Part shown: positions 1-64,000 of the stretch, in pieces
Layout: every line of letters begins with the position of its first letter
How positions within the stretch are numbered: position 1 is the first letter of the stretch
Origin: Candidatus Hodarchaeota archaeon
GTDB taxonomy: Archaea; Asgardarchaeota; Heimdallarchaeia; Hodarchaeales; Hodarchaeaceae
Reading direction: 5' to 3'
Length of the DNA stretch: 64,000 nt
Assembly (NCBI GenBank): GCA_016839815.1
Contig: JAEOTM010000032.1
Location: 1 to 64,000 of the forward strand
Made by a program: the position numbers and the translations under genes
The notes under the pieces: generated by a model
Told to the model about the DNA's origin: nothing
Databases searched by the model: none
The model's input: the letters and a program-made list of their open reading frames with translations, nothing else

Positions 1-691
1 CACCTCCATGAGTTCCTAGGGGCGGAGGATTTACCGAGGGACTCATATTTGTCCAAGTATTAGTATTATAATCATAGGCCCACGTATCTTGGTAAAATGT
101 TTCATTATCATAATAACTTGGTGCAGTAAATCCTCCATAGACTATCATTCTATCGTTTGCTACATCGTATGTCATTGAATGTCCCCCACGGGCGGGAGGA
201 CTTACTGCAGGATTCATATTGATCCATGAATTTGTTTCATAGTTGTAACTCCATGTCTCACCAGGGCCCTCATTCTTCCCACCATTCAGATATGCTTCAT
301 CACTACCTCCAAACCTGATGATCCGATCTGATTCTGAATCGTATGCAAGAGAGCTCATCCATCTACCTCCGTCGTATAACTGGGGAGTAGTTAAATCTTC
401 CCAGGTATCGGTATTATAATCATATGCCCAACAGTCATCCCACGCTGCGGGATCAAAATTCCATTGTCCACTAAACAGAATAATTTTATCTGATTGGGAA
501 TCATAGGCTGTATTTTGCCCGCAATGAAAGCGAATGGGTGGAGCAACTAGTGGTGACGCAATTTGCCATTCATTTTCAGATTCAATAGAGAAAGATTCTA
601 TAGAATTAACTTCTGAGTTAGTTTTCTTCCCAATTGGAAGTGATAAAAGGCAACAACCTAGCATTAATAGTATTATTAGATTAGATTTCAA
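1..691 (-). CDS. Secreted Kelch-repeat (beta-propeller) protein, 3' end truncated by the window edge
   Basis: Not in the ORF track. Manual translation from TTG at 691 gives MKSNLIILLMLGCCLLSLP (signal-peptide-like), then repeats AYDSQSDKIILFSG..DCWAYDYNTDTW, AYDSESDRIIRFGG..ETWSYNYETNSW and PPARGGHSMTYDVANDRMIVYGG..DTWAYDYNTNTW. Frame is open to the edge. Confidence 0.88.
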   Translation of the reverse strand, partial: MKSNLIILLMLGCCLLSLPIGKKTNSEVNSIESFSIESENEWQIASPLVAPPIRFHCGQNTAYDSQSDKIILFSGQWNFDPAAWDDCWAYDYNTDTWEDLTTPQLYDGGRWMSSLAYDSESDRIIRFGGSDEAYLNGGKNEGPGETWSYNYETNSWINMNPAVSPPARGGHSMTYDVANDRMIVYGGFTAPSYYDNETFYQDTWAYDYNTNTWTNMSPSVNPPPLGTHGG

Positions 692-1486
692 ATTTTAACC
701 GACCTAAATAGTTAAAGCCTGAAGTATTCCGATTTTATTTCAAGAAAATAGTCTTTTATTATAAGAATTTTCTCCTACTTAAGTTTTTCCATGAGAGAGC
801 GAAGTTAACCGCCTTTTCACCCTGTACAAATGTTAGAACACTGAAATGAAGTGACTTATACACTTAACTTAGGAACTCTATGAAGTACTCTTTCCAACAT
901 TTTGCGACAATAATTAGTCAAAATTTCGACTTTTATGACGAATATGTAAATGAACTTCTCACAGGATGGGATAAGTGCTTTACTTTAGAAAGGTTTTATA
1001 CCGTAGACCTATTCCTTGGTAATTCACCTCTAATATACTTCTTCTAAAATGTATAAGGTTCTTCTTGCCCAAAAAGAGATTTTATTAAGACTGGTTCAAT
1101 CTCATCATGATTGTTCCGAAATCGGATATTTTTTAAGAGAAATCTGAAAAATGTAAGTCTTACCTCTCTTAAATTTTATTTTTTATTTGTTAACATGTCT
1201 TTGTAACTGAGATCAGTCAATAATATTTGTCGATGTGTTAAAGGGAAAGGAACTTCGACTAACTCTAAAATCATGTCCACATTCAACTAATTTTTCAAAA
1301 GAAGGATGAAGATGATATTTTACGAGGAATTTGTCAAACTCGTTGAGATAAAAAACCAAATTTATTAAGGGGTAAATTATTCGTTTTTCTTTGATTGTCT
1401 CTGCAAAACTTCTACTCTAATACTGATTGATAAAATCAAAAAGCTAATATATCCATATATGCTAAAAATGTAAATCTTAAGATAGA

Positions 1487-2449
1487 GTGAATATTATGCC
1501 TATTCAACCTGATACAAGTATTATGACTACCTGGCCTATTGAACGCCCTCGAGGGATTACTGAAATTGTTTCAGAAGCCTTTAATATTTATGGCAAAGCC
1601 TTTATCAATTTTTGGATTCCTTTTCTAATTATTGGGATAGTTTTTGGGTTTATCAATTCCTTTTTGAATATAGCTTTCTACGAACTTTTAGAAGATATCG
1701 CAACAGGTAACTCCATTGACTTTGGTGAGATGGTAATAAATCTCTTTATTTCATCATTTATTTTGATTGGTTTAGCTTTTATTAGCGACGCCATTGCCAC
1801 TGGAATGATTGTGACTATGGTTAAACCCGTTGCTTCCAACCAACTTGCCCCTACTCTTTCTGAGGCTTTTCAACGCGTGATGCGTGTTCTACCTCGCCTA
1901 ATTCTTGCCAGTTTCCTTTTTGGCTTGTTACTCGTTGCTGGTTTTATTTTCCTCATTATACCTGGTTTGATCTTCCTCACTTGGTTTTATCTTATTTCTG
2001 TTTGTATTGTTTTAGAAGATGAGTCTGCCACTGGTAGTTTTACCCGTTCCAGATCCCTTGTTCAAGGTGATGGTTGGCACACATTCGGTGTAATATTTTT
2101 CTCCTTTATCGTTATTTTGATTTTTCAAGTAGTACTTGGCCTATTTGTAGGAATTATCATTCCCTTCGATACTTTTTACAATGGTAGAGATCAGATTTCT
2201 TATATTCTTGGAACACTAATTTTGTTTATTACAGATTCCCTCATTACCCCTCTTGGTGGTATTATAACCACTCTCCTTTACTTCGACCTCAAGGCTCGTA
2301 AAGAACAAAAGCCTTTGAGAGGCGAACCTTATACTTATACTCCAACTTTATCTCCTCCTTCTGCTAAATTCTGTTCAAACTGCGGTGCAACTCTCCCTAC
2401 CGACCCCACTCACAGCCATTGCACTGAATGTGGAACTAAATTCCGTTAA
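1487..2449 (+). CDS. Multi-pass membrane protein (YciC/GDPD-membrane-domain-like) with C-terminal double zinc ribbon
   Basis: About 6 hydrophobic segments, FLIIPGL..W and SFTRSRSLV motifs, C-terminal CSNCG..CTECG. Confidence 0.7.
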   Translation: MNIMPIQPDTSIMTTWPIERPRGITEIVSEAFNIYGKAFINFWIPFLIIGIVFGFINSFLNIAFYELLEDIATGNSIDFGEMVINLFISSFILIGLAFISDAIATGMIVTMVKPVASNQLAPTLSEAFQRVMRVLPRLILASFLFGLLLVAGFIFLIIPGLIFLTWFYLISVCIVLEDESATGSFTRSRSLVQGDGWHTFGVIFFSFIVILIFQVVLGLFVGIIIPFDTFYNGRDQISYILGTLILFITDSLITPLGGIITTLLYFDLKARKEQKPLRGEPYTYTPTLSPPSAKFCSNCGATLPTDPTHSHCTECGTKFR

Positions 2450-2463
2450 ATTCTCTCATCTAC

Positions 2464-2472
2464 TTTTTTTTT
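2464..2472 (+). terminator. Putative archaeal oligo-T terminator
   Basis: Run of 9 T about 15 nt after the stop at 2449. Confidence 0.4.
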
Positions 2473-2971
2473 ACCAAATTCATTTGATGAGTAGAGCAAA
2501 AAGTAATGCCTACTTTTTGTATTAACGCTCGTTACCAAACGAGGGAATGATGAGATTTACATCAACTTTTATATAAAAATTTTGTATAGGTTGGTTATAT
2601 GTCATCATTTTCAAACTTCAAAAAAAGGAGGTTCCAAATGTCGCTTTTTCAAGGTGTTTGAAAATAAAGGAATTGGTTTTTCTCTAGTTCTTACCCTGAG
2701 AGGAGAGATTAAGCCTCTCAAAATCAACAATTGTATAATTGGAGACAAAAAGACTTAGGAATGACTTAATTTCACTTACCAATTTGTATTTCTTTGTATT
2801 AATTATCAATTTATTAGGTAAAAACTCAAACCTTATGAGATTTTGTTTGGTTAAATCTTGTATAAAACCTTAAAGATATCTGAATCGTGACTGCAAGTTA
2901 TTTTTTTAAGATAATGATTTAAATTACCCTATTTCCTACTTCCCTCTAAATTTATTTCAGCTGGTTAAGTT

Positions 2972-3409
2972 ATGTCTACGAGATTACGAGTTGCTTATTT
3001 GGACCGATGTGTGGGGTGTTATCAATGTGTATTAGCGTGTGCTCGCACAAATGAAAAAGTTTTATCAATTGATAGAGCATCTATCGGAGTAAAAACAATA
3101 GGAGGTTATGGAAGAGAGGGGTTTGCAGTAGTTGTTTGCCGTGGGTGTTTAGATCCTCCATGTGTTCCAGTATGTCCTATTGAAGGTGCTATTCGTCTTC
3201 GTATCAAAGGAGGAGGAGTACTAGTTAATCGATCAATTTGCGATGCTTCTAAGTGTAATCAAGAATGCGTTCAAACCTGTCCGATCCCTGGAGCTATACA
3301 CATTGATGAGGACACTCAGAAAGCAATAGTATGTAGACAGTGCAGTATGTGTGTCAAATTCTGTCCTACGGGTGTACTAATTATGGAGGAACCACGACCC
3401 GGGTTTTAG
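2972..3409 (+). CDS. 4Fe-4S dicluster electron-transfer subunit of aldehyde oxidoreductase
   Basis: CVGCYQCVLAC, CRGCLDPPCVPVCP, C..C..C..CP and CRQCSMCVKFCP motifs; directly upstream of AOR. Confidence 0.9.
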   Translation: MSTRLRVAYLDRCVGCYQCVLACARTNEKVLSIDRASIGVKTIGGYGREGFAVVVCRGCLDPPCVPVCPIEGAIRLRIKGGGVLVNRSICDASKCNQECVQTCPIPGAIHIDEDTQKAIVCRQCSMCVKFCPTGVLIMEEPRPGF

Positions 3410-3418
3410 GTGATCAAG

Positions 3419-5209
3419 ATGAATGTAATTCCCACTAGAATATTGAGAATTGATCTAACCAGTAATAACTATGAATTTATTGACGGATCGAATCTGTTTA
3501 GCAAATGGTTAGGAGGAATTGGTGTTGGTATAAATCTACTGAATGAATATGTACCTACTGAAGCTGACCCCTTAGGAGCTGATAATGCCATTATCTTTGC
3601 TATTGGATCTTTGTCTACCTTTTATCCGATTATTTCAAAAACAGTATCACTATTTAGATCTCCAACCAATAATGATTTGGGTGAATCTTATGCAGGAGGA
3701 AGATTGTCATTAGCACTTCGTTTTGCAGACCTTGGTGCCCTAGTTATAACTGGTAAAGCTAGAAAACCGTCCATTATTTCCATTCTTAATGATGATATCC
3801 AAATTAAAGTAGCTGGACCTCTAGCTCAGATGTATACATCAACCGTTGGACGTGTATTACGAGAATTAATTCCTGCACATGCGGGAAAACGAAGCATAAT
3901 ACGTATAGGTCAAGCAGGTGAAAATAAAGTTCGTTATAGCAATATCGTGGTTGATACGCTAAGACATTTTGGTAGATTAGGAGCTGGAGCTGTTTTGGGC
4001 TCTAAAAAAGTTAAAGCAATCGTTGTTAGTGGTAACAAGGATATACCGTTAGATCAACCAGGAATCGATCGTAGAGCCTATATTAAAACTTACAAGAAGA
4101 TTTGGAACCTTTGTGTTAATACAGAAGTTATGAAAAAATACCATGTTCTCGGAACACCGCAAAATTTGCTTCCACTGAATGAATTGAAATCTCTTCCTAC
4201 AAGGAATTTTTTATATGGACACTTTGATAAAGCTGTTGAAATCTCAGGGGAAAAATTTGTTGAAACATACTTAGGAAGACGGGTCTCATGTAATACCTGT
4301 CCTGTAGGTTGCATTCATGTGGGTATCCTAAGAGAGAGGTATGGACCAACCTTGGCAGATATCCATTCAACTTCAGTTCCATACGATTATGAACCAATGG
4401 CATTACTTGGACCGACATTACTGATTGGGGATGGAAAAGATCTAATGAAATTACTCGAACAAACAGAACGATATGGAATTGACGCGATAACTACGGGTGG
4501 AATACTAGGATATTTAGCAGAAGCATTCGAGAAAAAAATAATCACTGAAAATGATACTGAAGGACTTCCTATTAGATTTGGAGAAATTAATGACTTTTTG
4601 GAAGTAATAAAACGAATTGTCTTTAGGGAAAGTGAAAACAAAAACCTTTATTGGTATGCTGGAGAGGGATTGGATGCTTTAGTGGAAAAATATGGTGGTT
4701 CTGACATTGCTCTGCGTTTTAATAATACAACTCCAGCTGGATATTCAACAGGTCCCTATAGTATGATAGGACATGCTATCGGAGGGCGTCACTCGCATTT
4801 AGATAACGCTGGTTACTCGACAGATTTAAAGATGCTTGGAACTAAATTTAAACCGGAAGAAACTCTAGGAAAATTAGTTAAAGAAGAAGAATGGAGAAAT
4901 ACCCTCAATTCTTTGATAATTTGTTTATTTGCACGTAATATATACACTCCCGATTTGGTGGTCGAATGTTTCAAGAATCTTGGAATAACAAAAACTGAGG
5001 ATGAACTGCTCTCATTAGGTTTTAAAATCCAAAAACGACGAATTGAAACGAAAATACGTTTTAATTTCGATTATCAGGAATTACAAGCATCTTTACCAAA
5101 TCGTCTTTACGAAATGGAAACTGGACATGGAAAATTATCAAAACAATTCATAAAAAACCAATTAGATTTATATAGCTCGATTTTAACTGATCGGTATGGG
5201 ATAAATTAA
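3419..5209 (+). CDS. Tungsten/molybdopterin aldehyde:ferredoxin oxidoreductase family protein
   Basis: ILRIDLT, WLGGIG, GQAGENKVRYSNI, GRLGAGAVLGSKKVKAI, SCNTCPVGC, YGIDAI. Start placed at ATG 3419 because GGTGAT at 3409-3414 looks like its Shine-Dalgarno (track start 3410). Confidence 0.93.
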   Translation: MNVIPTRILRIDLTSNNYEFIDGSNLFSKWLGGIGVGINLLNEYVPTEADPLGADNAIIFAIGSLSTFYPIISKTVSLFRSPTNNDLGESYAGGRLSLALRFADLGALVITGKARKPSIISILNDDIQIKVAGPLAQMYTSTVGRVLRELIPAHAGKRSIIRIGQAGENKVRYSNIVVDTLRHFGRLGAGAVLGSKKVKAIVVSGNKDIPLDQPGIDRRAYIKTYKKIWNLCVNTEVMKKYHVLGTPQNLLPLNELKSLPTRNFLYGHFDKAVEISGEKFVETYLGRRVSCNTCPVGCIHVGILRERYGPTLADIHSTSVPYDYEPMALLGPTLLIGDGKDLMKLLEQTERYGIDAITTGGILGYLAEAFEKKIITENDTEGLPIRFGEINDFLEVIKRIVFRESENKNLYWYAGEGLDALVEKYGGSDIALRFNNTTPAGYSTGPYSMIGHAIGGRHSHLDNAGYSTDLKMLGTKFKPEETLGKLVKEEEWRNTLNSLIICLFARNIYTPDLVVECFKNLGITKTEDELLSLGFKIQKRRIETKIRFNFDYQELQASLPNRLYEMETGHGKLSKQFIKNQLDLYSSILTDRYGIN

Positions 5210-5241
5210 CAATTAGCTGAATTTCAGGACAATAGGCCCTT

Positions 5242-6498
5242 TCACAGCAGTATAATTGCTGATATCAGAACCAGAAGAGCAAGGACAATAAACAGAATAG
5301 AAACGTCAAAAAGCCCTAAAGTAGCTCCTGCAATGAAAGAACCAAGTATTGTTCCTATACCTATTAAAGCACGTCTAATAGATAAAACTTTAGCTAAATC
5401 TTCATCATTTATTCTTTCTACTATCCAACTCATGCTAGTGGGAATGACAGCTGCTGTTGTTGCTAGGACTAATAGTAAAGGTCCGAGAGCGGGAAGATAT
5501 GAAGGGATTTTACTTAAATTTGAATAGAAGATAAGATCAAGGAGAATCGATTTTGCTATCCCGAGTCGAATTAAAACAAACAAATATAGGATTAGAATGG
5601 TTGTTCCTGAAAGACCTATCAAAAGAATTTGTCTGTTACCCCTACGATCAGCTAATCTCCCCCAAATGGGCAGAAGTAATACGAAGGGAATTCCTAAAAC
5701 TACTACTCCAAGTTCTATCGATGTTGGGGGAATATTAACACCTGCAATTCTATTCACGATTGTAAAAACATACCCCCCAATTCCAACAACTGCCGAAAAA
5801 GTTATCCAGTGAATATAAACCCGAAGAACATCACGAGAAAAATAAACACCAGAATACTCACGACTAGTTAACGTAGTAACGATATTTTTGATCGATAATT
5901 TCTGATAAGCTTGCTTCTCACTGACATAGAAAATCGGAATGACCGTAAGTACCCTCAGAATCGCGAAAACTAGAAAGATTTTACCAATAAGGGTTTCAAA
6001 TATCAGTGCTCCTCCGACTGCACCGACAATCCCACCCAAAGTAAGTAGAATATTATAATAACCTAAAGATTCAGTTGTTTTATTTTCAGGAACATTGCCA
6101 ATCCAAAGTGCTACAGCTGAACCAGCTCCAAGTGAGCTCCCTAAACCAACAATTGCATTTGAGAAAAATAAACTAAAGGGATCAGTAAATATTGATAACC
6201 CAATCTGACCAACAGCTGATAAAAAACTAGCAAGATAAATGAATAGTCTCCTACCAAAAGTATCACTTAAAATCCCAGCAAAAGGACTAATCAGAAACCA
6301 GAATAGAAAGAAAGTGGAGACAATAATCCCAACATAAGTCATGTCGATATGGAGATAATCTCCCAAATATAAGGGGAGAAGTAATTGTACTGCAGTAAAA
6401 TTAATTGTCGCAATTATTTGCCATAAACCAAGTATCCACACTGATGCATTTAAATAAAAAGTTCTTGAACTCTCTTGGAGTGTATCATCAGCACACAA
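5242..6498 (-). CDS. MFS transporter
   Basis: About 12 TM segments; motif A twice (GILSDTFGRR, GRLADRRGNR). Confidence 0.9.
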   Translation of the reverse strand: MCADDTLQESSRTFYLNASVWILGLWQIIATINFTAVQLLLPLYLGDYLHIDMTYVGIIVSTFFLFWFLISPFAGILSDTFGRRLFIYLASFLSAVGQIGLSIFTDPFSLFFSNAIVGLGSSLGAGSAVALWIGNVPENKTTESLGYYNILLTLGGIVGAVGGALIFETLIGKIFLVFAILRVLTVIPIFYVSEKQAYQKLSIKNIVTTLTSREYSGVYFSRDVLRVYIHWITFSAVVGIGGYVFTIVNRIAGVNIPPTSIELGVVVLGIPFVLLLPIWGRLADRRGNRQILLIGLSGTTILILYLFVLIRLGIAKSILLDLIFYSNLSKIPSYLPALGPLLLVLATTAAVIPTSMSWIVERINDEDLAKVLSIRRALIGIGTILGSFIAGATLGLFDVSILFIVLALLVLISAIILL

Positions 6499-6509
6499 GA
6501 AACTTCACA

Positions 6510-7226
6510 TTACGTTTTATTATCTGGATTTGGGACATATTGTGTTGAAAAGGTTTTTCCAGCTAATATATAGATCACTCCAAAGAGAGCAGCCATAGTA
6601 TGTAAGACAAGATAAAGTTCTAGGACATTGAAGATTAAAATTAACCAGGCCACGTACGCATGTCCATGGGAAACAAGTCTCTGTTCCTCATATATAAAGG
6701 TAGAACGAGAAGCTCCTATACTTATGAATGACAAGCATGCATACAGAATAAAGAGTACAAACCACACATTCTGAGTAAGACTAAAATCTCCTATTACTAG
6801 AGTGAACATTCCATTTGCATCAGAGATATTAAAAGCAATTCCTACTAGGAAGGGAACTCCTTTAAGTTGCTCCAGACTACTGTCTAGCCATGCACCATTC
6901 TTGGTGCACATCCCTCGCCTTCTAGCAATTTCTCCGTCGATAACATCGAAAAGTAAGCCTACCCAGCCAACGAATCCAGCCGAAAAGAGGATTAAGTTAT
7001 TATCTCCAGCAATGGCTATGATGTATCCAGCAAGGAAAGTAAATAACATACCTATCCATGTTAATCGATTTGGGGTGAGGAATGTAATTGGTTCTATGAT
7101 ATCAACAAATGGTCGGGCGATTATTCTTAAATATCGGACTGTGATGTCCTCTTTTTTAAAATCCTCGCTATTAATCTTCACATGATTGATTTTTTTCGGA
7201 TTAAAAATTTTCTGAAGAGATACCAT
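6510..7226 (-). CDS. CDP-alcohol phosphatidyltransferase family protein
   Basis: TPNRLT and DVIDGEIARRRG..GAWLD signature. Confidence 0.9.
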   Translation of the reverse strand: MVSLQKIFNPKKINHVKINSEDFKKEDITVRYLRIIARPFVDIIEPITFLTPNRLTWIGMLFTFLAGYIIAIAGDNNLILFSAGFVGWVGLLFDVIDGEIARRRGMCTKNGAWLDSSLEQLKGVPFLVGIAFNISDANGMFTLVIGDFSLTQNVWFVLFILYACLSFISIGASRSTFIYEEQRLVSHGHAYVAWLILIFNVLELYLVLHTMAALFGVIYILAGKTFSTQYVPNPDNKT

Positions 7227-7541
7227 ATTATCTCACATTTCTTTGTGATGAATGGAAAAAGAGGGAGTATACGGAACATCAGTAATTAACTGTCTATCGA
7301 ATTAAAGCCCGTTTTATTACTCTTTTTGAACTGGTGATGAAAAATTGTCAAAATCAGACACGTTAGAGCACGATTTTCTTTCATCCACAATAAATAACTG
7401 TGGATTTGGTTAAGGGAAATTCATCCTCTGAATCTTTTTTCTCGGAATTTGAACTTCTGTAAAACTATACAAATTTTCTTTAACATATTCTTTCTGAATA
7501 AGATATTAAATATCCAAAAAGAAGGAAGAAGTAGATCCGTT

Positions 7542-7823
7542 ATGAATCTCAAATCTCACATTAAACAGATTCTAGCATTCTGTCAGCTGGTTTTCGATGT
7601 CGGTTTAATTACTAGCATGATTTTTTTACTTAATTTATTCTTTCAGTACTATCCAAACAAAATCTGCTTCATTAATATCTTTTCCAATCCTGTTTTCATT
7701 CGAGACTTTCTCCTCATTTTCTTTCTTGTGGCAATAGGTAATCTTGTATTGAATATTTCGCGATTGTACAAAATCCAGCAAAAAATGTTTTTTATCACAT
7801 CTTATCATATCAAGGATTTTTGA
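7542..7823 (+). CDS. Small membrane protein with 2 TM segments, hypothetical
   Basis: ATG at 7542 inside track ORF 7449-7823; two hydrophobic stretches. Confidence 0.4.
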   Translation: MNLKSHIKQILAFCQLVFDVGLITSMIFLLNLFFQYYPNKICFINIFSNPVFIRDFLLIFFLVAIGNLVLNISRLYKIQQKMFFITSYHIKDF

Positions 7824-7889
7824 GTTATAATTTATCAAGGAAATCTTTTTATAATACAATAATCCAGAAATATGAAATAATTAGAAAAA

Positions 7890-9248
7890 GTGAGGAAAAT
7901 GAAGTTTAATCGAATAAAAATCATCATAATTGTTTTCATTACAATTGGGTTTGTTTTTAACAGAACTTTTGAGCATCAAACCGTTTTTTCTTTTACGAAT
8001 AATTGCTATCCTATAAATGGTTGGCTTAGAACTGATCCAGAAGATTTAGGGATGAATAGTACAGAGCTGGATCGAATGTATCAGGTAATGATTGCTCAAA
8101 ATGTAGGCATTGACAGCATTCACATTGTTAGATATGGTTATTTATGCTATGAAAAGTACTTCGAGTACTATAATTATACAGCTATCCATTGCACGCATTC
8201 CGTGACAAAGAGCGTAATCAGTGCCCTGATTGGAATAGCTAATGCTACTGGAATGATAAAAAATCTTGACGAACCAATAGTAGAGATATTTTCAAATAGA
8301 ACTATACAAAACCTAGATTCAAGAAAAGAGGTACTAACGATTCGGCATTTACTTGAAATGAGAAGTGGGTTGGATGTAAATGATTTGTCTGAATCCTATA
8401 CCACAGCTCCTATACCCTTTAATGATTTTGCATTCCGAACCAATACAACAAATGTACCTCCTGGAACATGGATAAACTATTTGAACCCTGATAATGATTT
8501 TACACGTTTAATAACCTCTGATGACTGGATACAATTCGCATTGGATAAACCTATGGAATCAGAACCAGGTTCAAATTTTGCTTACAGTGACTGTATTACT
8601 CATCTGCTTTCGGCAATTATTAGAGAAAAAACTGGAATGAATACAGAAAATTTCGCCAAACAGTATTTATTTGATCCTCTGAATATCACAGAATATCTCT
8701 GGTGGGTAGATCCATCTGGGTTAAGTATGGGAGCGGATGGTTTATGGCTAAATCCTTATGATATGTTGAAAATTGGTTATCTGTACTTAAATCTGGGAAA
8801 ATGGAACGATTTACAAATAATACCTTCAGACTGGGTATTGAAGTCAATTCAGAATTATTCTCCTGAGTTAGGTGGATACGGATATGGGTATCAGTGGTGG
8901 CTTGATATCAATAATGACTATTATTATGCGGACGGGTGGGGAGGTCAGCATATCATTATCAAACCGAATAGAGATTTAGTTGTGGTATTTACAGCTTGGG
9001 ATGCAAGTTCTATTACACTTAGTAATGCATTTATCCTTGATGCCATTGTGACTGATGTCTCAGTTACTTGTCCAATAATCACTACAACGACAACATCTAC
9101 AACAACTTCACCAATTGCAACGAGTACTACTACTACGGGAATAAATACTCAAACTACTACTACGGAAACATCAGGTCTCGATATTTTACTAATATTAAGT
9201 ATCCTAATAGTGAATTCGCTTTTTGTATGGAAGAGAAAGAAAAAGTAA
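7890..9248 (+). CDS. Secreted, membrane-anchored serine hydrolase (beta-lactamase/AmpC family)
   Basis: SxxK (HSVTKS), LLEMRSG, FAYSD, YGYQWW, DGWGGQ; signal peptide, Thr-rich linker, C-terminal TM plus KRKKK. Confidence 0.9.
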   Translation: MRKMKFNRIKIIIIVFITIGFVFNRTFEHQTVFSFTNNCYPINGWLRTDPEDLGMNSTELDRMYQVMIAQNVGIDSIHIVRYGYLCYEKYFEYYNYTAIHCTHSVTKSVISALIGIANATGMIKNLDEPIVEIFSNRTIQNLDSRKEVLTIRHLLEMRSGLDVNDLSESYTTAPIPFNDFAFRTNTTNVPPGTWINYLNPDNDFTRLITSDDWIQFALDKPMESEPGSNFAYSDCITHLLSAIIREKTGMNTENFAKQYLFDPLNITEYLWWVDPSGLSMGADGLWLNPYDMLKIGYLYLNLGKWNDLQIIPSDWVLKSIQNYSPELGGYGYGYQWWLDINNDYYYADGWGGQHIIIKPNRDLVVVFTAWDASSITLSNAFILDAIVTDVSVTCPIITTTTTSTTTSPIATSTTTTGINTQTTTTETSGLDILLILSILIVNSLFVWKRKKK

Positions 9249-9425
9249 GATCAATCTCTTCTTTTTTGTTAATAGAGTGTAAGAAAATGAATTAAAATAC
9301 TCTGTTTCTTATATAAAACAAATCAAGCGAGTTTCTCCAAATTCTTACCATATGAACAATTTCCACATGTTTATATGAACAATGTTTATTGTCCGTACAA
9401 AGAGAAAAAACTTCATAATTTCGAA

Positions 9426-11165
9426 ATGATCGCTATGACCGCTACTGACGCTGTATGGTATTCTTTAAGTAAAGAGGACCGAAAAAAGGAACTAGTACAG
9501 CGTAGATTAGATAATCAAACCTTTGAACAAATTGCCGAAGAATTACTTGGGGATCGTAAGAAAAAATCAACTATCTGGTCATGGGCTCAAAGAAATATGG
9601 ATAATAACGAAATCTATCCTACACTTAGGGCGTTATCCCCTGAAACATTTAAGAAATTTGGTGAGGTAGAACAATGGATAATGTATGACGTCCTCCAATA
9701 CCTGTTTCCGCGTCTTGACGCTATGACGGAACATCTCCTTACTGAAGTCCGAAAAACATTAGATAGACAAGAGAAATTACGTGCAGATCAAAAAATTAAG
9801 TTTGAACAGACTGCAGGCTTTTTAGATAAACTTGAACAACGAGTAATGGATTCAATCCAGCGTAATCTGCAAACTGTTCGTATTCAAGCTAGTTCAGCTC
9901 CTACTCCACCTCGCCCTATGGTTGGTGGAGCTCCACCACCGCCACCTCCACCAGGAAGTGTTTTGGTACCTTCTAGCACGGTACCTGCAGGCACCATGGC
10001 CGCATTACGCACAGACTTTGAAGAAATGAGTATGAAAGAAATCACAGCTCTTCCACCTGACTTTTTAGAAGCTTTGACTCCTGTTGATCGTGGTAGAATT
10101 CAAAATCGCGTTAAAGAACTCAAAATGATTGAAAAGATGTCACCAGAGGAGCGAGAAGAGTATTTACGTAAGAAGGAGGAAGAAAAGGTACGTTCTGAGG
10201 CTGCGGAAGGCCTCGGTTCTTCTCTTACAGCCATGCTAGATGATGATGATTCATTATTTGCACGGATGCGTCGTTCTGCTGATGAATCTGGAGTCTCTGG
10301 TACAGGAACTTTTGGTAAGTTCACCACTGAATACACCTATATTTATTGTATTGCCTGTGGTAAAACCAATCGGTCAGAAGAGGACTCCATTGATGAATGT
10401 GGTTACTGTCAAGCCGACTCTGAGCACCTAGTAGCGGATGATGATAAATCAAACTATAATTACTATGAGTGTCTAGCCCATAAAGCTCAAGAATATGTTG
10501 ATCTTGATTATACTAGGGGAAAACAAATTGTTATCCTATCGCGATGGAAATCACCTATTGGTGAAACAAGCGCGCAACACAATTGTCCTCCTGATCAGAT
10601 TCGAGAAATTACAACCGCGATAATGTCTAAAGCCGATCCCGATAAACAGTTTTCATACTATCTATCTCTATTTCGTCTATATATTCAGCTAAAGCTTCAA
10701 CCAGACTTAAAACCACTCTTTGAGCAACTCTCGACCACGATTCAAAAGCTGCCTGATAGCGCCTCAAAAGAAATCGCAATTACTGATACTTACGAATTGA
10801 TGGACCATATTCTTGCCGTTATTGCCTGGATTACAGAGCGAAATGTTATCGAAGCATTACCTAATTATGCTGAAATTCAAGCAATTATTGATAATCTTGT
10901 TCTAGATATTGATCCTCTAAGAGATGCTGAATCCCCCCAAGAATTACGTAAAGCTAGTGATATCGGCAGTGTGACTTCTAAAGCGGACCAATTACTTAAT
11001 AAATTTACAGCCATTATTCTTCAGATTGAATCGGAAATCGTGATTCCCTCTCAATGGAAATGTACTAGCTGCAACAACATTTTTAAAGTAAAAGACCGCA
11101 ATAAAACTCCTGAGAAATGTGAATCGTGTGGAAAAATCATCACTAAGCTCTTACCAGTTGATTAG
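9426..11165 (+). CDS. Multidomain protein: N-terminal HTH, coiled coil, polyproline tract, two Zn ribbons and a helical bundle
   Basis: TFEQIAEELLG..KSTIWSWAQR; APPPPPPPG; CIAC..CGYC; CTSC..CESC. Start uncertain (9375, 9426 or 9435). Confidence 0.75.
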   Translation: MIAMTATDAVWYSLSKEDRKKELVQRRLDNQTFEQIAEELLGDRKKKSTIWSWAQRNMDNNEIYPTLRALSPETFKKFGEVEQWIMYDVLQYLFPRLDAMTEHLLTEVRKTLDRQEKLRADQKIKFEQTAGFLDKLEQRVMDSIQRNLQTVRIQASSAPTPPRPMVGGAPPPPPPPGSVLVPSSTVPAGTMAALRTDFEEMSMKEITALPPDFLEALTPVDRGRIQNRVKELKMIEKMSPEEREEYLRKKEEEKVRSEAAEGLGSSLTAMLDDDDSLFARMRRSADESGVSGTGTFGKFTTEYTYIYCIACGKTNRSEEDSIDECGYCQADSEHLVADDDKSNYNYYECLAHKAQEYVDLDYTRGKQIVILSRWKSPIGETSAQHNCPPDQIREITTAIMSKADPDKQFSYYLSLFRLYIQLKLQPDLKPLFEQLSTTIQKLPDSASKEIAITDTYELMDHILAVIAWITERNVIEALPNYAEIQAIIDNLVLDIDPLRDAESPQELRKASDIGSVTSKADQLLNKFTAIILQIESEIVIPSQWKCTSCNNIFKVKDRNKTPEKCESCGKIITKLLPVD

Positions 11166-11184
11166 TGAGTATCCAAACCTTATT

Positions 11185-12486
11185 TTACGGAGTAGCTCGA
11201 TTTATCAGTCGTGGATATAAACAAGCTTCCCGAATATGATCTAAATTTAGGACTGCTTGAATAAATCTCTCTAATCCCAATCCAAAACCTGAATGGGGGA
11301 CTGTTCCATATTTTCGCTGATCTAAATACCAATAGTAAGGTGTTGGATCTAATCCTTCCTCTTTCATCCTATTGAGGAGTAAATCATAGTCATCTTCTCT
11401 CTGAGATCCACCAATTATTTCTCCTACATTTGGGAGGAGGAGATCTGCAGCGTTCATTACTTCAGGATTTGATTCATTAAGTTTCATATAGAATGGTTTC
11501 ATCCCATCGGGAAAATGAGTCAAAAAGGTTGGTTTTCCAATTGTATCTACCAACATCCGCTCTGGACCTTCAGTTAAATCTTCTCCATATTCAAGAAAAT
11601 TTCCTGATTCCCCTTTAATATTATATTCCCGAAGTAAATCAATTGCTTTTTCATATGAGACTCTTTCAAATGGTTTTTCTGGAACAGTTACTTCTTGATC
11701 AAATTTAGTAACGATAGGAGATTCTGCGGCCCTAGAATACACATGGATCATCATATCCTCCATAAATTCAAGCAGGTCTTCAAAATCAAACCAAGGCATC
11801 TCAGCTTCAATATGGGTGTATTCTGTTAAATGTCTTCTAGTTCGCGACTTCTCTGCACGAAATGACGGTAATACACAAAAAACATTCCCCAGACTGGGTA
11901 GGACTGTTTCCAGATATAATTGACTAGATTGTGTAAGATATGCCTCTTCTTCAAAATACTTAAAGCTGAAAAGAGTTGATCCTCCCTCAACTTGAGTTTG
12001 GACAATAGTACTAGGTGTAACTTCCACAAAATCACGTAAAAAGAAAAATTTCCTGAAACTCCGTGTCATAATATCACGAAAACGCATTATATTAGAGGCT
12101 TGTTCTCCTCGCAGGACCAGATGGCGTTTATTTAATAGTACTTGGGGGCCTGAATCAGGTCGTATTTCATGCTCAAGTTCAGGAGAGGCGTAATCAATTA
12201 CGGGAGAAATATTATTTATTTGAAGTTCTAATCCATTATAAGGTGCTCTCTTATCTTCTTTCACAATACCTTTTGCTGTAACAGCTGTTTCACGTGTTAG
12301 TTTGCTAGCAACAGATGTAGCTACTTGTCCACTGGCAGGTTTAATTACTGACTGAATATATCCAGTCGTATCACGAATCACAAGAAAAGTAAGCTTTCCT
12401 TGTCTTCTAACGTGATGTAACCACCCACGTATTGACACTTCTTTTCCTATTTTATCTGAAAGGGATTTAATGGAGTCAAAACTCAA
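11185..12486 (-). CDS. asnS: Asparagine--tRNA ligase
   Basis: OB-fold start IRGWLH..RDTTG; EGGSTLF; YLTQSSQLYLE; motif 2 FRAEKSRTRRHLTEY; motif 3 PHSGFGLGLER. Confidence 0.95.
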   Translation of the reverse strand: MSFDSIKSLSDKIGKEVSIRGWLHHVRRQGKLTFLVIRDTTGYIQSVIKPASGQVATSVASKLTRETAVTAKGIVKEDKRAPYNGLELQINNISPVIDYASPELEHEIRPDSGPQVLLNKRHLVLRGEQASNIMRFRDIMTRSFRKFFFLRDFVEVTPSTIVQTQVEGGSTLFSFKYFEEEAYLTQSSQLYLETVLPSLGNVFCVLPSFRAEKSRTRRHLTEYTHIEAEMPWFDFEDLLEFMEDMMIHVYSRAAESPIVTKFDQEVTVPEKPFERVSYEKAIDLLREYNIKGESGNFLEYGEDLTEGPERMLVDTIGKPTFLTHFPDGMKPFYMKLNESNPEVMNAADLLLPNVGEIIGGSQREDDYDLLLNRMKEEGLDPTPYYWYLDQRKYGTVPHSGFGLGLERFIQAVLNLDHIREACLYPRLINRATP

Positions 12487-12686
12487 TGTAAGACCTTCTT
12501 ATGACATTCTAAAAGATACTTTTTGGTTGCACTGGATTTCCAATACAGACAGCTCTTTTTCTTCTTAACTTTTACCAGTTTTGAGTTTCAAGTAGGAGTA
12601 TCTTCTCGATCATAGTTCAATCTCAGAGCTTCTATAATCAAAAATCTAATAAATTTGAAAGATCATCCAAATACGAGAAACTCAAA

Positions 12687-13424
12687 ATGAGGATGATGAA
12701 AAAATACATTCTATCACTTCTGATTTGCCTAATCCTATCAGGTTCATATGTAAATGTTTCTCCAAGCCTCTTACAGAACCCAGAATTTGAATGGATGGTG
12801 AATATCGGGGATACAATGATTTATACTTATACAGCTTATTATGACCTTTTGGATTATGATGGGAATGAAGATCCAACCTCAATGACAACTCAACTAATTG
12901 ATGTCGATGGAAATTTGTTTACTGTTTGCATGCAAAAAGGATTGAAGGTTACAGTAGAAATAATTGAATTAGAAGACTTTGCTCATCTTCAATTGACATT
13001 TAATGAGATTAAAACATCTATAGATGAATTCATCTCGATTTTTGATGGGTATGTAGTGCAGAAGACAGTGAACAATAGAACATTTTGGGATTCTCTGTCA
13101 GATCAAAAAATATATAGCGTTACTGGTCTAAATCTCACTACTACTAGGTATCTCGAGGGTGATAATTTTGTGAATAAACAGCAGTTTGATTATACTCTCG
13201 AGGGTACACATAGGCTTATTATCCGAAAAAGTAATTGGAAAACGGGTTGGTTAACCCATCTTCAAAACAAATATTTCAATGAAACTCATCTCATCTATGG
13301 GCTCGAAATCTCGACTGGATCGTCTGGATTCTTCTCCAATTCGGCTTTAGACAGATTATTTCTGCCCGTCATGTTTCTTATTACCTTACTATCAATAATT
13401 ATTCTCCGAAAAAGATCTACTTAG
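12687..13424 (+). CDS. Secreted, C-terminally anchored surface protein (paralog of 48762 and 49736)
   Basis: Signal peptide; shared motifs EWxVxxGD, YDLxDxDG, NWKTGWL, N-x-THL; C-terminal TM plus RKR. Confidence 0.75.
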   Translation: MRMMKKYILSLLICLILSGSYVNVSPSLLQNPEFEWMVNIGDTMIYTYTAYYDLLDYDGNEDPTSMTTQLIDVDGNLFTVCMQKGLKVTVEIIELEDFAHLQLTFNEIKTSIDEFISIFDGYVVQKTVNNRTFWDSLSDQKIYSVTGLNLTTTRYLEGDNFVNKQQFDYTLEGTHRLIIRKSNWKTGWLTHLQNKYFNETHLIYGLEISTGSSGFFSNSALDRLFLPVMFLITLLSIIILRKRST

Positions 13425-13604
13425 AAAAAATTCTTTTTGTCAAGTTAAGGTTAAATACAAATACTTCAACCACATTACAAATTATAATGATTGAAGTAAC
13501 ACCTTTTTAAATTCTAAATAGCTAATTATTAATAACCGACTGGTAGAGGTATGAGTTGTTAAGGACTTTCATAATACACCAGTAGAGAGTTAGAGGACAA
13601 TTTT

Positions 13605-14147
13605 ATGGTGATGTATAGCTGTAAGGTCATATTATTAGGACAGGGAGGTGTAGGTAAGACCTCGGTTATCCGTCGCTTTGTAGAGCAAGCTTTCAGCCAT
13701 GATTACAAAACAACAGTTGGCAGTAACTTCCTACTTAAACGTCTTCAACTTGATGCCGAAACACGCATGACAATGCAGATCTGGGATTTAAGCGGTCAGG
13801 ACTCGTTTAGGAATATCCGAACGCAGTATTTCTTGCACTCCCACGGGGGAATCATGGTCTATGATTTGACGCGTCCTGAAACCCTGCATAAGCTTGACAA
13901 ATGGTATGCCGATTTTACTGAAAAAGCGGGTGGAGTTCCCTTAATGCTTTTTGGGAATAAAGTTGATTTAGCGGAGGAAAGAGTGGTCGACTCCGATGCT
14001 GGTGCGAAACAGGCAGAAAAATTTCATGCTACCTATTATGAAACCTCTGCTTTGGATGGTACTAATGTTCAAGAAGCTTTTACTCAACTGGCCAAACAAA
14101 TAATTGCCCACATTGACGCCAGACGAAGTAAAATTTCAAATAAATAA
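13605..14147 (+). CDS. Rab-like small GTPase
   Basis: G1 GQGGVGKT, G2 YKTTVG, G3 WDLSGQ, G4 NKVD, G5 ETSAL; no C-terminal cysteine motif. Confidence 0.93.
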   Translation: MVMYSCKVILLGQGGVGKTSVIRRFVEQAFSHDYKTTVGSNFLLKRLQLDAETRMTMQIWDLSGQDSFRNIRTQYFLHSHGGIMVYDLTRPETLHKLDKWYADFTEKAGGVPLMLFGNKVDLAEERVVDSDAGAKQAEKFHATYYETSALDGTNVQEAFTQLAKQIIAHIDARRSKISNK

Positions 14148-14351
14148 GATATATCTCTTTTTCTATGTTAAAACCATACATTTCATTGTTTATCTGACGG
14201 TATTCGAATTTTAATCTTTTGTTTTCTAAATTTATAGAGAAATTGCATAAAGAGCAGAATTTCTTCTGAAATCTACTTTTTTGAAAAATAATCTATTTAT
14301 AGGAGTATTCTGAATAATCAAGTAAGAAAAAATCGAAAGAGCCGAGAAATC

Positions 14352-14549
14352 ATGAGTAAAAAGGATGATCCTCTTTTAATATTCACTACGAAAGTTAGTC
14401 GATGTGCTAACGGCTACCATTTAAAAATTCGTAAAAAAGATGTGGAATTATTAAATTTGGCTGGTCAAATGGTTAAGATTAAGGTTTATACAGTTGGTCA
14501 AGAAGAAGAGGATGAAACTAAAGATCCTTATGAAAAGCTAGTTGATTAA
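14352..14549 (+). CDS. Small AbrB/SpoVT-like swapped-hairpin protein
   Basis: TKVSRCANGYHLKIRKKDVELLNLAGQMVKIKV matches the beta-beta-alpha-beta AbrB pattern; acidic tail. Confidence 0.55.
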   Translation: MSKKDDPLLIFTTKVSRCANGYHLKIRKKDVELLNLAGQMVKIKVYTVGQEEEDETKDPYEKLVD

Positions 14550-14599
14550 CGAAGGCTTTTAACTACATTAGTCTAAAGACTGCACACTGAGGTATTCCA

Positions 14600-15358
14600 A
14601 TGTCAGAAGGTTCTCTAAGTATCAAACCCACTGGGATTACTGAATTTGACAAAATTCTTGGTGGGGGTATTCCTGCGGGATGGTTCATTGCATTACGAGG
14701 TGGCGCAGGAGTAGGAAAAACAACATTAGCCATTCAGTTTTTACTGGAGGGTATTCTCAAATACAACGATCCAGGACTTTTAGTTACTTTTAATGAACCA
14801 TTACCTGCCTTGAATGCGATTATGCGGAATTATGGTTGGGATTTACAAGGATTACAGGATATGGGAGAATTATCAGTCTTAGATTTTAGCTCAACAGAAA
14901 TGGGGATTATGCAACAAGCTAGTCGCTTGCGTGAAGCTTCTCTTGACTATGTTACTCAAAAGATTATTGATGAAGTACGAAGATTGGGAGTTAATCGTCT
15001 AGTAATTGATCCTTTGAACACTTTTTCCCTTCTATTCCGAGATTTGTTTGAAGTGAGGAAAGAACTTCACAGGGTAATCGGTATTTTATGGCAGGAGAAG
15101 TGTACTACACTAGCTGTTTACGAAAATACTGATGATGCAGTTACAGATATACAGAGTCCCCAGTTTTCGACTGAAGACTTTCTTTCGTATGGAGTTATAA
15201 ATCTGCAATATATGCTCGTCAATTCTTCACGTGAACGAGCAATTGAGATCCTCAAGATGAGGGGGATGAATCATTCCAAGCGTGTTCACCCTTATGAGAT
15301 AACAGGCAAAGGAATAGCCATTAAAGCTGATAAACCCATGGAATTTGGAAAAAAGTAA
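14600..15358 (+). CDS. KaiC-like (RAD55/aRadC family) single-domain ATPase
   Basis: PTGITEFDKILGGG, Walker A GGAGVGKT, Walker B LVID, R..EILKMRG..H. Confidence 0.9.
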   Translation: MSEGSLSIKPTGITEFDKILGGGIPAGWFIALRGGAGVGKTTLAIQFLLEGILKYNDPGLLVTFNEPLPALNAIMRNYGWDLQGLQDMGELSVLDFSSTEMGIMQQASRLREASLDYVTQKIIDEVRRLGVNRLVIDPLNTFSLLFRDLFEVRKELHRVIGILWQEKCTTLAVYENTDDAVTDIQSPQFSTEDFLSYGVINLQYMLVNSSRERAIEILKMRGMNHSKRVHPYEITGKGIAIKADKPMEFGKK

Positions 15359-15449
15359 TCCAGCTACAAGTAATCCACCACTTCCGAAATTAAAAAATAA
15401 GCTACTTTTCCTTATTAATTTCATATTTATTCTCCAATTATGAAGTGAA

Positions 15450-16238
15450 ATGAAAAAACATCTGCATAATCTCTCTTGGCGTATAATTCCCTACTCTCGA
15501 AATAACGCATATGTCAATATGGGAGTAGACGAAGCAATTTATCAATTATTCAAGGATCATAAGGTCAATACCTTGCGTTTATACAGTTGGGAGCCAAGTA
15601 CTGTGTCGATAGGTCACCATCAATACCTACATGACGAGATAGATCTCTCTATGCTTGAAAAATATAAACTTCAGGTTGTTAGACGTATTTCTGGAGGAGG
15701 GGCTGTTTTTCATGATTCAAGGGGAGAATTAACATACTCCGTTGTAACAACTACGAATCAAGTAGCAAGTACATCTGTTGAAGCGAGTTATTACGAAATT
15801 GTAAATCTTTTATTCTCTCCACTTACTAAGATTGGCATATCCATTGACTTTAATCAAATCCATTGTCCAAGTGTTTTTAGCCAAGGTAAAAAAATTTCAG
15901 GTAACGCACAGGCGCGGTCAGGAGATTTAATTCTACAACATGGAACGATTCTGATAGATTACAACCCTGAACTAATGTATTCTGTTCTTAAAGCCCGTCC
16001 AGGAAGAACAAAGACACAAATGGTACAATCTGTATATCAAAAAGTCACTACAATACATGAACAGTTAGAAAAACCTGAGTTTACTCCTCGGACTCTTGCG
16101 GAATTTATTACGAAAGAGCTTCTAGAGAATCATGCTTCTACTTTTTCCTTAGGCCAATTATCCGCTGAGGAAAAACGTCTTTCTAAACAATTAGTAGAAG
16201 AAAGATATAAATCTAAGCAATGGTTATTTCTCAAGTAG
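15450..16238 (+). CDS. lplA: Lipoate-protein ligase A family protein
   Basis: NMGVDEA, VRRISGGGAVFHD, KKISGNAQ, LQHGTI. Confidence 0.88.
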   Translation: MKKHLHNLSWRIIPYSRNNAYVNMGVDEAIYQLFKDHKVNTLRLYSWEPSTVSIGHHQYLHDEIDLSMLEKYKLQVVRRISGGGAVFHDSRGELTYSVVTTTNQVASTSVEASYYEIVNLLFSPLTKIGISIDFNQIHCPSVFSQGKKISGNAQARSGDLILQHGTILIDYNPELMYSVLKARPGRTKTQMVQSVYQKVTTIHEQLEKPEFTPRTLAEFITKELLENHASTFSLGQLSAEEKRLSKQLVEERYKSKQWLFLK

Positions 16239-17211
16239 ATATCACTACGTTCTCCTTAAACTCTTGTTGAAGATAATTCACAAGAAAATTTTCGGGAAAC
16301 AGGTATTTACCATTTATTTGGTATTTAGTCAACTGATGGGGAAATGTTTCCTCAAGATGTGTCACTACTGACTCAGCCACCATTCTAGCCAGAGAAAGGT
16401 CAGATTTCTTATCTGTAATTATTGCACATAGAAGTTTTTCCCGTTTAACCATCACTATAGAATAGTTTTCTGTGATCAGTGAATCTAAACCTCCAGTAGA
16501 CCCCATCATTCCACTTGCAAATTCATTAATGGCGTTTAAAAACCCAGGTACGATATCATTGTCCATAGCTGATTCAGGTTGATTCATAAATAAATGAGAG
16601 ACTATTGGTACTCCTGTACGAAGAAAAAGATAGATTCCTTCAACTTTGATATATTTTTTTGCTATTGAGAGTGCTATTTTTTGAGAAAACCAATTTAAAG
16701 CCCGATCAATATTCATTCCTGTCTTAACAGAAATTTCAAATATCTGGAAGGATCGAGTTGGGCTTTGATGGGGTAATCTCCGTAATTTGACTTTATCAAT
16801 CAACTTAGGTAATTCAATATGTGTCAAATCAGCTTTATTTGCTAGAATCATGAGTGGTGCCTCTGGATTCCATTTTAAGCATTTCCACAGCCATTCCACT
16901 GCAGTATCCAATTTTTCAAGATCATTCGCATCGATCATAAACACGATTCCTTGTGATAGTTTAACGTACTCTTTCCAAAACATTTCTCGGAATCGTTCGT
17001 GTCCCCCCAAATCAAATAGCTGGAAAAGATTGCCTTGAATTTCCAAGATTTCTGTATCTAGTCCTGATGTCGGTACTGTTTTTCCAAATTCTCCGGTTTG
17101 GAGGCGTAATACAAATGAAGTCTTCCCTGCAAACTCTAGCCCGACAATAACTATTGGTATACGTTTTCTTGGAAATCCTTGCATGAATGCCTCAACTCTG
17201 ACATTGCGCAA
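16231..17211 (-). CDS. Arf/Sar1-like small GTPase fused to a C-terminal longin-like domain
   Basis: GLEFAGKT, PTSG, FDLGGH, NKAD, EISVK; then GIYLFLRTGVPI..IVPGFLNAINEFASGM..LDSLITENYSIVM..F. Confidence 0.85.
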   Translation of the reverse strand: MRNVRVEAFMQGFPRKRIPIVIVGLEFAGKTSFVLRLQTGEFGKTVPTSGLDTEILEIQGNLFQLFDLGGHERFREMFWKEYVKLSQGIVFMIDANDLEKLDTAVEWLWKCLKWNPEAPLMILANKADLTHIELPKLIDKVKLRRLPHQSPTRSFQIFEISVKTGMNIDRALNWFSQKIALSIAKKYIKVEGIYLFLRTGVPIVSHLFMNQPESAMDNDIVPGFLNAINEFASGMMGSTGGLDSLITENYSIVMVKREKLLCAIITDKKSDLSLARMVAESVVTHLEETFPHQLTKYQINGKYLFPENFLVNYLQQEFKENVVIST

Positions 17212-17365
17212 TTGTTTTCTCCCTATATAGGAGCGTCCTCAGTACGACTCACCACCAATTGTATATAATCATATGTAAATACGCGTTTCGTACGGACTGA
17301 GTTCCCTCTTTTTCTATGCAGAATGTAAAATACCTTCATTTTGACTTGCTGGGAGGCAATCTTAT

Positions 17366-18739
17366 TTACCTAGAAAGAAATTTATTTGCATAATCTCGTG
17401 CAAAAGTAATTAGCTCGGATTGGTGATCGATTCTTTCCTTCGGATCATACACTTCAATTTGCAAAGTATTGTCATCGGTCGCTAAATGAATATGTATCCA
17501 TTCATTCTCCTCTGTAATTAGTTTAATGCCAATAAAGGTGTCAATCACATGATAATCCTTCGGTGGGTTGTTCAAAACAGCTTTAAAAAATTCAAACATT
17601 TTTTCTAATGGAAAAGTTACTTCAGCTGTGCGTTGAGCAAAAACTTGATGATTTCGATAGAGATCTGTTGATTTTAGATTGGTTTTAGCCATTTGTGAGA
17701 GTACGGTGAATGATGCCACAATTGCATCTGAACCTGGTGAAAAGACTGGTAACACAAAAAGGCCAGTATCATTGAATCCATAGATCGCTCTATGTTTCAA
17801 AACAGCCCTACCTATTCCACCGGGTTCTCCATGACCAGAGAAAATTATATTTTTATGTAGATCCTGATAAACGGAAGGATGAACAGAGCTACCCATTACT
17901 ACATTTGCATTCGATTTTGGATCATACCGTGAATGAAGATTAACTGACGCAGTTTCCTCTGCGGTTCGGATTCGTCCTTGACTATCAATAATTATTGCAT
18001 GACGAGCTTCTGCATCTAAAGCTACTCCTAAATCTGCGCCTATGGCACGAACCATATCTCTTAATCGTACTAATGAACTAGGATTGGGTAAAAAGAGTGG
18101 ATTACGAGGTCTATGAGCATTAAGAGTTATAACTTGACATCCAAACTCACTGAGTAGATCAGGCATGATTCTAGAGGCGGGTCCACAAGCACAATCTACA
18201 ACCACCCTTAAATTGGCATTTTTCATAGATTCTTTGCTGGAAGCGAAAAAACCAGCCAATGCACGGTCATATACCTTCATTGCATCAGCAACACTAATCC
18301 AGCCCACATCAGGAGCTGCAGCTCTTCGAAGCTTACCTGATTTTGCAATCTCTACAATTTTCGCTACTTGACTATTTTGATATTCGATTCCAGTTGCTTC
18401 AAAAAATTTTATGGATACCATTCCAGCTAGGTTATGACTTCTTGTTAACATAACACCCGCATCTGCTCCATAACGTCTCACCGCGAACTGCAAGATACTG
18501 GTTGGAATCCCATGCAAATCTATCAACTCAATTCCAGCTGAAAGCAGTCCTCCAGAAAAAGAACGTTTTAACATTCGTGTGTCACGACGATAATCTCGTC
18601 CAATCATTACTACTGCATTAGAATCTAATGATGTACCCATTGCACTTCCTAAAAGAGCCGATAATTCTGGAGTTAGCTCGGTATTTGAAAATCCTGTAAC
18701 GCGTCCACCTTTAGCAAGTAAATCAATTTTATTCAACAT
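17366..18739 (-). CDS. Phosphohexomutase (PMM/PGM) family protein with degenerate catalytic loops
   Basis: GRDYR, TRSHN, VVDCACG; metal loop reads LDAEARH instead of DGDADR. Confidence 0.85.
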   Translation of the reverse strand: MLNKIDLLAKGGRVTGFSNTELTPELSALLGSAMGTSLDSNAVVMIGRDYRRDTRMLKRSFSGGLLSAGIELIDLHGIPTSILQFAVRRYGADAGVMLTRSHNLAGMVSIKFFEATGIEYQNSQVAKIVEIAKSGKLRRAAAPDVGWISVADAMKVYDRALAGFFASSKESMKNANLRVVVDCACGPASRIMPDLLSEFGCQVITLNAHRPRNPLFLPNPSSLVRLRDMVRAIGADLGVALDAEARHAIIIDSQGRIRTAEETASVNLHSRYDPKSNANVVMGSSVHPSVYQDLHKNIIFSGHGEPGGIGRAVLKHRAIYGFNDTGLFVLPVFSPGSDAIVASFTVLSQMAKTNLKSTDLYRNHQVFAQRTAEVTFPLEKMFEFFKAVLNNPPKDYHVIDTFIGIKLITEENEWIHIHLATDDNTLQIEVYDPKERIDHQSELITFARDYANKFLSR

Positions 18740-18773
18740 CAGTTTGTCATCCTCTCAAAAGTGCATTTTTATT

Positions 18774-19928
18774 CTAATTCTTTGTAATCGTTTGATTCTT
18801 CTCAGTTTTTAATCCTGTAATACCTTTAAACTTCGGGCCTACTACTGTCCCTTCATTCAGAAGGGAATTTGTTGGAATAAACACTTCATCACATATAATT
18901 GTATTTTTCATCTTTACATTGTCCTCAATTATTGTGTCATTCCAAATTACAGAGCTTTCAATTTCGCAATTACTCCCAATGTTAACACGATCTCCAATAA
19001 CTGTACGACCCCAAATTCGTGTATTATTACCAATTGTGATTTCATGACCTAATGCTGCAGGTGGTTCTATTGAACTCCCACTTGGAAGAGAAGGAGAACT
19101 CTGATTAATCCAAACATTATTTTCTTCTGATGTCGCACGTGGTAAGTAGGGGAACGCCCATCTTCTTAATACATCCCAATTCGTATAGAGATAGGTTTGG
19201 GGATTACCAGCATCCATCCAGTAATACTGAAGATTATCCGCCCAACCATAGATTCCATACTCCCGGGCTAAATAGGGGAAGACATCCTTTCCAAAATCCA
19301 TCAGATCGTCCATTGATTCAAGAATATCCAATACTTGATGTTTAAAAGCGTAAATCCCAGTGTTAACTAGATTCGATTGTAAGCGAATTGTTTCTTTTTT
19401 TGAGAATGTAAGAGTCGCTAAACCGAGCTCCTGTGGGATTGGCTTTTCCAAAAAAAGTAAGATACGAGAATCCTGATTCAACATGATTACACCGAATGCT
19501 CTAGGTAGAGCGACATCTTTCAGTGTAATACTTGCGATTCCCCCTTTCTCGTTATGAAAAGCCATAAAATCTTGTAGAGGAATATTCGTGACAATATCTG
19601 CCATCGAAACGATAAAGTTATCGGTAGAAATATAATTTGCAGCCTTTCTTACTGCATCAGCAGTATCTAGTGGATCAAAAACAGGTAGAACGATATCTAA
19701 ATCATCGAAATGATCGTTTTCTTTAAAATATTGGATTATTTCCTCTCTCATATAACGAGTTATGATTGCTATTTTGCCTGTAATCCTTGCGTTTCGTAAG
19801 AGCTCCAAATTATAATCAATCATAGGCTTGTTTGCCACAGGAACCAAAGGTTTGGGAATATTATTAGTCAATGGTCTTAATCTTGATCCTATTCCCCCTG
19901 CTAAAACAATAGCACTCCATTCTGTCAT
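18774..19928 (-). CDS. NDP-sugar pyrophosphorylase (mannose-1-phosphate guanylyltransferase-like) with C-terminal left-handed beta-helix
   Basis: LAGGIGSRLRPLT..PKPLVP, FLEKP, NTGIY, YWMDAG, hexapeptide repeats. Confidence 0.92.
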   Translation of the reverse strand: MTEWSAIVLAGGIGSRLRPLTNNIPKPLVPVANKPMIDYNLELLRNARITGKIAIITRYMREEIIQYFKENDHFDDLDIVLPVFDPLDTADAVRKAANYISTDNFIVSMADIVTNIPLQDFMAFHNEKGGIASITLKDVALPRAFGVIMLNQDSRILLFLEKPIPQELGLATLTFSKKETIRLQSNLVNTGIYAFKHQVLDILESMDDLMDFGKDVFPYLAREYGIYGWADNLQYYWMDAGNPQTYLYTNWDVLRRWAFPYLPRATSEENNVWINQSSPSLPSGSSIEPPAALGHEITIGNNTRIWGRTVIGDRVNIGSNCEIESSVIWNDTIIEDNVKMKNTIICDEVFIPTNSLLNEGTVVGPKFKGITGLKTEKNQTITKN

Positions 19929-20070
19929 CCGTGATGAGCTCCAAGTAGACCGAGTTAAAATCTGAGAATGTGTCTGTTACTCCTTAATTGAGATCCTTTA
20001 TGTTTCCATAAATTCTCAAAGGTTAAAAATTCTATGCTGCTAGGTAGGAAAAATCCTTAGTAACAACCAT

Positions 20071-20292
20071 TCAAAAATGTCTTTTGAAATAAATTCGCCA
20101 ATGACGTTGGCAGAAGCGCTCCTCACATGTTGAGCATTCAATATCCCGTTTGTCCTCTGCATGTTTCTTCTTATAACATGTGTAGGAGTTACAAATAGCG
20201 GGTTTTTTACAGTATCGGCACTCTTGTGAATCAATCTTAGAGCTTGACTTGTCTAGTATGGGTTTAGTTTTCTCTGTAATCAATATAATCAT
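20071..20292 (-). CDS. Small Cys/His-rich zinc-finger protein
   Basis: CRYC..IC..TC..H and CSTCEERFCQRH patterns. Confidence 0.6.
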   Translation of the reverse strand: MIILITEKTKPILDKSSSKIDSQECRYCKKPAICNSYTCYKKKHAEDKRDIECSTCEERFCQRHWRIYFKRHF

Positions 20293-20555
20293 CCATATTA
20301 AGAATGTATAGAAGTAAGGGATGATGATTCACGGAAGTACTTCATGCTTCCCCCAGAGATTCAATCGTCCTTTTTCCTCTTACGTGAAGTACTTAAATTT
20401 CATCTTTTTAAGAGTTTTCCAAGATTTTGGGAAATAAGGGATTATTTTGTCTGGGGATTTGATACCCTATGATTTAAAAATATCAAAAACTCTAAAACAT
20501 TGAGCTTTGAGATTATCCTTACTCAAAATTTAAGACTCAATCTTTGTGGTTATAC

Positions 20556-21242
20556 ATGCAAGATGAGAAAGATATTATTATCCATGATTTACGTGAAGAA
20601 ATAGAACGTATGAAAGACCAATCCCAAACAAAGCTCAGTGAGGCATTCGGCGATTCTACCAACCTTGAAAAGCAATTACAGGAGAGTCGTGATGTTCTCA
20701 GTAATGTTCAAAGCGATTTTCAAGCAGAAAAAGCAAAATCTGAAACGTTAGCTACTGAAAAAGCAGAATTGGACAAACAGATAGAAGAATTGAATGAAAT
20801 CATTAAACAACATGAATCAACCACAGCATCCTATCTACAACAAATAGCCAAGATGCAACAATTGCTTCAAGAAACTGAACAAGAAATTGTGGATATTGAA
20901 GCAGGTCATTTAGCTATCCAAAATCAACTTCAAGAGGAAATTAAACGAACAGAGGATCGCTTTGGCCAGGTAAGTGAGGATCTAACAAGAGGAGCGTCCA
21001 GTAATCATGCACAAGACATTCTTATTCGAACTGTCCTCCAAGAAACCGAGCTAGGCAAAATAACTATGTTCATAGTAGACTACTTCGAGAATCCCAAGAG
21101 AAAAGTGTTAGCTAGAGAAACAATTTCTACAGAGCTTCAGCTTCCTCCAATTATGATACGAAAACATTTACGTTTACTGCATGGTTTGGGAGTATTATAT
21201 TTTAATGAAGTTTCGGGAGAAATAAAACCAGTCATCCAATAG
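20556..21242 (+). CDS. Coiled-coil protein with C-terminal winged HTH
   Basis: About 135 aa of E/Q/K/L heptads, then ISTELQLPPIMIRKHLRLLHGLGVLYF. ATG at 20556 (track start TTG 20544). Confidence 0.7.
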   Translation: MQDEKDIIIHDLREEIERMKDQSQTKLSEAFGDSTNLEKQLQESRDVLSNVQSDFQAEKAKSETLATEKAELDKQIEELNEIIKQHESTTASYLQQIAKMQQLLQETEQEIVDIEAGHLAIQNQLQEEIKRTEDRFGQVSEDLTRGASSNHAQDILIRTVLQETELGKITMFIVDYFENPKRKVLARETISTELQLPPIMIRKHLRLLHGLGVLYFNEVSGEIKPVIQ

Positions 21243-21308
21243 ACCTTGTTTTATTCCCTGAGAAGTAATCTTTTTTCTTATAAAAAAGGACAATTAATAA
21301 TTGGATTC

Positions 21309-21656
21309 CTACTTATTTTTGGAGGAGTCAAGCCGAATGGAATAAACTCCGTTATTTCCTGCAATAACGGGTGATTTTTCTTTCTTAGATTTACGCTTTA
21401 ACAAATTATCCACATTAATATCGTAAATTCCAATTTGTCTTTCTCTAATCGTAAGAAACTCCATGTCCTCTTTTGAATATATCGTTTTATCCGCAGTGAC
21501 TGATACATTCTTATTTGTTTGAGGCTGCATTCGTAAACGAAAGAGACGATGACCACAGGTGCAACCAGTGAAGAGTTCATTTGCTTTTTCTGGTGTACGA
21601 TCACATTTTGCACACCGATAACGAGATAAATTGACCTCTCCACTTGTTAATGCCAT
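21309..21656 (-). CDS. oapC: OapC/ArvC family Zn-ribbon protein
   Basis: RCAKC..GCTCG.RLF, IREROIG-like IRE..IGIYDINVDNL, GVYSI; third gene of the operon. Confidence 0.8.
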   Translation of the reverse strand: MALTSGEVNLSRYRCAKCDRTPEKANELFTGCTCGHRLFRLRMQPQTNKNVSVTADKTIYSKEDMEFLTIRERQIGIYDINVDNLLKRKSKKEKSPVIAGNNGVYSIRLDSSKNK

Positions 21657-21671
21657 ATATCCACCAGGAAA

Positions 21672-21989
21672 TTAAACTAGGGCGATTGATAGATGTTCAT
21701 AATTATGGGGAGCTATTACTGTCATTTTCACATTTTTTCGACTGAATAGTCCATTCATTCGCAAAGGTGCGGGATTAAGGATTTTATACCCCAAGAAATC
21801 TTGGTGATCAATTTGGATCATTGCTTCTTCTATTAATGCAGCTTCCTCTTCAGCATCTAGTCCACCTTCAAAGACTACAACACATTCGGATTTTAGTTTC
21901 GAGATAATGAAGTCACATTTCTGGGTGGAGTTCATTTTTCGTGTAGTATTTTCAGTCACGAAATTGATATGTAAGTCCACTTTTTGCAC
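21672..21989 (-). CDS. oapB: OapB/ArvB (DUF2073) family protein
   Basis: VVFEGGLDAEEEAALIEEAM..IDH..FLG..MTVIAP. Confidence 0.85.
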   Translation of the reverse strand: MQKVDLHINFVTENTTRKMNSTQKCDFIISKLKSECVVVFEGGLDAEEEAALIEEAMIQIDHQDFLGYKILNPAPLRMNGLFSRKNVKMTVIAPHNYEHLSIALV

Positions 21990-21992
21990 CTC

Positions 21993-22607
21993 TCACATTC
22001 CTGATACCGATAAGATACTTCCATACAATTCATTCATTCCTGACCCATCTTTTGCCGAGATTGGGATTATTTCGCTTTGGAACGTCTCTTTAACGAGTTC
22101 TGGATCAGCATCAGTCAAATCTGTCTTGTTAGCTGCTACGATTATCGGTATTTTTCTTGCTTCAAGATTCCCTATTACAGTCCAGTTTATTTGGTCAAAT
22201 GGTGCACGCGCGGCGTCAACCACTACTATTGCTGCATCCATTTTGTCTAAGCTTTGAATCGCTTTAATGACTCCTCGAGTTGCTTCTTTTGCTCGTTGAA
22301 TGCTATCCTGTCTGGTTAATCCGTGTTGTTGAAATTCTCGATAATCAATTGATGTTGCAATCCCCGGAGTATCCACAATGGTTAAATCTAAAGAACCACT
22401 TTGGTCAGTGATAACACAATGTTCGAGGGCACTACATTCACGAGTTTCATGAGGAACAGGGCTTACTACTCCAAGAGGTTCGCCATTCCCGCATTCATTT
22501 GAAATTCGGTTTGCTAAGGTAGTTTTTCCTGCATTGGGAGCTCCCAAAATTCCTATAGTAATTTGATTTTTCCGACTACGTGCAAACAATCGCGATAAGA
22601 TACTCAT
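21993..22607 (-). CDS. oapA: OapA/ArvA Era-like small GTPase
   Basis: GAPNAGKTTLANRI, PHETR, DTPGIAT.IDY.EF, RAKEATRGV, PFDQIN, NKTD, ISA. Confidence 0.88.
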   Translation of the reverse strand: MSILSRLFARSRKNQITIGILGAPNAGKTTLANRISNECGNGEPLGVVSPVPHETRECSALEHCVITDQSGSLDLTIVDTPGIATSIDYREFQQHGLTRQDSIQRAKEATRGVIKAIQSLDKMDAAIVVVDAARAPFDQINWTVIGNLEARKIPIIVAANKTDLTDADPELVKETFQSEIIPISAKDGSGMNELYGSILSVSGM

Positions 22608-22714
22608 CTCAATCGATGCCTCCTATTGTTTCATTCTAATACAATACTAAGTTAGAAAATGTACTACTTCTCGATATTAATAGAAGAACATAATATGGAG
22701 ATGATACCACTACA

Positions 22715-24088
22715 TCACTGATCAAGAGACCCAAGATGCTTTTCTAGTTCAAAATCTAGTGGATTTGTATACATATATCTGTGTAAAACCGCACCGAGTA
22801 CTCTGAGACCGGTTATAAGGAGTAAAAGCACCACTAATACGAATTCAAATTGAGGGTCTTTATCAGTGATACCTAGAAGTATTAATAGTATTTCAACTAA
22901 GAATCCAGCAAAAAGAGATCCAGTAAATGCCAAAATACCTTCAAAAGTGAGTAAAATTGAGTAATAACGAGCGCGAGTGTCAACTGTTGAACAATCAAGG
23001 GAATAGGAAGAAATAGCGGTGTCCTCTGCTCCAAAAGCGAGTCCTCCAGGGATGTTTACCAAGAGTAGCCACCATACATTTCCCGTTACCAACCCAACGG
23101 CATAGCCGAATGGCACTATTGCATAACCAAAACGAGAGAGAATTATCACAATCTTCTTTCCATATCGATCTGCAAATATTCCTCCAACCGATTGGCCAAA
23201 ACCTCTTGGTAAATTGAATACAGCCCACAAAATGGAAACTTCCAACCATGAATGAGCAACTCTAAGTGTCACAAAGGGAAAGATTGGCCAAGCCATACTC
23301 ATACAAAATTTAAAGAAGCTATTGATAGGGAGTAATCGTCGGAAAGGTTCATTCCGGGAAATTAGATCACGTGTAGAAAGATGAAGTTCATCTTGGATTA
23401 CTGTTCTTTTTCGTGCTGTATATTTTTCTTTAAGAAATAATTCACTTGCTAAAGCAATTGTAAAAATTAAAGCACCTGTGAGAAAGGGTATAAAGAAAAC
23501 AGGTTTACTTTCTGCATAAAGAGCGATCTCAGCTGGGAACGGAAAAGGGGAGCTGTCCATCCACCAACCTAGACCTAAAATGACAAAAAGTGAGCTCAAC
23601 GTCCCTATTGAATTAATAAATCCAATAAAAGAGGCTCGTTTTTCTTCAGACGTATAATCTCCAAGAAATGCGACCCATGCAGGTATAAAACTAAAACCTA
23701 AAGAAGTCATGATGATAGAAATAAGTACAAGTTCAAATGGATTGGAAACAAAGGGTGTTAGGAAAATAGTCATTGCTAAAGTTGATAAACCAATGGTCAT
23801 AACTAGTTTGCGACCTTTCAGATCTGCAAGCCAACCCCAAATCGATTGAAATATATTTGAACCTAAATTTCTAACAGAAGTGAGAATTGACTGCTCTAAA
23901 GGACTGGCTCCGATAACAACCCCAAAGTAGGAAAGATAAGTAAAAATTGATGATCTTCCTGCAGCCCATGCAATACTCGTCGTATAAATAGGAATTTTCT
24001 CTCTCTTTTCTTCTGATTTTCTTTTGGATCCAGTAGATTCATCTGAAGATGGAACAAGATGACTATCAGAACTCATAAATTTGTACAT
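22715..24088 (-). CDS. MFS transporter
   Basis: About 12 TM segments; GWLADLKGRK and GIFADRYGKK. Confidence 0.9.
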   Translation of the reverse strand: MYKFMSSDSHLVPSSDESTGSKRKSEEKREKIPIYTTSIAWAAGRSSIFTYLSYFGVVIGASPLEQSILTSVRNLGSNIFQSIWGWLADLKGRKLVMTIGLSTLAMTIFLTPFVSNPFELVLISIIMTSLGFSFIPAWVAFLGDYTSEEKRASFIGFINSIGTLSSLFVILGLGWWMDSSPFPFPAEIALYAESKPVFFIPFLTGALIFTIALASELFLKEKYTARKRTVIQDELHLSTRDLISRNEPFRRLLPINSFFKFCMSMAWPIFPFVTLRVAHSWLEVSILWAVFNLPRGFGQSVGGIFADRYGKKIVIILSRFGYAIVPFGYAVGLVTGNVWWLLLVNIPGGLAFGAEDTAISSYSLDCSTVDTRARYYSILLTFEGILAFTGSLFAGFLVEILLILLGITDKDPQFEFVLVVLLLLITGLRVLGAVLHRYMYTNPLDFELEKHLGSLDQ

Positions 24089-24222
24089 ATCCCTTATAAT
24101 TGCACAAGCTTGGATTTAGGGGAATTTTAAAAGAAAATCAATAACCCTTGATCACTTTTGGCGAATACCCATTTTGTTAATCAGCTTTCGTATTATGACA
24201 GAAAAAAGGGTTTGTCTTTGGA

Positions 24223-25422
24223 TTAGGAATTATGACGTTCGAAAGCGATTTCAAATACTCGTTTGAGTTTTTTCGAGAATCCTTCAGGGGAACAATAATT
24301 TGCAGATTTTTTTGCGATTTTTCCCATTTTTAAAGCTTCAGTGGGATTGTCTAAGAGATATAGTACTGCATTTTTGAATTCCTTAACATTATTTGGTTTC
24401 ACGAGGAGCCCATTTTTTCGATGCTCAATGTAATCTCTCACTCCTCCTTCATTAACGCCAATTACAGGTCTAGATTGACTCATTGCCTCTATTACTGTAA
24501 GTCCCTGAGTTTCTGTGTCACTTGGAGTAACCATAAACTCACCTAACTGATAATAATAGGGGAGTTTCGTATGAGCAACAAATCCAGTAAAAACCACGTT
24601 TTTTAACCCTAGATTTTCCGCTTGCCTCCGATAAGCTTTCAAATGAGGTCCATCCCCAATAACTAAGAAAGTAACGTCGTTATGGGTTTTCTCAATTTTC
24701 TTGAACCCTTCTAGAACTACTTCAAGCTTTTTCTCAAACGAGACTCTTCCACAATAAGTAATAATTCGATTATTCTCAGGAATGTTGTATTTCTTTCGTA
24801 AAGCAGAACCAAACTCCTCTAAACCGGTGTTTGAGATTTTTGAGTTAAAAAATACCTCAGAAATCATATTAGGTAATGCATATACTGGTGGTTTTAATCC
24901 ATGAACAATGAGATCTTGTTGAAGTGTCTTCGAAGGAGTAACAACAACATCTGATCGGTTATAATAGAGATTGATGAACCACCAAACAGCCCCAGCAAAC
25001 CCCTTGGTGAAATTTTGTGCTTGGAATCCTCCAAGTAGATGCCCAGAATATTTTACTAAATCTGTATGATACGTGTTTACAAGAGGACAATTTTTCAGGG
25101 ATTTTGCCGCGAATAATGCCAGCCACCCTGCAGAGAAAGGACCATGTGAGTGAACCATATCGAGGTCATATTTCCTCATTGCTCTGTTAAATTCAGTGTC
25201 TATCAATGCAAGATTGTAACCGGGATAATTGGGAATAGGAAAACTTCGAATTTTAACAATAGGAACTCCCTTCATCTTATACGGAATTGGCTCCTTTAGC
25301 TTAGGAGTAACAAGGACGAATTCGTGACCTTCTTTACTTAATGTTTTAATCTCATTTATGATTGAGATTGTTACACCATTAATATTAGGTACGAATGTAT
25401 CCGTAAATATTCCTATTCTCAG
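24223..25422 (-). CDS. GT4 family glycosyltransferase (diacylglycerol glucosyltransferase-like)
   Basis: Frame extends 49 codons beyond the track start to CTG at 25422 (LRIGIFTDTFVPNINGV..GHE). Also GRVSFEK, GDGP and ETQGLTVIEAM. Confidence 0.88.
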   Translation of the reverse strand: MRIGIFTDTFVPNINGVTISIINEIKTLSKEGHEFVLVTPKLKEPIPYKMKGVPIVKIRSFPIPNYPGYNLALIDTEFNRAMRKYDLDMVHSHGPFSAGWLALFAAKSLKNCPLVNTYHTDLVKYSGHLLGGFQAQNFTKGFAGAVWWFINLYYNRSDVVVTPSKTLQQDLIVHGLKPPVYALPNMISEVFFNSKISNTGLEEFGSALRKKYNIPENNRIITYCGRVSFEKKLEVVLEGFKKIEKTHNDVTFLVIGDGPHLKAYRRQAENLGLKNVVFTGFVAHTKLPYYYQLGEFMVTPSDTETQGLTVIEAMSQSRPVIGVNEGGVRDYIEHRKNGLLVKPNNVKEFKNAVLYLLDNPTEALKMGKIAKKSANYCSPEGFSKKLKRVFEIAFERHNS

Positions 25423-25557
25423 TGAAATCGCGTCCTACATCTTCTTCATACATTTATCCATCTATTAGGTCTTTCAGTTCGGAATGTTGGTTAGAAAAAT
25501 AACCTTTATTATATCATTGGAGAGTAGGTAGTTTTACTAAATAATCAAACGAAATTC

Positions 25558-27333
25558 TCAAATATCTTGTCCAGCAAATTGTTTCTCATATAAATCTGTA
25601 AATATTCCTCCTTGAGCCATTAGTTCTTGAAAACTTCCCATTTCGACAATTTTTCCTTTATCGAGCACCACAATTTTATCAACAAATCGAATTGTGCTTA
25701 ATCGATGAGCAATTACTAGAGCAGTACGATTTAGTAGGATATTTTTCATGCTCTGTTGTATCACTAATTCGGTATGGGCATCGACAGAGGAGGTTGCTTC
25801 GTCTAAAATTAATATTCTTGGATCTGCAAGTAATGCTCGAGCGAAACAAATTAACTGACGTTCACCCATTGAAAGACGAGAACCTCTTTCACCCACCTCA
25901 AAATCGAGTCCTTTACTCATCGTGAAGTCATACGCACCTACTTTGAGTAAAGCTCTTTCAATTTCTTCATCTGAAGCCTGAGGATTTCCATATAACAAGT
26001 TATTTTTGATAGAATCACTGAATAGAAAACTATCCTGAGGAATGATGGCGATATTCTGTCGGTAATTTTCTAAATCACAATCACGGATATCAACATCATC
26101 TAACTTTATATACCCATCCTTAAAATCATAGAACCGTAGTAACAAGCTTGCGAGGGTAGTTTTTCCTGCTCCTGTATGTCCCACTAAAGCAAATGTTTGC
26201 AGAGGAGGAATCAACAAGGATAAATCTGTTAACACTGGATCCGTGTCTGGAGAATATTGGAATGTAACATTCTCAAATTCAAGTTTCCCTGTGACATTTG
26301 CTAAGCGTTTTGAGTCTCTAGACACAACTTGAGGGTTGCTATCTAAAATATCAAAAATTCGTTCAATTGCTGCCATTGAGGCTAGTAAGCTATTATAAAA
26401 ATTAGAGAGGACCATTATTGGATGTGATAACCGGGTAACGTATGAGAGAAAGGCGACTAACGTTCCTGGAGAGATAGACTCCTGACCTACAGAATATCCC
26501 CCAATACTGAGTACTAACGCCGTACCTATTGTCAAGAGTAAGTCCATCAGTGGAAACATGATTGCAAAGAGGATCAATGCTCGAATTCGTGCTTGATAAT
26601 TATCTAAATTTAATGTATTAAATTCTTCGGTAACAAATTCTTCCGCTGATAATGCTTTGGTAACCGTTATACCACTAATGGCTTCCTGATAGTACCCAGT
26701 CACTTTAGCGAGAGTTCTTCTTGTGTGTTGCCATGCAGCCCGAGATTTGATTCTAAAATACACTATCGCAACTGCAAGGAATGGAAAGAAAACAATAATC
26801 GACAAGGTCAAAGTAACATCTAAGGAAAATAAAATGACAAACAAGAATCCCAAGAACATCACATTTACGACTGCATCAATAATTCCTGTAGAAAGTAAGT
26901 TCAGTAATCTTTCTACATCATTTGTGACTCTAGAGACTATTCGTCCGGTTGCTTCCTTATCATAATAGTCCATACTAAGTTCTTGCAGTTGATAGAAAGC
27001 TTCCTCACGGATCTTTGTTATTATCTTCAATCCAGTGATTGTAGTAATATAACTCGTGATAACATTTAGAACAAACGAAAATACTGTTACTGAAAAATAA
27101 ATTATTGCAATAAAACCTAAACCATCTAAATCTTTCTTAAGAACATAATCATCGATAACGGATTTAAGGAGTAAAGGTTGTACGATTGTAAACAGGGTAG
27201 AAAAAAGCATACCAATAAGAGCAATGGAGAAGATCTTCCAATGGGGAAGTGTGTACCGAAGTAATCGCTTGAGGAGTTCAAAATCAGAATATTCGTGATG
27301 TAATAAATCCCGCTGATCTTGTGTTCTAGACAT
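25558..27333 (-). CDS. Heterodimeric ABC exporter subunit (TMD+NBD)
   Basis: GHTGAGKT, degenerate signature LSMGERQ, intact Walker B DEATS and H-loop AHRL. Confidence 0.93.
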   Translation of the reverse strand: MSRTQDQRDLLHHEYSDFELLKRLLRYTLPHWKIFSIALIGMLFSTLFTIVQPLLLKSVIDDYVLKKDLDGLGFIAIIYFSVTVFSFVLNVITSYITTITGLKIITKIREEAFYQLQELSMDYYDKEATGRIVSRVTNDVERLLNLLSTGIIDAVVNVMFLGFLFVILFSLDVTLTLSIIVFFPFLAVAIVYFRIKSRAAWQHTRRTLAKVTGYYQEAISGITVTKALSAEEFVTEEFNTLNLDNYQARIRALILFAIMFPLMDLLLTIGTALVLSIGGYSVGQESISPGTLVAFLSYVTRLSHPIMVLSNFYNSLLASMAAIERIFDILDSNPQVVSRDSKRLANVTGKLEFENVTFQYSPDTDPVLTDLSLLIPPLQTFALVGHTGAGKTTLASLLLRFYDFKDGYIKLDDVDIRDCDLENYRQNIAIIPQDSFLFSDSIKNNLLYGNPQASDEEIERALLKVGAYDFTMSKGLDFEVGERGSRLSMGERQLICFARALLADPRILILDEATSSVDAHTELVIQQSMKNILLNRTALVIAHRLSTIRFVDKIVVLDKGKIVEMGSFQELMAQGGIFTDLYEKQFAGQDI

Positions 27334-27334
27334 T

Positions 27335-29146
27335 TTATTCCTCTCTCTCCTTAACAATTTTTTCTAATGTAATTTTTATGTCAACTTGTCCATTTTCTTG
27401 CGTTTTCCAGAGTAATGGATAGATTTCGCCTATCTCTATCAACTCATCGTGAGTTCCTTCCTCAATAATTTGACCACGATTTAGGATTATAATGCGATCA
27501 ACATTCTTTATCGTACTAAGACGTTGAGTGATGAATATAACGGTATGTTTCATCGGTGAAGTCTTTAACATATCATCAAAAGCTTCTAGGAACGATGCTT
27601 CTGTAGAGATATCTAATGAGGAGGTAGCATCATCAAGAATCATAATAGGATTCTTACGGAGAAGCATTCGGGCAATGGCGAGTCTTTGTTTTTGACCACC
27701 TGATAGTGTTACTCCTCTCTCTCCAACAAGAGTATCAACACCCTCTGGTAAGGATTTTACGAACTCAGCTAATTGTGTTATTTCCAAGACTTTGTTTAAT
27801 TCCTCTGGTGTACTGTCTTCGAGTTCAAATGTCAAATTCTCAGCAATAGTGCGACCAAAAAGGAAAGGTTCCTGATGGACAAATCCAACACATTTTCTCC
27901 AAGTTGATAGATCGAGATCGTTAATATCATATGAATTCTCTCTATATCGAATGAAAACCCTTCCATTAGATACTTCCTGAAATCGAGGAATCAAAGAAAT
28001 TAATGTACTTTTACCAGAACCCGTTGATCCTAATATGGCAATTTTCTCTCCTGATTTAATTCTTAACGAAATATTAGAAAGTATTGGTCGGTCAGAATAT
28101 TGAAAAGAAATTTGATCAAATTGAATTTCAGGTGTTTGATCTGCAGGAACTCGATATCCAATCATTTCCTGTTCTGTGAATGATGTATCATCAATTAAAG
28201 AGAACACTCGATTCCCTGCTGCCACCACACGTTGATAAGTAATTAATGAAAAAGCGAGAAACCTTGTTGGTAAGGCAAGCATTATAAAGTACGTAAAGAG
28301 TGCAATCAGTGTTCCTGTAGTTATTCGTTCTTGAATGGCTGCTACTCCTCCCGCATAAATTAGTATAGTTACTAGTAAGTTTACAATTAATACAATTGAA
28401 GGTAGGAAAAGCGATCTGATTTTAAATGCGTAAGCTCTGAGCTCCATGTACCCTTGGTTTTGTTGATCAAATTTCCGTTTTTCACGATCCTCCGCATGAA
28501 ACGCTCTTACAATCTGGGCTCCAGAAATATTTTCAGTGATAACAGCGGTTAATTCTCCATACTTTTCCCGCAATTCAAAAAAAAGTGGTCCTAAAATACG
28601 AGAAATCCAATAAGAGAGGATAAGAAGGCTTGGTGTAACAATTGCTATCAAGATAAATAATGTAATATCAAGAGAAAGAAGAATCAAGTAAATACCTACA
28701 TAAGTTAAGAATGCTTGAAGTAAAATACGCTCTCCCCAAACTAAAAATTCTCCGATTGGTTCCAAATCTGTTGTTGCACGTGACATTAAGTCTCCAGTTC
28801 TGTGACGATCGAAAAATCTCATGTTGGATGTTTCATATTTTACAAACAGATCTGATCTAATTTTCCGAATGATTTCTTCTCCCTGCAAGTATCCTGAGTA
28901 TCTTCCTAAAAAGTGGGTGATATTTCGAATAAGACTAGCAATTATGATCGATAGGACTCCCGAAAGAACCAAAGATCCATCAAAATTTCCAGTTTCAATT
29001 GAATCTAGGATATTGTCAATCGTTAGTCCGATTATGAAGGGTATGGTTAATTCCGCAACATTAGAAATGAAAATAGCTACAACCACTATCAAAGCTAAAG
29101 CTTTTTGTGTAAGGATGTACGAAAATAGCTTTTTCAGGACATTCAC
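27335..29146 (-). CDS. Heterodimeric ABC exporter subunit (TMD+NBD)
   Basis: GSTGSGKS, LSGGQKQ, degenerate DDATS and TQRL; the usual asymmetric TM287/288-type pairing with its neighbour. Confidence 0.93.
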   Translation of the reverse strand: MNVLKKLFSYILTQKALALIVVVAIFISNVAELTIPFIIGLTIDNILDSIETGNFDGSLVLSGVLSIIIASLIRNITHFLGRYSGYLQGEEIIRKIRSDLFVKYETSNMRFFDRHRTGDLMSRATTDLEPIGEFLVWGERILLQAFLTYVGIYLILLSLDITLFILIAIVTPSLLILSYWISRILGPLFFELREKYGELTAVITENISGAQIVRAFHAEDREKRKFDQQNQGYMELRAYAFKIRSLFLPSIVLIVNLLVTILIYAGGVAAIQERITTGTLIALFTYFIMLALPTRFLAFSLITYQRVVAAGNRVFSLIDDTSFTEQEMIGYRVPADQTPEIQFDQISFQYSDRPILSNISLRIKSGEKIAILGSTGSGKSTLISLIPRFQEVSNGRVFIRYRENSYDINDLDLSTWRKCVGFVHQEPFLFGRTIAENLTFELEDSTPEELNKVLEITQLAEFVKSLPEGVDTLVGERGVTLSGGQKQRLAIARMLLRKNPIMILDDATSSLDISTEASFLEAFDDMLKTSPMKHTVIFITQRLSTIKNVDRIIILNRGQIIEEGTHDELIEIGEIYPLLWKTQENGQVDIKITLEKIVKEREE

Positions 29147-29189
29147 GAAGGACTAGCACCTCTAGGGGTACATTGATTGAGTAGGTAAC

Positions 29190-30104
29190 TTAAACTCCAG
29201 ACTCATCAATTCTTTCTTCAAAGTAGCTTAATAGGTCACTTTTCAAGTCGAAAATTGCATAAGGATTTGCAACGATTAAATTAAGCTGAAATAACGATCT
29301 TGTCTTCATAAACCAGCTTATTTCTGTGACTGTACGAGCACCGAATTCTTTAGAGGTAGCTTCTAGCGCCTTCTTTACGATGTTAATTGAATATTTATCT
29401 GCGTTAACATTGACCTCTAATGGATACAAGAAATATTTTTGGTCTTTCTGATTTGCGAACTTTGTTCTCATTCCCTTCAATATATCCACTACATCATCCA
29501 CACTATCGAATGTATCCCCTTCGTGATCTCTCCATGTGATTACTCCCTTATCAATCGATTCAGTAGGAATAGTTATTTCAGTATTCTTAATGATCGTTCC
29601 CAAAAGCTTTTGATTGGTAATTAAAACATGAATTCCTTCTGGGGTAAGAATGCTTGTGTAATTGATGGAAATTTCCTCAACAATACCCTCTACTTTAAGG
29701 TTGGGAAGAATAACATAATCCCCAACACTAAAGGGATTTGTCACAAGTAAGTAAATTCCACTGATAAAATTCCCAATCGTTGATGAAGAGGCAAATCCTA
29801 TTGCAGTACCGAGTAATGCGGCTGCAGCTATAAATAATTCATCTCCACCTAACCATAATAAACCTAAAAGTAATATTATGGCTCTTCCAAACGTTCGTAA
29901 TGCATTATGTTGAGTGGGTGTCAAATTTGATTTAATTCTATTAAGAATAAATCCCCAGAGAAGCCAGAAAACTACAATGACTAGAAGAGTAAACGCTAGA
30001 CCAATAATTTCGGGAGCAGAATTTTCTAAAAATTGCGTAATATCGCTTATTATATTATCAAGAGGATCTTGTAGGGCTGTCAAGAATATCACTTCGATAT
30101 ACAT
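29190..30104 (-). CDS. Small-conductance mechanosensitive channel (MscS family)
   Basis: 3 TM segments, GFAS..IGNFISG..PFSVGDYV, EGIVEEI..T.I. Confidence 0.88.
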   Translation of the reverse strand: MYIEVIFLTALQDPLDNIISDITQFLENSAPEIIGLAFTLLVIVVFWLLWGFILNRIKSNLTPTQHNALRTFGRAIILLLGLLWLGGDELFIAAAALLGTAIGFASSSTIGNFISGIYLLVTNPFSVGDYVILPNLKVEGIVEEISINYTSILTPEGIHVLITNQKLLGTIIKNTEITIPTESIDKGVITWRDHEGDTFDSVDDVVDILKGMRTKFANQKDQKYFLYPLEVNVNADKYSINIVKKALEATSKEFGARTVTEISWFMKTRSLFQLNLIVANPYAIFDLKSDLLSYFEERIDESGV

Positions 30105-30271
30105 ACGCGGTACTTATTTTTAATTATCTTACCTCTCCAATTCTCCCCTTCAGTAATTTTTGAAAAATCCTATTTCGTTACTGCTTCTATTTTCCTTAAA
30201 ATAGTAAAAATCTAGTCGAAAGTGATTACCATCCTTAGACTCCAAAAATAACTATCTTGAAATCAGTAAAT

Positions 30272-31399
30272 CTAATTTTTATGGATCGTAACAGAGCCAG
30301 TTGTAGTTTCAAGTGTAGATATGATTTTTAATGTCGCTAAATCAAAATTTGGGCTAAAATACGGAAGATCAATTGAGCTCGAAAATCCAGAAATGGTTGT
30401 TTGACCAGTAACAATTTTTGAGTCAAAATAGTATCCAATATTCTCTGTTTCATTATACTTAAAATGATAGTCTATGTCTCCAGTGATTACAAAGAGATCC
30501 AAAAAATACATAGTATTCTGACTATAGGTAAGAAATTGATTATGATTCGTAAAGATATTACCAGTTACTACTTCAATATTCCAGTATAGATCCCCTTCAG
30601 ATAATATATCCATAAAGTGCACATCAATTGAGCCTGTTACGGTTTTTATTTTATTAATAGTGCTCTCATAAGGAAAAAATGTGTTAATAAACGATGCAGA
30701 GATACTTCCAGTTGTTGTCTCTAATGAAACTTCCTCAATAGTGTTTTTTCCTTCCGCTTGAAACAATATTTCTCCAGTAATCACCTGCACATCAAAAGAT
30801 GCTTGTAATAGAGTGGAAACACGAATAAATATGTCATATTTCAAATTATCTCCAGTATATGGATTATAGGAATTAAACAAGAACAAAGTTCGATTGCCTA
30901 TTACTTGAACTTCAAATACATTTGAATCATTTATCGACTTGGATGAGGGCCCATATACTTCCAATTCAGTCATAACCAGGGTATCAGACTCATTCTCTCC
31001 AAAATCTACAACTATTGTACCTACAGAATTATCAATAATAAACTCCACTTCCCTCATTTCTGGATGATCTCTTCTATCAAAAACATCGAATGTACTCCCT
31101 AAGTATTCATAGGAGGTTTCATTCAGAATTAATGAGGTAAATAATGCTCCAGAAAGTACAACAATAATGATGACAGCAATAAAGCCAAAAATGAATGGTT
31201 TTCGGGAGGAAGAAACCCTCTGCGGAGACGAATAAAATTGAGGAGGAGAATCTAATCGTTGGTGTGATTCTTTGCTCGGAAAATATTTCTTTGCAGAAGA
31301 TATCTGAGAACTAACTGACGGGAGTTTTGCTCCACACTGTTCGCAAAATACGGAATCAATTGAAGCTTTCGAGCCACAGTTACGACAAAATTGAGTCAA
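30272..31399 (-). CDS. Zn-ribbon plus TM plus extracellular DUF4097-like beta-strand-repeat protein
   Basis: FCRNCG..FCEQCG, one TM, seven xxTGxI-type repeats (VITGEI, TTTGSI, TVTGSI, VVTGNI, VITGDI, IVTGQT, TTTGSV). TTG at 31399 follows GGTG; track start 31432. Confidence 0.7.
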   Translation of the reverse strand: MTQFCRNCGSKASIDSVFCEQCGAKLPSVSSQISSAKKYFPSKESHQRLDSPPQFYSSPQRVSSSRKPFIFGFIAVIIIVVLSGALFTSLILNETSYEYLGSTFDVFDRRDHPEMREVEFIIDNSVGTIVVDFGENESDTLVMTELEVYGPSSKSINDSNVFEVQVIGNRTLFLFNSYNPYTGDNLKYDIFIRVSTLLQASFDVQVITGEILFQAEGKNTIEEVSLETTTGSISASFINTFFPYESTINKIKTVTGSIDVHFMDILSEGDLYWNIEVVTGNIFTNHNQFLTYSQNTMYFLDLFVITGDIDYHFKYNETENIGYYFDSKIVTGQTTISGFSSSIDLPYFSPNFDLATLKIISTLETTTGSVTIHKN

Positions 31400-31551
31400 G
31401 ATATAACACCAAGTATAATAAGAATCAAGCACGAGAATTTATAATTCATCATATAGGGGAAGAGAATACTAGAGTAGATGTTGGTAGGTCTCGAATAATT
31501 GAATAACAACATGGTAAAGTCCATTCTAGCAGAAATTCTTGTATAAATTGA

Positions 31552-32475
31552 TCAATCAGGATGAGAAAGTTTTTCTACTGGATCAATTTCTCGTCTGAGG
31601 ATAAATAATGCACTCAGGATTCCAATCAACCCAAAAATTTTGTTGAATGATTGAAACGTGAGAGCTCCCGCAGTAGTGTATACTAGTTCCTCATAAAATA
31701 CAAAATAAGCTCCGATAAACGCAATGGTAACAGATAAGGCATTGGTAATGGGAGATACAATTGATAAGCGGCCACGTTCAAACGCTAATTGCTGCGCAAT
31801 TGTCGCAAAACCATAGGTAATTATAAGCATGCAAAAAGAGTATAGGATTAGGCCTTCTTTTGGGATAGCTGTCTGAATTTCTCCATTCAGACCGATTAAT
31901 AAGCTTTTGGTAAAAAATGTTCCAATTCCAAAGAAAGCTCCAGCAAAAATTGGGAGAATGAATTCTGTAGGAGCGTTTGTTTTCATAATAAAAAGCACAC
32001 TAATCATTAACACGATCAGTCCAATTGTGAGCGGGAAGAAGAAAAGAAGCAAGGACTCATTAAGAACATCGGTAGACTCTATACTAGGTGCTAAGGCAAT
32101 CAGGAGGATTCCTATTATTAATATTCCGACCCCAATCCATTCAATAATTGATAATCGTTCTTTAAATACAACTGCTGCAAAAATAAATGTGAATAATAAA
32201 TTAGTATTGACCAGGGGTTTAACAATGGACACATCATAAGTGTTTAGAGCAATTGTATAAATAATAAAGCCTGTTAAGGCAGCTATGCCTCCGACAAACC
32301 ACATGGGTGTGGTGAGTAAGTTCCACGCAGCTGGAAGAACATCTCGAAAGAAATCATTTAGTTTAATCCCTCCAGATCTGAAAATACCGATTTTCATAAT
32401 GATTGCAGAACCCCCCGAAATAATCCCATATATGAGCATGAAAATCAATACACCAATATTACTATCCAACGTCAT
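31552..32475 (-). CDS. DMT/EamA family transporter
   Basis: About 9-10 TM segments, two repeats with SIVKPL and SIVSPI, FKERLS. Confidence 0.85.
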   Translation of the reverse strand: MTLDSNIGVLIFMLIYGIISGGSAIIMKIGIFRSGGIKLNDFFRDVLPAAWNLLTTPMWFVGGIAALTGFIIYTIALNTYDVSIVKPLVNTNLLFTFIFAAVVFKERLSIIEWIGVGILIIGILLIALAPSIESTDVLNESLLLFFFPLTIGLIVLMISVLFIMKTNAPTEFILPIFAGAFFGIGTFFTKSLLIGLNGEIQTAIPKEGLILYSFCMLIITYGFATIAQQLAFERGRLSIVSPITNALSVTIAFIGAYFVFYEELVYTTAGALTFQSFNKIFGLIGILSALFILRREIDPVEKLSHPD

Positions 32476-32531
32476 ACGTATACCTCTCTGTTAATTTTTA
32501 TTCAGGGGTAATTAGGGGGAGGATTATACCT

Positions 32532-33221
32532 TTATTCTTCTTCTTCCAAACGAATTTCGGATAATTCCTTAATTTCGTCCTGAAATGGATTCGAACCATC
32601 CTCTTGAAGTATTTCAGGGTTCTGTGTTAAGTAGGAAAGCTCATCGGGGGATAATTCCACAGGAGAATTAACAGAATTAGTTGGTTGTTCAGATTCAGTC
32701 GACTCCTCTAAGGAAGGGGAAGAGGAGGATTCTTCGTTCACATTTTCTTGGATTTCTTCATCGATCTTTTCTTCACCAAGAGTGAGATAGCGTAATTCCT
32801 GGGAAGAAAGTTGATGCGAAGTATCTTGCATAATCGGCTGTGGCAAATTTGTTATGGCACTAGGTTCATGAACTACAGGTTCCTTTCGTGTCTTACCTGT
32901 AATTGATTCATAGGTTTCTTGGTCAACATAAGAAATTGTGGTCTCGTGAGTAACCCGATCATCTAGTAAATCATTATCTAATTCGATGTGAATAAAGAGT
33001 TTGCCATAATCCCGTAGAGGAATAACTGGTACGTGAACTTCCAAAAAATCACGATTAGAAGCCCCAGTATATTGGCTACGTACATGCTTTGTCTCATCAA
33101 AAATTTTTACGCGATATTTAGTAAGCCCTTCATTTAATTTGCAGCGAATGTAAAAAGGAATGGGGATATTCATAACAGAAAATTCGTCTCCCGCATCATC
33201 CACAATTTCTATCTTGGTCAT
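32532..33221 (-). CDS. Hypothetical protein: beta-rich N-terminal domain plus acidic disordered tail
   Basis: 229-aa ORF; tail rich in E/S/P with two LSxxELxYLT motifs. Confidence 0.7.
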   Translation of the reverse strand: MTKIEIVDDAGDEFSVMNIPIPFYIRCKLNEGLTKYRVKIFDETKHVRSQYTGASNRDFLEVHVPVIPLRDYGKLFIHIELDNDLLDDRVTHETTISYVDQETYESITGKTRKEPVVHEPSAITNLPQPIMQDTSHQLSSQELRYLTLGEEKIDEEIQENVNEESSSSPSLEESTESEQPTNSVNSPVELSPDELSYLTQNPEILQEDGSNPFQDEIKELSEIRLEEEE

Positions 33222-33618
33222 GCCTTTCTACTTTCCAGAATTAGTATAATTTGGGTAATCACTCAGAAAAATACTAGGTTTACTTTAAAGATTAGTTTCG
33301 GTCAATCTATTAATTAATTATATGGAAGAATGAATCCCAGAGTACCCGTCTTTACGAGAAATGTCAAAAAAATCGTATTTTCAACAGGAAATCAATAAAA
33401 AATAACCTATTAATGCAAAACATCTATTATGGAGAATAGAAGGAAGGAGAAACCGAAATATCTCCTTCTTTCCATAAAATGGGTTGAATTATGGGTAGAA
33501 ATAGTTGGATATATCTAATTAACAATTGTGAATTTTGATTTAAAAATATTCCTAAAATCCATTCAAGGCTTGAAACTTGAAAAACTAGATTTTTATTCAG
33601 GAATTAGATAGAATAATC

Positions 33619-35334
33619 ATGAACAATTTTCTGAAAAATCCAAAACACAAATTTCTCTTAATTTTTAGTTGTTTCAGTATAAGCTTATTCATATGGACTC
33701 TTACTCCATCTTCTTACCCTATTACAGCAGATACATACGCACCAGATTTTAAAAATGCATCAACAAGTGTTTCAGATACTGTGAATCTCACACTCTTACA
33801 TATTAATGACCTTCATGGATGGTTGAATCCACGTGATGGTATAGGAGGCGTGGCTTCATATATGGGGTATTTTCAAGGGGAAGGATTTGACCCGAATGAA
33901 GAGAATACATCATTCATTCTTCTATCAGGAGGAGATCAAAATACAGGCCCTGCTACTGCGACCTTGAGTAAAGGTGAAGCGGTAATCGATGTAATGAATG
34001 CCATGGGATTTGATGCGGCGTGTATTGGTAATCATGAGTTTGATTATGGTGTAGAATGGATATATAAAAGAAAAACACAGGCTAATTTTCCAATTCTTTC
34101 TTCTAACATTTTTTATAAAGGTACATTAGACTTAGCGAATTTTGCTATCCCGTGGGTTATTCAGAATCACTCTGGAGTAAATGTAGGTATTATTGGGTTA
34201 ACTACTACCTCAACCTCGACTTCAGCTCATCCAAAGGTTACAGGTGACTTTGACTTTGGAGATTACGAAAATGCCTTAAGAGAATATACTCCAGTTGTTA
34301 AAGCTGCAGGTGCAGATATAATTATTATCCTTGCACATGTTCCTCCAACTGGATTAGAGAGTTTAGCTAGCGATACCTCTGATTTGGGAATAACCGTTTT
34401 TCTTGGAGGACATGGTGGTGGGGGTTCTATATCCCACGTAGGAAATTCAATCGTCGCTGCAGCAGAACATAAGGCTCAAGAATATGTGAAAATTGATTTA
34501 ATGATTAATAAGAGTACAAATGAAGTACTCTCAAGTCAAGGAACGCGTATTGATAATATTGACGGCGGTGTGACTCCTAATTCTAATATTCAGACAATTG
34601 TGGATCAATGGGATTCTTTAATCAACGCAGGAGAAATTCTTACTTATTCAAGTGAAGATATATACGATTCAGGTGTCAATTCAGGTATCAGCGCGCTGGT
34701 AACTGATGCTTTTATCCATTATTTTGATTATAAATTTAATTTTGGCATTACAAACCGTGGAGGGGGATTCCGGGATTATTTCAGGCAAGGCAGTATTTCC
34801 ATTTCCGATGTAGTATCAGTAATACCTTTTGAAAACAATTTAATGATCTTTAATATGACTGGTGAAGAGCTGGAGCAATTCAATTACTTTTCAGGGTATG
34901 CGCTCTCAGGGATTCAGCAAGTAAGTGATGAGTATTATATTCAGGAAAATGGAGTATATGCTCCTTTAAATCTCACTAAGAGTTATATAGGGATTATCTG
35001 TGATTATCCTTGGTATGTAAGTTATCAAAACGACTTTAATGTTACTGATACTGGAATACATTATCGAGATACAGTAATATCCTATTTTAGAAAACTTAAT
35101 GATCTCGCATTACACCATGATGTAAATCGAACCTTACTGCCATTAACTACAATTCCCAGTACAAGTACCTCTGACAGTACAAATACTCTTGACAGTAATA
35201 CCTCTATTACGACAGAAAACACAGAGAATACTAGTTCTTCTCTTTCGAGTACCAATGGTACAAGCAATTCATTACTTATGATCCTACTTTCCATACCTTT
35301 ACTCGCAGTATTTCGATATCAGAAAAAACAGTAG
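33619..35334 (+). CDS. Secreted, membrane-anchored 5'-nucleotidase / bifunctional metallophosphoesterase
   Basis: HINDLHG, SGGD, GNHEFD, LAH, GGH, NRGGGFR, IPFEN; Ser/Thr linker and C-terminal TM. Confidence 0.92.
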   Translation: MNNFLKNPKHKFLLIFSCFSISLFIWTLTPSSYPITADTYAPDFKNASTSVSDTVNLTLLHINDLHGWLNPRDGIGGVASYMGYFQGEGFDPNEENTSFILLSGGDQNTGPATATLSKGEAVIDVMNAMGFDAACIGNHEFDYGVEWIYKRKTQANFPILSSNIFYKGTLDLANFAIPWVIQNHSGVNVGIIGLTTTSTSTSAHPKVTGDFDFGDYENALREYTPVVKAAGADIIIILAHVPPTGLESLASDTSDLGITVFLGGHGGGGSISHVGNSIVAAAEHKAQEYVKIDLMINKSTNEVLSSQGTRIDNIDGGVTPNSNIQTIVDQWDSLINAGEILTYSSEDIYDSGVNSGISALVTDAFIHYFDYKFNFGITNRGGGFRDYFRQGSISISDVVSVIPFENNLMIFNMTGEELEQFNYFSGYALSGIQQVSDEYYIQENGVYAPLNLTKSYIGIICDYPWYVSYQNDFNVTDTGIHYRDTVISYFRKLNDLALHHDVNRTLLPLTTIPSTSTSDSTNTLDSNTSITTENTENTSSSLSSTNGTSNSLLMILLSIPLLAVFRYQKKQ

Positions 35335-35353
35335 AATATCTAATATTTAGGAA

Positions 35354-35782
35354 TTATGATCCTGGTTTAACTCGCTTGGAAAAATAACTTACCTCTTCCC
35401 AGTTAGTGTATCCAGCATTATGAAAGCATAACTTACTTGTGGTATTATCCTCAAAGATTAGGGCACTGTACACTTCTATCTGTTTATCATTAAGTAAATG
35501 TTCTTCTGCAGCCAGTACTAATTCTTTCCCTATTCCCTGATTTTGATTTGCTGGATGTACCGCTAATCGATTAATCCACCCTTTTCGTTCATCATGAGTA
35601 ACTAATACGACACCAATCAACTTATTGTTGTCAAATTTCCCCAGTAATGTGACATTTCCAGATTCTAATTGCTCTTTCACACGATCAGGATGATCACGTC
35701 CATCTACTCGTGGATTCAATCCAACTAACTCCCATAGTTCTAACACTTCAGGATAATTGGAGAGAGAAAGCTGCTGAATCAC
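35354..35782 (-). CDS. GNAT family N-acetyltransferase
   Basis: GWINRLAVHP..QNQGIGKEL, N..S..F..GY. Confidence 0.9.
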   Translation of the reverse strand: MIQQLSLSNYPEVLELWELVGLNPRVDGRDHPDRVKEQLESGNVTLLGKFDNNKLIGVVLVTHDERKGWINRLAVHPANQNQGIGKELVLAAEEHLLNDKQIEVYSALIFEDNTTSKLCFHNAGYTNWEEVSYFSKRVKPGS

Positions 35783-35799
35783 TGATATTTCCCTCTATA

Positions 35800-36624
35800 T
35801 TACTTCTTCCTCAATGATTTCCACTTAGACATGAATTCGCTAGCTTTTTCTAGATCAATGGGTGAATGCAGATTAGAAATATCGTATTTCAATGAACTTC
35901 CAATGATAACACCTGAAATAAGGGGAAATACCGTACTTACATTTTCCATGGTTACCCCACTACCTAAGAATGGCTTATGCTTAGTTTTTGCAACGAATTG
36001 TGTTAATGTGTCTAAAGGGAGAAGTGATCCTGTTTCCCTTCCAGATAATATAATTCCATCTGCACCTCCACGGTCCAACGCATTTCTAGCTGCTTCTTCT
36101 AAAGAAAACTGTCCAAGGGGTGTAGCATGCTTTACTCCGACATCTGCAAGAACTAATACTTCTGAATGTAATCTCTGTTTTTCGTGTATAACTTCCGATG
36201 CCAATCCTTCAATAATCCCTTGATCCGTCACGTATGCTCCTTCCCAAATATTACACCTAATGAAACTAGCGTGATTAAGTGTAGCAATAGTTAATGCCTG
36301 TAAACATGCATTACGAAGAATATTTACTCCAACAGCTATATCAGGAACGGACTCAATTATCTTATTGACAATTTTACTCATTATTAGAAATTTTGCATCT
36401 GAAATTCGTGTTTTGGTATATGGAATGTCGTGAAAGTTCTCTATAAGTAAAGCATCAAATCCTGCTTGTTTTAAGGTAAGCGCATCCGCAATACTTTTTC
36501 TGAATGACTCATTAAAATCGAAATCTGGAGAGAGAGAGCTTTCAAAAGACGGTAAATGTATCATTCCGATAGCTGGTTTCAGGTTCAAATCCAGAGGATG
36601 TTTCGAGATTGGCATATAGGTCAC
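35800..36624 (-). CDS. BtpA/SgcQ family TIM-barrel protein
   Basis: IGMIHL, IENFHDIPY, GVNILRN, DQGIIEG, ADVGVKHA, GSGVT, IGSSLK. Confidence 0.92.
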   Translation of the reverse strand: MTYMPISKHPLDLNLKPAIGMIHLPSFESSLSPDFDFNESFRKSIADALTLKQAGFDALLIENFHDIPYTKTRISDAKFLIMSKIVNKIIESVPDIAVGVNILRNACLQALTIATLNHASFIRCNIWEGAYVTDQGIIEGLASEVIHEKQRLHSEVLVLADVGVKHATPLGQFSLEEAARNALDRGGADGIILSGRETGSLLPLDTLTQFVAKTKHKPFLGSGVTMENVSTVFPLISGVIIGSSLKYDISNLHSPIDLEKASEFMSKWKSLRKK

Positions 36625-36812
36625 TTCAGATATTTAATTCCATTCTAACCTCTAGCTGTTATAATTCTTAAGTACCCCCACATTAGAAAAGTTAAAACGA
36701 TCATCGTTAAAGAGAATTGAGTGAATGTGATGACGGTTTTACCGGCTGAACTAAGTAGATTACTATTTAGAGATGATGAGTACTGGCAACCTGATCATAT
36801 AGATGAAATTAA

Positions 36813-37748
36813 ATGAGCACGTGTACTTGTGGAGCATTAGTAGAGCATAATGATCCATTCAATCCATATTCTGGTAATAAGTGCTCTTCTTGCTTTATAG
36901 GATATATAGAGAAGAAAATTCTGAATGGTGTGCCTCGTAGGGTAAGAGGTCATCCAATCCTTGTTGCAGTTTCTGGAGGGAAGGATAGCTTAGCATTACT
37001 CAGTGTTCTATTTACTTTTCGGCAGGAACTCAAAATTCCTTCAATAACTGTTGTTATTCTTGAGGAGGAAATCCTGGATATTAAGCATGAAAGGCAACAA
37101 ACAATTCAATATTTAAAGAACCACTTTTCAGGATTACCGATTATTTATACGAATTACTCAAACCTATTCGGCTATAGCTTACCAGATCTTGTTGCCACAA
37201 ATGACGCTATAAAACTTGGTTATACACCATGTGCCATATGTGGTGTATTTCGTAAGCAGGCTCTTTTTAACTTGGCTCTTCAACACGGTATTAATTTCAT
37301 TGCTCTTGGTACAACCTTAGAAGATGAAACGGCTACCACATTGCTGAATGTAGTTAGAGGAATTTCTCGGACTAAAAAAAATCAGATTTCCACATCCAAT
37401 ATCGATGAACATTTTAAGTTTCCAGAAAGAATTAAACCCCTGGCACGTATTTCTGAAGATCTCATCCGTACCTATATAAAAATTAAGCAAATCCCTACGA
37501 TTTCAAAGCCATGTCCATATGCGAAACGGTCCTTAAGGTCAGAAATAACACCTTTTATTTCTTCATTGAAATCTCGCGATCCTCAAGGTTCATTCCTTTA
37601 CAATATTCTTAAAACTAGACATCTTTTAAAGGAAATGACAATACCTCAGCAGCCTCTTTATCAATGTGAGCGGTGTCAAATGATCTCTCATCAAATTCTT
37701 TGTCCAAGTTGTCGTATTATTGTGAAACTATTGAAGTCTGACAAATAA
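36813..37748 (+). CDS. TtuA/Ncs6/TtcA family tRNA thiolation PP-loop ATPase
   Basis: N-terminal Cys cluster, SGGKDS, CAICGVFRK, RIKPL, CPY, C-terminal CERC..CPSC. Confidence 0.85.
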   Translation: MSTCTCGALVEHNDPFNPYSGNKCSSCFIGYIEKKILNGVPRRVRGHPILVAVSGGKDSLALLSVLFTFRQELKIPSITVVILEEEILDIKHERQQTIQYLKNHFSGLPIIYTNYSNLFGYSLPDLVATNDAIKLGYTPCAICGVFRKQALFNLALQHGINFIALGTTLEDETATTLLNVVRGISRTKKNQISTSNIDEHFKFPERIKPLARISEDLIRTYIKIKQIPTISKPCPYAKRSLRSEITPFISSLKSRDPQGSFLYNILKTRHLLKEMTIPQQPLYQCERCQMISHQILCPSCRIIVKLLKSDK

Positions 37749-37874
37749 CTCCTTTGCCAAGATGTAATTAGTTTTATGGCGGGGATACGAATCTATATTA
37801 GCTTGTATTCTTCCTTCAAATTTATTCTAATCTATAGAAAAATGTCTTCAGAAGTAAGAAAAACGGTTTAAGTC

Positions 37875-39746
37875 ATGCCAGAACAACTTTTCTTAGAATT
37901 ACGAGATGCACTAGCCCATAGAAATATGGATAAGGTTAATCGTATTCATAATGGACTTTTATCAATAAAATCTGGTCATAATTTGGTAGAAAGCTTTTGG
38001 AAACTTCGTATCGAAGCTGAAATCTACCATTTCAAGCGTGATTATCCTCAAGCATCGTCACTTCTAAAAAGAGCACAGAAAATTGTTACAAAATTGTCCT
38101 TAACAGACTCTCAACTGGGAAGCTTGAATGGTAGATATGCCTCTTGTTTATATAATACAGCAAACTATGAAGAGGCGTTAAATTTTTATTCTACTGCAAA
38201 ATTATTAGCTCACAATGATATACCAAGGTCCTATTATTATAAAACAAAAATATTACAGTGTCTAATAAAATTAGAAAAGAAAACTGAATTTTTCGATTTT
38301 TTTGAGGAGACTCTTAATAGTCTTACTTCGGATCCCTTAAAAAAAGTATGGGATCACCATTTGAATTATTTATGGAACTTAGTATCAATCTTTCGACGAA
38401 ATTCATGGTTTTCTGAGATCAAACAGTATATATCTAATTATATTCCAGAAAAAACTAAGGATTATACACTTTCTTTCCTCCAATTCATATCTGCTCTAAT
38501 ATCAAGATCCGAACACAAATATGATGAAATGTGTGGACATATTGAACTTTGTCTCAAATACTTCCAAGACAGCTGGGATCCAGTCGATCACAAGAATTTA
38601 CTCCTAAATTGTGCTAGTTTAGTTAGATATCCATTTAGTGATTTTCAAACTGCAAAAAAATACTTAGAACAAGCTTTAATCCTAAGTCCAAATCCAGATG
38701 GTTGGCGAATCCATATTTTAAATTCATTAGGATCAGTACTTCGTTTTACAGGTGAATATTCTCGCGCTGTTCAAGTACTCAAAGAGTCCATAAATCTTAG
38801 TGTCCTTCCGAAGAATTTATGGCAGCTAGGGTTTGCATACAATACACTAGGGATGATCTATACTCTGTTAGGAAGAAATTCTCTGGCAAAAGATGCTTTT
38901 GACTCAAGTCTTGAATGTAATATTGAGGAAAGTAATGACACGGGGAAAGGATATACATATGGGTCAATGGGTTGGCGAGAATCTGTTTTAGGTAATTTTA
39001 AAGAAGCAGAAAAGTATTATACAAAGAGTATTGCTTCATTTGGAAAATTTGGATATATTCCTCCCATTATCTATTTAGCGAAAGCTGAAATCCTATCAAA
39101 TATTTCTGTAAGTACCTCTTCTGAAATAGATGGCCTATTAAAAAAAGCACATGAAATAATATGGAACCGTAACCTTAGACTCGACAAAGGTAGATATTTT
39201 ATCACCCTAGGAAATATTTCTTTCAATTACAAAGAATATCCGAAGGCTGAAGAGAGCTTTCTCAAGGCGCTTTATTTTGAGGATATCTATGAAGTCTACT
39301 CACAAGCTCTCTTAGGCACAATAAAGGTGAATGCTAGCCTTTATGTCAAAAATGAGGATAATAAATACTTGAATCGAGTAAGAACACATTTAACCTCCCT
39401 TAAAACAATTTCACATCGTAATTCATTATTGTGGGCGGAAATGAATCTGATTTCAGCCATCATAGATATGTCTGAGGGAGACCTCGTTCATGCATCAGAG
39501 TCTTTGTCTGTAATTCGTTCTTATTCTGAATCCCATCAATTATCTGATCTTTTTTCCCGATTAGAAAAACAAGAAAATAACTTAAAGATATATCAAAGGT
39601 ATAATAAGCTCCAAGACCAGATTAAGGATTTCTCTGAAAGAGAATATCTCAAATCACAATCACTGAAGGATATGATGCATTATCTGAAGACAATTTCACG
39701 TTTACTTAGCGCCTACTCCTCAGATACAAAATTAGACAAACAATAA
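37875..39746 (+). CDS. Tetratricopeptide-repeat protein
   Basis: Repeated LNSLG..GEY..A, YNTLG..LG..A, YGSMG..GNF.EA and LGNI..EY.KA. Confidence 0.85.
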   Translation: MPEQLFLELRDALAHRNMDKVNRIHNGLLSIKSGHNLVESFWKLRIEAEIYHFKRDYPQASSLLKRAQKIVTKLSLTDSQLGSLNGRYASCLYNTANYEEALNFYSTAKLLAHNDIPRSYYYKTKILQCLIKLEKKTEFFDFFEETLNSLTSDPLKKVWDHHLNYLWNLVSIFRRNSWFSEIKQYISNYIPEKTKDYTLSFLQFISALISRSEHKYDEMCGHIELCLKYFQDSWDPVDHKNLLLNCASLVRYPFSDFQTAKKYLEQALILSPNPDGWRIHILNSLGSVLRFTGEYSRAVQVLKESINLSVLPKNLWQLGFAYNTLGMIYTLLGRNSLAKDAFDSSLECNIEESNDTGKGYTYGSMGWRESVLGNFKEAEKYYTKSIASFGKFGYIPPIIYLAKAEILSNISVSTSSEIDGLLKKAHEIIWNRNLRLDKGRYFITLGNISFNYKEYPKAEESFLKALYFEDIYEVYSQALLGTIKVNASLYVKNEDNKYLNRVRTHLTSLKTISHRNSLLWAEMNLISAIIDMSEGDLVHASESLSVIRSYSESHQLSDLFSRLEKQENNLKIYQRYNKLQDQIKDFSEREYLKSQSLKDMMHYLKTISRLLSAYSSDTKLDKQ

Positions 39747-40238
39747 TTTCGAGGATTAATGAATCGTATCTTCGACGTAATAATTATTATCTTGGGTCTT
39801 CCCTCCCACTTTTCCCTATTTATCTCCCATTACACCTCTCTTCTCATGTTCTCCATGATTTGCATTCTACCTTAGCCAATTTTAGTAGAACGTCAGTAAT
39901 ATTAAATTTTGGTTTACCTGATCTAAGCACCTTTGCTTTCACTTTTTTTCATAGACCTAGTCATTTCTAGAGGGAATAACCAATAAACATCTGCAGACCG
40001 CCTAAAATATCTTTTGGTGACTTATATACCTCTTAAAAAGAACTGATAGAATCTTTATCTAGAATCACTAGATCCCAATTAAACATTAAGTAAGTGTTTT
40101 AGGGGTTAATTATTCGATTTGCTAGGTATAGATTCTTAATCAACCGTCTTCGTAAAGAAAAATTCTCAGCATCAACAAGAAATTATTAAATTGTATATAG
40201 ATAGAGAAAAGTATTCAACTATAATTGGTGGGATTCTT

Positions 40239-41390
40239 ATGAGAACAGATATCCGTGACTACTTCCCAGTAATTGAAAAAGCAATTTACTTAAATCATGC
40301 AGCTATTGGTCCATCGCCAAAACCCGTAACGGAGGAAGTCCAAAAGTGGATGGTTCATCACAAATCTTACGGAGATATGTATTTTTCGCCTTTAAATGTT
40401 ATGTACGAAGAAATAAATCGAGATCGTGAAGTATTAGGTAAGTTAATTAATGCTCGCTTTCCTACAGATGAAATATCATTCACCTACAATACAAGCTATG
40501 GTTTAGCAGCTATTGCTGAAGCAATACCTTGGAAAAAGGGTGATACGGTTATACTAAACTATTTAGAATATACATCAAACTCTTATACTTACCAAGCTTT
40601 AGCTCGCAAGTTTGATCTTAAAGTGAAGACTATTCCTCATGTTAATGGTAAATTACCTTTAGAAAAATTTCAAGCAGCGCTGGATCAAACAACTCGGTTG
40701 GTAGCAATCTCTCATGTCCAATTTAGTAACGGTTTTCGTAGTGATCTTGAAACTTTAACTTCTCTAATACATGAGGTGGGAGGAGAAATAATCGTTGATG
40801 GAATTCAATCCTTGGGAGCTGTTCCCCTTGATGTTCAGAAGACTAATATTGACTACTTAGCCGCAGGTGGATATAAATGGTTGTTAGCACCCATGGGAAC
40901 AGGATTTATGTATGTAAAACGAGAATTGGCAGATACTCTCCAGCCTTCCTTCGTTGGAAGTATGTCCGACTCTGCGCCTATGAATCTTTCTCATCATCAT
41001 TATGTCCCTGGCCCATCAGCTAAGAGGTTCCAAGCTTCTCTCGGTCCAAACTCTCATCTTCTTTCGGTAGCTGTAAACTTTCTCTTGGATATTGGTGTAG
41101 ATAATATATTTGAGCACTTACTTAGTCTTACTGATATTATTATAGAGTATGTTCAAGATAAGGCAAATTTTGAACTAAAATCTCCAGTAGATGATGTAAA
41201 AAACAGAAGCGGAATTATTAATTTCACCTGTCCGAATGCAGAGAGCATAATCCCTCGTTTACGAAAACTTGAAAAGCCAATTGCTGTTTCTTATCGTGAA
41301 AAAGGTATTAGAATCTCCCCACATTGTTACAATACTGCAGATGAAGTAAGAACCTGTTTAGAGACAATTTCTCAATTAAGTGTATCATAA
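40239..41390 (+). CDS. Class V PLP-dependent aminotransferase-fold enzyme
   Basis: YLNHAAIGP, NTSYG, VDGIQSLG, GGYKWL, IRISPH.YNT. ATG at 40239 (track start 40191). Confidence 0.9.
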   Translation: MRTDIRDYFPVIEKAIYLNHAAIGPSPKPVTEEVQKWMVHHKSYGDMYFSPLNVMYEEINRDREVLGKLINARFPTDEISFTYNTSYGLAAIAEAIPWKKGDTVILNYLEYTSNSYTYQALARKFDLKVKTIPHVNGKLPLEKFQAALDQTTRLVAISHVQFSNGFRSDLETLTSLIHEVGGEIIVDGIQSLGAVPLDVQKTNIDYLAAGGYKWLLAPMGTGFMYVKRELADTLQPSFVGSMSDSAPMNLSHHHYVPGPSAKRFQASLGPNSHLLSVAVNFLLDIGVDNIFEHLLSLTDIIIEYVQDKANFELKSPVDDVKNRSGIINFTCPNAESIIPRLRKLEKPIAVSYREKGIRISPHCYNTADEVRTCLETISQLSVS

Positions 41391-41407
41391 GATTTGGAAT
41401 TGTGAAT

Positions 41408-42088
41408 TTACTCCATTTTCCATACACTTTCCCCATGCCAATCCCGGATCCTCTTGATAGGACTACCAGCATAAATTGAATTTGGTTCTAAAACCCTATT
41501 TGCTGGAATCACTGAATTACTGGCAACAATAACGTTATCCTTAATTGTAACACCTGGTAAAATGATTGTTCCAGCACCAATTGTGCAGTTTTTTCCAATG
41601 ACAATTCGTTTGCGGAAAAGTTCTCCTTGAGATATAGCATGTGCCCCAATAATACAACCAGTTCCGATAGAAGTATTTTCTCCAATTTCCATTAATTCAA
41701 CATCCCAGATTCGAGTATAAATGGCTGCTCCCTTACCAATTTTAGCCCCAAATAATTTATAGAAAAGTGAGGGGAACATCTGGTTAATAAACAGTTTATT
41801 GACAAAATAATAAGCAGTATCTGCAGCTGTCATACCGACTCCCCATAACAGTTGATCTCGACCCGTCAAGATTCCTTCTTCTTTCTTCATAAACAATCTC
41901 GCTAGCTTATGAATGATTGCTAAGATGAACAATCCTGTGAATAATGTTAGAGTAATTGCACAGATGATTGACAAATACAGATTATTTACGAATAATCCAT
42001 TGTAAAAGAGATCAAAATACCATACACCGATGAAAATTACTGATGCTAGTAACACAATCTGAAAGAAAACCCAGGTAACCATATTCAT
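41408..42088 (-). CDS. Membrane-anchored hexapeptide-repeat (LbH) acyltransferase
   Basis: 2 TM segments, then FGAKIGKG, IGENTSIG, IGKNCTIGAGTIILPGVTI, AGSP. ATG at 42088 (track start 42103). Confidence 0.85.
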   Translation of the reverse strand: MNMVTWVFFQIVLLASVIFIGVWYFDLFYNGLFVNNLYLSIICAITLTLFTGLFILAIIHKLARLFMKKEEGILTGRDQLLWGVGMTAADTAYYFVNKLFINQMFPSLFYKLFGAKIGKGAAIYTRIWDVELMEIGENTSIGTGCIIGAHAISQGELFRKRIVIGKNCTIGAGTIILPGVTIKDNVIVASNSVIPANRVLEPNSIYAGSPIKRIRDWHGESVWKME

Positions 42089-42092
42089 ACCC

Positions 42093-43751
42093 TTAGATTT
42101 CAATGTTTGTTGAAGGAGATAGATGACCGAAGACCTCTTCTGCGATATCTACAGCTCCATCGAACACACTGCGTGCTCCATTCCAAGTCGCTAGGTGTTT
42201 ACCGTACTGAGCACAGAATTGAATTTGGAATTCATGCAATGCCTTTTTTAATTCCATATCATGTTTATTACAGAAAATGACGGTAGAAATTCCTGTATCT
42301 TTATCTTTATCAGTAATAATGAAGTGATTACCATGTCTGACCAGATTCAAGTTACCTTTTTCCCTCATCATTTCAGACATAAAGGAAGAAACAGCAGTAA
42401 GTGCTCCTGAAAGTAGTGTGAGCTCAATATCGGTATCTAGTTTTTGTTGAAATGCATAATCAAATAGTGGTAAGCCACCCTCTTCAATCACCATGAGTAA
42501 CGTGAAGTCTAATGGTTCATAACTATCAGTTGTCCAAAATAGAGGAAATGCAGCGAAAACCGCTAAGATAATCAAAATGTATGTCACGTAATCTAAATTC
42601 TCGAGGAGTGGAACTAAGAACCAATGGCCAACACCATACCCTGCACCAAGTCCTAAAGCTAGCGATATAAATCCTAGTGCAAAATATCGTCCTAAACCAT
42701 CACGAGGAGAAAGATCAGCCCACAAAGAAGAATCTAATGTAGGATGGATTAGTGCAAAAGAAAATCCGATCGTTAATGCTGAAATGAAGAAACTTGCTTC
42801 AGATTTTTCGAGACCTAGTATCATTGCGGAAAAAACAATGCCATATATCGCTAATACGATTAAATTCTTCCGACCAATTTTATCAGCTAGAAATCCAGCT
42901 GGTATAACTAACAGCAAATCACCAACTAATACCAAAACCCAAAAAAGTTGATCTACACTAAATTGCAGTTCCCCAAGGGCGGGAAATTTAAAGGTTTCTG
43001 TTATATCCAACACTGATCCTATTAAAGGGAATATAGCTATAGAGATTCCAAGCATACAGTACAATAAGAAATGAGTACTCAAATATGCTTGGACAGACCG
43101 ACGACCAACAATTTTCGTAAATTTGGTTGGCCATGCATCAGGTACCCAGTATTTCAAATCACGGGAGAGTAAAAAGAATACTAAAGTCAAGATGAGTCCC
43201 AATACCCCAATTCCTGGAATGATTACAACCCAGCTATTACTTAATGGATCAGTTTCAGCAAAATCAGAGGAAATCTCATTTCCAATTATAATACTCACAA
43301 GTACTAAGATAATAAATAGAAAAATTGCAGTAGAATATGTTTTTCCGCGTGAAGCTGAATTAGTTAATCCTGCAAATAGTGTCCCACTGCTTGTAAGGAG
43401 AATAGCAAAGGAAAATGCTAATCCGACCAGTGAAACAGAAAATAAGATAGCTGAATTAATAAAAACAATGAATAACGTTGAGGTTATTGATGCACCTAAC
43501 ATACCAATCATAATCCCCTTCTTCAGAAATTCAGGATGTGAATCAAGATAATGTCCTGTGAAATAAAGGACTAGAATCACGAGAAGAAGAAGAACGCCTA
43601 ATATTACTATTCCCAAACCCATAAAAGGATTATCATCAGATTGTTCGACATAATCTAATATTTCGAAAGAATAAATCAATAATAGAGTAGCTGCTAAGCA
43701 CCATGTGAATGTACTGGGTATTATAATGAGGAAAAATCGTTTTACATCCAT
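42093..43751 (-). CDS. MFS transporter fused to a C-terminal longin-like domain
   Basis: About 12 TM segments with GHYLD and GFLADKIGRK; C-terminal ~135 aa LMVIEEGGLPLF..LLSGALTAVSSFMSEM..F..QY..WNG..F. ATG at 43751 (track start 43838). Confidence 0.85.
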   Translation of the reverse strand: MDVKRFFLIIIPSTFTWCLAATLLLIYSFEILDYVEQSDDNPFMGLGIVILGVLLLLVILVLYFTGHYLDSHPEFLKKGIMIGMLGASITSTLFIVFINSAILFSVSLVGLAFSFAILLTSSGTLFAGLTNSASRGKTYSTAIFLFIILVLVSIIIGNEISSDFAETDPLSNSWVVIIPGIGVLGLILTLVFFLLSRDLKYWVPDAWPTKFTKIVGRRSVQAYLSTHFLLYCMLGISIAIFPLIGSVLDITETFKFPALGELQFSVDQLFWVLVLVGDLLLVIPAGFLADKIGRKNLIVLAIYGIVFSAMILGLEKSEASFFISALTIGFSFALIHPTLDSSLWADLSPRDGLGRYFALGFISLALGLGAGYGVGHWFLVPLLENLDYVTYILIILAVFAAFPLFWTTDSYEPLDFTLLMVIEEGGLPLFDYAFQQKLDTDIELTLLSGALTAVSSFMSEMMREKGNLNLVRHGNHFIITDKDKDTGISTVIFCNKHDMELKKALHEFQIQFCAQYGKHLATWNGARSVFDGAVDIAEEVFGHLSPSTNIEI

Positions 43752-43970
43752 TTTAACATATCCTGTAGAATTATACTTAGTTAGGGTGTGGATCTCAAGC
43801 TTTGGTAAGGATTTCAAAGCTCTAGCAATAATTATCAAAATAGGGTAAAGAGATTAAATCCTTTATTCAGCTTTCTCACATTATACTAACACCTTAAATA
43901 AACCTCATCGAAGCATATTAGGACAAGAATCTTTTTGGAAAAAGGATTTTTACTCAAGATAATTACAGGG

Positions 43971-45035
43971 ATGCCGAATCAATTGACAATAAATAACTAT
44001 TTCACTCTACTCTCCGAACTTGTGAATATTCCAGGACCTGTTGGACGAGAGGAGAAAGTTCAACAGTTTTTAGCCAATAAATGGAAAGCTTCTGGTCTTG
44101 ATGTTGAATTAGATAGAATTGGAAATTTATATGGACGTCTGAATGGAGAAGGTCCGCATTGGGCAATTGTATCTCATGCTGACACAATTGGTTTTCTTGT
44201 GCAACAGATACTTTCTAATGGTTTCTTGAAAGTGGCATTTAATACTGCTGCAACTACACCCGATGCCCGTTTCCTCGCAGGATCCAAGATTCGATTCCTA
44301 ACCAATGAATCTCAAGATATATTCGGTTATTTTGGATTGAGAAGTGGTCATCTTGCAGGAATTGAGGGGAAGAAAAAACCAATATTATTTGATGAAATGT
44401 TTATTGATCTTGGAACAAACTCAATTGAAGAAGTGAAGAAATTAGGAATTGATATCGGGACCCCTGCTGTTTTTAACTCTCCTATATATCAAATTCAAAA
44501 CAATATTGTAGGCCCTTCAATGGATAACCGAATTGGAGGTACTATTCAGACTATTCTTGTCGCCAATTTGATGGAAAAAGGACTCCGCCCAAATTTGACT
44601 TTGATTTCAACTGTTCAAGAGGAGATTGGAATGAAAGGAGCTGCAGCAGCTGCAAAAAATGGAGAATATGATGGAGTGGTAAACCTAGATGTAGGATTAA
44701 CAGGAGATATCCCGCCTTCCAAGCAAGACTACGTACCAACTAAACTCGGACATGGACCTATTCTTGTTGTAAAAGACTTTTCAATCCATTATTCTCATTC
44801 ATTATTAACATCACTTGCTGAGGTTGCTTTACATGAGAAAATTCCATTCCAGAAAGCAGTGTTCAAAAATTATAACACTGATGGAATGCATTTCTTTATG
44901 AATGGATTCCCTACAATTACTGTTTCCATACCATGTAGATATACTCATACAAACTTCGAAACGATTAATCTTTCTGACGTTCAAAATACGTTAACTTTAC
45001 TAGAATCATTACTTTCATTATCAGTAAATGTGTAA
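43971..45035 (+). CDS. M42 family (TET-like) aminopeptidase
   Basis: GPVGRE, SHADTIG, MDNRIG, QEEIG, LDVG, PCRYTHT. Confidence 0.9.
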   Translation: MPNQLTINNYFTLLSELVNIPGPVGREEKVQQFLANKWKASGLDVELDRIGNLYGRLNGEGPHWAIVSHADTIGFLVQQILSNGFLKVAFNTAATTPDARFLAGSKIRFLTNESQDIFGYFGLRSGHLAGIEGKKKPILFDEMFIDLGTNSIEEVKKLGIDIGTPAVFNSPIYQIQNNIVGPSMDNRIGGTIQTILVANLMEKGLRPNLTLISTVQEEIGMKGAAAAAKNGEYDGVVNLDVGLTGDIPPSKQDYVPTKLGHGPILVVKDFSIHYSHSLLTSLAEVALHEKIPFQKAVFKNYNTDGMHFFMNGFPTITVSIPCRYTHTNFETINLSDVQNTLTLLESLLSLSVNV

Positions 45036-46761
45036 ACAAGAATCGTGTGTGTCCACTGTGAATCAAAAAAACGTAATCCTTGTCAAACTGGGAGGAAGTC
45101 TAATAACCTATAAACAGGATGAGAATCGAATTAAAGAGTACATATTAGCTATTGAACAATTTCGCTGCGGTACGGCTTCATTAGAAGAATTAACTTCAAC
45201 AATATCCAACCTTCTAAATACAAGTACACTTAAAGAAATATTTAGAACCCTCAACATCTATATACAGAGTAATCCCTCCTCGAAAGTTATCGTTATACAT
45301 GGAGCTGGATCAATAGGCCATTCTCTTGTTTTACATCTCTTAAAGACTGAAACTGACCTAGAATTTGTCTATCCTCTAATCAAACTTGCTGTCTCCATTC
45401 AGAACCACTTAATTACTGGAATCGGTATACAACTAGGTCTAAATGCTATTTCACTCTCATCTCATCAGCTTATGCTTGGATATCCTACTGATAAAACATC
45501 TTCTCCTCGTATCGATGCAACTGATTTATCAACTTTGGAAACACTGATTCTGAACACTGACTCTGTTCCTATTTTCTTCGGGGATGTTGGACTTACCCAA
45601 AAATCACATGTGGATTTACCTGGTGAATGGAAAGTCTTTTCGGGTGATTTAATACCAACTGCACTTGTTCGGAGTTTTAAAACCTTACAAATTGATAAAG
45701 CAATCTTTCTAACTCAAGTACCAGGAAAAATGACTGGAATTTATTCAAAAGATCCTGATCTAGCTGATGCACAATTTATTAGACGCATCGAAGTTGGATC
45801 AAAAGCCAATCGGTATTATAATGTAGAGAATTCACAAATTCATTTTCACAAAGATGCTACTCAGTCAAAATATGATGTAACTGATGCAATGGAAGGAAAA
45901 TTAAGGAATTTGATTGATTTAGCGCATCAGAATGTTACTAGCTGGGTAATTGGATTTGAGGAGTTTGATAAAGCCCTACGGGGAGAACTCGTCGGAACAA
46001 GAGTTCTTCCAGAAAAAGATCTCAATATCAAGGCTGTTTTTCTAGGTAGAGGAGATGCATTTAGTTCAGGTGGATTTAAAAGTGCCTCTATTTTACTAGA
46101 ATTTCAAAATAAAACTATTTTGTTAGATTGTGGTCCTCATACACTGCAAGCTTTGAAAGCTTCTGGAAGAAAATCAACAGAAATTGATTGGATATTAATT
46201 TCGCACTTCCACGGAGACCATTTTGGAGGTATTCCATATTTTCTCTTAGAATCAACATTTCAACACCAGAGAAACAAGCCATTGACGATTATTGGCCCTC
46301 CAGGAATCGAAAAGGTTGTGAACGACCTTTTTACATCATTGTATAAGCGTGAATCATCAAAAACACGCCCATTTCCCATTAAATATAGGGAAATTACACC
46401 TGCTAAACCTTATGACGAAAATGAAATTATAATAACAGCGTATCAAATGAATCATACTCCCGAGGCACAAGGTTATAGAATAAAAAGTAATTCGAGTTTT
46501 ATTGCTTATACCGGGGATACTGGATGGACTGAAAACTTGATTCCTCTAATTTCTGATGCACAACTCGCAATTCTTGAGTGTAATTTCTACCAGAGTCAAT
46601 TTGAAACCCATTTGAATTGGCAGGAAATTCTGAATGTGTATCATCTTGCTGAAAAAACTGCAATAATACACCTTGGTGCAGAGATGGTTGCAGAAATTGA
46701 TAACCTAGTTGGTAAAAAGAATCTTTATATTCCCTTAGAAGGTCAAACTATCAGAATCTAG
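45028..46761 (+). CDS. Isopentenyl phosphate kinase-like domain fused to RNase Z-like metallo-beta-lactamase hydrolase
   Basis: VKLGGSLIT, HGAGSIGH, PIFFGDV, SGD, DVTDAMEGKL; then FLGRGDAF, LLDCG, SHFHGDH, YTGDT, LEC, IHL. Confidence 0.85.
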   Translation: MCKQESCVSTVNQKNVILVKLGGSLITYKQDENRIKEYILAIEQFRCGTASLEELTSTISNLLNTSTLKEIFRTLNIYIQSNPSSKVIVIHGAGSIGHSLVLHLLKTETDLEFVYPLIKLAVSIQNHLITGIGIQLGLNAISLSSHQLMLGYPTDKTSSPRIDATDLSTLETLILNTDSVPIFFGDVGLTQKSHVDLPGEWKVFSGDLIPTALVRSFKTLQIDKAIFLTQVPGKMTGIYSKDPDLADAQFIRRIEVGSKANRYYNVENSQIHFHKDATQSKYDVTDAMEGKLRNLIDLAHQNVTSWVIGFEEFDKALRGELVGTRVLPEKDLNIKAVFLGRGDAFSSGGFKSASILLEFQNKTILLDCGPHTLQALKASGRKSTEIDWILISHFHGDHFGGIPYFLLESTFQHQRNKPLTIIGPPGIEKVVNDLFTSLYKRESSKTRPFPIKYREITPAKPYDENEIIITAYQMNHTPEAQGYRIKSNSSFIAYTGDTGWTENLIPLISDAQLAILECNFYQSQFETHLNWQEILNVYHLAEKTAIIHLGAEMVAEIDNLVGKKNLYIPLEGQTIRI

Positions 46762-46775
46762 AGCGTTACCTATTG

Positions 46776-47015
46776 TTACTTGAGAGTTTCCAAACGCCAA
46801 ACGATATTTTTCCTTTTACCAATTCCCATCGACTCAACACGATAAGAGATTTTTCCTTCCATTCTCATTTGTGTTAGAACCATAGGAATTCGATCCGCGC
46901 AGTCTTGATTGAACATACTAACACGATCAACTATTTCTTTTGTACTTGCTTCATGGAGTTCTCGTAAAACAACTTCTATCCATTTTTCTGTCCCAGAAGT
47001 ATCCGAGTTGTCCAT
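46776..47015 (-). CDS. Small winged-helix protein, putative regulator
   Basis: IEVVLRELHEASTKEIVDRV..IPMVLTQMRMEGKI..VWRL. Confidence 0.6.
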   Translation of the reverse strand: MDNSDTSGTEKWIEVVLRELHEASTKEIVDRVSMFNQDCADRIPMVLTQMRMEGKISYRVESMGIGKRKNIVWRLETLK

Positions 47016-47170
47016 TCTATATAAGTCTCCACTTTCTCCTTATTCAAAAGTAAATATGTTTCTAATCAGTGGTGTTATTCTTACCAGTCAGTAACTCGAA
47101 ATTGTCTTTATTTCAGTTACCTTTAATTTGAAATAATTTATCAGATTGATTGTATATTATCACACTAACC

Positions 47171-47183
47171 ATGATATTATCAT
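47171..47183. promoter_or_regulatory. Operator-like palindrome ATGATA-T-TATCAT
   Basis: Perfect 6-1-6 palindrome in a divergent intergenic region, with a related copy TGTATATTATCAC at 47151-47163. Confidence 0.35.
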
Positions 47184-47306
47184 AGTAAGTATTACATTAG
47201 AAAATAATGAAGAGGGGAAAAAGTAGCTTAATACCGCTTTAGCTCCGTACAAACAAATCAAAATGCATCTAAATCAGTAAAAGGATTATTATCAGGAAGG
47301 AAAGTT

Positions 47307-47867
47307 ATGACAAGCAAAGAAATCAAGCATGTATTAAAAATACTGCTCCTTGGGGATGGAGCCGTCGGAAAAACTTCATTAATTCTAAGATTCATTGAAA
47401 ATAAGTTTAAAGATGAATATTCTGTAAGTTTGGGAGTGGATTTTCTCACCAAAACCATTAATTTCATTGATGAAGATGATATTAAGCGAGTGGTATCCTT
47501 ACAAGTGTGGGATATAGCAGGTCAAGCGAGACATGTGTCTTACTCACACCTCTACCTCAAAGGTGCATTAGGAGCGTTTTATGTATTTGATTTAACCAGA
47601 AAAGACACTTTGGCGCAGATTCAGAATCGCTGGCAACTCCAAGCTCTCAAGGCATCACCTAATCACATTGGTATTCTTATTGGAAATAAAGCGGATTTAA
47701 CTAAAGAGAGAGCGGTTCCTGAATCGCAATTGAAGCAGATTATTGATAGTATGCATGTTCTTGAATTTATAGAAACGTCTGCAAAGACAGGTAGAAATGT
47801 TAACAAGGCTTTTCAAAAATTAACCACAGAAATCCTGCGTGTGAAACCAAAAAAATTCCTGAAGTGA
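47307..47867 (+). CDS. Rab-like small GTPase
   Basis: GDGAVGKT, SLGVDF, WDIAGQ, NKAD, ETSAK; basic C-terminus. Confidence 0.93.
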   Translation: MTSKEIKHVLKILLLGDGAVGKTSLILRFIENKFKDEYSVSLGVDFLTKTINFIDEDDIKRVVSLQVWDIAGQARHVSYSHLYLKGALGAFYVFDLTRKDTLAQIQNRWQLQALKASPNHIGILIGNKADLTKERAVPESQLKQIIDSMHVLEFIETSAKTGRNVNKAFQKLTTEILRVKPKKFLK

Positions 47868-47871
47868 GCTC

Positions 47872-48642
47872 ATGTCCCCTTTAACCGAATTTAAAGCCGT
47901 GAAAGCATTTTTCATCTTTGAAAAAGATCAAGGCACTACATTATTCACCCGATCCTATGAACGGAGTTCAACTGCACCCGATGCTCATCTTGTTGTCGCA
48001 TTCTTAACAGCTATGTTTTCTTTTGCAAAAACAACATCACTTAGTGACTTAAGAGTTGTGGATATGACCGATATTCGATTCTCATTTATTGAAAAAAATA
48101 GATTAATCTTCGCAGTTCTAGTCTCCCCTCTTGTTTCACCTCTAGATATTCAGTTCAAGCTATCCACTATAGCGAGCTTGTTTTTCTCGGATTATGGAAA
48201 TGAGCTAGATTCAATTGATATTGTTGACACAGAAATGTTTGATGATTTCAATGACTCAGTTGATGAGATTTTTGGTGGAGAGACACGCCAAATGCTTAAA
48301 TCATCGAAAAATGCAGCTCTATTCTACTTGAAGAAATTAGTATCCAAAGAAGAGACAGGAGCTCGAGGTGCGATGATTTTATCTTTTACAGGTGATATTC
48401 TCCTTGAATATAAAATGGATCAGCCCCGAATGGCTGCTGCTATTCGTATTTTGAACGTAGGAACCTATATGACCAATCTTCGATACTTAGTTGTTGCTTC
48501 TGAGTCAACTCACCTTGTTGCATATAAAATCAGTGAGGGATTACTACTTGCAGTTGATGGCCACCCATCATACGGTCTTGAGGATCTAGTAGTGAATGTT
48601 TCCGAAACGGTGAAGCAAATAAAGGAAATTATTCCCCATTAA
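47872..48642 (+). CDS. Longin plus roadblock-like two-domain protein
   Basis: FFIFEKDQGTTLF..LVVAFLTAMFSFA..LRVVDM..F..DY..F..F (longin); GARGAMILSFTGDIL..HLVAYKI..LLLAV (roadblock-like). Confidence 0.75.
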   Translation: MSPLTEFKAVKAFFIFEKDQGTTLFTRSYERSSTAPDAHLVVAFLTAMFSFAKTTSLSDLRVVDMTDIRFSFIEKNRLIFAVLVSPLVSPLDIQFKLSTIASLFFSDYGNELDSIDIVDTEMFDDFNDSVDEIFGGETRQMLKSSKNAALFYLKKLVSKEETGARGAMILSFTGDILLEYKMDQPRMAAAIRILNVGTYMTNLRYLVVASESTHLVAYKISEGLLLAVDGHPSYGLEDLVVNVSETVKQIKEIIPH

Positions 48643-48761
48643 CTGGTTTACGGTCAGTTTTAAAATGTTCTCATGTGGAAAGCTTTTTTATCTGGAAAGA
48701 TCCAACAAAAGCAATTTATTTCGACTTCATAGATTTATTGTTTAATTAAGGAGGAAATTTA

Positions 48762-49502
48762 ATGAAGAAAAAATTGCTTAACTTTTTACTGGTTTTTCTT
48801 GTCTTATTGACATTCAGCAACATGGAAATTGTTGCTGCACCTGAAACAACTATGGTTGCAACAACAGTCATAGATGAACCGATCCCAGGGATGGATCCCA
48901 ATCTTGAATGGAAAGTGTCTGTAGGTGATGTGAAGACCTTTACCTACACAAAAACCTATGATCTATACGATTTCGACGAGGACGGGAATCCAAATACTCA
49001 GAGAATGTACGTTGAAACAGAAAATGGAACTGAAATAGAAATAACAATTAAAGCTGGTTCAACACTCTCCTGTGAAATATTAGCTTTGGATGACTACGCA
49101 ACCATTCAGATCACAATTAATGGAGTAAAACTAGATCCCTCGGAAGGTGGAGGGGGTGGCATAGTGATGAAAACCACTGATAATAAAACTTATTGGGAGA
49201 CATATGCTAGTCAGGCATCGAATGAATACCAAAATGTTTCGGTAGAAGGTAATTTTGTGGTTTATAGTTCAGTTGAAGAATGGTCTGACGGAACTTACGA
49301 ATACAGATCTAAATTCAACTGGAGAACTGGGTGGCTTGAATCTATATATAACAAAGAAACAAATAGCACACATCTACTTAGAGAAATGGAAATATCCTCG
49401 GGAGGATATCCTGGCCTAACTCCAGGTTTTGAAATTTCCCCCCTGTATGCCTTTCTAATTATATTACCTGCCTATTCCTTAAGAAAACGAAAAAGGAAAT
49501 AA
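48762..49502 (+). CDS. Secreted surface protein with DxDxDG loop and PGF-type C-terminal sorting signal (copy 1)
   Basis: GGAGG Shine-Dalgarno, signal peptide, DFDEDG, TPGFE-TM-RKRKRK. Confidence 0.85.
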   Translation: MKKKLLNFLLVFLVLLTFSNMEIVAAPETTMVATTVIDEPIPGMDPNLEWKVSVGDVKTFTYTKTYDLYDFDEDGNPNTQRMYVETENGTEIEITIKAGSTLSCEILALDDYATIQITINGVKLDPSEGGGGGIVMKTTDNKTYWETYASQASNEYQNVSVEGNFVVYSSVEEWSDGTYEYRSKFNWRTGWLESIYNKETNSTHLLREMEISSGGYPGLTPGFEISPLYAFLIILPAYSLRKRKRK

Positions 49503-49542
49503 TCTCTCCATAATATGAAAAAGTAAACAAAATTCTCAACCT

Positions 49543-49617
49543 TCATACGGTCTTGAGGATCTTGTAGAAAATGCTTCCGAAACAACGAAGCAAATAAAGG
49601 AAATCATACCCCATTAA
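49543..49617 (+). pseudogene. Relic 3' end of the longin-roadblock gene carried by the duplication
   Basis: 66/75 nt identical by hand alignment to 48568-48642; reads SYGLEDLVENASETTKQIKEIIPH* with no start codon. Confidence 0.85.
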
Positions 49618-49735
49618 TTAGTATGCATTCAATTTTGATGAGTTCACCTGTGGAAAGTTTTTTTTAGCTAAGAAGTCCTATCGAAACCGATTCATTTGCC
49701 TTCGTAATTTAATTAGTTATGTAGGAGGATTTGTA

Positions 49736-50473
49736 ATGAAAAAGACAATTATTTACACCTCATTATTTATTTTAGTCTTATTGAAATTAAGTACCATTAA
49801 TCTTGCAGTTGCATCGGTAGAAATAACTGATCAGTCTATTTTTGAGCCAAATCTGGAATGGAAAGTATCCGTAGGTGATGTAAAACAATTTACATACAGA
49901 AAAGTCTATGACTTGTATGACAGTGACGAAGATGGGAATCCAAATACCCAGAGGATGTATGCTGAGCTTGAAAACGGAACTGAAACTGAAATCACCATAA
50001 CTTCTGGATCAACCCTATCTTGTGAAATCTTAGCATTGGATGAGTATGCAACAATACAGATCACAATCAACGGAATTGAGTTGGATCCCCAAGAAGGAGG
50101 TGGGGGTGTACTGATGAAAACTACTGATAATAAAACCTACTGGGAGGAAATTGCTAGCCAAATCTCTGATGAACACCAAAATGTTTCTGTAGAAGGAAAT
50201 CTATTGGTTCACCGATCAAAAGACAGTTGGTCTGACAAGACTTTTGTAGGGATTACGAAAACGAATTGGAAAACTGGTTGGCTTGAATATGTGTACAGTA
50301 AGGAAACAAATAGCACACATATTCTTAGAGAAATGGAAATAACCACAGGAGGAACCCCAGGACTTATTCCAGGATTCGAAATTGCACCCCTCTATGTTCC
50401 ATTAATAGTATTGGCTACTTTATTTTTGAGAAAACGGAATAGGAAAGACTTCACATGTAATATGAAAAAGTAA
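49736..50473 (+). CDS. Secreted surface protein with DxDxDG loop and PGF-type C-terminal sorting signal (copy 2)
   Basis: GGAGG Shine-Dalgarno, signal peptide, DSDEDG, IPGFE-TM-RKRNRK. Confidence 0.85.
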   Translation: MKKTIIYTSLFILVLLKLSTINLAVASVEITDQSIFEPNLEWKVSVGDVKQFTYRKVYDLYDSDEDGNPNTQRMYAELENGTETEITITSGSTLSCEILALDEYATIQITINGIELDPQEGGGGVLMKTTDNKTYWEEIASQISDEHQNVSVEGNLLVHRSKDSWSDKTFVGITKTNWKTGWLEYVYSKETNSTHILREMEITTGGTPGLIPGFEIAPLYVPLIVLATLFLRKRNRKDFTCNMKK

Positions 50474-50573
50474 ACAAAACCCTCAAGAAATCGGATCAAT
50501 AGTCATTTATTTGAAGTAAACTCAGAGTTCTTAGTTAAATATTAAGATTAATTTATTTAATGAGTGTATTCAG

Positions 50574-51050
50574 ATGTCAAACGCGTCATTTTTTCTACAA
50601 CCTCCATTTAGCGAATTTCCCTTCAAAACTTTCCCCCAAGTAATAGACAAATTAGAATATCTTGGTCGAGATGAGGAGCAGACACCTTATGAAATTTCTC
50701 CAGGTACTGACCTTTGTATCAGTGATACTTATTATTCCTTGGGCTTTTTAACTTATTTACATTCCTATGGGAAAGTAGTCTCCAAAAATGGGGAATGGTT
50801 TCTAGGTCCCAAGGGAAATCCTGACTCTGATAAACCGTATAGGTTCGCTCTCATATCTGATGCCGCGCTAATTCTTGAACAACTATTTGAAGGTTCCAAA
50901 AATGTACAAGAACTTGATAAAAAGTTATCTGATCTTTCTTCTGAAGAAATAACCACCTATCTTAGCATTCTTTCCTTAATTACTCAGAAAGGGAAAGTGA
51001 CTCAAGAGGCAAAGGGATGGGATGCATCTTATGTGCTTAAAGATTGGTAG
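50574..51050 (+). CDS. Hypothetical protein, probably two tandem winged-helix repeats
   Basis: LGFLTYLHSYGKVV..W and LSILSLITQKGKVT..W repeats. Confidence 0.6.
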   Translation: MSNASFFLQPPFSEFPFKTFPQVIDKLEYLGRDEEQTPYEISPGTDLCISDTYYSLGFLTYLHSYGKVVSKNGEWFLGPKGNPDSDKPYRFALISDAALILEQLFEGSKNVQELDKKLSDLSSEEITTYLSILSLITQKGKVTQEAKGWDASYVLKDW

Positions 51051-51157
51051 GTTTTCCTAGCAATATTTACAAGAAACATAATTTAGCTGTTTCTACGAAT
51101 ACCTACTCCTTCTACTTGGAACAAATTCATGTCCGATAGTCGAAATGAGGCGTTAGC

Positions 51158-52225
51158 ATGGCTAATTATGATTTAGAAAAAATAAAAAAGACCCAACGTG
51201 AATTATCCGAACTGATTGGCGTTTCAGGATTCGAGGCACCTGTAGTAAACTATGTAAAAGCTGAAATAGAGAAATTTGTTGATAAAGTATGGGTTGATCC
51301 TTTAGGATCATTACTAGCAATAAAAAAAGGAGAAAACCCTTCAGAGAAGCTTCTTCTTGATGCCCATGTTGATGAAATCGGTTTTATGATCAATTACATA
51401 GATCCCAAGGGATTCTTACGCTTTGTGCCAATCGGTGGATGGGATAATCGCATTTTACTTGGTCAATCCGTTAAAATAATTGGGAAAGATAATAAAATTT
51501 ATGACGGAATAACAGGATCTAAACCCCCACATTTAACAACGCAAAAAGAACGTCAAACAGCAGTTAAAGTTTCGGATATGTATATTGATACTGGAATGTC
51601 ATCCGAACAGATTATTGAAGCAGGGATTCATATCGGCTCTGTAGGAACATTATATGATCCATTTGTAGAATTTCCGAACGGTATGATCAGAGGTAAAGCC
51701 TTTGATGATAGAACTGGTGTAAATGTATTAATCCAAATAATTCGGGAGTTTTCACAAACTAGCCACATCGATGATCTTTTCTTCAGTTTTACAATGGGAG
51801 AAGAAGTAGGAGGAAGAGGAGCTGGTCCAGCTGCTTTTTCTCTTGATCCAACAATGGCTGTAGCCATTGAAAATACAACAGCTGCCGATGTTCCAGGAAT
51901 TCGCGATTCAGAGTGCCCAGCATACATTGGTCGAGGCCCCGCAATCTCTGTTGCAGATCGGTCAATGATCGCTCATCCTAGGGTAAATGAACGGTTAATT
52001 CAAAATGCAGAGTATGAAAATATCCCGTATCACATGAAAAAGCCCATTTTTGGCGGTACAAATGCCGGTATCATTCATAAATCACGAGCAGGAATTCCTT
52101 CCTCGGTTGTTTCTGTCCCATGTCGATACATTCACTCACCAACTTCCTTATTATCTTTGAAAGACATTTATCATACAGTACAATTAATTTCGGCATTTAT
52201 TAGAAACCCTAGCCTAGCTAGATAA
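51158..52225 (+). CDS. M42 family (TET-like) aminopeptidase
   Basis: GVSGFE, AHVDEIG, KAFDDRTG, EEVG, GGTNAG, PCRYIHSP. Confidence 0.93.
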   Translation: MANYDLEKIKKTQRELSELIGVSGFEAPVVNYVKAEIEKFVDKVWVDPLGSLLAIKKGENPSEKLLLDAHVDEIGFMINYIDPKGFLRFVPIGGWDNRILLGQSVKIIGKDNKIYDGITGSKPPHLTTQKERQTAVKVSDMYIDTGMSSEQIIEAGIHIGSVGTLYDPFVEFPNGMIRGKAFDDRTGVNVLIQIIREFSQTSHIDDLFFSFTMGEEVGGRGAGPAAFSLDPTMAVAIENTTAADVPGIRDSECPAYIGRGPAISVADRSMIAHPRVNERLIQNAEYENIPYHMKKPIFGGTNAGIIHKSRAGIPSSVVSVPCRYIHSPTSLLSLKDIYHTVQLISAFIRNPSLAR

Positions 52226-52328
52226 ACAGATTAAGTTGATTAAAGGCATTAGCGAGAGTTTAATAAGATGCATAGGATCATAAATAGAAGAATCCAAGTA
52301 ATTTGGCAGTGAAAGGAGACTAAGGAGA

Positions 52329-54695
52329 TTGACTGAAGAATCAGTAATTTGGGATTTAAAGGATATTAAAAGTAAAGATACTGAAGTAAAGTGGACGGCT
52401 GTAAACAATCTTAGTAAGTTCCTCCAGAATAACCCAGAGAATTTTCGCACCCGGATGATCATTAAATCGTTCCTTACATTGATTAATGATCCACATGAAG
52501 GCATCCGAGAAGCAATTTATGCAACCTTAATCAAGAATCTCCAACCGAGTCAACTTGAAGGACTTATCAAACGAGGAATAGTGGATTCCAGTCCTAGCAT
52601 ACGCTCTATTAGTTTAGAATGGTTGAATTCCACGAATCATACTTCTGTCACTTCTCAAGCGGTCTCATCTCTGCAAGATCCAAGTGAAGCTGTCCGCAAG
52701 ATAGCACTCGATATTGTAGTTGCCAGAAATATTAGAGGGGTTGAGCAGAGGTTATTAGAACTACTTAAAAAGGAAAAAGGAGGCTTACGACGTACTGTTA
52801 TTTACGCGTTAGGAAAGATAAAAACCGCTACTGCAGTTGGCACTCTTATTGAAATAATGAGGGATCCAGAATTTGATGATTGGACTAGAAATCAAGCTAG
52901 TTCCGCATTAGAGCATTTAGGAGGGAAAGATTTAGTAATTCCTTTTCTTGAAAATTTAATTGATGATAATGATTATGTCCGACAAACTGCTGCAGCTTTT
53001 CTTAAGAAAAATGAAAGTGATGTCACCTCAGTAGTTTTAACAGAAGGAAAACTTGAATATGTAGCGCTTCTCCAATATGCTACTTCAACTACAAAACAGG
53101 ATTTTGGTGGTACAATTAATACCCTTATTAATCAAATGACTGAAATCATTCTTTCGTATTCTATGCAGCTACAAAATCGGGATAAATTCTCATTAACAGA
53201 ACTATCAGAAGAATGGGGAGCCTCCTCCATCGCCGCAGAAATTATGCTGAAAAATTTTATCGATCTGAGGTTTTTTCCACAACCTGGAGGCATTTATTAT
53301 ACCGATAAAGGATTAAAAGCTCTCCTTATAGAGAAATTTAATGAGAAAAACTCTCTCATATTGACTGATATTAATGAAGAATCACCATTTAATGAAATTG
53401 ACATCGAGGTAATAAAAGAATTACTGAGTACTCTTACTGGATTAAAGTGTGTTTTTTCTGATTTATATGTCCACGAACAAACCTTTAGTGAAATATCAGA
53501 GAAATTTACGATAAACGGACTCCTACCTTTGAAAGAAATAAGTACGTCACTTAAACAACCCTTAGAACTGGTCACTCTGGAATTTACCCAAGCATTTATT
53601 TCAACTGACGAAGGTTGGGTAAATTCCCAAGGTGAATATCTTACGTACAAGTTTATTAGCCAAAAAGCGAAAGATTTCCTTATAGAAAACCAAATAATTA
53701 ATTTAAAAGTGTTTTTGGCTAGCTTAGGAGATCCAAATATTGATATATCAGTCTTAAAACCAATTATTGAGAGTCATTCACCAGGTAAGTGGCTAGATGA
53801 CATCCAAGTATATATCACTCAGGAAGAATTCAATGAAATTGAAGAAAATTCCATCAGAATTGATGAAGATCGAGTAAAACATTTACTAGATCCAATAAAT
53901 ATGAACTTCCCACAGTTTCTCGAAAGTCTACAGAAAGTATTGGAAATTAGTACCTACCAATCTTCAGAGGGCCAATTAATTTCTCTAGAAAGTCTCTATC
54001 CTCTCATTAATCAGGAAATTGATGAAAAACAACATATCTCACTGGAGGAATTTCTCAAGAACAATGCTCTAGATTCCAGTGTAAAATCTGTGATATTGAA
54101 TTATATTAATCAGAATTATCAGGGGAGAGTTGATGAAAGTGCCCAATATTTCTTTACACACAATATATTAAATGATGTGAAAAAAGAATTTCAAAACCAA
54201 ACAAGAATTAATTATTCTGTTCTTGGATTCAAACTTAATATACAAATCGATATTTTGCAGAAGATTATTCAGGATATTCTAAAAATCTCCGGAATCCACA
54301 ACAATCTTGGTGAATTAATTACACTGGAAGGAGTTAAAAATGAGTACAGGCAAATTATTGCTCATAAAGCTGAATTTCCGATATTAACTCTACTCGAAAT
54401 CCTTGAGGTGATTGATAATCAAAAAGCAATTAATGTTATTGAAGACCAAATAAAATCTGATCCTGCTCTCTACTTATCAGTTAATGGAGATCAAGTATGG
54501 ACTCATCGTCGGGCAATCGAAATTGTGAATAGATTTGTGAAAAGCCCTCAAAGCTTAACAAAAAAGGCGATTTCTTTTTCTGATATAAGTCAAGAAACGA
54601 AAGTGTCTCAACCTGACATAGTTACTATTCTCAATACACTTGTAGACAAGAAACTTTTATCTGGAAGAGTTGAGAAGAAGAAATACGTTCAATAA
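52329..54695 (+). CDS. HEAT-repeat protein with C-terminal array of PCI/UFL1-like winged-helix repeats
   Basis: HEAT motifs DPHEGIRE, DSSPSIRS, DPSEAVRK, DDNDYVRQ; then about 8 repeats of ~55-60 aa ending ISFSDISQETKV..LVDKKLLSGRV. AAGGAG before the TTG start. Confidence 0.78.
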   Translation: MTEESVIWDLKDIKSKDTEVKWTAVNNLSKFLQNNPENFRTRMIIKSFLTLINDPHEGIREAIYATLIKNLQPSQLEGLIKRGIVDSSPSIRSISLEWLNSTNHTSVTSQAVSSLQDPSEAVRKIALDIVVARNIRGVEQRLLELLKKEKGGLRRTVIYALGKIKTATAVGTLIEIMRDPEFDDWTRNQASSALEHLGGKDLVIPFLENLIDDNDYVRQTAAAFLKKNESDVTSVVLTEGKLEYVALLQYATSTTKQDFGGTINTLINQMTEIILSYSMQLQNRDKFSLTELSEEWGASSIAAEIMLKNFIDLRFFPQPGGIYYTDKGLKALLIEKFNEKNSLILTDINEESPFNEIDIEVIKELLSTLTGLKCVFSDLYVHEQTFSEISEKFTINGLLPLKEISTSLKQPLELVTLEFTQAFISTDEGWVNSQGEYLTYKFISQKAKDFLIENQIINLKVFLASLGDPNIDISVLKPIIESHSPGKWLDDIQVYITQEEFNEIEENSIRIDEDRVKHLLDPINMNFPQFLESLQKVLEISTYQSSEGQLISLESLYPLINQEIDEKQHISLEEFLKNNALDSSVKSVILNYINQNYQGRVDESAQYFFTHNILNDVKKEFQNQTRINYSVLGFKLNIQIDILQKIIQDILKISGIHNNLGELITLEGVKNEYRQIIAHKAEFPILTLLEILEVIDNQKAINVIEDQIKSDPALYLSVNGDQVWTHRRAIEIVNRFVKSPQSLTKKAISFSDISQETKVSQPDIVTILNTLVDKKLLSGRVEKKKYVQ

Positions 54696-54721
54696 CATGC
54701 AATCTTAGGACATACATAGAA

Positions 54722-55441
54722 ATGAGTCAACCTCTAAGCATAATAGTAGACCATAGAGAGCCTCCAGAAATTAAAAGAAGGTTGATTAAACTAGGTATGG
54801 AGATTAAGGAAGAACAACTGGATGTTGCCGATTATGTCTTATCTGATACCGTAGCTGTTGAAAGAAAGACAGGTGCAGATCTTATTTCATCTATCACAGA
54901 TAATCGGTTATTTGAACAAATAGATCGATTAATAGCAACTTATGAACAACCAATTCTAATTTTAGAGAATTTAGAAACAGCTTTTGAACGAACAGAATGG
55001 AAAAAACGTAAAAAACACGTTTTTGGAGCTTTAACCTATATATTTCTCCGAAGACAAGTACCAACTGTACCAACGACACGAAAAAGTGAAACAGCTATTC
55101 TACTAAATCGAATAGCCTCATGGACTCAAGAAGAAAAATCTGATCCCTTAATAGCAAGAAAATCACCTAAAAAACGTTCTCTGAGAGATGACCAACTCTT
55201 CTTTCTTCAAGGATTGTATAATACAGGGCAGAAAAAAGGGGAAATACTACTTGACTCCTTTGGTAATAGCCCAGAGAATGTGTTAAACTCAATTTTACAA
55301 ACAGAGGTAGTCTACACAAAAACAGGAAATCCAAAAGGACTCGAAGGGCCAATGAAAGCACTAGAAGGATTTGGCCCAAAGTATGTGATGAGTAACCAAC
55401 GACTACTTCGATCCTCAGAGACTCAAAACTCAAGAAAATAG
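54722..55441 (+). CDS. Short-form XPF/ERCC4 structure-specific endonuclease
   Basis: IIVDHRE, LDVADY, AVERKT..DL..S..D.RLFEQ; HhH-like C-terminal region; no helicase domain. Confidence 0.9.
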   Translation: MSQPLSIIVDHREPPEIKRRLIKLGMEIKEEQLDVADYVLSDTVAVERKTGADLISSITDNRLFEQIDRLIATYEQPILILENLETAFERTEWKKRKKHVFGALTYIFLRRQVPTVPTTRKSETAILLNRIASWTQEEKSDPLIARKSPKKRSLRDDQLFFLQGLYNTGQKKGEILLDSFGNSPENVLNSILQTEVVYTKTGNPKGLEGPMKALEGFGPKYVMSNQRLLRSSETQNSRK

Positions 55442-55457
55442 TCATTTTCTTTCATAA

Positions 55458-55721
55458 TCAGTGCCAAAAGTACTGAATAGAATCAATTTTAGTGTTTAAA
55501 TCAGTATATTCCTGATTTGCTTCACGAATAACACTTATAACACATTCTAACGGTTGTTTTATTCTACAAATAGGTAACCATGGGCATTCCAACTCACAAA
55601 ATGGAAACGGAATGATTTTCATTCTTTTTCGAAGCTGTCTCAATTCATCTGTAAGAAGCTTACGAGTCGTACTATGTAGCTCATTTATTCCACCAGAATC
55701 AAGATTAAAATCGGAATGCAT
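55458..55721 (-). CDS. Small hypothetical protein with Cys cluster
   Basis: FCELECPWLPIC..C; downstream of panB on the same strand. Confidence 0.5.
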   Translation of the reverse strand: MHSDFNLDSGGINELHSTTRKLLTDELRQLRKRMKIIPFPFCELECPWLPICRIKQPLECVISVIREANQEYTDLNTKIDSIQYFWH

Positions 55722-55846
55722 TTCAGAGTCAATACAGTAGAGACAACTAGGATTTATAAAAACTTCTATGGCCTTTAAATAGGATTTACCAGAGAGAGAA
55801 CATCGAAAATGACGAAAATGAAACCGTCGTTGAATAGATGATATGT

Positions 55847-56653
55847 TTACTTTGGCATTTCATAGCTATAACTAAGATCAGGAAATGATTCTTCTCGTAC
55901 CTCACGATTATATTCCTGAACTGCAGATAAAATATGCTTTTTGAGATCCGCATATCTCTTCACAAATTTTGCTTTAAAATCAAAATAACCCAACATGTCA
56001 TATGTTACTAGAACCTGACCTGAACAATGTGGGCCAGCACCAATTCCAATTGTTGGAATTGAGACCGCTTCAGTTATATTCTTAGCTACTTCCCACGGGA
56101 TAGCTTCTAATACCAGAGAGAAGATACCAGCTTCTTCTAAAACCCGAGCTTCTTCTATTAATTTCTTTGCTGTTTCCTCTGATCTACCTTGTACCTTGAA
56201 GCCACCAAATTTGTGAATTGATTGAGGGGTTAAGCCTAAGTGTCCCATCACAGGAATTCCTGCATCTAAAATTCCCTCTATTGCTGAAATACGCTCACTT
56301 CCTCCTTCTAGCTTAATAGCTTCTGCATTTCCTAATTGAATCAATTTTATTGAATTTCTAATCGCTTCTTCACGAGAGACCTGGAATGTGCCAAAGGGTA
56401 GATCCCCAACTACCATAGCGGATTTGGCACCCCTAGCTACAGCCTGTGTGTGTCTAATAGAATCCTCTAATGTGACACGAAGAGTAGTTTTTTGACCATA
56501 AACCACCATTCCCATAGTATCTCCTACTAGAAGAATGTCAGTTCCAGCTTCATCAAGAATTGAAGCCATTACATAATCATACGCCGTTAACATCGTGATC
56601 TTCTGATTTGAATCATATAATTCCATAATATCTAATACTGTTTTCTTTTTCAA
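55847..56653 (-). CDS. panB: 3-methyl-2-oxobutanoate hydroxymethyltransferase
   Basis: MLTAYD, LVGD, DLPF, KLEGG, GHLGLTPQ, IGIGAG, GQVLV. Confidence 0.96.
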   Translation of the reverse strand: MKKKTVLDIMELYDSNQKITMLTAYDYVMASILDEAGTDILLVGDTMGMVVYGQKTTLRVTLEDSIRHTQAVARGAKSAMVVGDLPFGTFQVSREEAIRNSIKLIQLGNAEAIKLEGGSERISAIEGILDAGIPVMGHLGLTPQSIHKFGGFKVQGRSEETAKKLIEEARVLEEAGIFSLVLEAIPWEVAKNITEAVSIPTIGIGAGPHCSGQVLVTYDMLGYFDFKAKFVKRYADLKKHILSAVQEYNREVREESFPDLSYSYEMPK

Positions 56654-56662
56654 TCTTTCACC

Positions 56663-57442
56663 TCATATAGTCAACTTATCAGTCTCTGCTAGTGATTTTA
56701 ATCTCTCAGACATAAATATTAGAGCATCTTGTAATAATGATTCGTTATTAAATTGGTTTAATCGTTCAGTAAGTTCAGCTTTTGATAAATTTGAAAGTTT
56801 TTTAGCAAAATCGATCATCTCGGGAACTGCACGGATTATATTATTGGTGATTGAAACATTTGCAGTGAGGGAAGTTCGAGATAATGGATTAAGATCTACA
56901 GTTACAACATTCTTACCTAAGTGTCTTAATGCCTGAGTGCGATCTCCATCCTCTAATGGTACAAAAACACAATCTGAGATTGCTATTCCACGAGTATCCA
57001 CAATACGTCTCAAATGAGAAATTTCGTCTATGGTTTCTTGAAATTCTGGATCAAGACCTAATATCTTTTCAGCTCCAGCACCAATAAGTTTAGTTTTAAT
57101 TGCCTGTTCTCTTTCTTGCGATCGATAAAACAGATTAATTTCGAGGGGAGCACGGAGAAGTTTCCCTAAAGCCACAATCTCCTCCGGACACATGGCTGCA
57201 ACATTTCCGTTGACAGAAATAACAGGTTTCTTAGCTGCAAGCATTTTCAGAACTGCAAATTCCTCCTGTTTTAATGCAAACTCGGGAGTAACCTCACCTA
57301 GAATATAGTCAAATGCCTCTCCTCTCCCATGAGCAATAAGTCCTGCCTCTGCAACTACTTTTTGATGCATTCCACTTATTATAGCTTCTCGAACGGTTAA
57401 CGATAAGTATCTTGGATGATCTTTGGGAATTTCATGGTTCAT
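56663..57442 (-). CDS. pps: 4-phosphopantoate--beta-alanine ligase (archaeal PPS)
   Basis: IPKDHPRY.SL..RE, GLIAHGRGEAFDY, SVNGN, VPLEDGDR, DLNPLSRT. Confidence 0.95.
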   Translation of the reverse strand: MNHEIPKDHPRYLSLTVREAIISGMHQKVVAEAGLIAHGRGEAFDYILGEVTPEFALKQEEFAVLKMLAAKKPVISVNGNVAAMCPEEIVALGKLLRAPLEINLFYRSQEREQAIKTKLIGAGAEKILGLDPEFQETIDEISHLRRIVDTRGIAISDCVFVPLEDGDRTQALRHLGKNVVTVDLNPLSRTSLTANVSITNNIIRAVPEMIDFAKKLSNLSKAELTERLNQFNNESLLQDALIFMSERLKSLAETDKLTI

Positions 57443-57444
57443 AA

Positions 57445-58329
57445 TTAATTTAATCTCCTTACAGTCTGTTCACATATCTCTTCAGGTTGAATTGTACCAA
57501 ATGGTAACTGGACATCACTTAATTCATCAGAATTTGTATAAAATATGAACAATGCATCTCCTAACATTATTTGGGCCCCAATTATTTGCGTAGGAAGACT
57601 CTCCAAAATTGTTTGAAGTTGTGGGGAACATAATTGAACTCTATGTGTAAATTCTTTCACAGAATGTATGAATGTAGTAAAGTCTGGATTTTTAATCAGA
57701 TTTGCGATTAATTCAGAGCTGGTACGATTAATTATTTCCCGCTTTCTGGGATTAGATAGCACGGATGAGGTGGAAAGAGGCCCTAAAGATACTGTAGCAA
57801 CTTTCCAATCATCATTCTTTATCATGTTAATCGTTTCACCGTAACCAGGAGCTCCCCCTCTAATACGAATCTCCAATCCCCCCTGGAATAAGCCAATTAC
57901 ATCCCCCAAACCGGATTTTGTAAGTACCTCAGCTTTGTGAGCAACTTGAAATAGCTCGAGATCACTTAATCCAAGGTTAAAGAATTCATTAATACAGAAC
58001 GCCGTTCCTAATGCTCCAGCTGCTGAAGCTCCGAAACCACTACTAAGTGGAATTTCAAACTGATGATGAATCTCAAAATTCCATTGTTTACTCTCTGGAA
58101 GTAGTAATTTAATCGTTTTTTGGGTAATCAAAGTGCGAGATGCTGGCTGAGGGACGTCATCAAAGTGAACAACAACTGTCGATTTGTCAGTTTTCTGAAT
58201 AGAAGTTTTTACTCCTCTTTGAATGGAAAAACCAGCCCCTCTTGACCCAATTTCAAGCAAGCTATCATACTGATCGTTTATTTCGAAAAGACCTGTTAGA
58301 TGAGCAGCAACCCAAAATTCCGTTTTCAT
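57445..58329 (-). CDS. pok: Pantoate kinase (GHMP family, archaeal PoK)
   Basis: HLTGLF, GSRGAG, PLSSGFGASAA, AHKAEV..SGLGDV, R..GAPG, MLG. Confidence 0.92.
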   Translation of the reverse strand: MKTEFWVAAHLTGLFEINDQYDSLLEIGSRGAGFSIQRGVKTSIQKTDKSTVVVHFDDVPQPASRTLITQKTIKLLLPESKQWNFEIHHQFEIPLSSGFGASAAGALGTAFCINEFFNLGLSDLELFQVAHKAEVLTKSGLGDVIGLFQGGLEIRIRGGAPGYGETINMIKNDDWKVATVSLGPLSTSSVLSNPRKREIINRTSSELIANLIKNPDFTTFIHSVKEFTHRVQLCSPQLQTILESLPTQIIGAQIMLGDALFIFYTNSDELSDVQLPFGTIQPEEICEQTVRRLN

Positions 58330-58341
58330 TGCTACATTAAC

Positions 58342-59274
58342 TCAACTTATTAGTATTTTCTTTTCTTTTGTTTCAAGATGACGAATTACTTCTGTAATCG
58401 CCATATTAACAGGTGCTTTCATTCCATGAACTCGACTTTCTGTAGTAATATATCCGTTCATAAATTCAATCTCTGTACGACGTCCTCGCTCGATATCCTG
58501 AAGCATACTACATTTATTATCCTTTGTTTTATTAATCACTTCTTTTATAAATTCAGGAGAAGTAGAAAAATCTTCATCTGGAAGAAGCTGATTAGCTAGA
58601 GCTATTCCTTCTTTAAGAATCGCGTTAAAAATCCGTACAAAAGAAGGCCGTTTTAGAATCTCTCCATTCTTTGCATGAAGAATCGTACCAAGTGGACAGA
58701 TAGCAGCATTAGCAAGGAGCTTATACCACATTTTTAACTGAATATTTTGAGTTTCTTTTATATTGAAACCTGATGAGGATAGTATTTGCTCAACTTGGCT
58801 ACTAAATCCATTTCCTTTACCTGATACAATTCCGAAAGAAGTCTTTCCAAAAGCAACATGCTTCACAACTGCTGGTTGAAGGTGTTCTGCTGCCTCTGTA
58901 GTAACAGCACGATAAATTGGATTTTCCGGAAAATTTTCCTTGAATATGGTTTCATTTCCCATTCCATTCTGAATAATGAATATGGGTGTTTCTTTATTGA
59001 TCCGATTAGATAGCGAACTTGCTACAGTATGATTATCGTATGCTTTAGTTGTGACAAATAACGCGTCGGATTTTTGTTGTGTAGGATTATATTCGGTATT
59101 TGCAGGTAAGAACGAAACAATGTTTGATTCATCCTCTAAAATCGTGAGGCCTTTTTCTTGAATTTTGTTGACGTGATCTTTTCGTCCAACTACATCTACA
59201 TCAAAACCCGAATAAGCAACTCTACCAGCAAATAATGAACCGATACTTCCTGCTCCAATAACGGATATATTCAT
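58342..59274 (-). CDS. panE: 2-dehydropantoate 2-reductase
   Basis: GAGSIG, TKAY, QNGMG, W.KL..N, SMLQD..RRTEI..NG. Confidence 0.94.
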   Translation of the reverse strand: MNISVIGAGSIGSLFAGRVAYSGFDVDVVGRKDHVNKIQEKGLTILEDESNIVSFLPANTEYNPTQQKSDALFVTTKAYDNHTVASSLSNRINKETPIFIIQNGMGNETIFKENFPENPIYRAVTTEAAEHLQPAVVKHVAFGKTSFGIVSGKGNGFSSQVEQILSSSGFNIKETQNIQLKMWYKLLANAAICPLGTILHAKNGEILKRPSFVRIFNAILKEGIALANQLLPDEDFSTSPEFIKEVINKTKDNKCSMLQDIERGRRTEIEFMNGYITTESRVHGMKAPVNMAITEVIRHLETKEKKILIS

Positions 59275-60524
59275 TATGATGCCTTCCTCTTAGTGATTTC
59301 GACCGAAATTAGATTTACTAGCTCATTCCCGAGTGTTTCCTTGGATCCTTTCAATTCAAGAATCGCTTGTTGGTCACGAATTACAAATAATTCGTTCGAT
59401 TTCGTCATAAATCCCTTATCTGGTTCTCCTACCCAGTTTGCACAGACAATATCAACATTATTCTCTTTTAGATACTGAGTTGCCTTTGAAACCAACTCTT
59501 GTTCAGCAATTCCAACTTCAGCCTTAAAGGCAACAATAAATAAGGAGGGAAACTCTTTTTTTATTGCTTTAACAATCTTAATTGTGGGTTTAAGCTCAAT
59601 CGACATGTCTTCTTGGAGAGAAGGAATTTTCCCCTTTTGATAATTTGGTTGGTAATCCGAAATTGCAGCAACTGATATTAGCCCATCAACTCCCCCTTTT
59701 GATATCTGATCTCTGATATATTTATACATATCAGCAGTAGAGCGAACAATCGTTACTGATGGTATATCGAGATCTGTTTGTATCGTATTTCCTTCTCCCA
59801 AAACATATTTAACCTCAGCACCATTTTTCTGAAGCGCTCTCGCTATATACAGAGATGATAACCCACTTGAGGGATTGGAAAGGAATCTAACATCATCTAG
59901 ATACTCCCGAGTAGCTCCTCCAGTTACAATAAACTTGGTACCTTCTAAAGGACGAGAATGACTAAGTATTTTAATGATTTGATCCATCAGTAAATTTAGG
60001 GAAGGAAACTTATACTTTTTTTCTTCCTCCTCACTTGTCAGGAATTGTACACCTAACTGTTTGAGAAAATTCATACTTTTCTGGGTTATAGGATTGTCGA
60101 GTAAGACGCTATGGGCTGCAGGTACAACAATACAAGGAATTTTTGCTCCAATACACGCTAATGCAGTTAGAGGAACTGGACCGTCAGCAACTCCTGAAGC
60201 CAACTTAGAAATCGTATTTGCTGTAGCTGGGCACAGTAAATATAGATCTACTTTTTCCTCTGGATCTACACTCCATTTAATATGCTCCGATAGCCCGGAA
60301 ATCTCCGTATAAGGCGGTTCTCCCATTGACCAAGTTAATGCATCAGCAGTAACAAATCTCGAAGCTTCTTTAGATAGAACAACAAATGGTTTACCCGAAT
60401 AACGCAGAATTTCTCTTACTAAATGTGGAAGTTCGATTGCTGCGATAGAACCGGTAACACCGATTAGGATCCGCTTACCCTCTAGTAACTTACCTTTAGT
60501 TCCATAAATTTCGGCGATACTCAT
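59274..60524 (-). CDS. coaBC: Bifunctional phosphopantothenoylcysteine decarboxylase/synthetase
   Basis: GVTGSIAA, EH, PATANTISK, TGGATRE.LDDVRFLSNPSSG, AAISDY, FKAE. Confidence 0.95.
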   Translation of the reverse strand: MSIAEIYGTKGKLLEGKRILIGVTGSIAAIELPHLVREILRYSGKPFVVLSKEASRFVTADALTWSMGEPPYTEISGLSEHIKWSVDPEEKVDLYLLCPATANTISKLASGVADGPVPLTALACIGAKIPCIVVPAAHSVLLDNPITQKSMNFLKQLGVQFLTSEEEEKKYKFPSLNLLMDQIIKILSHSRPLEGTKFIVTGGATREYLDDVRFLSNPSSGLSSLYIARALQKNGAEVKYVLGEGNTIQTDLDIPSVTIVRSTADMYKYIRDQISKGGVDGLISVAAISDYQPNYQKGKIPSLQEDMSIELKPTIKIVKAIKKEFPSLFIVAFKAEVGIAEQELVSKATQYLKENNVDIVCANWVGEPDKGFMTKSNELFVIRDQQAILELKGSKETLGNELVNLISVEITKRKAS

Positions 60525-60837
60525 TATAATAGGATCCTATCGTAATTTCGATTTCCTTCGGGTTCTAATGAAAATTTATCAACATTTTCTTTTAAGAATC
60601 AGGGTTATGCATGGAAAATATGAATATACAAAATATACTTGGATTCTGTCACAACGTATCTACAATTTAACATCTCAATAATGACGAGTTTTCGTCCAAA
60701 GAATAAAGCTAGGAGAGATGACTTTTTCTTACTAATTTCTCTCAACTAAGGGTGAAAGCTCATAAGTCCCATTTATTGACCGTTTTCTGAAAAGGAGTAG
60801 AAAAATAAATCTCACTTTCTTTATAGTTCTTAATGAG

Positions 60838-61677
60838 ATGAGTTTAATGGCCTTACTTCAATTTATTGGAGACAATATTATTACAGATCCATTCCAAGCA
60901 ATATTTGCAATCATTTTTTCATTTTTTGTAGGCATATTATCCTCTGCATTAGGCGTTGGAGGGGGATTCATAACTACTCCATCTTTAATGATCGCAGACA
61001 TTGAAGAAACTCATGCTATTGGTACAGTACTTTTTATGATTATTTTTACTGCTATTTCATCAACTATTGCTTATTCACGACAATCTGGATTAATTGAATA
61101 CCGTTCAGGATTATTAATTGCTACAACTACAATAATAGGATCTATTTCAGGGAGTATTACTAGTTCCATACTTGCTGTTGAGGATCCACAATTATTCCGC
61201 ATCGTTTTCGTACTATGTTTAATACCAATAGCTATAAAAATGATTCTTTATCCAAAAGAAAGAAGGAGAGGAGCATCGTCTGAAGAAGAAATCGAACACG
61301 ATGATGTGGTCTGGTATGGATATGAAAAACGAGAGATTTATTCCACTGTGTTCGGTTTAGTGGCAGGGTTCTCATCAGGATTGTTAGGTATAGGTGGGGG
61401 AGTTGTTATGGTTCCTATACTTGTAACACTGGGAAAAATACCAATGCATAAAGCAGTAGCAACATCGATGTTCATAATGATTTTCACAAGCCTTGCAGGA
61501 GCAGGGGTAAAAATCACCCAAGGATATTTTCATCCAGATCTGGCTTTATTTCTCATCATTGGTATTGTTCTAGGAGCACAAGTAGGTGCTAGGCTTGTGA
61601 AACGGGTTAATACGATTCATTTACAACGAATTTTTGGATTCATGATGATAATTGCCCTTATTTCCATAGTTCTATGA
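60838..61677 (+). CDS. TauE/SafE (TSUP) family exporter
   Basis: Two repeats LGVGGG..P and LGIGGG..VP; A.GT and AVATS. Confidence 0.9.
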   Translation: MSLMALLQFIGDNIITDPFQAIFAIIFSFFVGILSSALGVGGGFITTPSLMIADIEETHAIGTVLFMIIFTAISSTIAYSRQSGLIEYRSGLLIATTTIIGSISGSITSSILAVEDPQLFRIVFVLCLIPIAIKMILYPKERRRGASSEEEIEHDDVVWYGYEKREIYSTVFGLVAGFSSGLLGIGGGVVMVPILVTLGKIPMHKAVATSMFIMIFTSLAGAGVKITQGYFHPDLALFLIIGIVLGAQVGARLVKRVNTIHLQRIFGFMMIIALISIVL

Positions 61678-61891
61678 GATAATTACCTCATCACGTTACA
61701 ATAAAGGTACATTTCTCATTATCTGCAGAAAATAGCCCAACTCTTGAAGTTCTAAAAGCCTATGAATATAAAGCTTCATTGTATACTCTAGATGGGAACA
61801 GAGTAAATCCGTATGTGATATGCTTCTCGATAAAACCGTTACATCTAGCAAACTTAAAGCAAACAATTCCTCGGTATATAGGTGTTATTAA

Positions 61892-62278
61892 ATGAAGGGT
61901 GACTCTATTTTAGTAGTGGATGATGAAGAGGATACTGTGGAATTAGCTAGAATGGTTTTAGAATTTGAGGGCTATCGGGTGTTTTCCGCTAATAATGGCC
62001 AAGAAGCTATCGATTTTTTGAAGGCAGAGAAAGAAAAACCAAATCTAGTTTTACTAGATGTACTCATGCCAAAAATGGATGGATTAAAAGTCTGTAAGTG
62101 GATAAAAGAAAATCCTGAGCTAAACAAAATTCCAGTTCTATTATTTACTGCAAAAGTAGGCAATAAAGACCGCAAAGAGGGGGAAAAAGTAGGTGCAGAT
62201 GCTTACATCGCAAAACCTTTCAGTGCTGACGACTTATTAAGCCTGATTCAGACGCATCTTGATAAGGCAAAATCATAG
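61892..62278 (+). CDS. Stand-alone response regulator receiver (CheY-like)
   Basis: VVDDE, LLDVLMP.MDG, FTA, GAD.YI.KPF. Confidence 0.95.
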   Translation: MKGDSILVVDDEEDTVELARMVLEFEGYRVFSANNGQEAIDFLKAEKEKPNLVLLDVLMPKMDGLKVCKWIKENPELNKIPVLLFTAKVGNKDRKEGEKVGADAYIAKPFSADDLLSLIQTHLDKAKS

Positions 62279-62295
62279 ACCTTATTCAGTTAAAA

Positions 62296-62619
62296 TTACT
62301 GAATGTTTCTAATATACATGGTGGAAGAGGGAAAGAATTTCGTGACAGATTGAAGAAATTCATTAGTTTCATATTTCACGTGGAAAGTTAATTGCAGGGC
62401 CCCTGCTTCATGAATATAGTAAAAATGGATAAGAATACTTGAGGGTTGTTTCTTTTCAAGAAAACGAAAGCGGAATTTCAGTGCAACTGGATGATTCAAT
62501 ATTTTTAGGAAATCGTCTTCAAAATAACTCAAAAATAACGTATCAGGAGTCTGTTGATAGCCTGTTAGAAGATGAATACCTTCAGGCAGATACATTAAGA
62601 AGGCATCCAAGGTAGTCAA
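62296..62619 (-). CDS. Hypothetical protein, possibly a divergent NuoC/EchD-like fold
   Basis: C-terminal LQSVTKFFPSSTMYIR resembles the NuoC-type 'SI..FP.A..YERE' segment; abuts the FAH gene. Confidence 0.45.
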   Translation of the reverse strand: MTTLDAFLMYLPEGIHLLTGYQQTPDTLFLSYFEDDFLKILNHPVALKFRFRFLEKKQPSSILIHFYYIHEAGALQLTFHVKYETNEFLQSVTKFFPSSTMYIRNIQ

Positions 62620-63414
62620 TCAATCAACTCCTACCGTCAAGGTTCCTATTTTTTCTATAGTAGCCTGTAGAATATCTCCGTGTTCAAATTTAGCTACTCC
62701 CTCTGGAGTTCCAGTTGCAATCACATCCCCAGGTTCAAGTGTAATTATACTACTACAATATTCTATGATTCGATCAATTTTATGAATCATACTCTGTGTA
62801 TTTCCATCTTGTCGTATTTCACTATTTACCTTGAGTCTAATAGAAAGCGAATGAGGGTCGTGGATTTCGTCAGAAGTGACTACTACAGGACCTAAAGGAC
62901 AAAATGTATCAAAGCCCTTTGCAACAAACCAAGGATGCCCTTTTTCCTTTGCTTTTGATTGAATATCTCTTGCTGTAATATCCAATAAGATTGTATATCC
63001 GAAAATATGCTCTTTTGCTCTTTCCTTTGTTATATTTTTTCCTTGTTTTCCGATAATTACAGCTAATTCAATCTCATGGTGCACTTCCTGAGTTTGTTCT
63101 GGAATGATAATATTGTCACCAGGTCCTATTACTGAAGAGGGAGGTTTCAAAAACAATGGGGGAAAAGGAGGTAGTTTACTTGGATCAATTCCCATTTCTA
63201 TAGCATGGGCTGAATAATTTCTAGCTAGGCATATAATTTTCACGGGAGTAAATGGTAACTGTAATTTCGGGGCATCAGTAAGGAGTAAACTTCCTGTTTT
63301 TTCTAACAGTCGGGGATCTGAAATCAACGGTAATATACTATTCAAAGTTGGATATTTTCTAATTTCATTATCTTTCCACACTACTACTGACCCTTCGCTC
63401 AATCCAACCTTCAT
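62620..63414 (-). CDS. Fumarylacetoacetate hydrolase family protein
   Basis: KIICLARNY..H, FLKP, HHEIEL, DITARD, KGFDTFCPLGP, TGTPEG. Confidence 0.95.
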   Translation of the reverse strand: MKVGLSEGSVVVWKDNEIRKYPTLNSILPLISDPRLLEKTGSLLLTDAPKLQLPFTPVKIICLARNYSAHAIEMGIDPSKLPPFPPLFLKPPSSVIGPGDNIIIPEQTQEVHHEIELAVIIGKQGKNITKERAKEHIFGYTILLDITARDIQSKAKEKGHPWFVAKGFDTFCPLGPVVVTSDEIHDPHSLSIRLKVNSEIRQDGNTQSMIHKIDRIIEYCSSIITLEPGDVIATGTPEGVAKFEHGDILQATIEKIGTLTVGVD

Positions 63415-63627
63415 AAAGTATCCTTCTGTTCATTCTAAACCTATTAGCTCTAAAATATTGTGAGTTAAACTTGAAATAATTAACTGCAATTTAATCCTGT
63501 CGATTGAAAAGTAATATGTAACTCATCCGGTTTTTCGGGAAAATAAAACAAGAAATCAATTAAAGAGCTTCCAAAACTAGTTCTATCAAGATAAAGTCTT
63601 TTGTGATAGCTTAAGTCAGGTGAAAAA

Positions 63628-64000
63628 ATGAAAGTTTTGGTTACTGGAGGAGGTGGCTTTGTAGGCAGTCATTTGATAGAAGAATTGCTTATTCAAGGTA
63701 ATGAAATCGTCTGTTTAGATAATTTCACTACAGGAAAAACCAGAAATCTAAAATCCTTTGAAGAAAGAATCACACTTATTGAAGGTGATATCTTAAATCC
63801 TAATGATATAAAAACCGCTCTTAAGGATGTGGAATCAGTATATCATCTAGCAGCACAGATTTCTGTATCTCATTCTGTCCGCGATCCACTCTACGACGCA
63901 TCAATAAATATCAATGGATTTATTAACATACTTAATGCGATCCTTAATAGGTCTGTGAAAAGAATTGTCTATGTAAGTACTGGAGGGGCAATATATGGGG
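63628..64000 (+). CDS. NAD-dependent epimerase/dehydratase (GalE-like), truncated by the window edge
   Basis: Not in the track. MKVLVTGGGGFVGSHL..LDNFTTG..GDI..YHLAAQISV..S..DP..N..G..STGGAIYG; AGGTGA Shine-Dalgarno. Confidence 0.93.
   Translation, partial: MKVLVTGGGGFVGSHLIEELLIQGNEIVCLDNFTTGKTRNLKSFEERITLIEGDILNPNDIKTALKDVESVYHLAAQISVSHSVRDPLYDASININGFINILNAILNRSVKRIVYVSTGGAIYG

Follow-up and report, generated by a model that had tools for sequence, protein, structure and literature searches.

A predicted MFS-type transporter with a C-terminal longin-fold domain in Asgard archaea

A single gene of a Candidatus Hodarchaeota archaeon encodes a 12-TM MFS body and, immediately behind it, a soluble domain whose modelled structure is that of a longin, a fusion that is apparently undescribed so far. 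The architecture is phylum-wide, being present in one Hodarchaeales family and in the two further Asgard families sampled, and is not peculiar to one genome. The reading that we tentatively prefer, with slightly less than even confidence, is that of a working MFS-type secondary transporter (predicted) whose longin tail serves as a docking and pairing module and whose substrate, in Hodarchaeales, is probably linked to the reaction of an acyltransferase. Of the eukaryotic signature proteins of Asgard archaea, whose cells show no visible endomembranes, longin and roadblock domains and small GTPases are some of the most widely discussed.

The gene was found in a window of 64,000 nucleotides (the whole stretch of DNA that was analysed; contig JAEOTM010000032.1). 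Its reading frame runs uninterrupted on the minus strand from 43838 (TTG) or 43751 (ATG) to a TAA stop at 42095-42093, as expected from the single continuous frame at 42093-43751 given in the preliminary description. An alignment of 31 relatives, in which homologues begin with M-K-x-K at the same column, supports the ATG at 43751 as the start and hence a protein of 552 amino acids. The features of the gene are the following:

42093..43751, minus strand: complete coding sequence of the MFS-longin protein, 552 aa plus TAA (42093-42095); from the ORF list, the translation and the 31-relative alignment
42531..43751, minus strand: MFS core, residues 1-407, 12 TM helices in two six-helix halves; from Pfam, AF2, Foldseek and the alignment
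42867..42896, minus strand: motif A, G-F-L-A-D-K-I-G-R-K, residues 286-295, in the TM8-TM9 cytoplasmic loop; from the sequence and the 31-sequence alignment
42507..42530, minus strand: linker TDSYEPLD, residues 408-415, from TM12 to the first longin strand; from alignment conservation
42120..42506, minus strand: predicted cytoplasmic longin-fold domain, residues 416-544 (129 aa); from AF2, VIA-align, Foldseek and profile A3

The MFS body and its tail

The body scored 41.7 bits against the Pfam MFS_1 profile, above the cut-off of 33.4 (E 9.3e-11), and the full-length AF2 model (pLDDT 83.3) displays an MFS fold with 12 long TM helices. A Foldseek search with this model returned 432 PDB matches at E<=1e-3, of which the 44 best were inspected; among these matches listed, 44 out of 44 are MFS-fold transporters. 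LmrP (6t1z) was matched with an E-value of 2e-9 and a TMt of 0.76, VMAT1/2 with a TMt of up to 0.81, and YajR of E. coli (3wdo) ranked third among whole-protein matches, with 518 aligned columns and an rmsd of 9.1 Å. The 12-TM MFS core that had been read from the translation is thus borne out by profile, model and structural neighbours alike. A further match, 9d7x, is 735 aa long and seemingly aligned over all 552 columns (rmsd 9.9 Å); this entry is cited in work on the vesicular polyamine transporter of humans, and its additional residues probably stem from an engineered fusion. No MFS subfamily or substrate could be assigned, the NCBIfam DHA1 model reaching 32.8 bits against a cut-off of 131 and characterised MFS proteins giving marginal matches only (NorA, E 3e-4, and MFSD10; range E 3e-4 to 2e-3).

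The motif A reported earlier is present and intact, and its columns G286, D290, G293 and K295 are invariant, with R294 nearly so, in the 31-sequence alignment. Its position calls for a correction: rather than in the canonical TM2-TM3 loop, the perfect motif lies in the TM8-TM9 loop, the second-half equivalent, and this location explains why Pfam MFS_1 places residues 229-410 on the N-half of its model. Only G66-x3-D70 is left of the motif in the TM2-TM3 loop. This degenerate N-half motif, the very low sequence similarity to characterised MFS proteins and the several related ORFs that fall under the MFS_1 cut-off might together suggest a scaffold that transports nothing and only anchors the longin domain. 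We consider such a scaffold very improbable, as the C-half motif is intact and as conserved charged or polar residues inside predicted helices, namely D278 (helix 266-292, TM8), H336 and D340 (helix 318-340, TM10), are, like the loop W-A-D-L-S-P-R-D-G-L-G-R-Y, invariant or nearly so among the 31 sequences. Moreover, the full 12-helix fold is retained at 55-90% identity across many genomes, and a mere anchor could do with fewer than 12 conserved helices.

The tail begins about 10 residues after TM12. Its AF2 model (pLDDT 89.6, pTM 0.84) adopts a longin topology in the order strand-strand-helix-strand-strand-strand followed by three helices, which DSSP delimits as E9-15, E21-26, H37-55, E63-66, E69-75, E82-87, H92-115, H120-123 and H126-134. 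The modelled domain hence features five strands around a central helix and C-terminal helices and, unlike a roadblock, has no N-terminal helix. With VIA-align, the best matches were the VAMP7 longin (4afi, with delta-adaptin; Z 13.0) and Sec22 (3egd, with Sec23/24; Z 12.9), and TRAPP Bet5 (Z 12.2) and Mon1-Ccz1 (Z 11.2) were also matched. Solved longins overall gave Z-scores of 11-13 over 116-135 aligned residues, with rmsd values of 2.9-4.0 Å and Foldseek TM values of 0.63-0.70 (Bet5: E 1.5e-5, TM 0.68-0.70), whereas roadblocks (MglB, LAMTOR and Asgard roadblocks) fitted more poorly, with Z 8-11 over 91-107 residues only. On the strength of these models, the C-terminal domain has a longin fold, in agreement with the preliminary description, which had proposed a structure search of this domain and had named another fold as grounds for rejection. 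Its cytoplasmic location, claimed at the same time from the general orientation of MFS C-termini, is supported by the distribution of K/R residues on the AF2 helices, counted by eye as 17 in inside loops versus 2 outside.

No match to a curated longin family accompanies this fold. The tail has no Pfam hit at E<=1, the families covered including Longin, Sybindin, Fuz_longin_1 and Clat_adaptor_s, and the tail alone found no PDB sequence at E<=10; relatives of the tail gave sub-threshold Pfam matches only, to Fuz_longin_1 (E 1e-3 to 6e-3), Sybindin (E 2e-3 to 9e-3) and Robl_LC7 (E 1.5e-4). Membership among longins is therefore at the level of fold and not of sequence family. A profile built from relatives of the MFS-longin tail (profile A3) recovered its own tail at 42120-42509 (E 2.5e-45) and also matched the window at 16294-16641 (E 9.5e-13) and 47902-48276 (E 6.7e-11). 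The pattern said to be common to three longin-like domains of the window is accordingly confirmed at profile level, pairwise BLASTP between these domains being weak (E 7e-6 and 0.06).

Distribution of the fusion and of the tail family

Full-length MFS-longin orthologues were found in 20 of the 21 sampled genomes of the same family, and more divergent MFS-longin proteins are present in two other Asgard families, with BLASTP alignments that span TM7-12 and the tail. All ten ORFs of ~520-560 aa with the same tail that were sampled in these two families hit MFS_1 or Sybindin, at sub-threshold level or better, and two of the ten reached the MFS_1 cut-off. The survey thus answers the earlier concern that the fusion might be unique to this assembly. 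An assembly or frameshift artefact was rejected, since the fusion is conserved in many genomes, the same architecture occurring on more than 50 independent protein clusters besides the 20 of 21 related genomes.

Across 27 orthologues, mean identity is highest in the linker (76%), followed by the longin domain (70%), the C-half (66%) and the N-half (56%) of the MFS core. In the alignment of relatives, linker residues D409, P413 and L414 are invariant, and the invariant residues of the tail concentrate in the first longin helix (L444, L446, G449, L451, A453, F457 and E460). Conservation of this helix could come from fold packing alone.

A paralogue of the MFS-longin gene is found elsewhere in the same genome, on contig C101 (39172-40860), and in most relatives the two stand in tandem. 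The tandem pairs arose independently in Hodarchaeales and in one other Asgard family, and the idea of an ancient heterodimer pair was rejected on this ground.

The longin family to which the tail belongs extends far beyond MFS proteins and was found in 198 of 201 Asgard genomes. This genome alone has 36 profile matches, about 15 of them with at least one predicted membrane helix, comprising multi-pass proteins and giant single-pass surface proteins. The fusion partners are MFS bodies, 4- to 11-TM proteins, the single-pass giant surface proteins (898-2046 aa, one with NosD, beta-helix and Ig-like domains), TPR, a HerA-like ATPase, a histone fold, and Arf- and Rag-like GTPases; the Arf-like fusion lies in the window at 16234-17184, and two Rag/Gtr-like fusions lie on another contig of the same genome (C198). 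Stand-alone copies of the domain also exist. A profile search of a word-indexed database for stand-alone relatives returned mostly fragments of the MFS-longin tail family and hence yielded no taxonomic range, and a protein-atlas look-up gave only leads below 0.9, to hypothetical proteins of ~143 aa from Methanobacteriota, Thermoplasmatota and Promethearchaeota.

These distributions bear on two readings of the tail. The longin domain might dock against its own MFS core from the cytoplasmic side, close to the motif-A loops, and hold it in one conformation with no external partner, much as the C-terminal YAM domain of E. coli YajR has been proposed to stabilise one conformational state of its MFS core. 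The place of YajR among the best whole-protein matches, the short (~8-10 residues) and conserved linker and a C-half motif A close to the exit of the tail are all consistent with this intramolecular role, which we nevertheless judge quite improbable: the tail family also resides on non-MFS and single-pass proteins, where such docking cannot apply, the domain occurs in stand-alone form, and the YAM domain is said to comprise ~65 residues and reportedly has a fold other than longin.

Alternatively, the tail might act as an address tag or adaptor handle that marks transporters, 7TM proteins and surface receptors for shared sorting, clustering or localising machinery in the cytoplasm. Precedents are the longin domains of Sec22, VAMP7 and Ykt6, which Sec23/24, AP-3 or Hrb recognise, and the two top VIA-align matches are SNARE longins bound to coat or adaptor fragments. 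The attachment of one tail family to many unrelated membrane proteins in a single genome, single-pass giants included, and its near-ubiquity in the phylum would suit such a tag. This reading is unlikely, if conceivable, as no coat, adaptor or partner gene was identified in this analysis and as the Z-scores of SNARE-type and GEF-type longins are less than 2 units apart, too close for fold likeness to discriminate between them. In addition, the main text of Tran et al. 2024 (PMC10933270) states that no internal membrane compartments were observed in two isolated Lokiarchaeia.

Gene neighbourhood and possible role of the tail

Three neighbouring genes of the window are relevant to function:

41408..42103, minus strand: membrane-anchored hexapeptide-repeat (left-handed beta-helix) acyltransferase, downstream operon partner; from Pfam, NCBIfam, the junction and synteny
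47307..47867, plus strand: Rab-like small GTPase, 3.5 kb from the MFS-longin gene and on the opposite strand; from Pfam Ras (E 3.7e-42) and synteny
47872..48642, plus strand: soluble protein with an N-terminal longin of the same longin family, 4 nt after the Rab-like gene; from profile A3 and synteny

The tight and conserved neighbour of the MFS-longin gene in Hodarchaeales is the hexapeptide acyltransferase (Pfam Hexapep, E 2.7e-12), which starts either at TTG 42103, with an 11-nt overlap, or at ATG 42088, 4 nt past the MFS-longin stop. Sub-threshold NCBIfam matches of the enzyme were to the Pls/PosA terminal domain, heptaprenylglyceryl-phosphate O-acetyltransferase and WcaF. An acyltransferase match flanks the gene at 10 of the 11 short loci and at 7 of the 8 Hodarchaeales loci of 20 kb, and no such partner was present at any of the eight MFS-longin loci drawn from the two other Asgard families.

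Our preferred reading builds on this neighbour and on the breadth of the tail family. Solved longin and roadblock domains are generally homo- or heterodimeric platforms. The PDB title of 8yqg names a dimeric Lokiarchaeota longin, and Asgard roadblock, longin and TRAPPC3 proteins form dimers according to the main text of Tran et al. 2024 (PMC10933270). As the tail family often sits on the cytoplasmic side of unrelated membrane proteins and as longins and roadblocks are generally dimeric, we propose that the longin domain, joined to the last helix of the predicted transporter by a short conserved linker, would pair with a second longin or roadblock, which may be another copy, the paralogue encoded elsewhere in the genome or a soluble longin protein. 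The resulting longin-pair platform would either regulate the transporter or bring it together with a common partner in the cytoplasm, which might be a small GTPase. Co-transcription of the MFS-longin gene with the membrane-anchored acyltransferase, as predicted in Hodarchaeales, suggests that the substrate there is probably connected with a membrane reaction that transfers acyl or acetyl groups. The protein might, for instance, export or flip an envelope compound that is acetylated, or one that is lipid-linked; since the acyltransferase is absent in the two other families, this part may hold only for Hodarchaeales.

The Rab-like GTPase and its longin neighbour (which has a weak Pfam Fuz_longin_1 match, E 0.005) bear on a more specific possibility, in which the tail, alone or paired, would dock an Asgard GTPase of the Rab-, Arf- or Rag-like kind or act on it as a GEF or GAP. 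Either the conformation of the transporter, which depends on its substrate, would determine the state of the GTPase, or gating of the transporter would be under GTPase control, by functional analogy with SLC38A9-Ragulator-Rag. The pair, Rab-like gene then longin gene, lies within a few kb of the MFS-longin gene at 7 of 8 Hodarchaeales 20-kb loci, and where these have a tandem paralogue and no M42 peptidase gene in between, the Rab-like/longin unit and the MFS-longin unit diverge from one common intergenic region of ~170-270 bp (three loci) or ~1.6 kb (a fourth); longins of the same family are fused to Arf-like and Rag/Gtr-like GTPases in this genome; and the best structural matches of the tail include the GTPase-platform longins TRAPP Bet5, Trs23, Mon1-Ccz1, SR-alpha SRX and Fuzzy. 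However, the longins of VAMP7, Sec22 and AP sigma match equally well or better and are not known to regulate GTPases. The synteny with the Rab-like gene is confined to Hodarchaeales and belongs to a ~16-kb block of unrelated genes in one family, so it may be plain collinearity, and a Rab-like gene was nearby at only one of eight MFS-longin loci in the two other Asgard families. In this window no GTPase gene adjoins the MFS-longin gene, two unrelated genes separating it from the Rab-like one. Genome-wide, none of the 15 membrane-tethered longin genes lies within 500 bp of the 47 small-GTPase loci, and three of the 15 lie within 5 kb, against 11% of random positions, which is no enrichment. Coupling of the transporter to a GTPase therefore appears doubtful to us. 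We grant a similarly low probability to the wider proposal that MFS and other membrane-tethered Asgard longins are membrane-anchored halves of longin-pair platforms that recruit or switch Rab-, Arf- or Rag-like GTPases according to the state of the membrane protein.

Relation to known systems and significance

Eukaryotic longins (VAMP7, Sec22b and Ykt6; Bet5/TRAPPC1, Trs23/TRAPPC4, Mon1-Ccz1, SR-alpha SRX and Fuzzy) have the fold and strand-helix order of the MFS tail in common with it, at a sequence identity of only 9-18%. In SNAREs the longin precedes a SNARE helix and one membrane anchor, whereas the tail follows a 12-TM transporter; the longins of GEFs are soluble subunits, whereas the tail is membrane-tethered. 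The Lokiarchaeota Roadblock-Longin protein 8yqg_B (Z 10.5 over 130 residues) and the described MK-D1 roadblocks (9jue, 7yh1) come from the same superfamily and the same phylum. As for architecture, YajR likewise carries a small soluble domain directly behind a 12-TM MFS body, but its YAM tail and the longin tail have no sequence relationship. The likeness to the glucose sensors Snf3/Rgt2, MFS proteins with a signalling C-tail, and to SLC38A9-Ragulator-Rag is conceptual only and lies in a protein of transporter fold that touches signalling machinery through an extension in the cytoplasm. The Snf3/Rgt2 tails are largely unstructured, and SLC38A9 stands outside the MFS and contacts roadblock proteins in trans via its N-terminal tail, the Ragulator and Rag C-terminal domains being roadblock-fold relatives of longin.

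Expansion and domain shuffling of the longin/roadblock superfamily in Asgard archaea, as well as GTPase-longin and GTPase-roadblock fusions, are described in the main texts of Tran et al. 2024 (PMC10933270) and Liu et al. 2020 (bioRxiv 10.1101/2020.10.19.343400). The passages of these main texts that were consulted present soluble proteins and fusions to GTPases, TRAPPC3/V4R or two-component domains, from which the MFS-longin differs. The term "MFS" is absent from both main texts, and "transmembrane" and "transporter" are absent from that of Tran et al. 2024. Our literature searches found no publication on an MFS-longin fusion, which agrees with the initial statement that no characterised example was known.

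With a longin set directly on a conserved, expressible 12-TM body, the MFS-longin offers a well-defined site of membrane attachment and a practical bait with which the partners of Asgard longins may be sought. A tail that does no more than dimerise or autoregulate the transporter would represent a new regulatory tail for MFS transporters and a caution against taking every Asgard longin as trafficking machinery. If the partner proves to be a GTPase or a coat-like protein, the coupling of a membrane protein to a longin platform would predate eukaryotes. Should the wider proposal of GTPase-switching platforms be true, the membrane-tethered longins would be a prokaryotic forerunner of transporter-to-GTPase nutrient sensing, with the logic of SLC38A9-Ragulator-Rag, or of cargo-to-coat recognition.

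Transporter core and longin-fold tail

A single frame is open on the reverse strand at window positions 42093-43838, and the start codon ATG 43751, backed by the alignment of relatives, yields a protein of 552 aa (hereafter P0001). The G+C content, about 36%, is flat over the whole window and therefore gives no hint of a foreign insert. P0001 matches Pfam MFS_1 with 41.7 bits (curated cut-off 33.4; E 9.3e-11), and the AlphaFold2 (AF2) model of the full-length protein, computed from a 31-sequence alignment (pLDDT 83.3, pTM 0.82), displays 12 long helices, with a small hairpin within the loop that follows TM7. Compared with the PDB by Foldseek, this model has 432 matches (E ≤ 1e-3); the 44 listed were without exception MFS-fold transporters, among them LmrP (6t1z; E 2.3e-9, TMt 0.76), YajR (3wdo) and, with TMt reaching 0.81, VMAT1/2. 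The continuous frame joining an MFS core to a C-terminal soluble domain, as read in the preliminary description, was borne out.

The sequence of the core has diverged strongly: among solved structures the family profile reaches only NorA (E 3e-4) and MFSD10, and an NCBIfam search yielded only a DHA1 match, far below threshold. Neither result points to a substrate. The motif A initially noticed in the core (GFLADKIGRK) is real and nearly invariant among relatives, but it occupies the TM8-TM9 loop and not the canonical TM2-TM3 loop, which retains only G66-x3-D70 in the sequence and alignment of relatives. In the alignment, conservation is complete or almost so at three residues inside predicted helices (D278, H336 and D340) and in the loop W-A-D-L-S-P-R-D-G-L-G-R-Y; this speaks for a working, probably ion-coupled carrier and against a dead scaffold. 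A manual count on the sequence and AF2 helices places 17 loop K/R residues on the predicted inside vs 2 outside; this puts the two termini on the cytoplasmic side, as is usual for MFS proteins, and the tail with them, as first proposed for the tail.

The tail follows TM12 via a conserved linker of ~8-10 residues:

42120-42506 (-), longin tail, residues 416-544 of P0001

When modelled alone on an alignment of 89 sequences, the 145 C-terminal residues (AF2 pLDDT 89.6, pTM 0.84) are predicted to adopt the longin order, strand-strand-helix-strand-strand-strand followed by three helices. VIA-align of this model against 48,161 PDB representatives gave longins as top matches, and roadblock alignments cover just 91-107 residues.

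VIA-align matches of the P0001 tail model
VAMP7 (4afi_B), Z 13.0, 120 residues, 2.9 A
Sec22 (3egd_C), Z 12.9
TRAPP Bet5 (3cue_C), Z 12.2
synbindin, Z 12.2
Mon1-Ccz1, Z 11.2
SR-alpha SRX, Z 11.1
Lokiarchaeota longin (8yqg_B), Z 10.5

Foldseek concurs (TRAPP Bet5 2j3t_C; E 1.5e-5, TM 0.68-0.70), so that the longin fold anticipated from sequence is upheld by the models. Since no curated sequence family matches the tail at threshold, its relatives giving only weak matches to Fuz_longin_1, Sybindin and Robl_LC7, we assign it to the longin fold and not to a named sequence family. P0001 is shown to be a conserved transporter of the MFS whose cytoplasmic tail has the longin fold.

Distribution and conservation of the fusion

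A word-indexed search with P0001 retrieved 57 protein clusters, mostly full-length and 55-90% identical, from MAGs labelled mostly Heimdallarchaeota or Hodarchaeales (86% identity in B3_Heim). Genome searches found the protein family in 20 of the 21 genomes sampled from the window's own taxonomic family and in one of two from a sister family, with 1-4 matches per positive genome, often in tandem; none was found at E ≤ 1e-20 in 278 other Asgard genomes. A profile built from relatives of the tail (A3) was positive in 198/201 Asgard genomes, usually with many matches in each. Two other Asgard families provided a sample of ten ORFs of ~520-560 aa with an A3-type tail, eight of which match MFS_1 (two above cut-off) and three of which carry weak Sybindin matches on the tail. 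BLASTP alignments of P0001 to two of them are contiguous over TM7-12 and the tail at 24% identity (293 residues, E 3e-17; 314 residues, E 1e-10). The architecture is therefore old and extends well past Hodarchaeales; the fusion is not peculiar to one assembly.

No other large region is as well conserved in 27 orthologues as the tail, whose mean identity is 70% (C-half 66%, N-half 56%). In a maximum-likelihood tree, the tandem pairs of Hodarchaeales and those of one other Asgard family duplicated independently (clade supports 98/96 and 100/100), a pattern compatible with selection for paired copies without proving it.

Full-text searches on longin combined with Asgard, transmembrane, major facilitator or fusion found no description of an MFS-longin protein, in agreement with the initial statement that no such fusion had been characterised. 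The Asgard transporter census (PMC7997004) mentions longin in its introduction only. Liu et al. (2020 preprint, bioRxiv 10.1101/2020.10.19.343400) describe 130 Roadblock/longin asCOGs with extensive domain shuffling, in a main text from which the term 'MFS' is absent.

Hosts of the tail family

An exhaustive phmmer search with the tail returned 215 clusters (E ≤ 1e-3). Most of the 150 matches listed carry the domain at the C-terminal end or close to it, and the hosts listed comprise 350-380-aa multi-pass proteins, other MFS proteins, proteins of 700-2000 aa and stand-alone proteins of 140-160 aa. The tail profile finds 36 matches in the present genome (4.24 Mb, 206 contigs).

Tail-family hosts in this genome (C, contigs; L, extracted loci)
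Two MFS proteins
One 10-TM protein without Pfam match
C149:55398-57965 (+), 856-aa protein, ~11 TM, without Pfam match, longin C-terminal (L031)
Four 365-393-aa proteins with 4 to 7 predicted TM helices
C50:22520-25213 (L033), C78:35736-40160 (L043), C23:2498-7093 (L045) and C33:6154-12291 (L046), four single-pass proteins, 898-2046 aa
Two TPR proteins
C149:58007-60622 (-), HerA/DUF87-type ATPase, longin-family domain internal (residues ~507-630) (L042)
C83:1706-2788 (+), 361 aa, histone fold (CBFD_NFYB_HMF, E 7e-8) then longin-family domain (L048)
C198:779-2179 (-), Rag/Gtr-like protein (L050)
C198:2445-3851 (+), Rag/Gtr-like protein (L049)
Window 16231-17211 (-), Arf-family GTPase (Pfam Arf E 6e-32) with C-terminal longin-profile domain
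Soluble longin proteins, one at window 47872

The tail family thus sits on many different hosts, and the MFS-longin protein is one case of a general theme of membrane proteins with a cytoplasmic longin tail. The pattern said to be shared with two other domains of the window was recovered by the tail profile in both the Arf-like GTPase at 16231 (E 9.5e-13), whose C-terminal domain also weakly matches Pfam MAPKK1_Int (roadblock), and the protein at 47872.

Among the tail-profile matches of this genome, the 11-TM protein L031 ranks second (E 6.8e-35). Elsewhere among Asgard genomes, open frames of comparable length (~720-870 aa) hold many of the strongest matches, with E from about 1e-35 to 1e-37. 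The gene of the HerA-like ATPase is convergent with that of L031, ~40 nt from the latter's 3' end. The four single-pass proteins are receptor-like, with a large, presumably extracellular N-terminal region (NosD, beta-helix and bacterial Ig-like domains in L033), one TM near the C-terminus and a longin tail. L050 and L049 form a divergent paralogue pair of ~468 aa each, in which an N-terminal longin-family domain precedes a Gtr1/RagA-like GTPase.

Gene neighbourhood and candidate partners

Two genes near the MFS-longin gene bear on its context:

41408-42103 (-), hexapeptide acyltransferase with N-terminal hydrophobic segments, next gene downstream
45028-46761 (+), fusion of an IPK-like amino-acid kinase and a metallo-beta-lactamase (IPK-MBL), 577 aa

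The acyltransferase starts either at TTG 42103, 11 nt before the MFS-longin stop, or at ATG 42088, 4 nt past it, and shows sub-threshold NCBIfam likeness to the Pls/PosA terminal domain, heptaprenylglyceryl-phosphate O-acetyltransferase and WcaF. An acyltransferase match flanks MFS-longin in 10/11 orthologous loci (1.5-kb flanks) and in 7/8 20-kb loci, the adjoining copy being on the opposite strand in two of the latter (L072, L073); no match was found in eight MFS-longin loci of the two other Asgard families. In Hodarchaeales, the MFS-longin gene shares an operon with a membrane acyltransferase. Two adjacent acyltransferase paralogues, 40-49% identical to the single window copy, often lie beside MFS-longin in relatives (L054, L057, L073, L076, L079).

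A block of ~16 kb is syntenic among the Hodarchaeales 20-kb loci, in the order two ORFs, aminotransferase, acyltransferase, MFS-longin, (MFS-longin paralogue), (M42 peptidase), IPK-MBL fusion, Rab-like GTPase and longin protein. The IPK-MBL fusion (45-79% identity) is syntenic in 7/8 loci, always with the MFS-longin gene(s) on one side and the Rab-like gene on the other.

The tail may bind a GTPase, which would make the protein the transceptor first proposed, and the fusion of related longins to Arf- and Rag-like GTPases is no more than a family-level hint in this direction. The Rab-like and longin protein genes are present in 7/8 Hodarchaeales 20-kb loci; in the window, 3556 bp and two unrelated genes separate MFS-longin from the Rab-like gene, which is on the other strand. 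The two other Asgard families have a Rab-like gene nearby in just 1/8 loci, 3.3 kb off. Relative to the 47 small-GTPase loci located in this genome by tblastn, 4/36 longin-family genes either form a fusion with such a locus or lie no more than 500 bp from one (3.7% for random positions). Of those with at least one predicted membrane helix, 0/15 lie within 500 bp, and 3/15 within 5 kb (11% for random positions). Gene neighbourhood therefore lends no support to a specific link between the membrane-tethered members and a GTPase. The partner may also be another tail, a factor of sorting or coat-like type, or the cytoplasmic face of the transporter itself.

Because longin and roadblock domains generally act as dimers, we infer that the tail would serve as a pairing and docking module. 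The title of PDB entry 8yqg describes a dimeric Lokiarchaeota longin, and Asgard roadblock, longin and TRAPPC3 dimers were reported by Tran et al. 2024 (PMC10933270). The initial observation is confirmed, and its interpretation is supported in part. The main value of the MFS-longin protein is as a defined bait for what Asgard longins bind.
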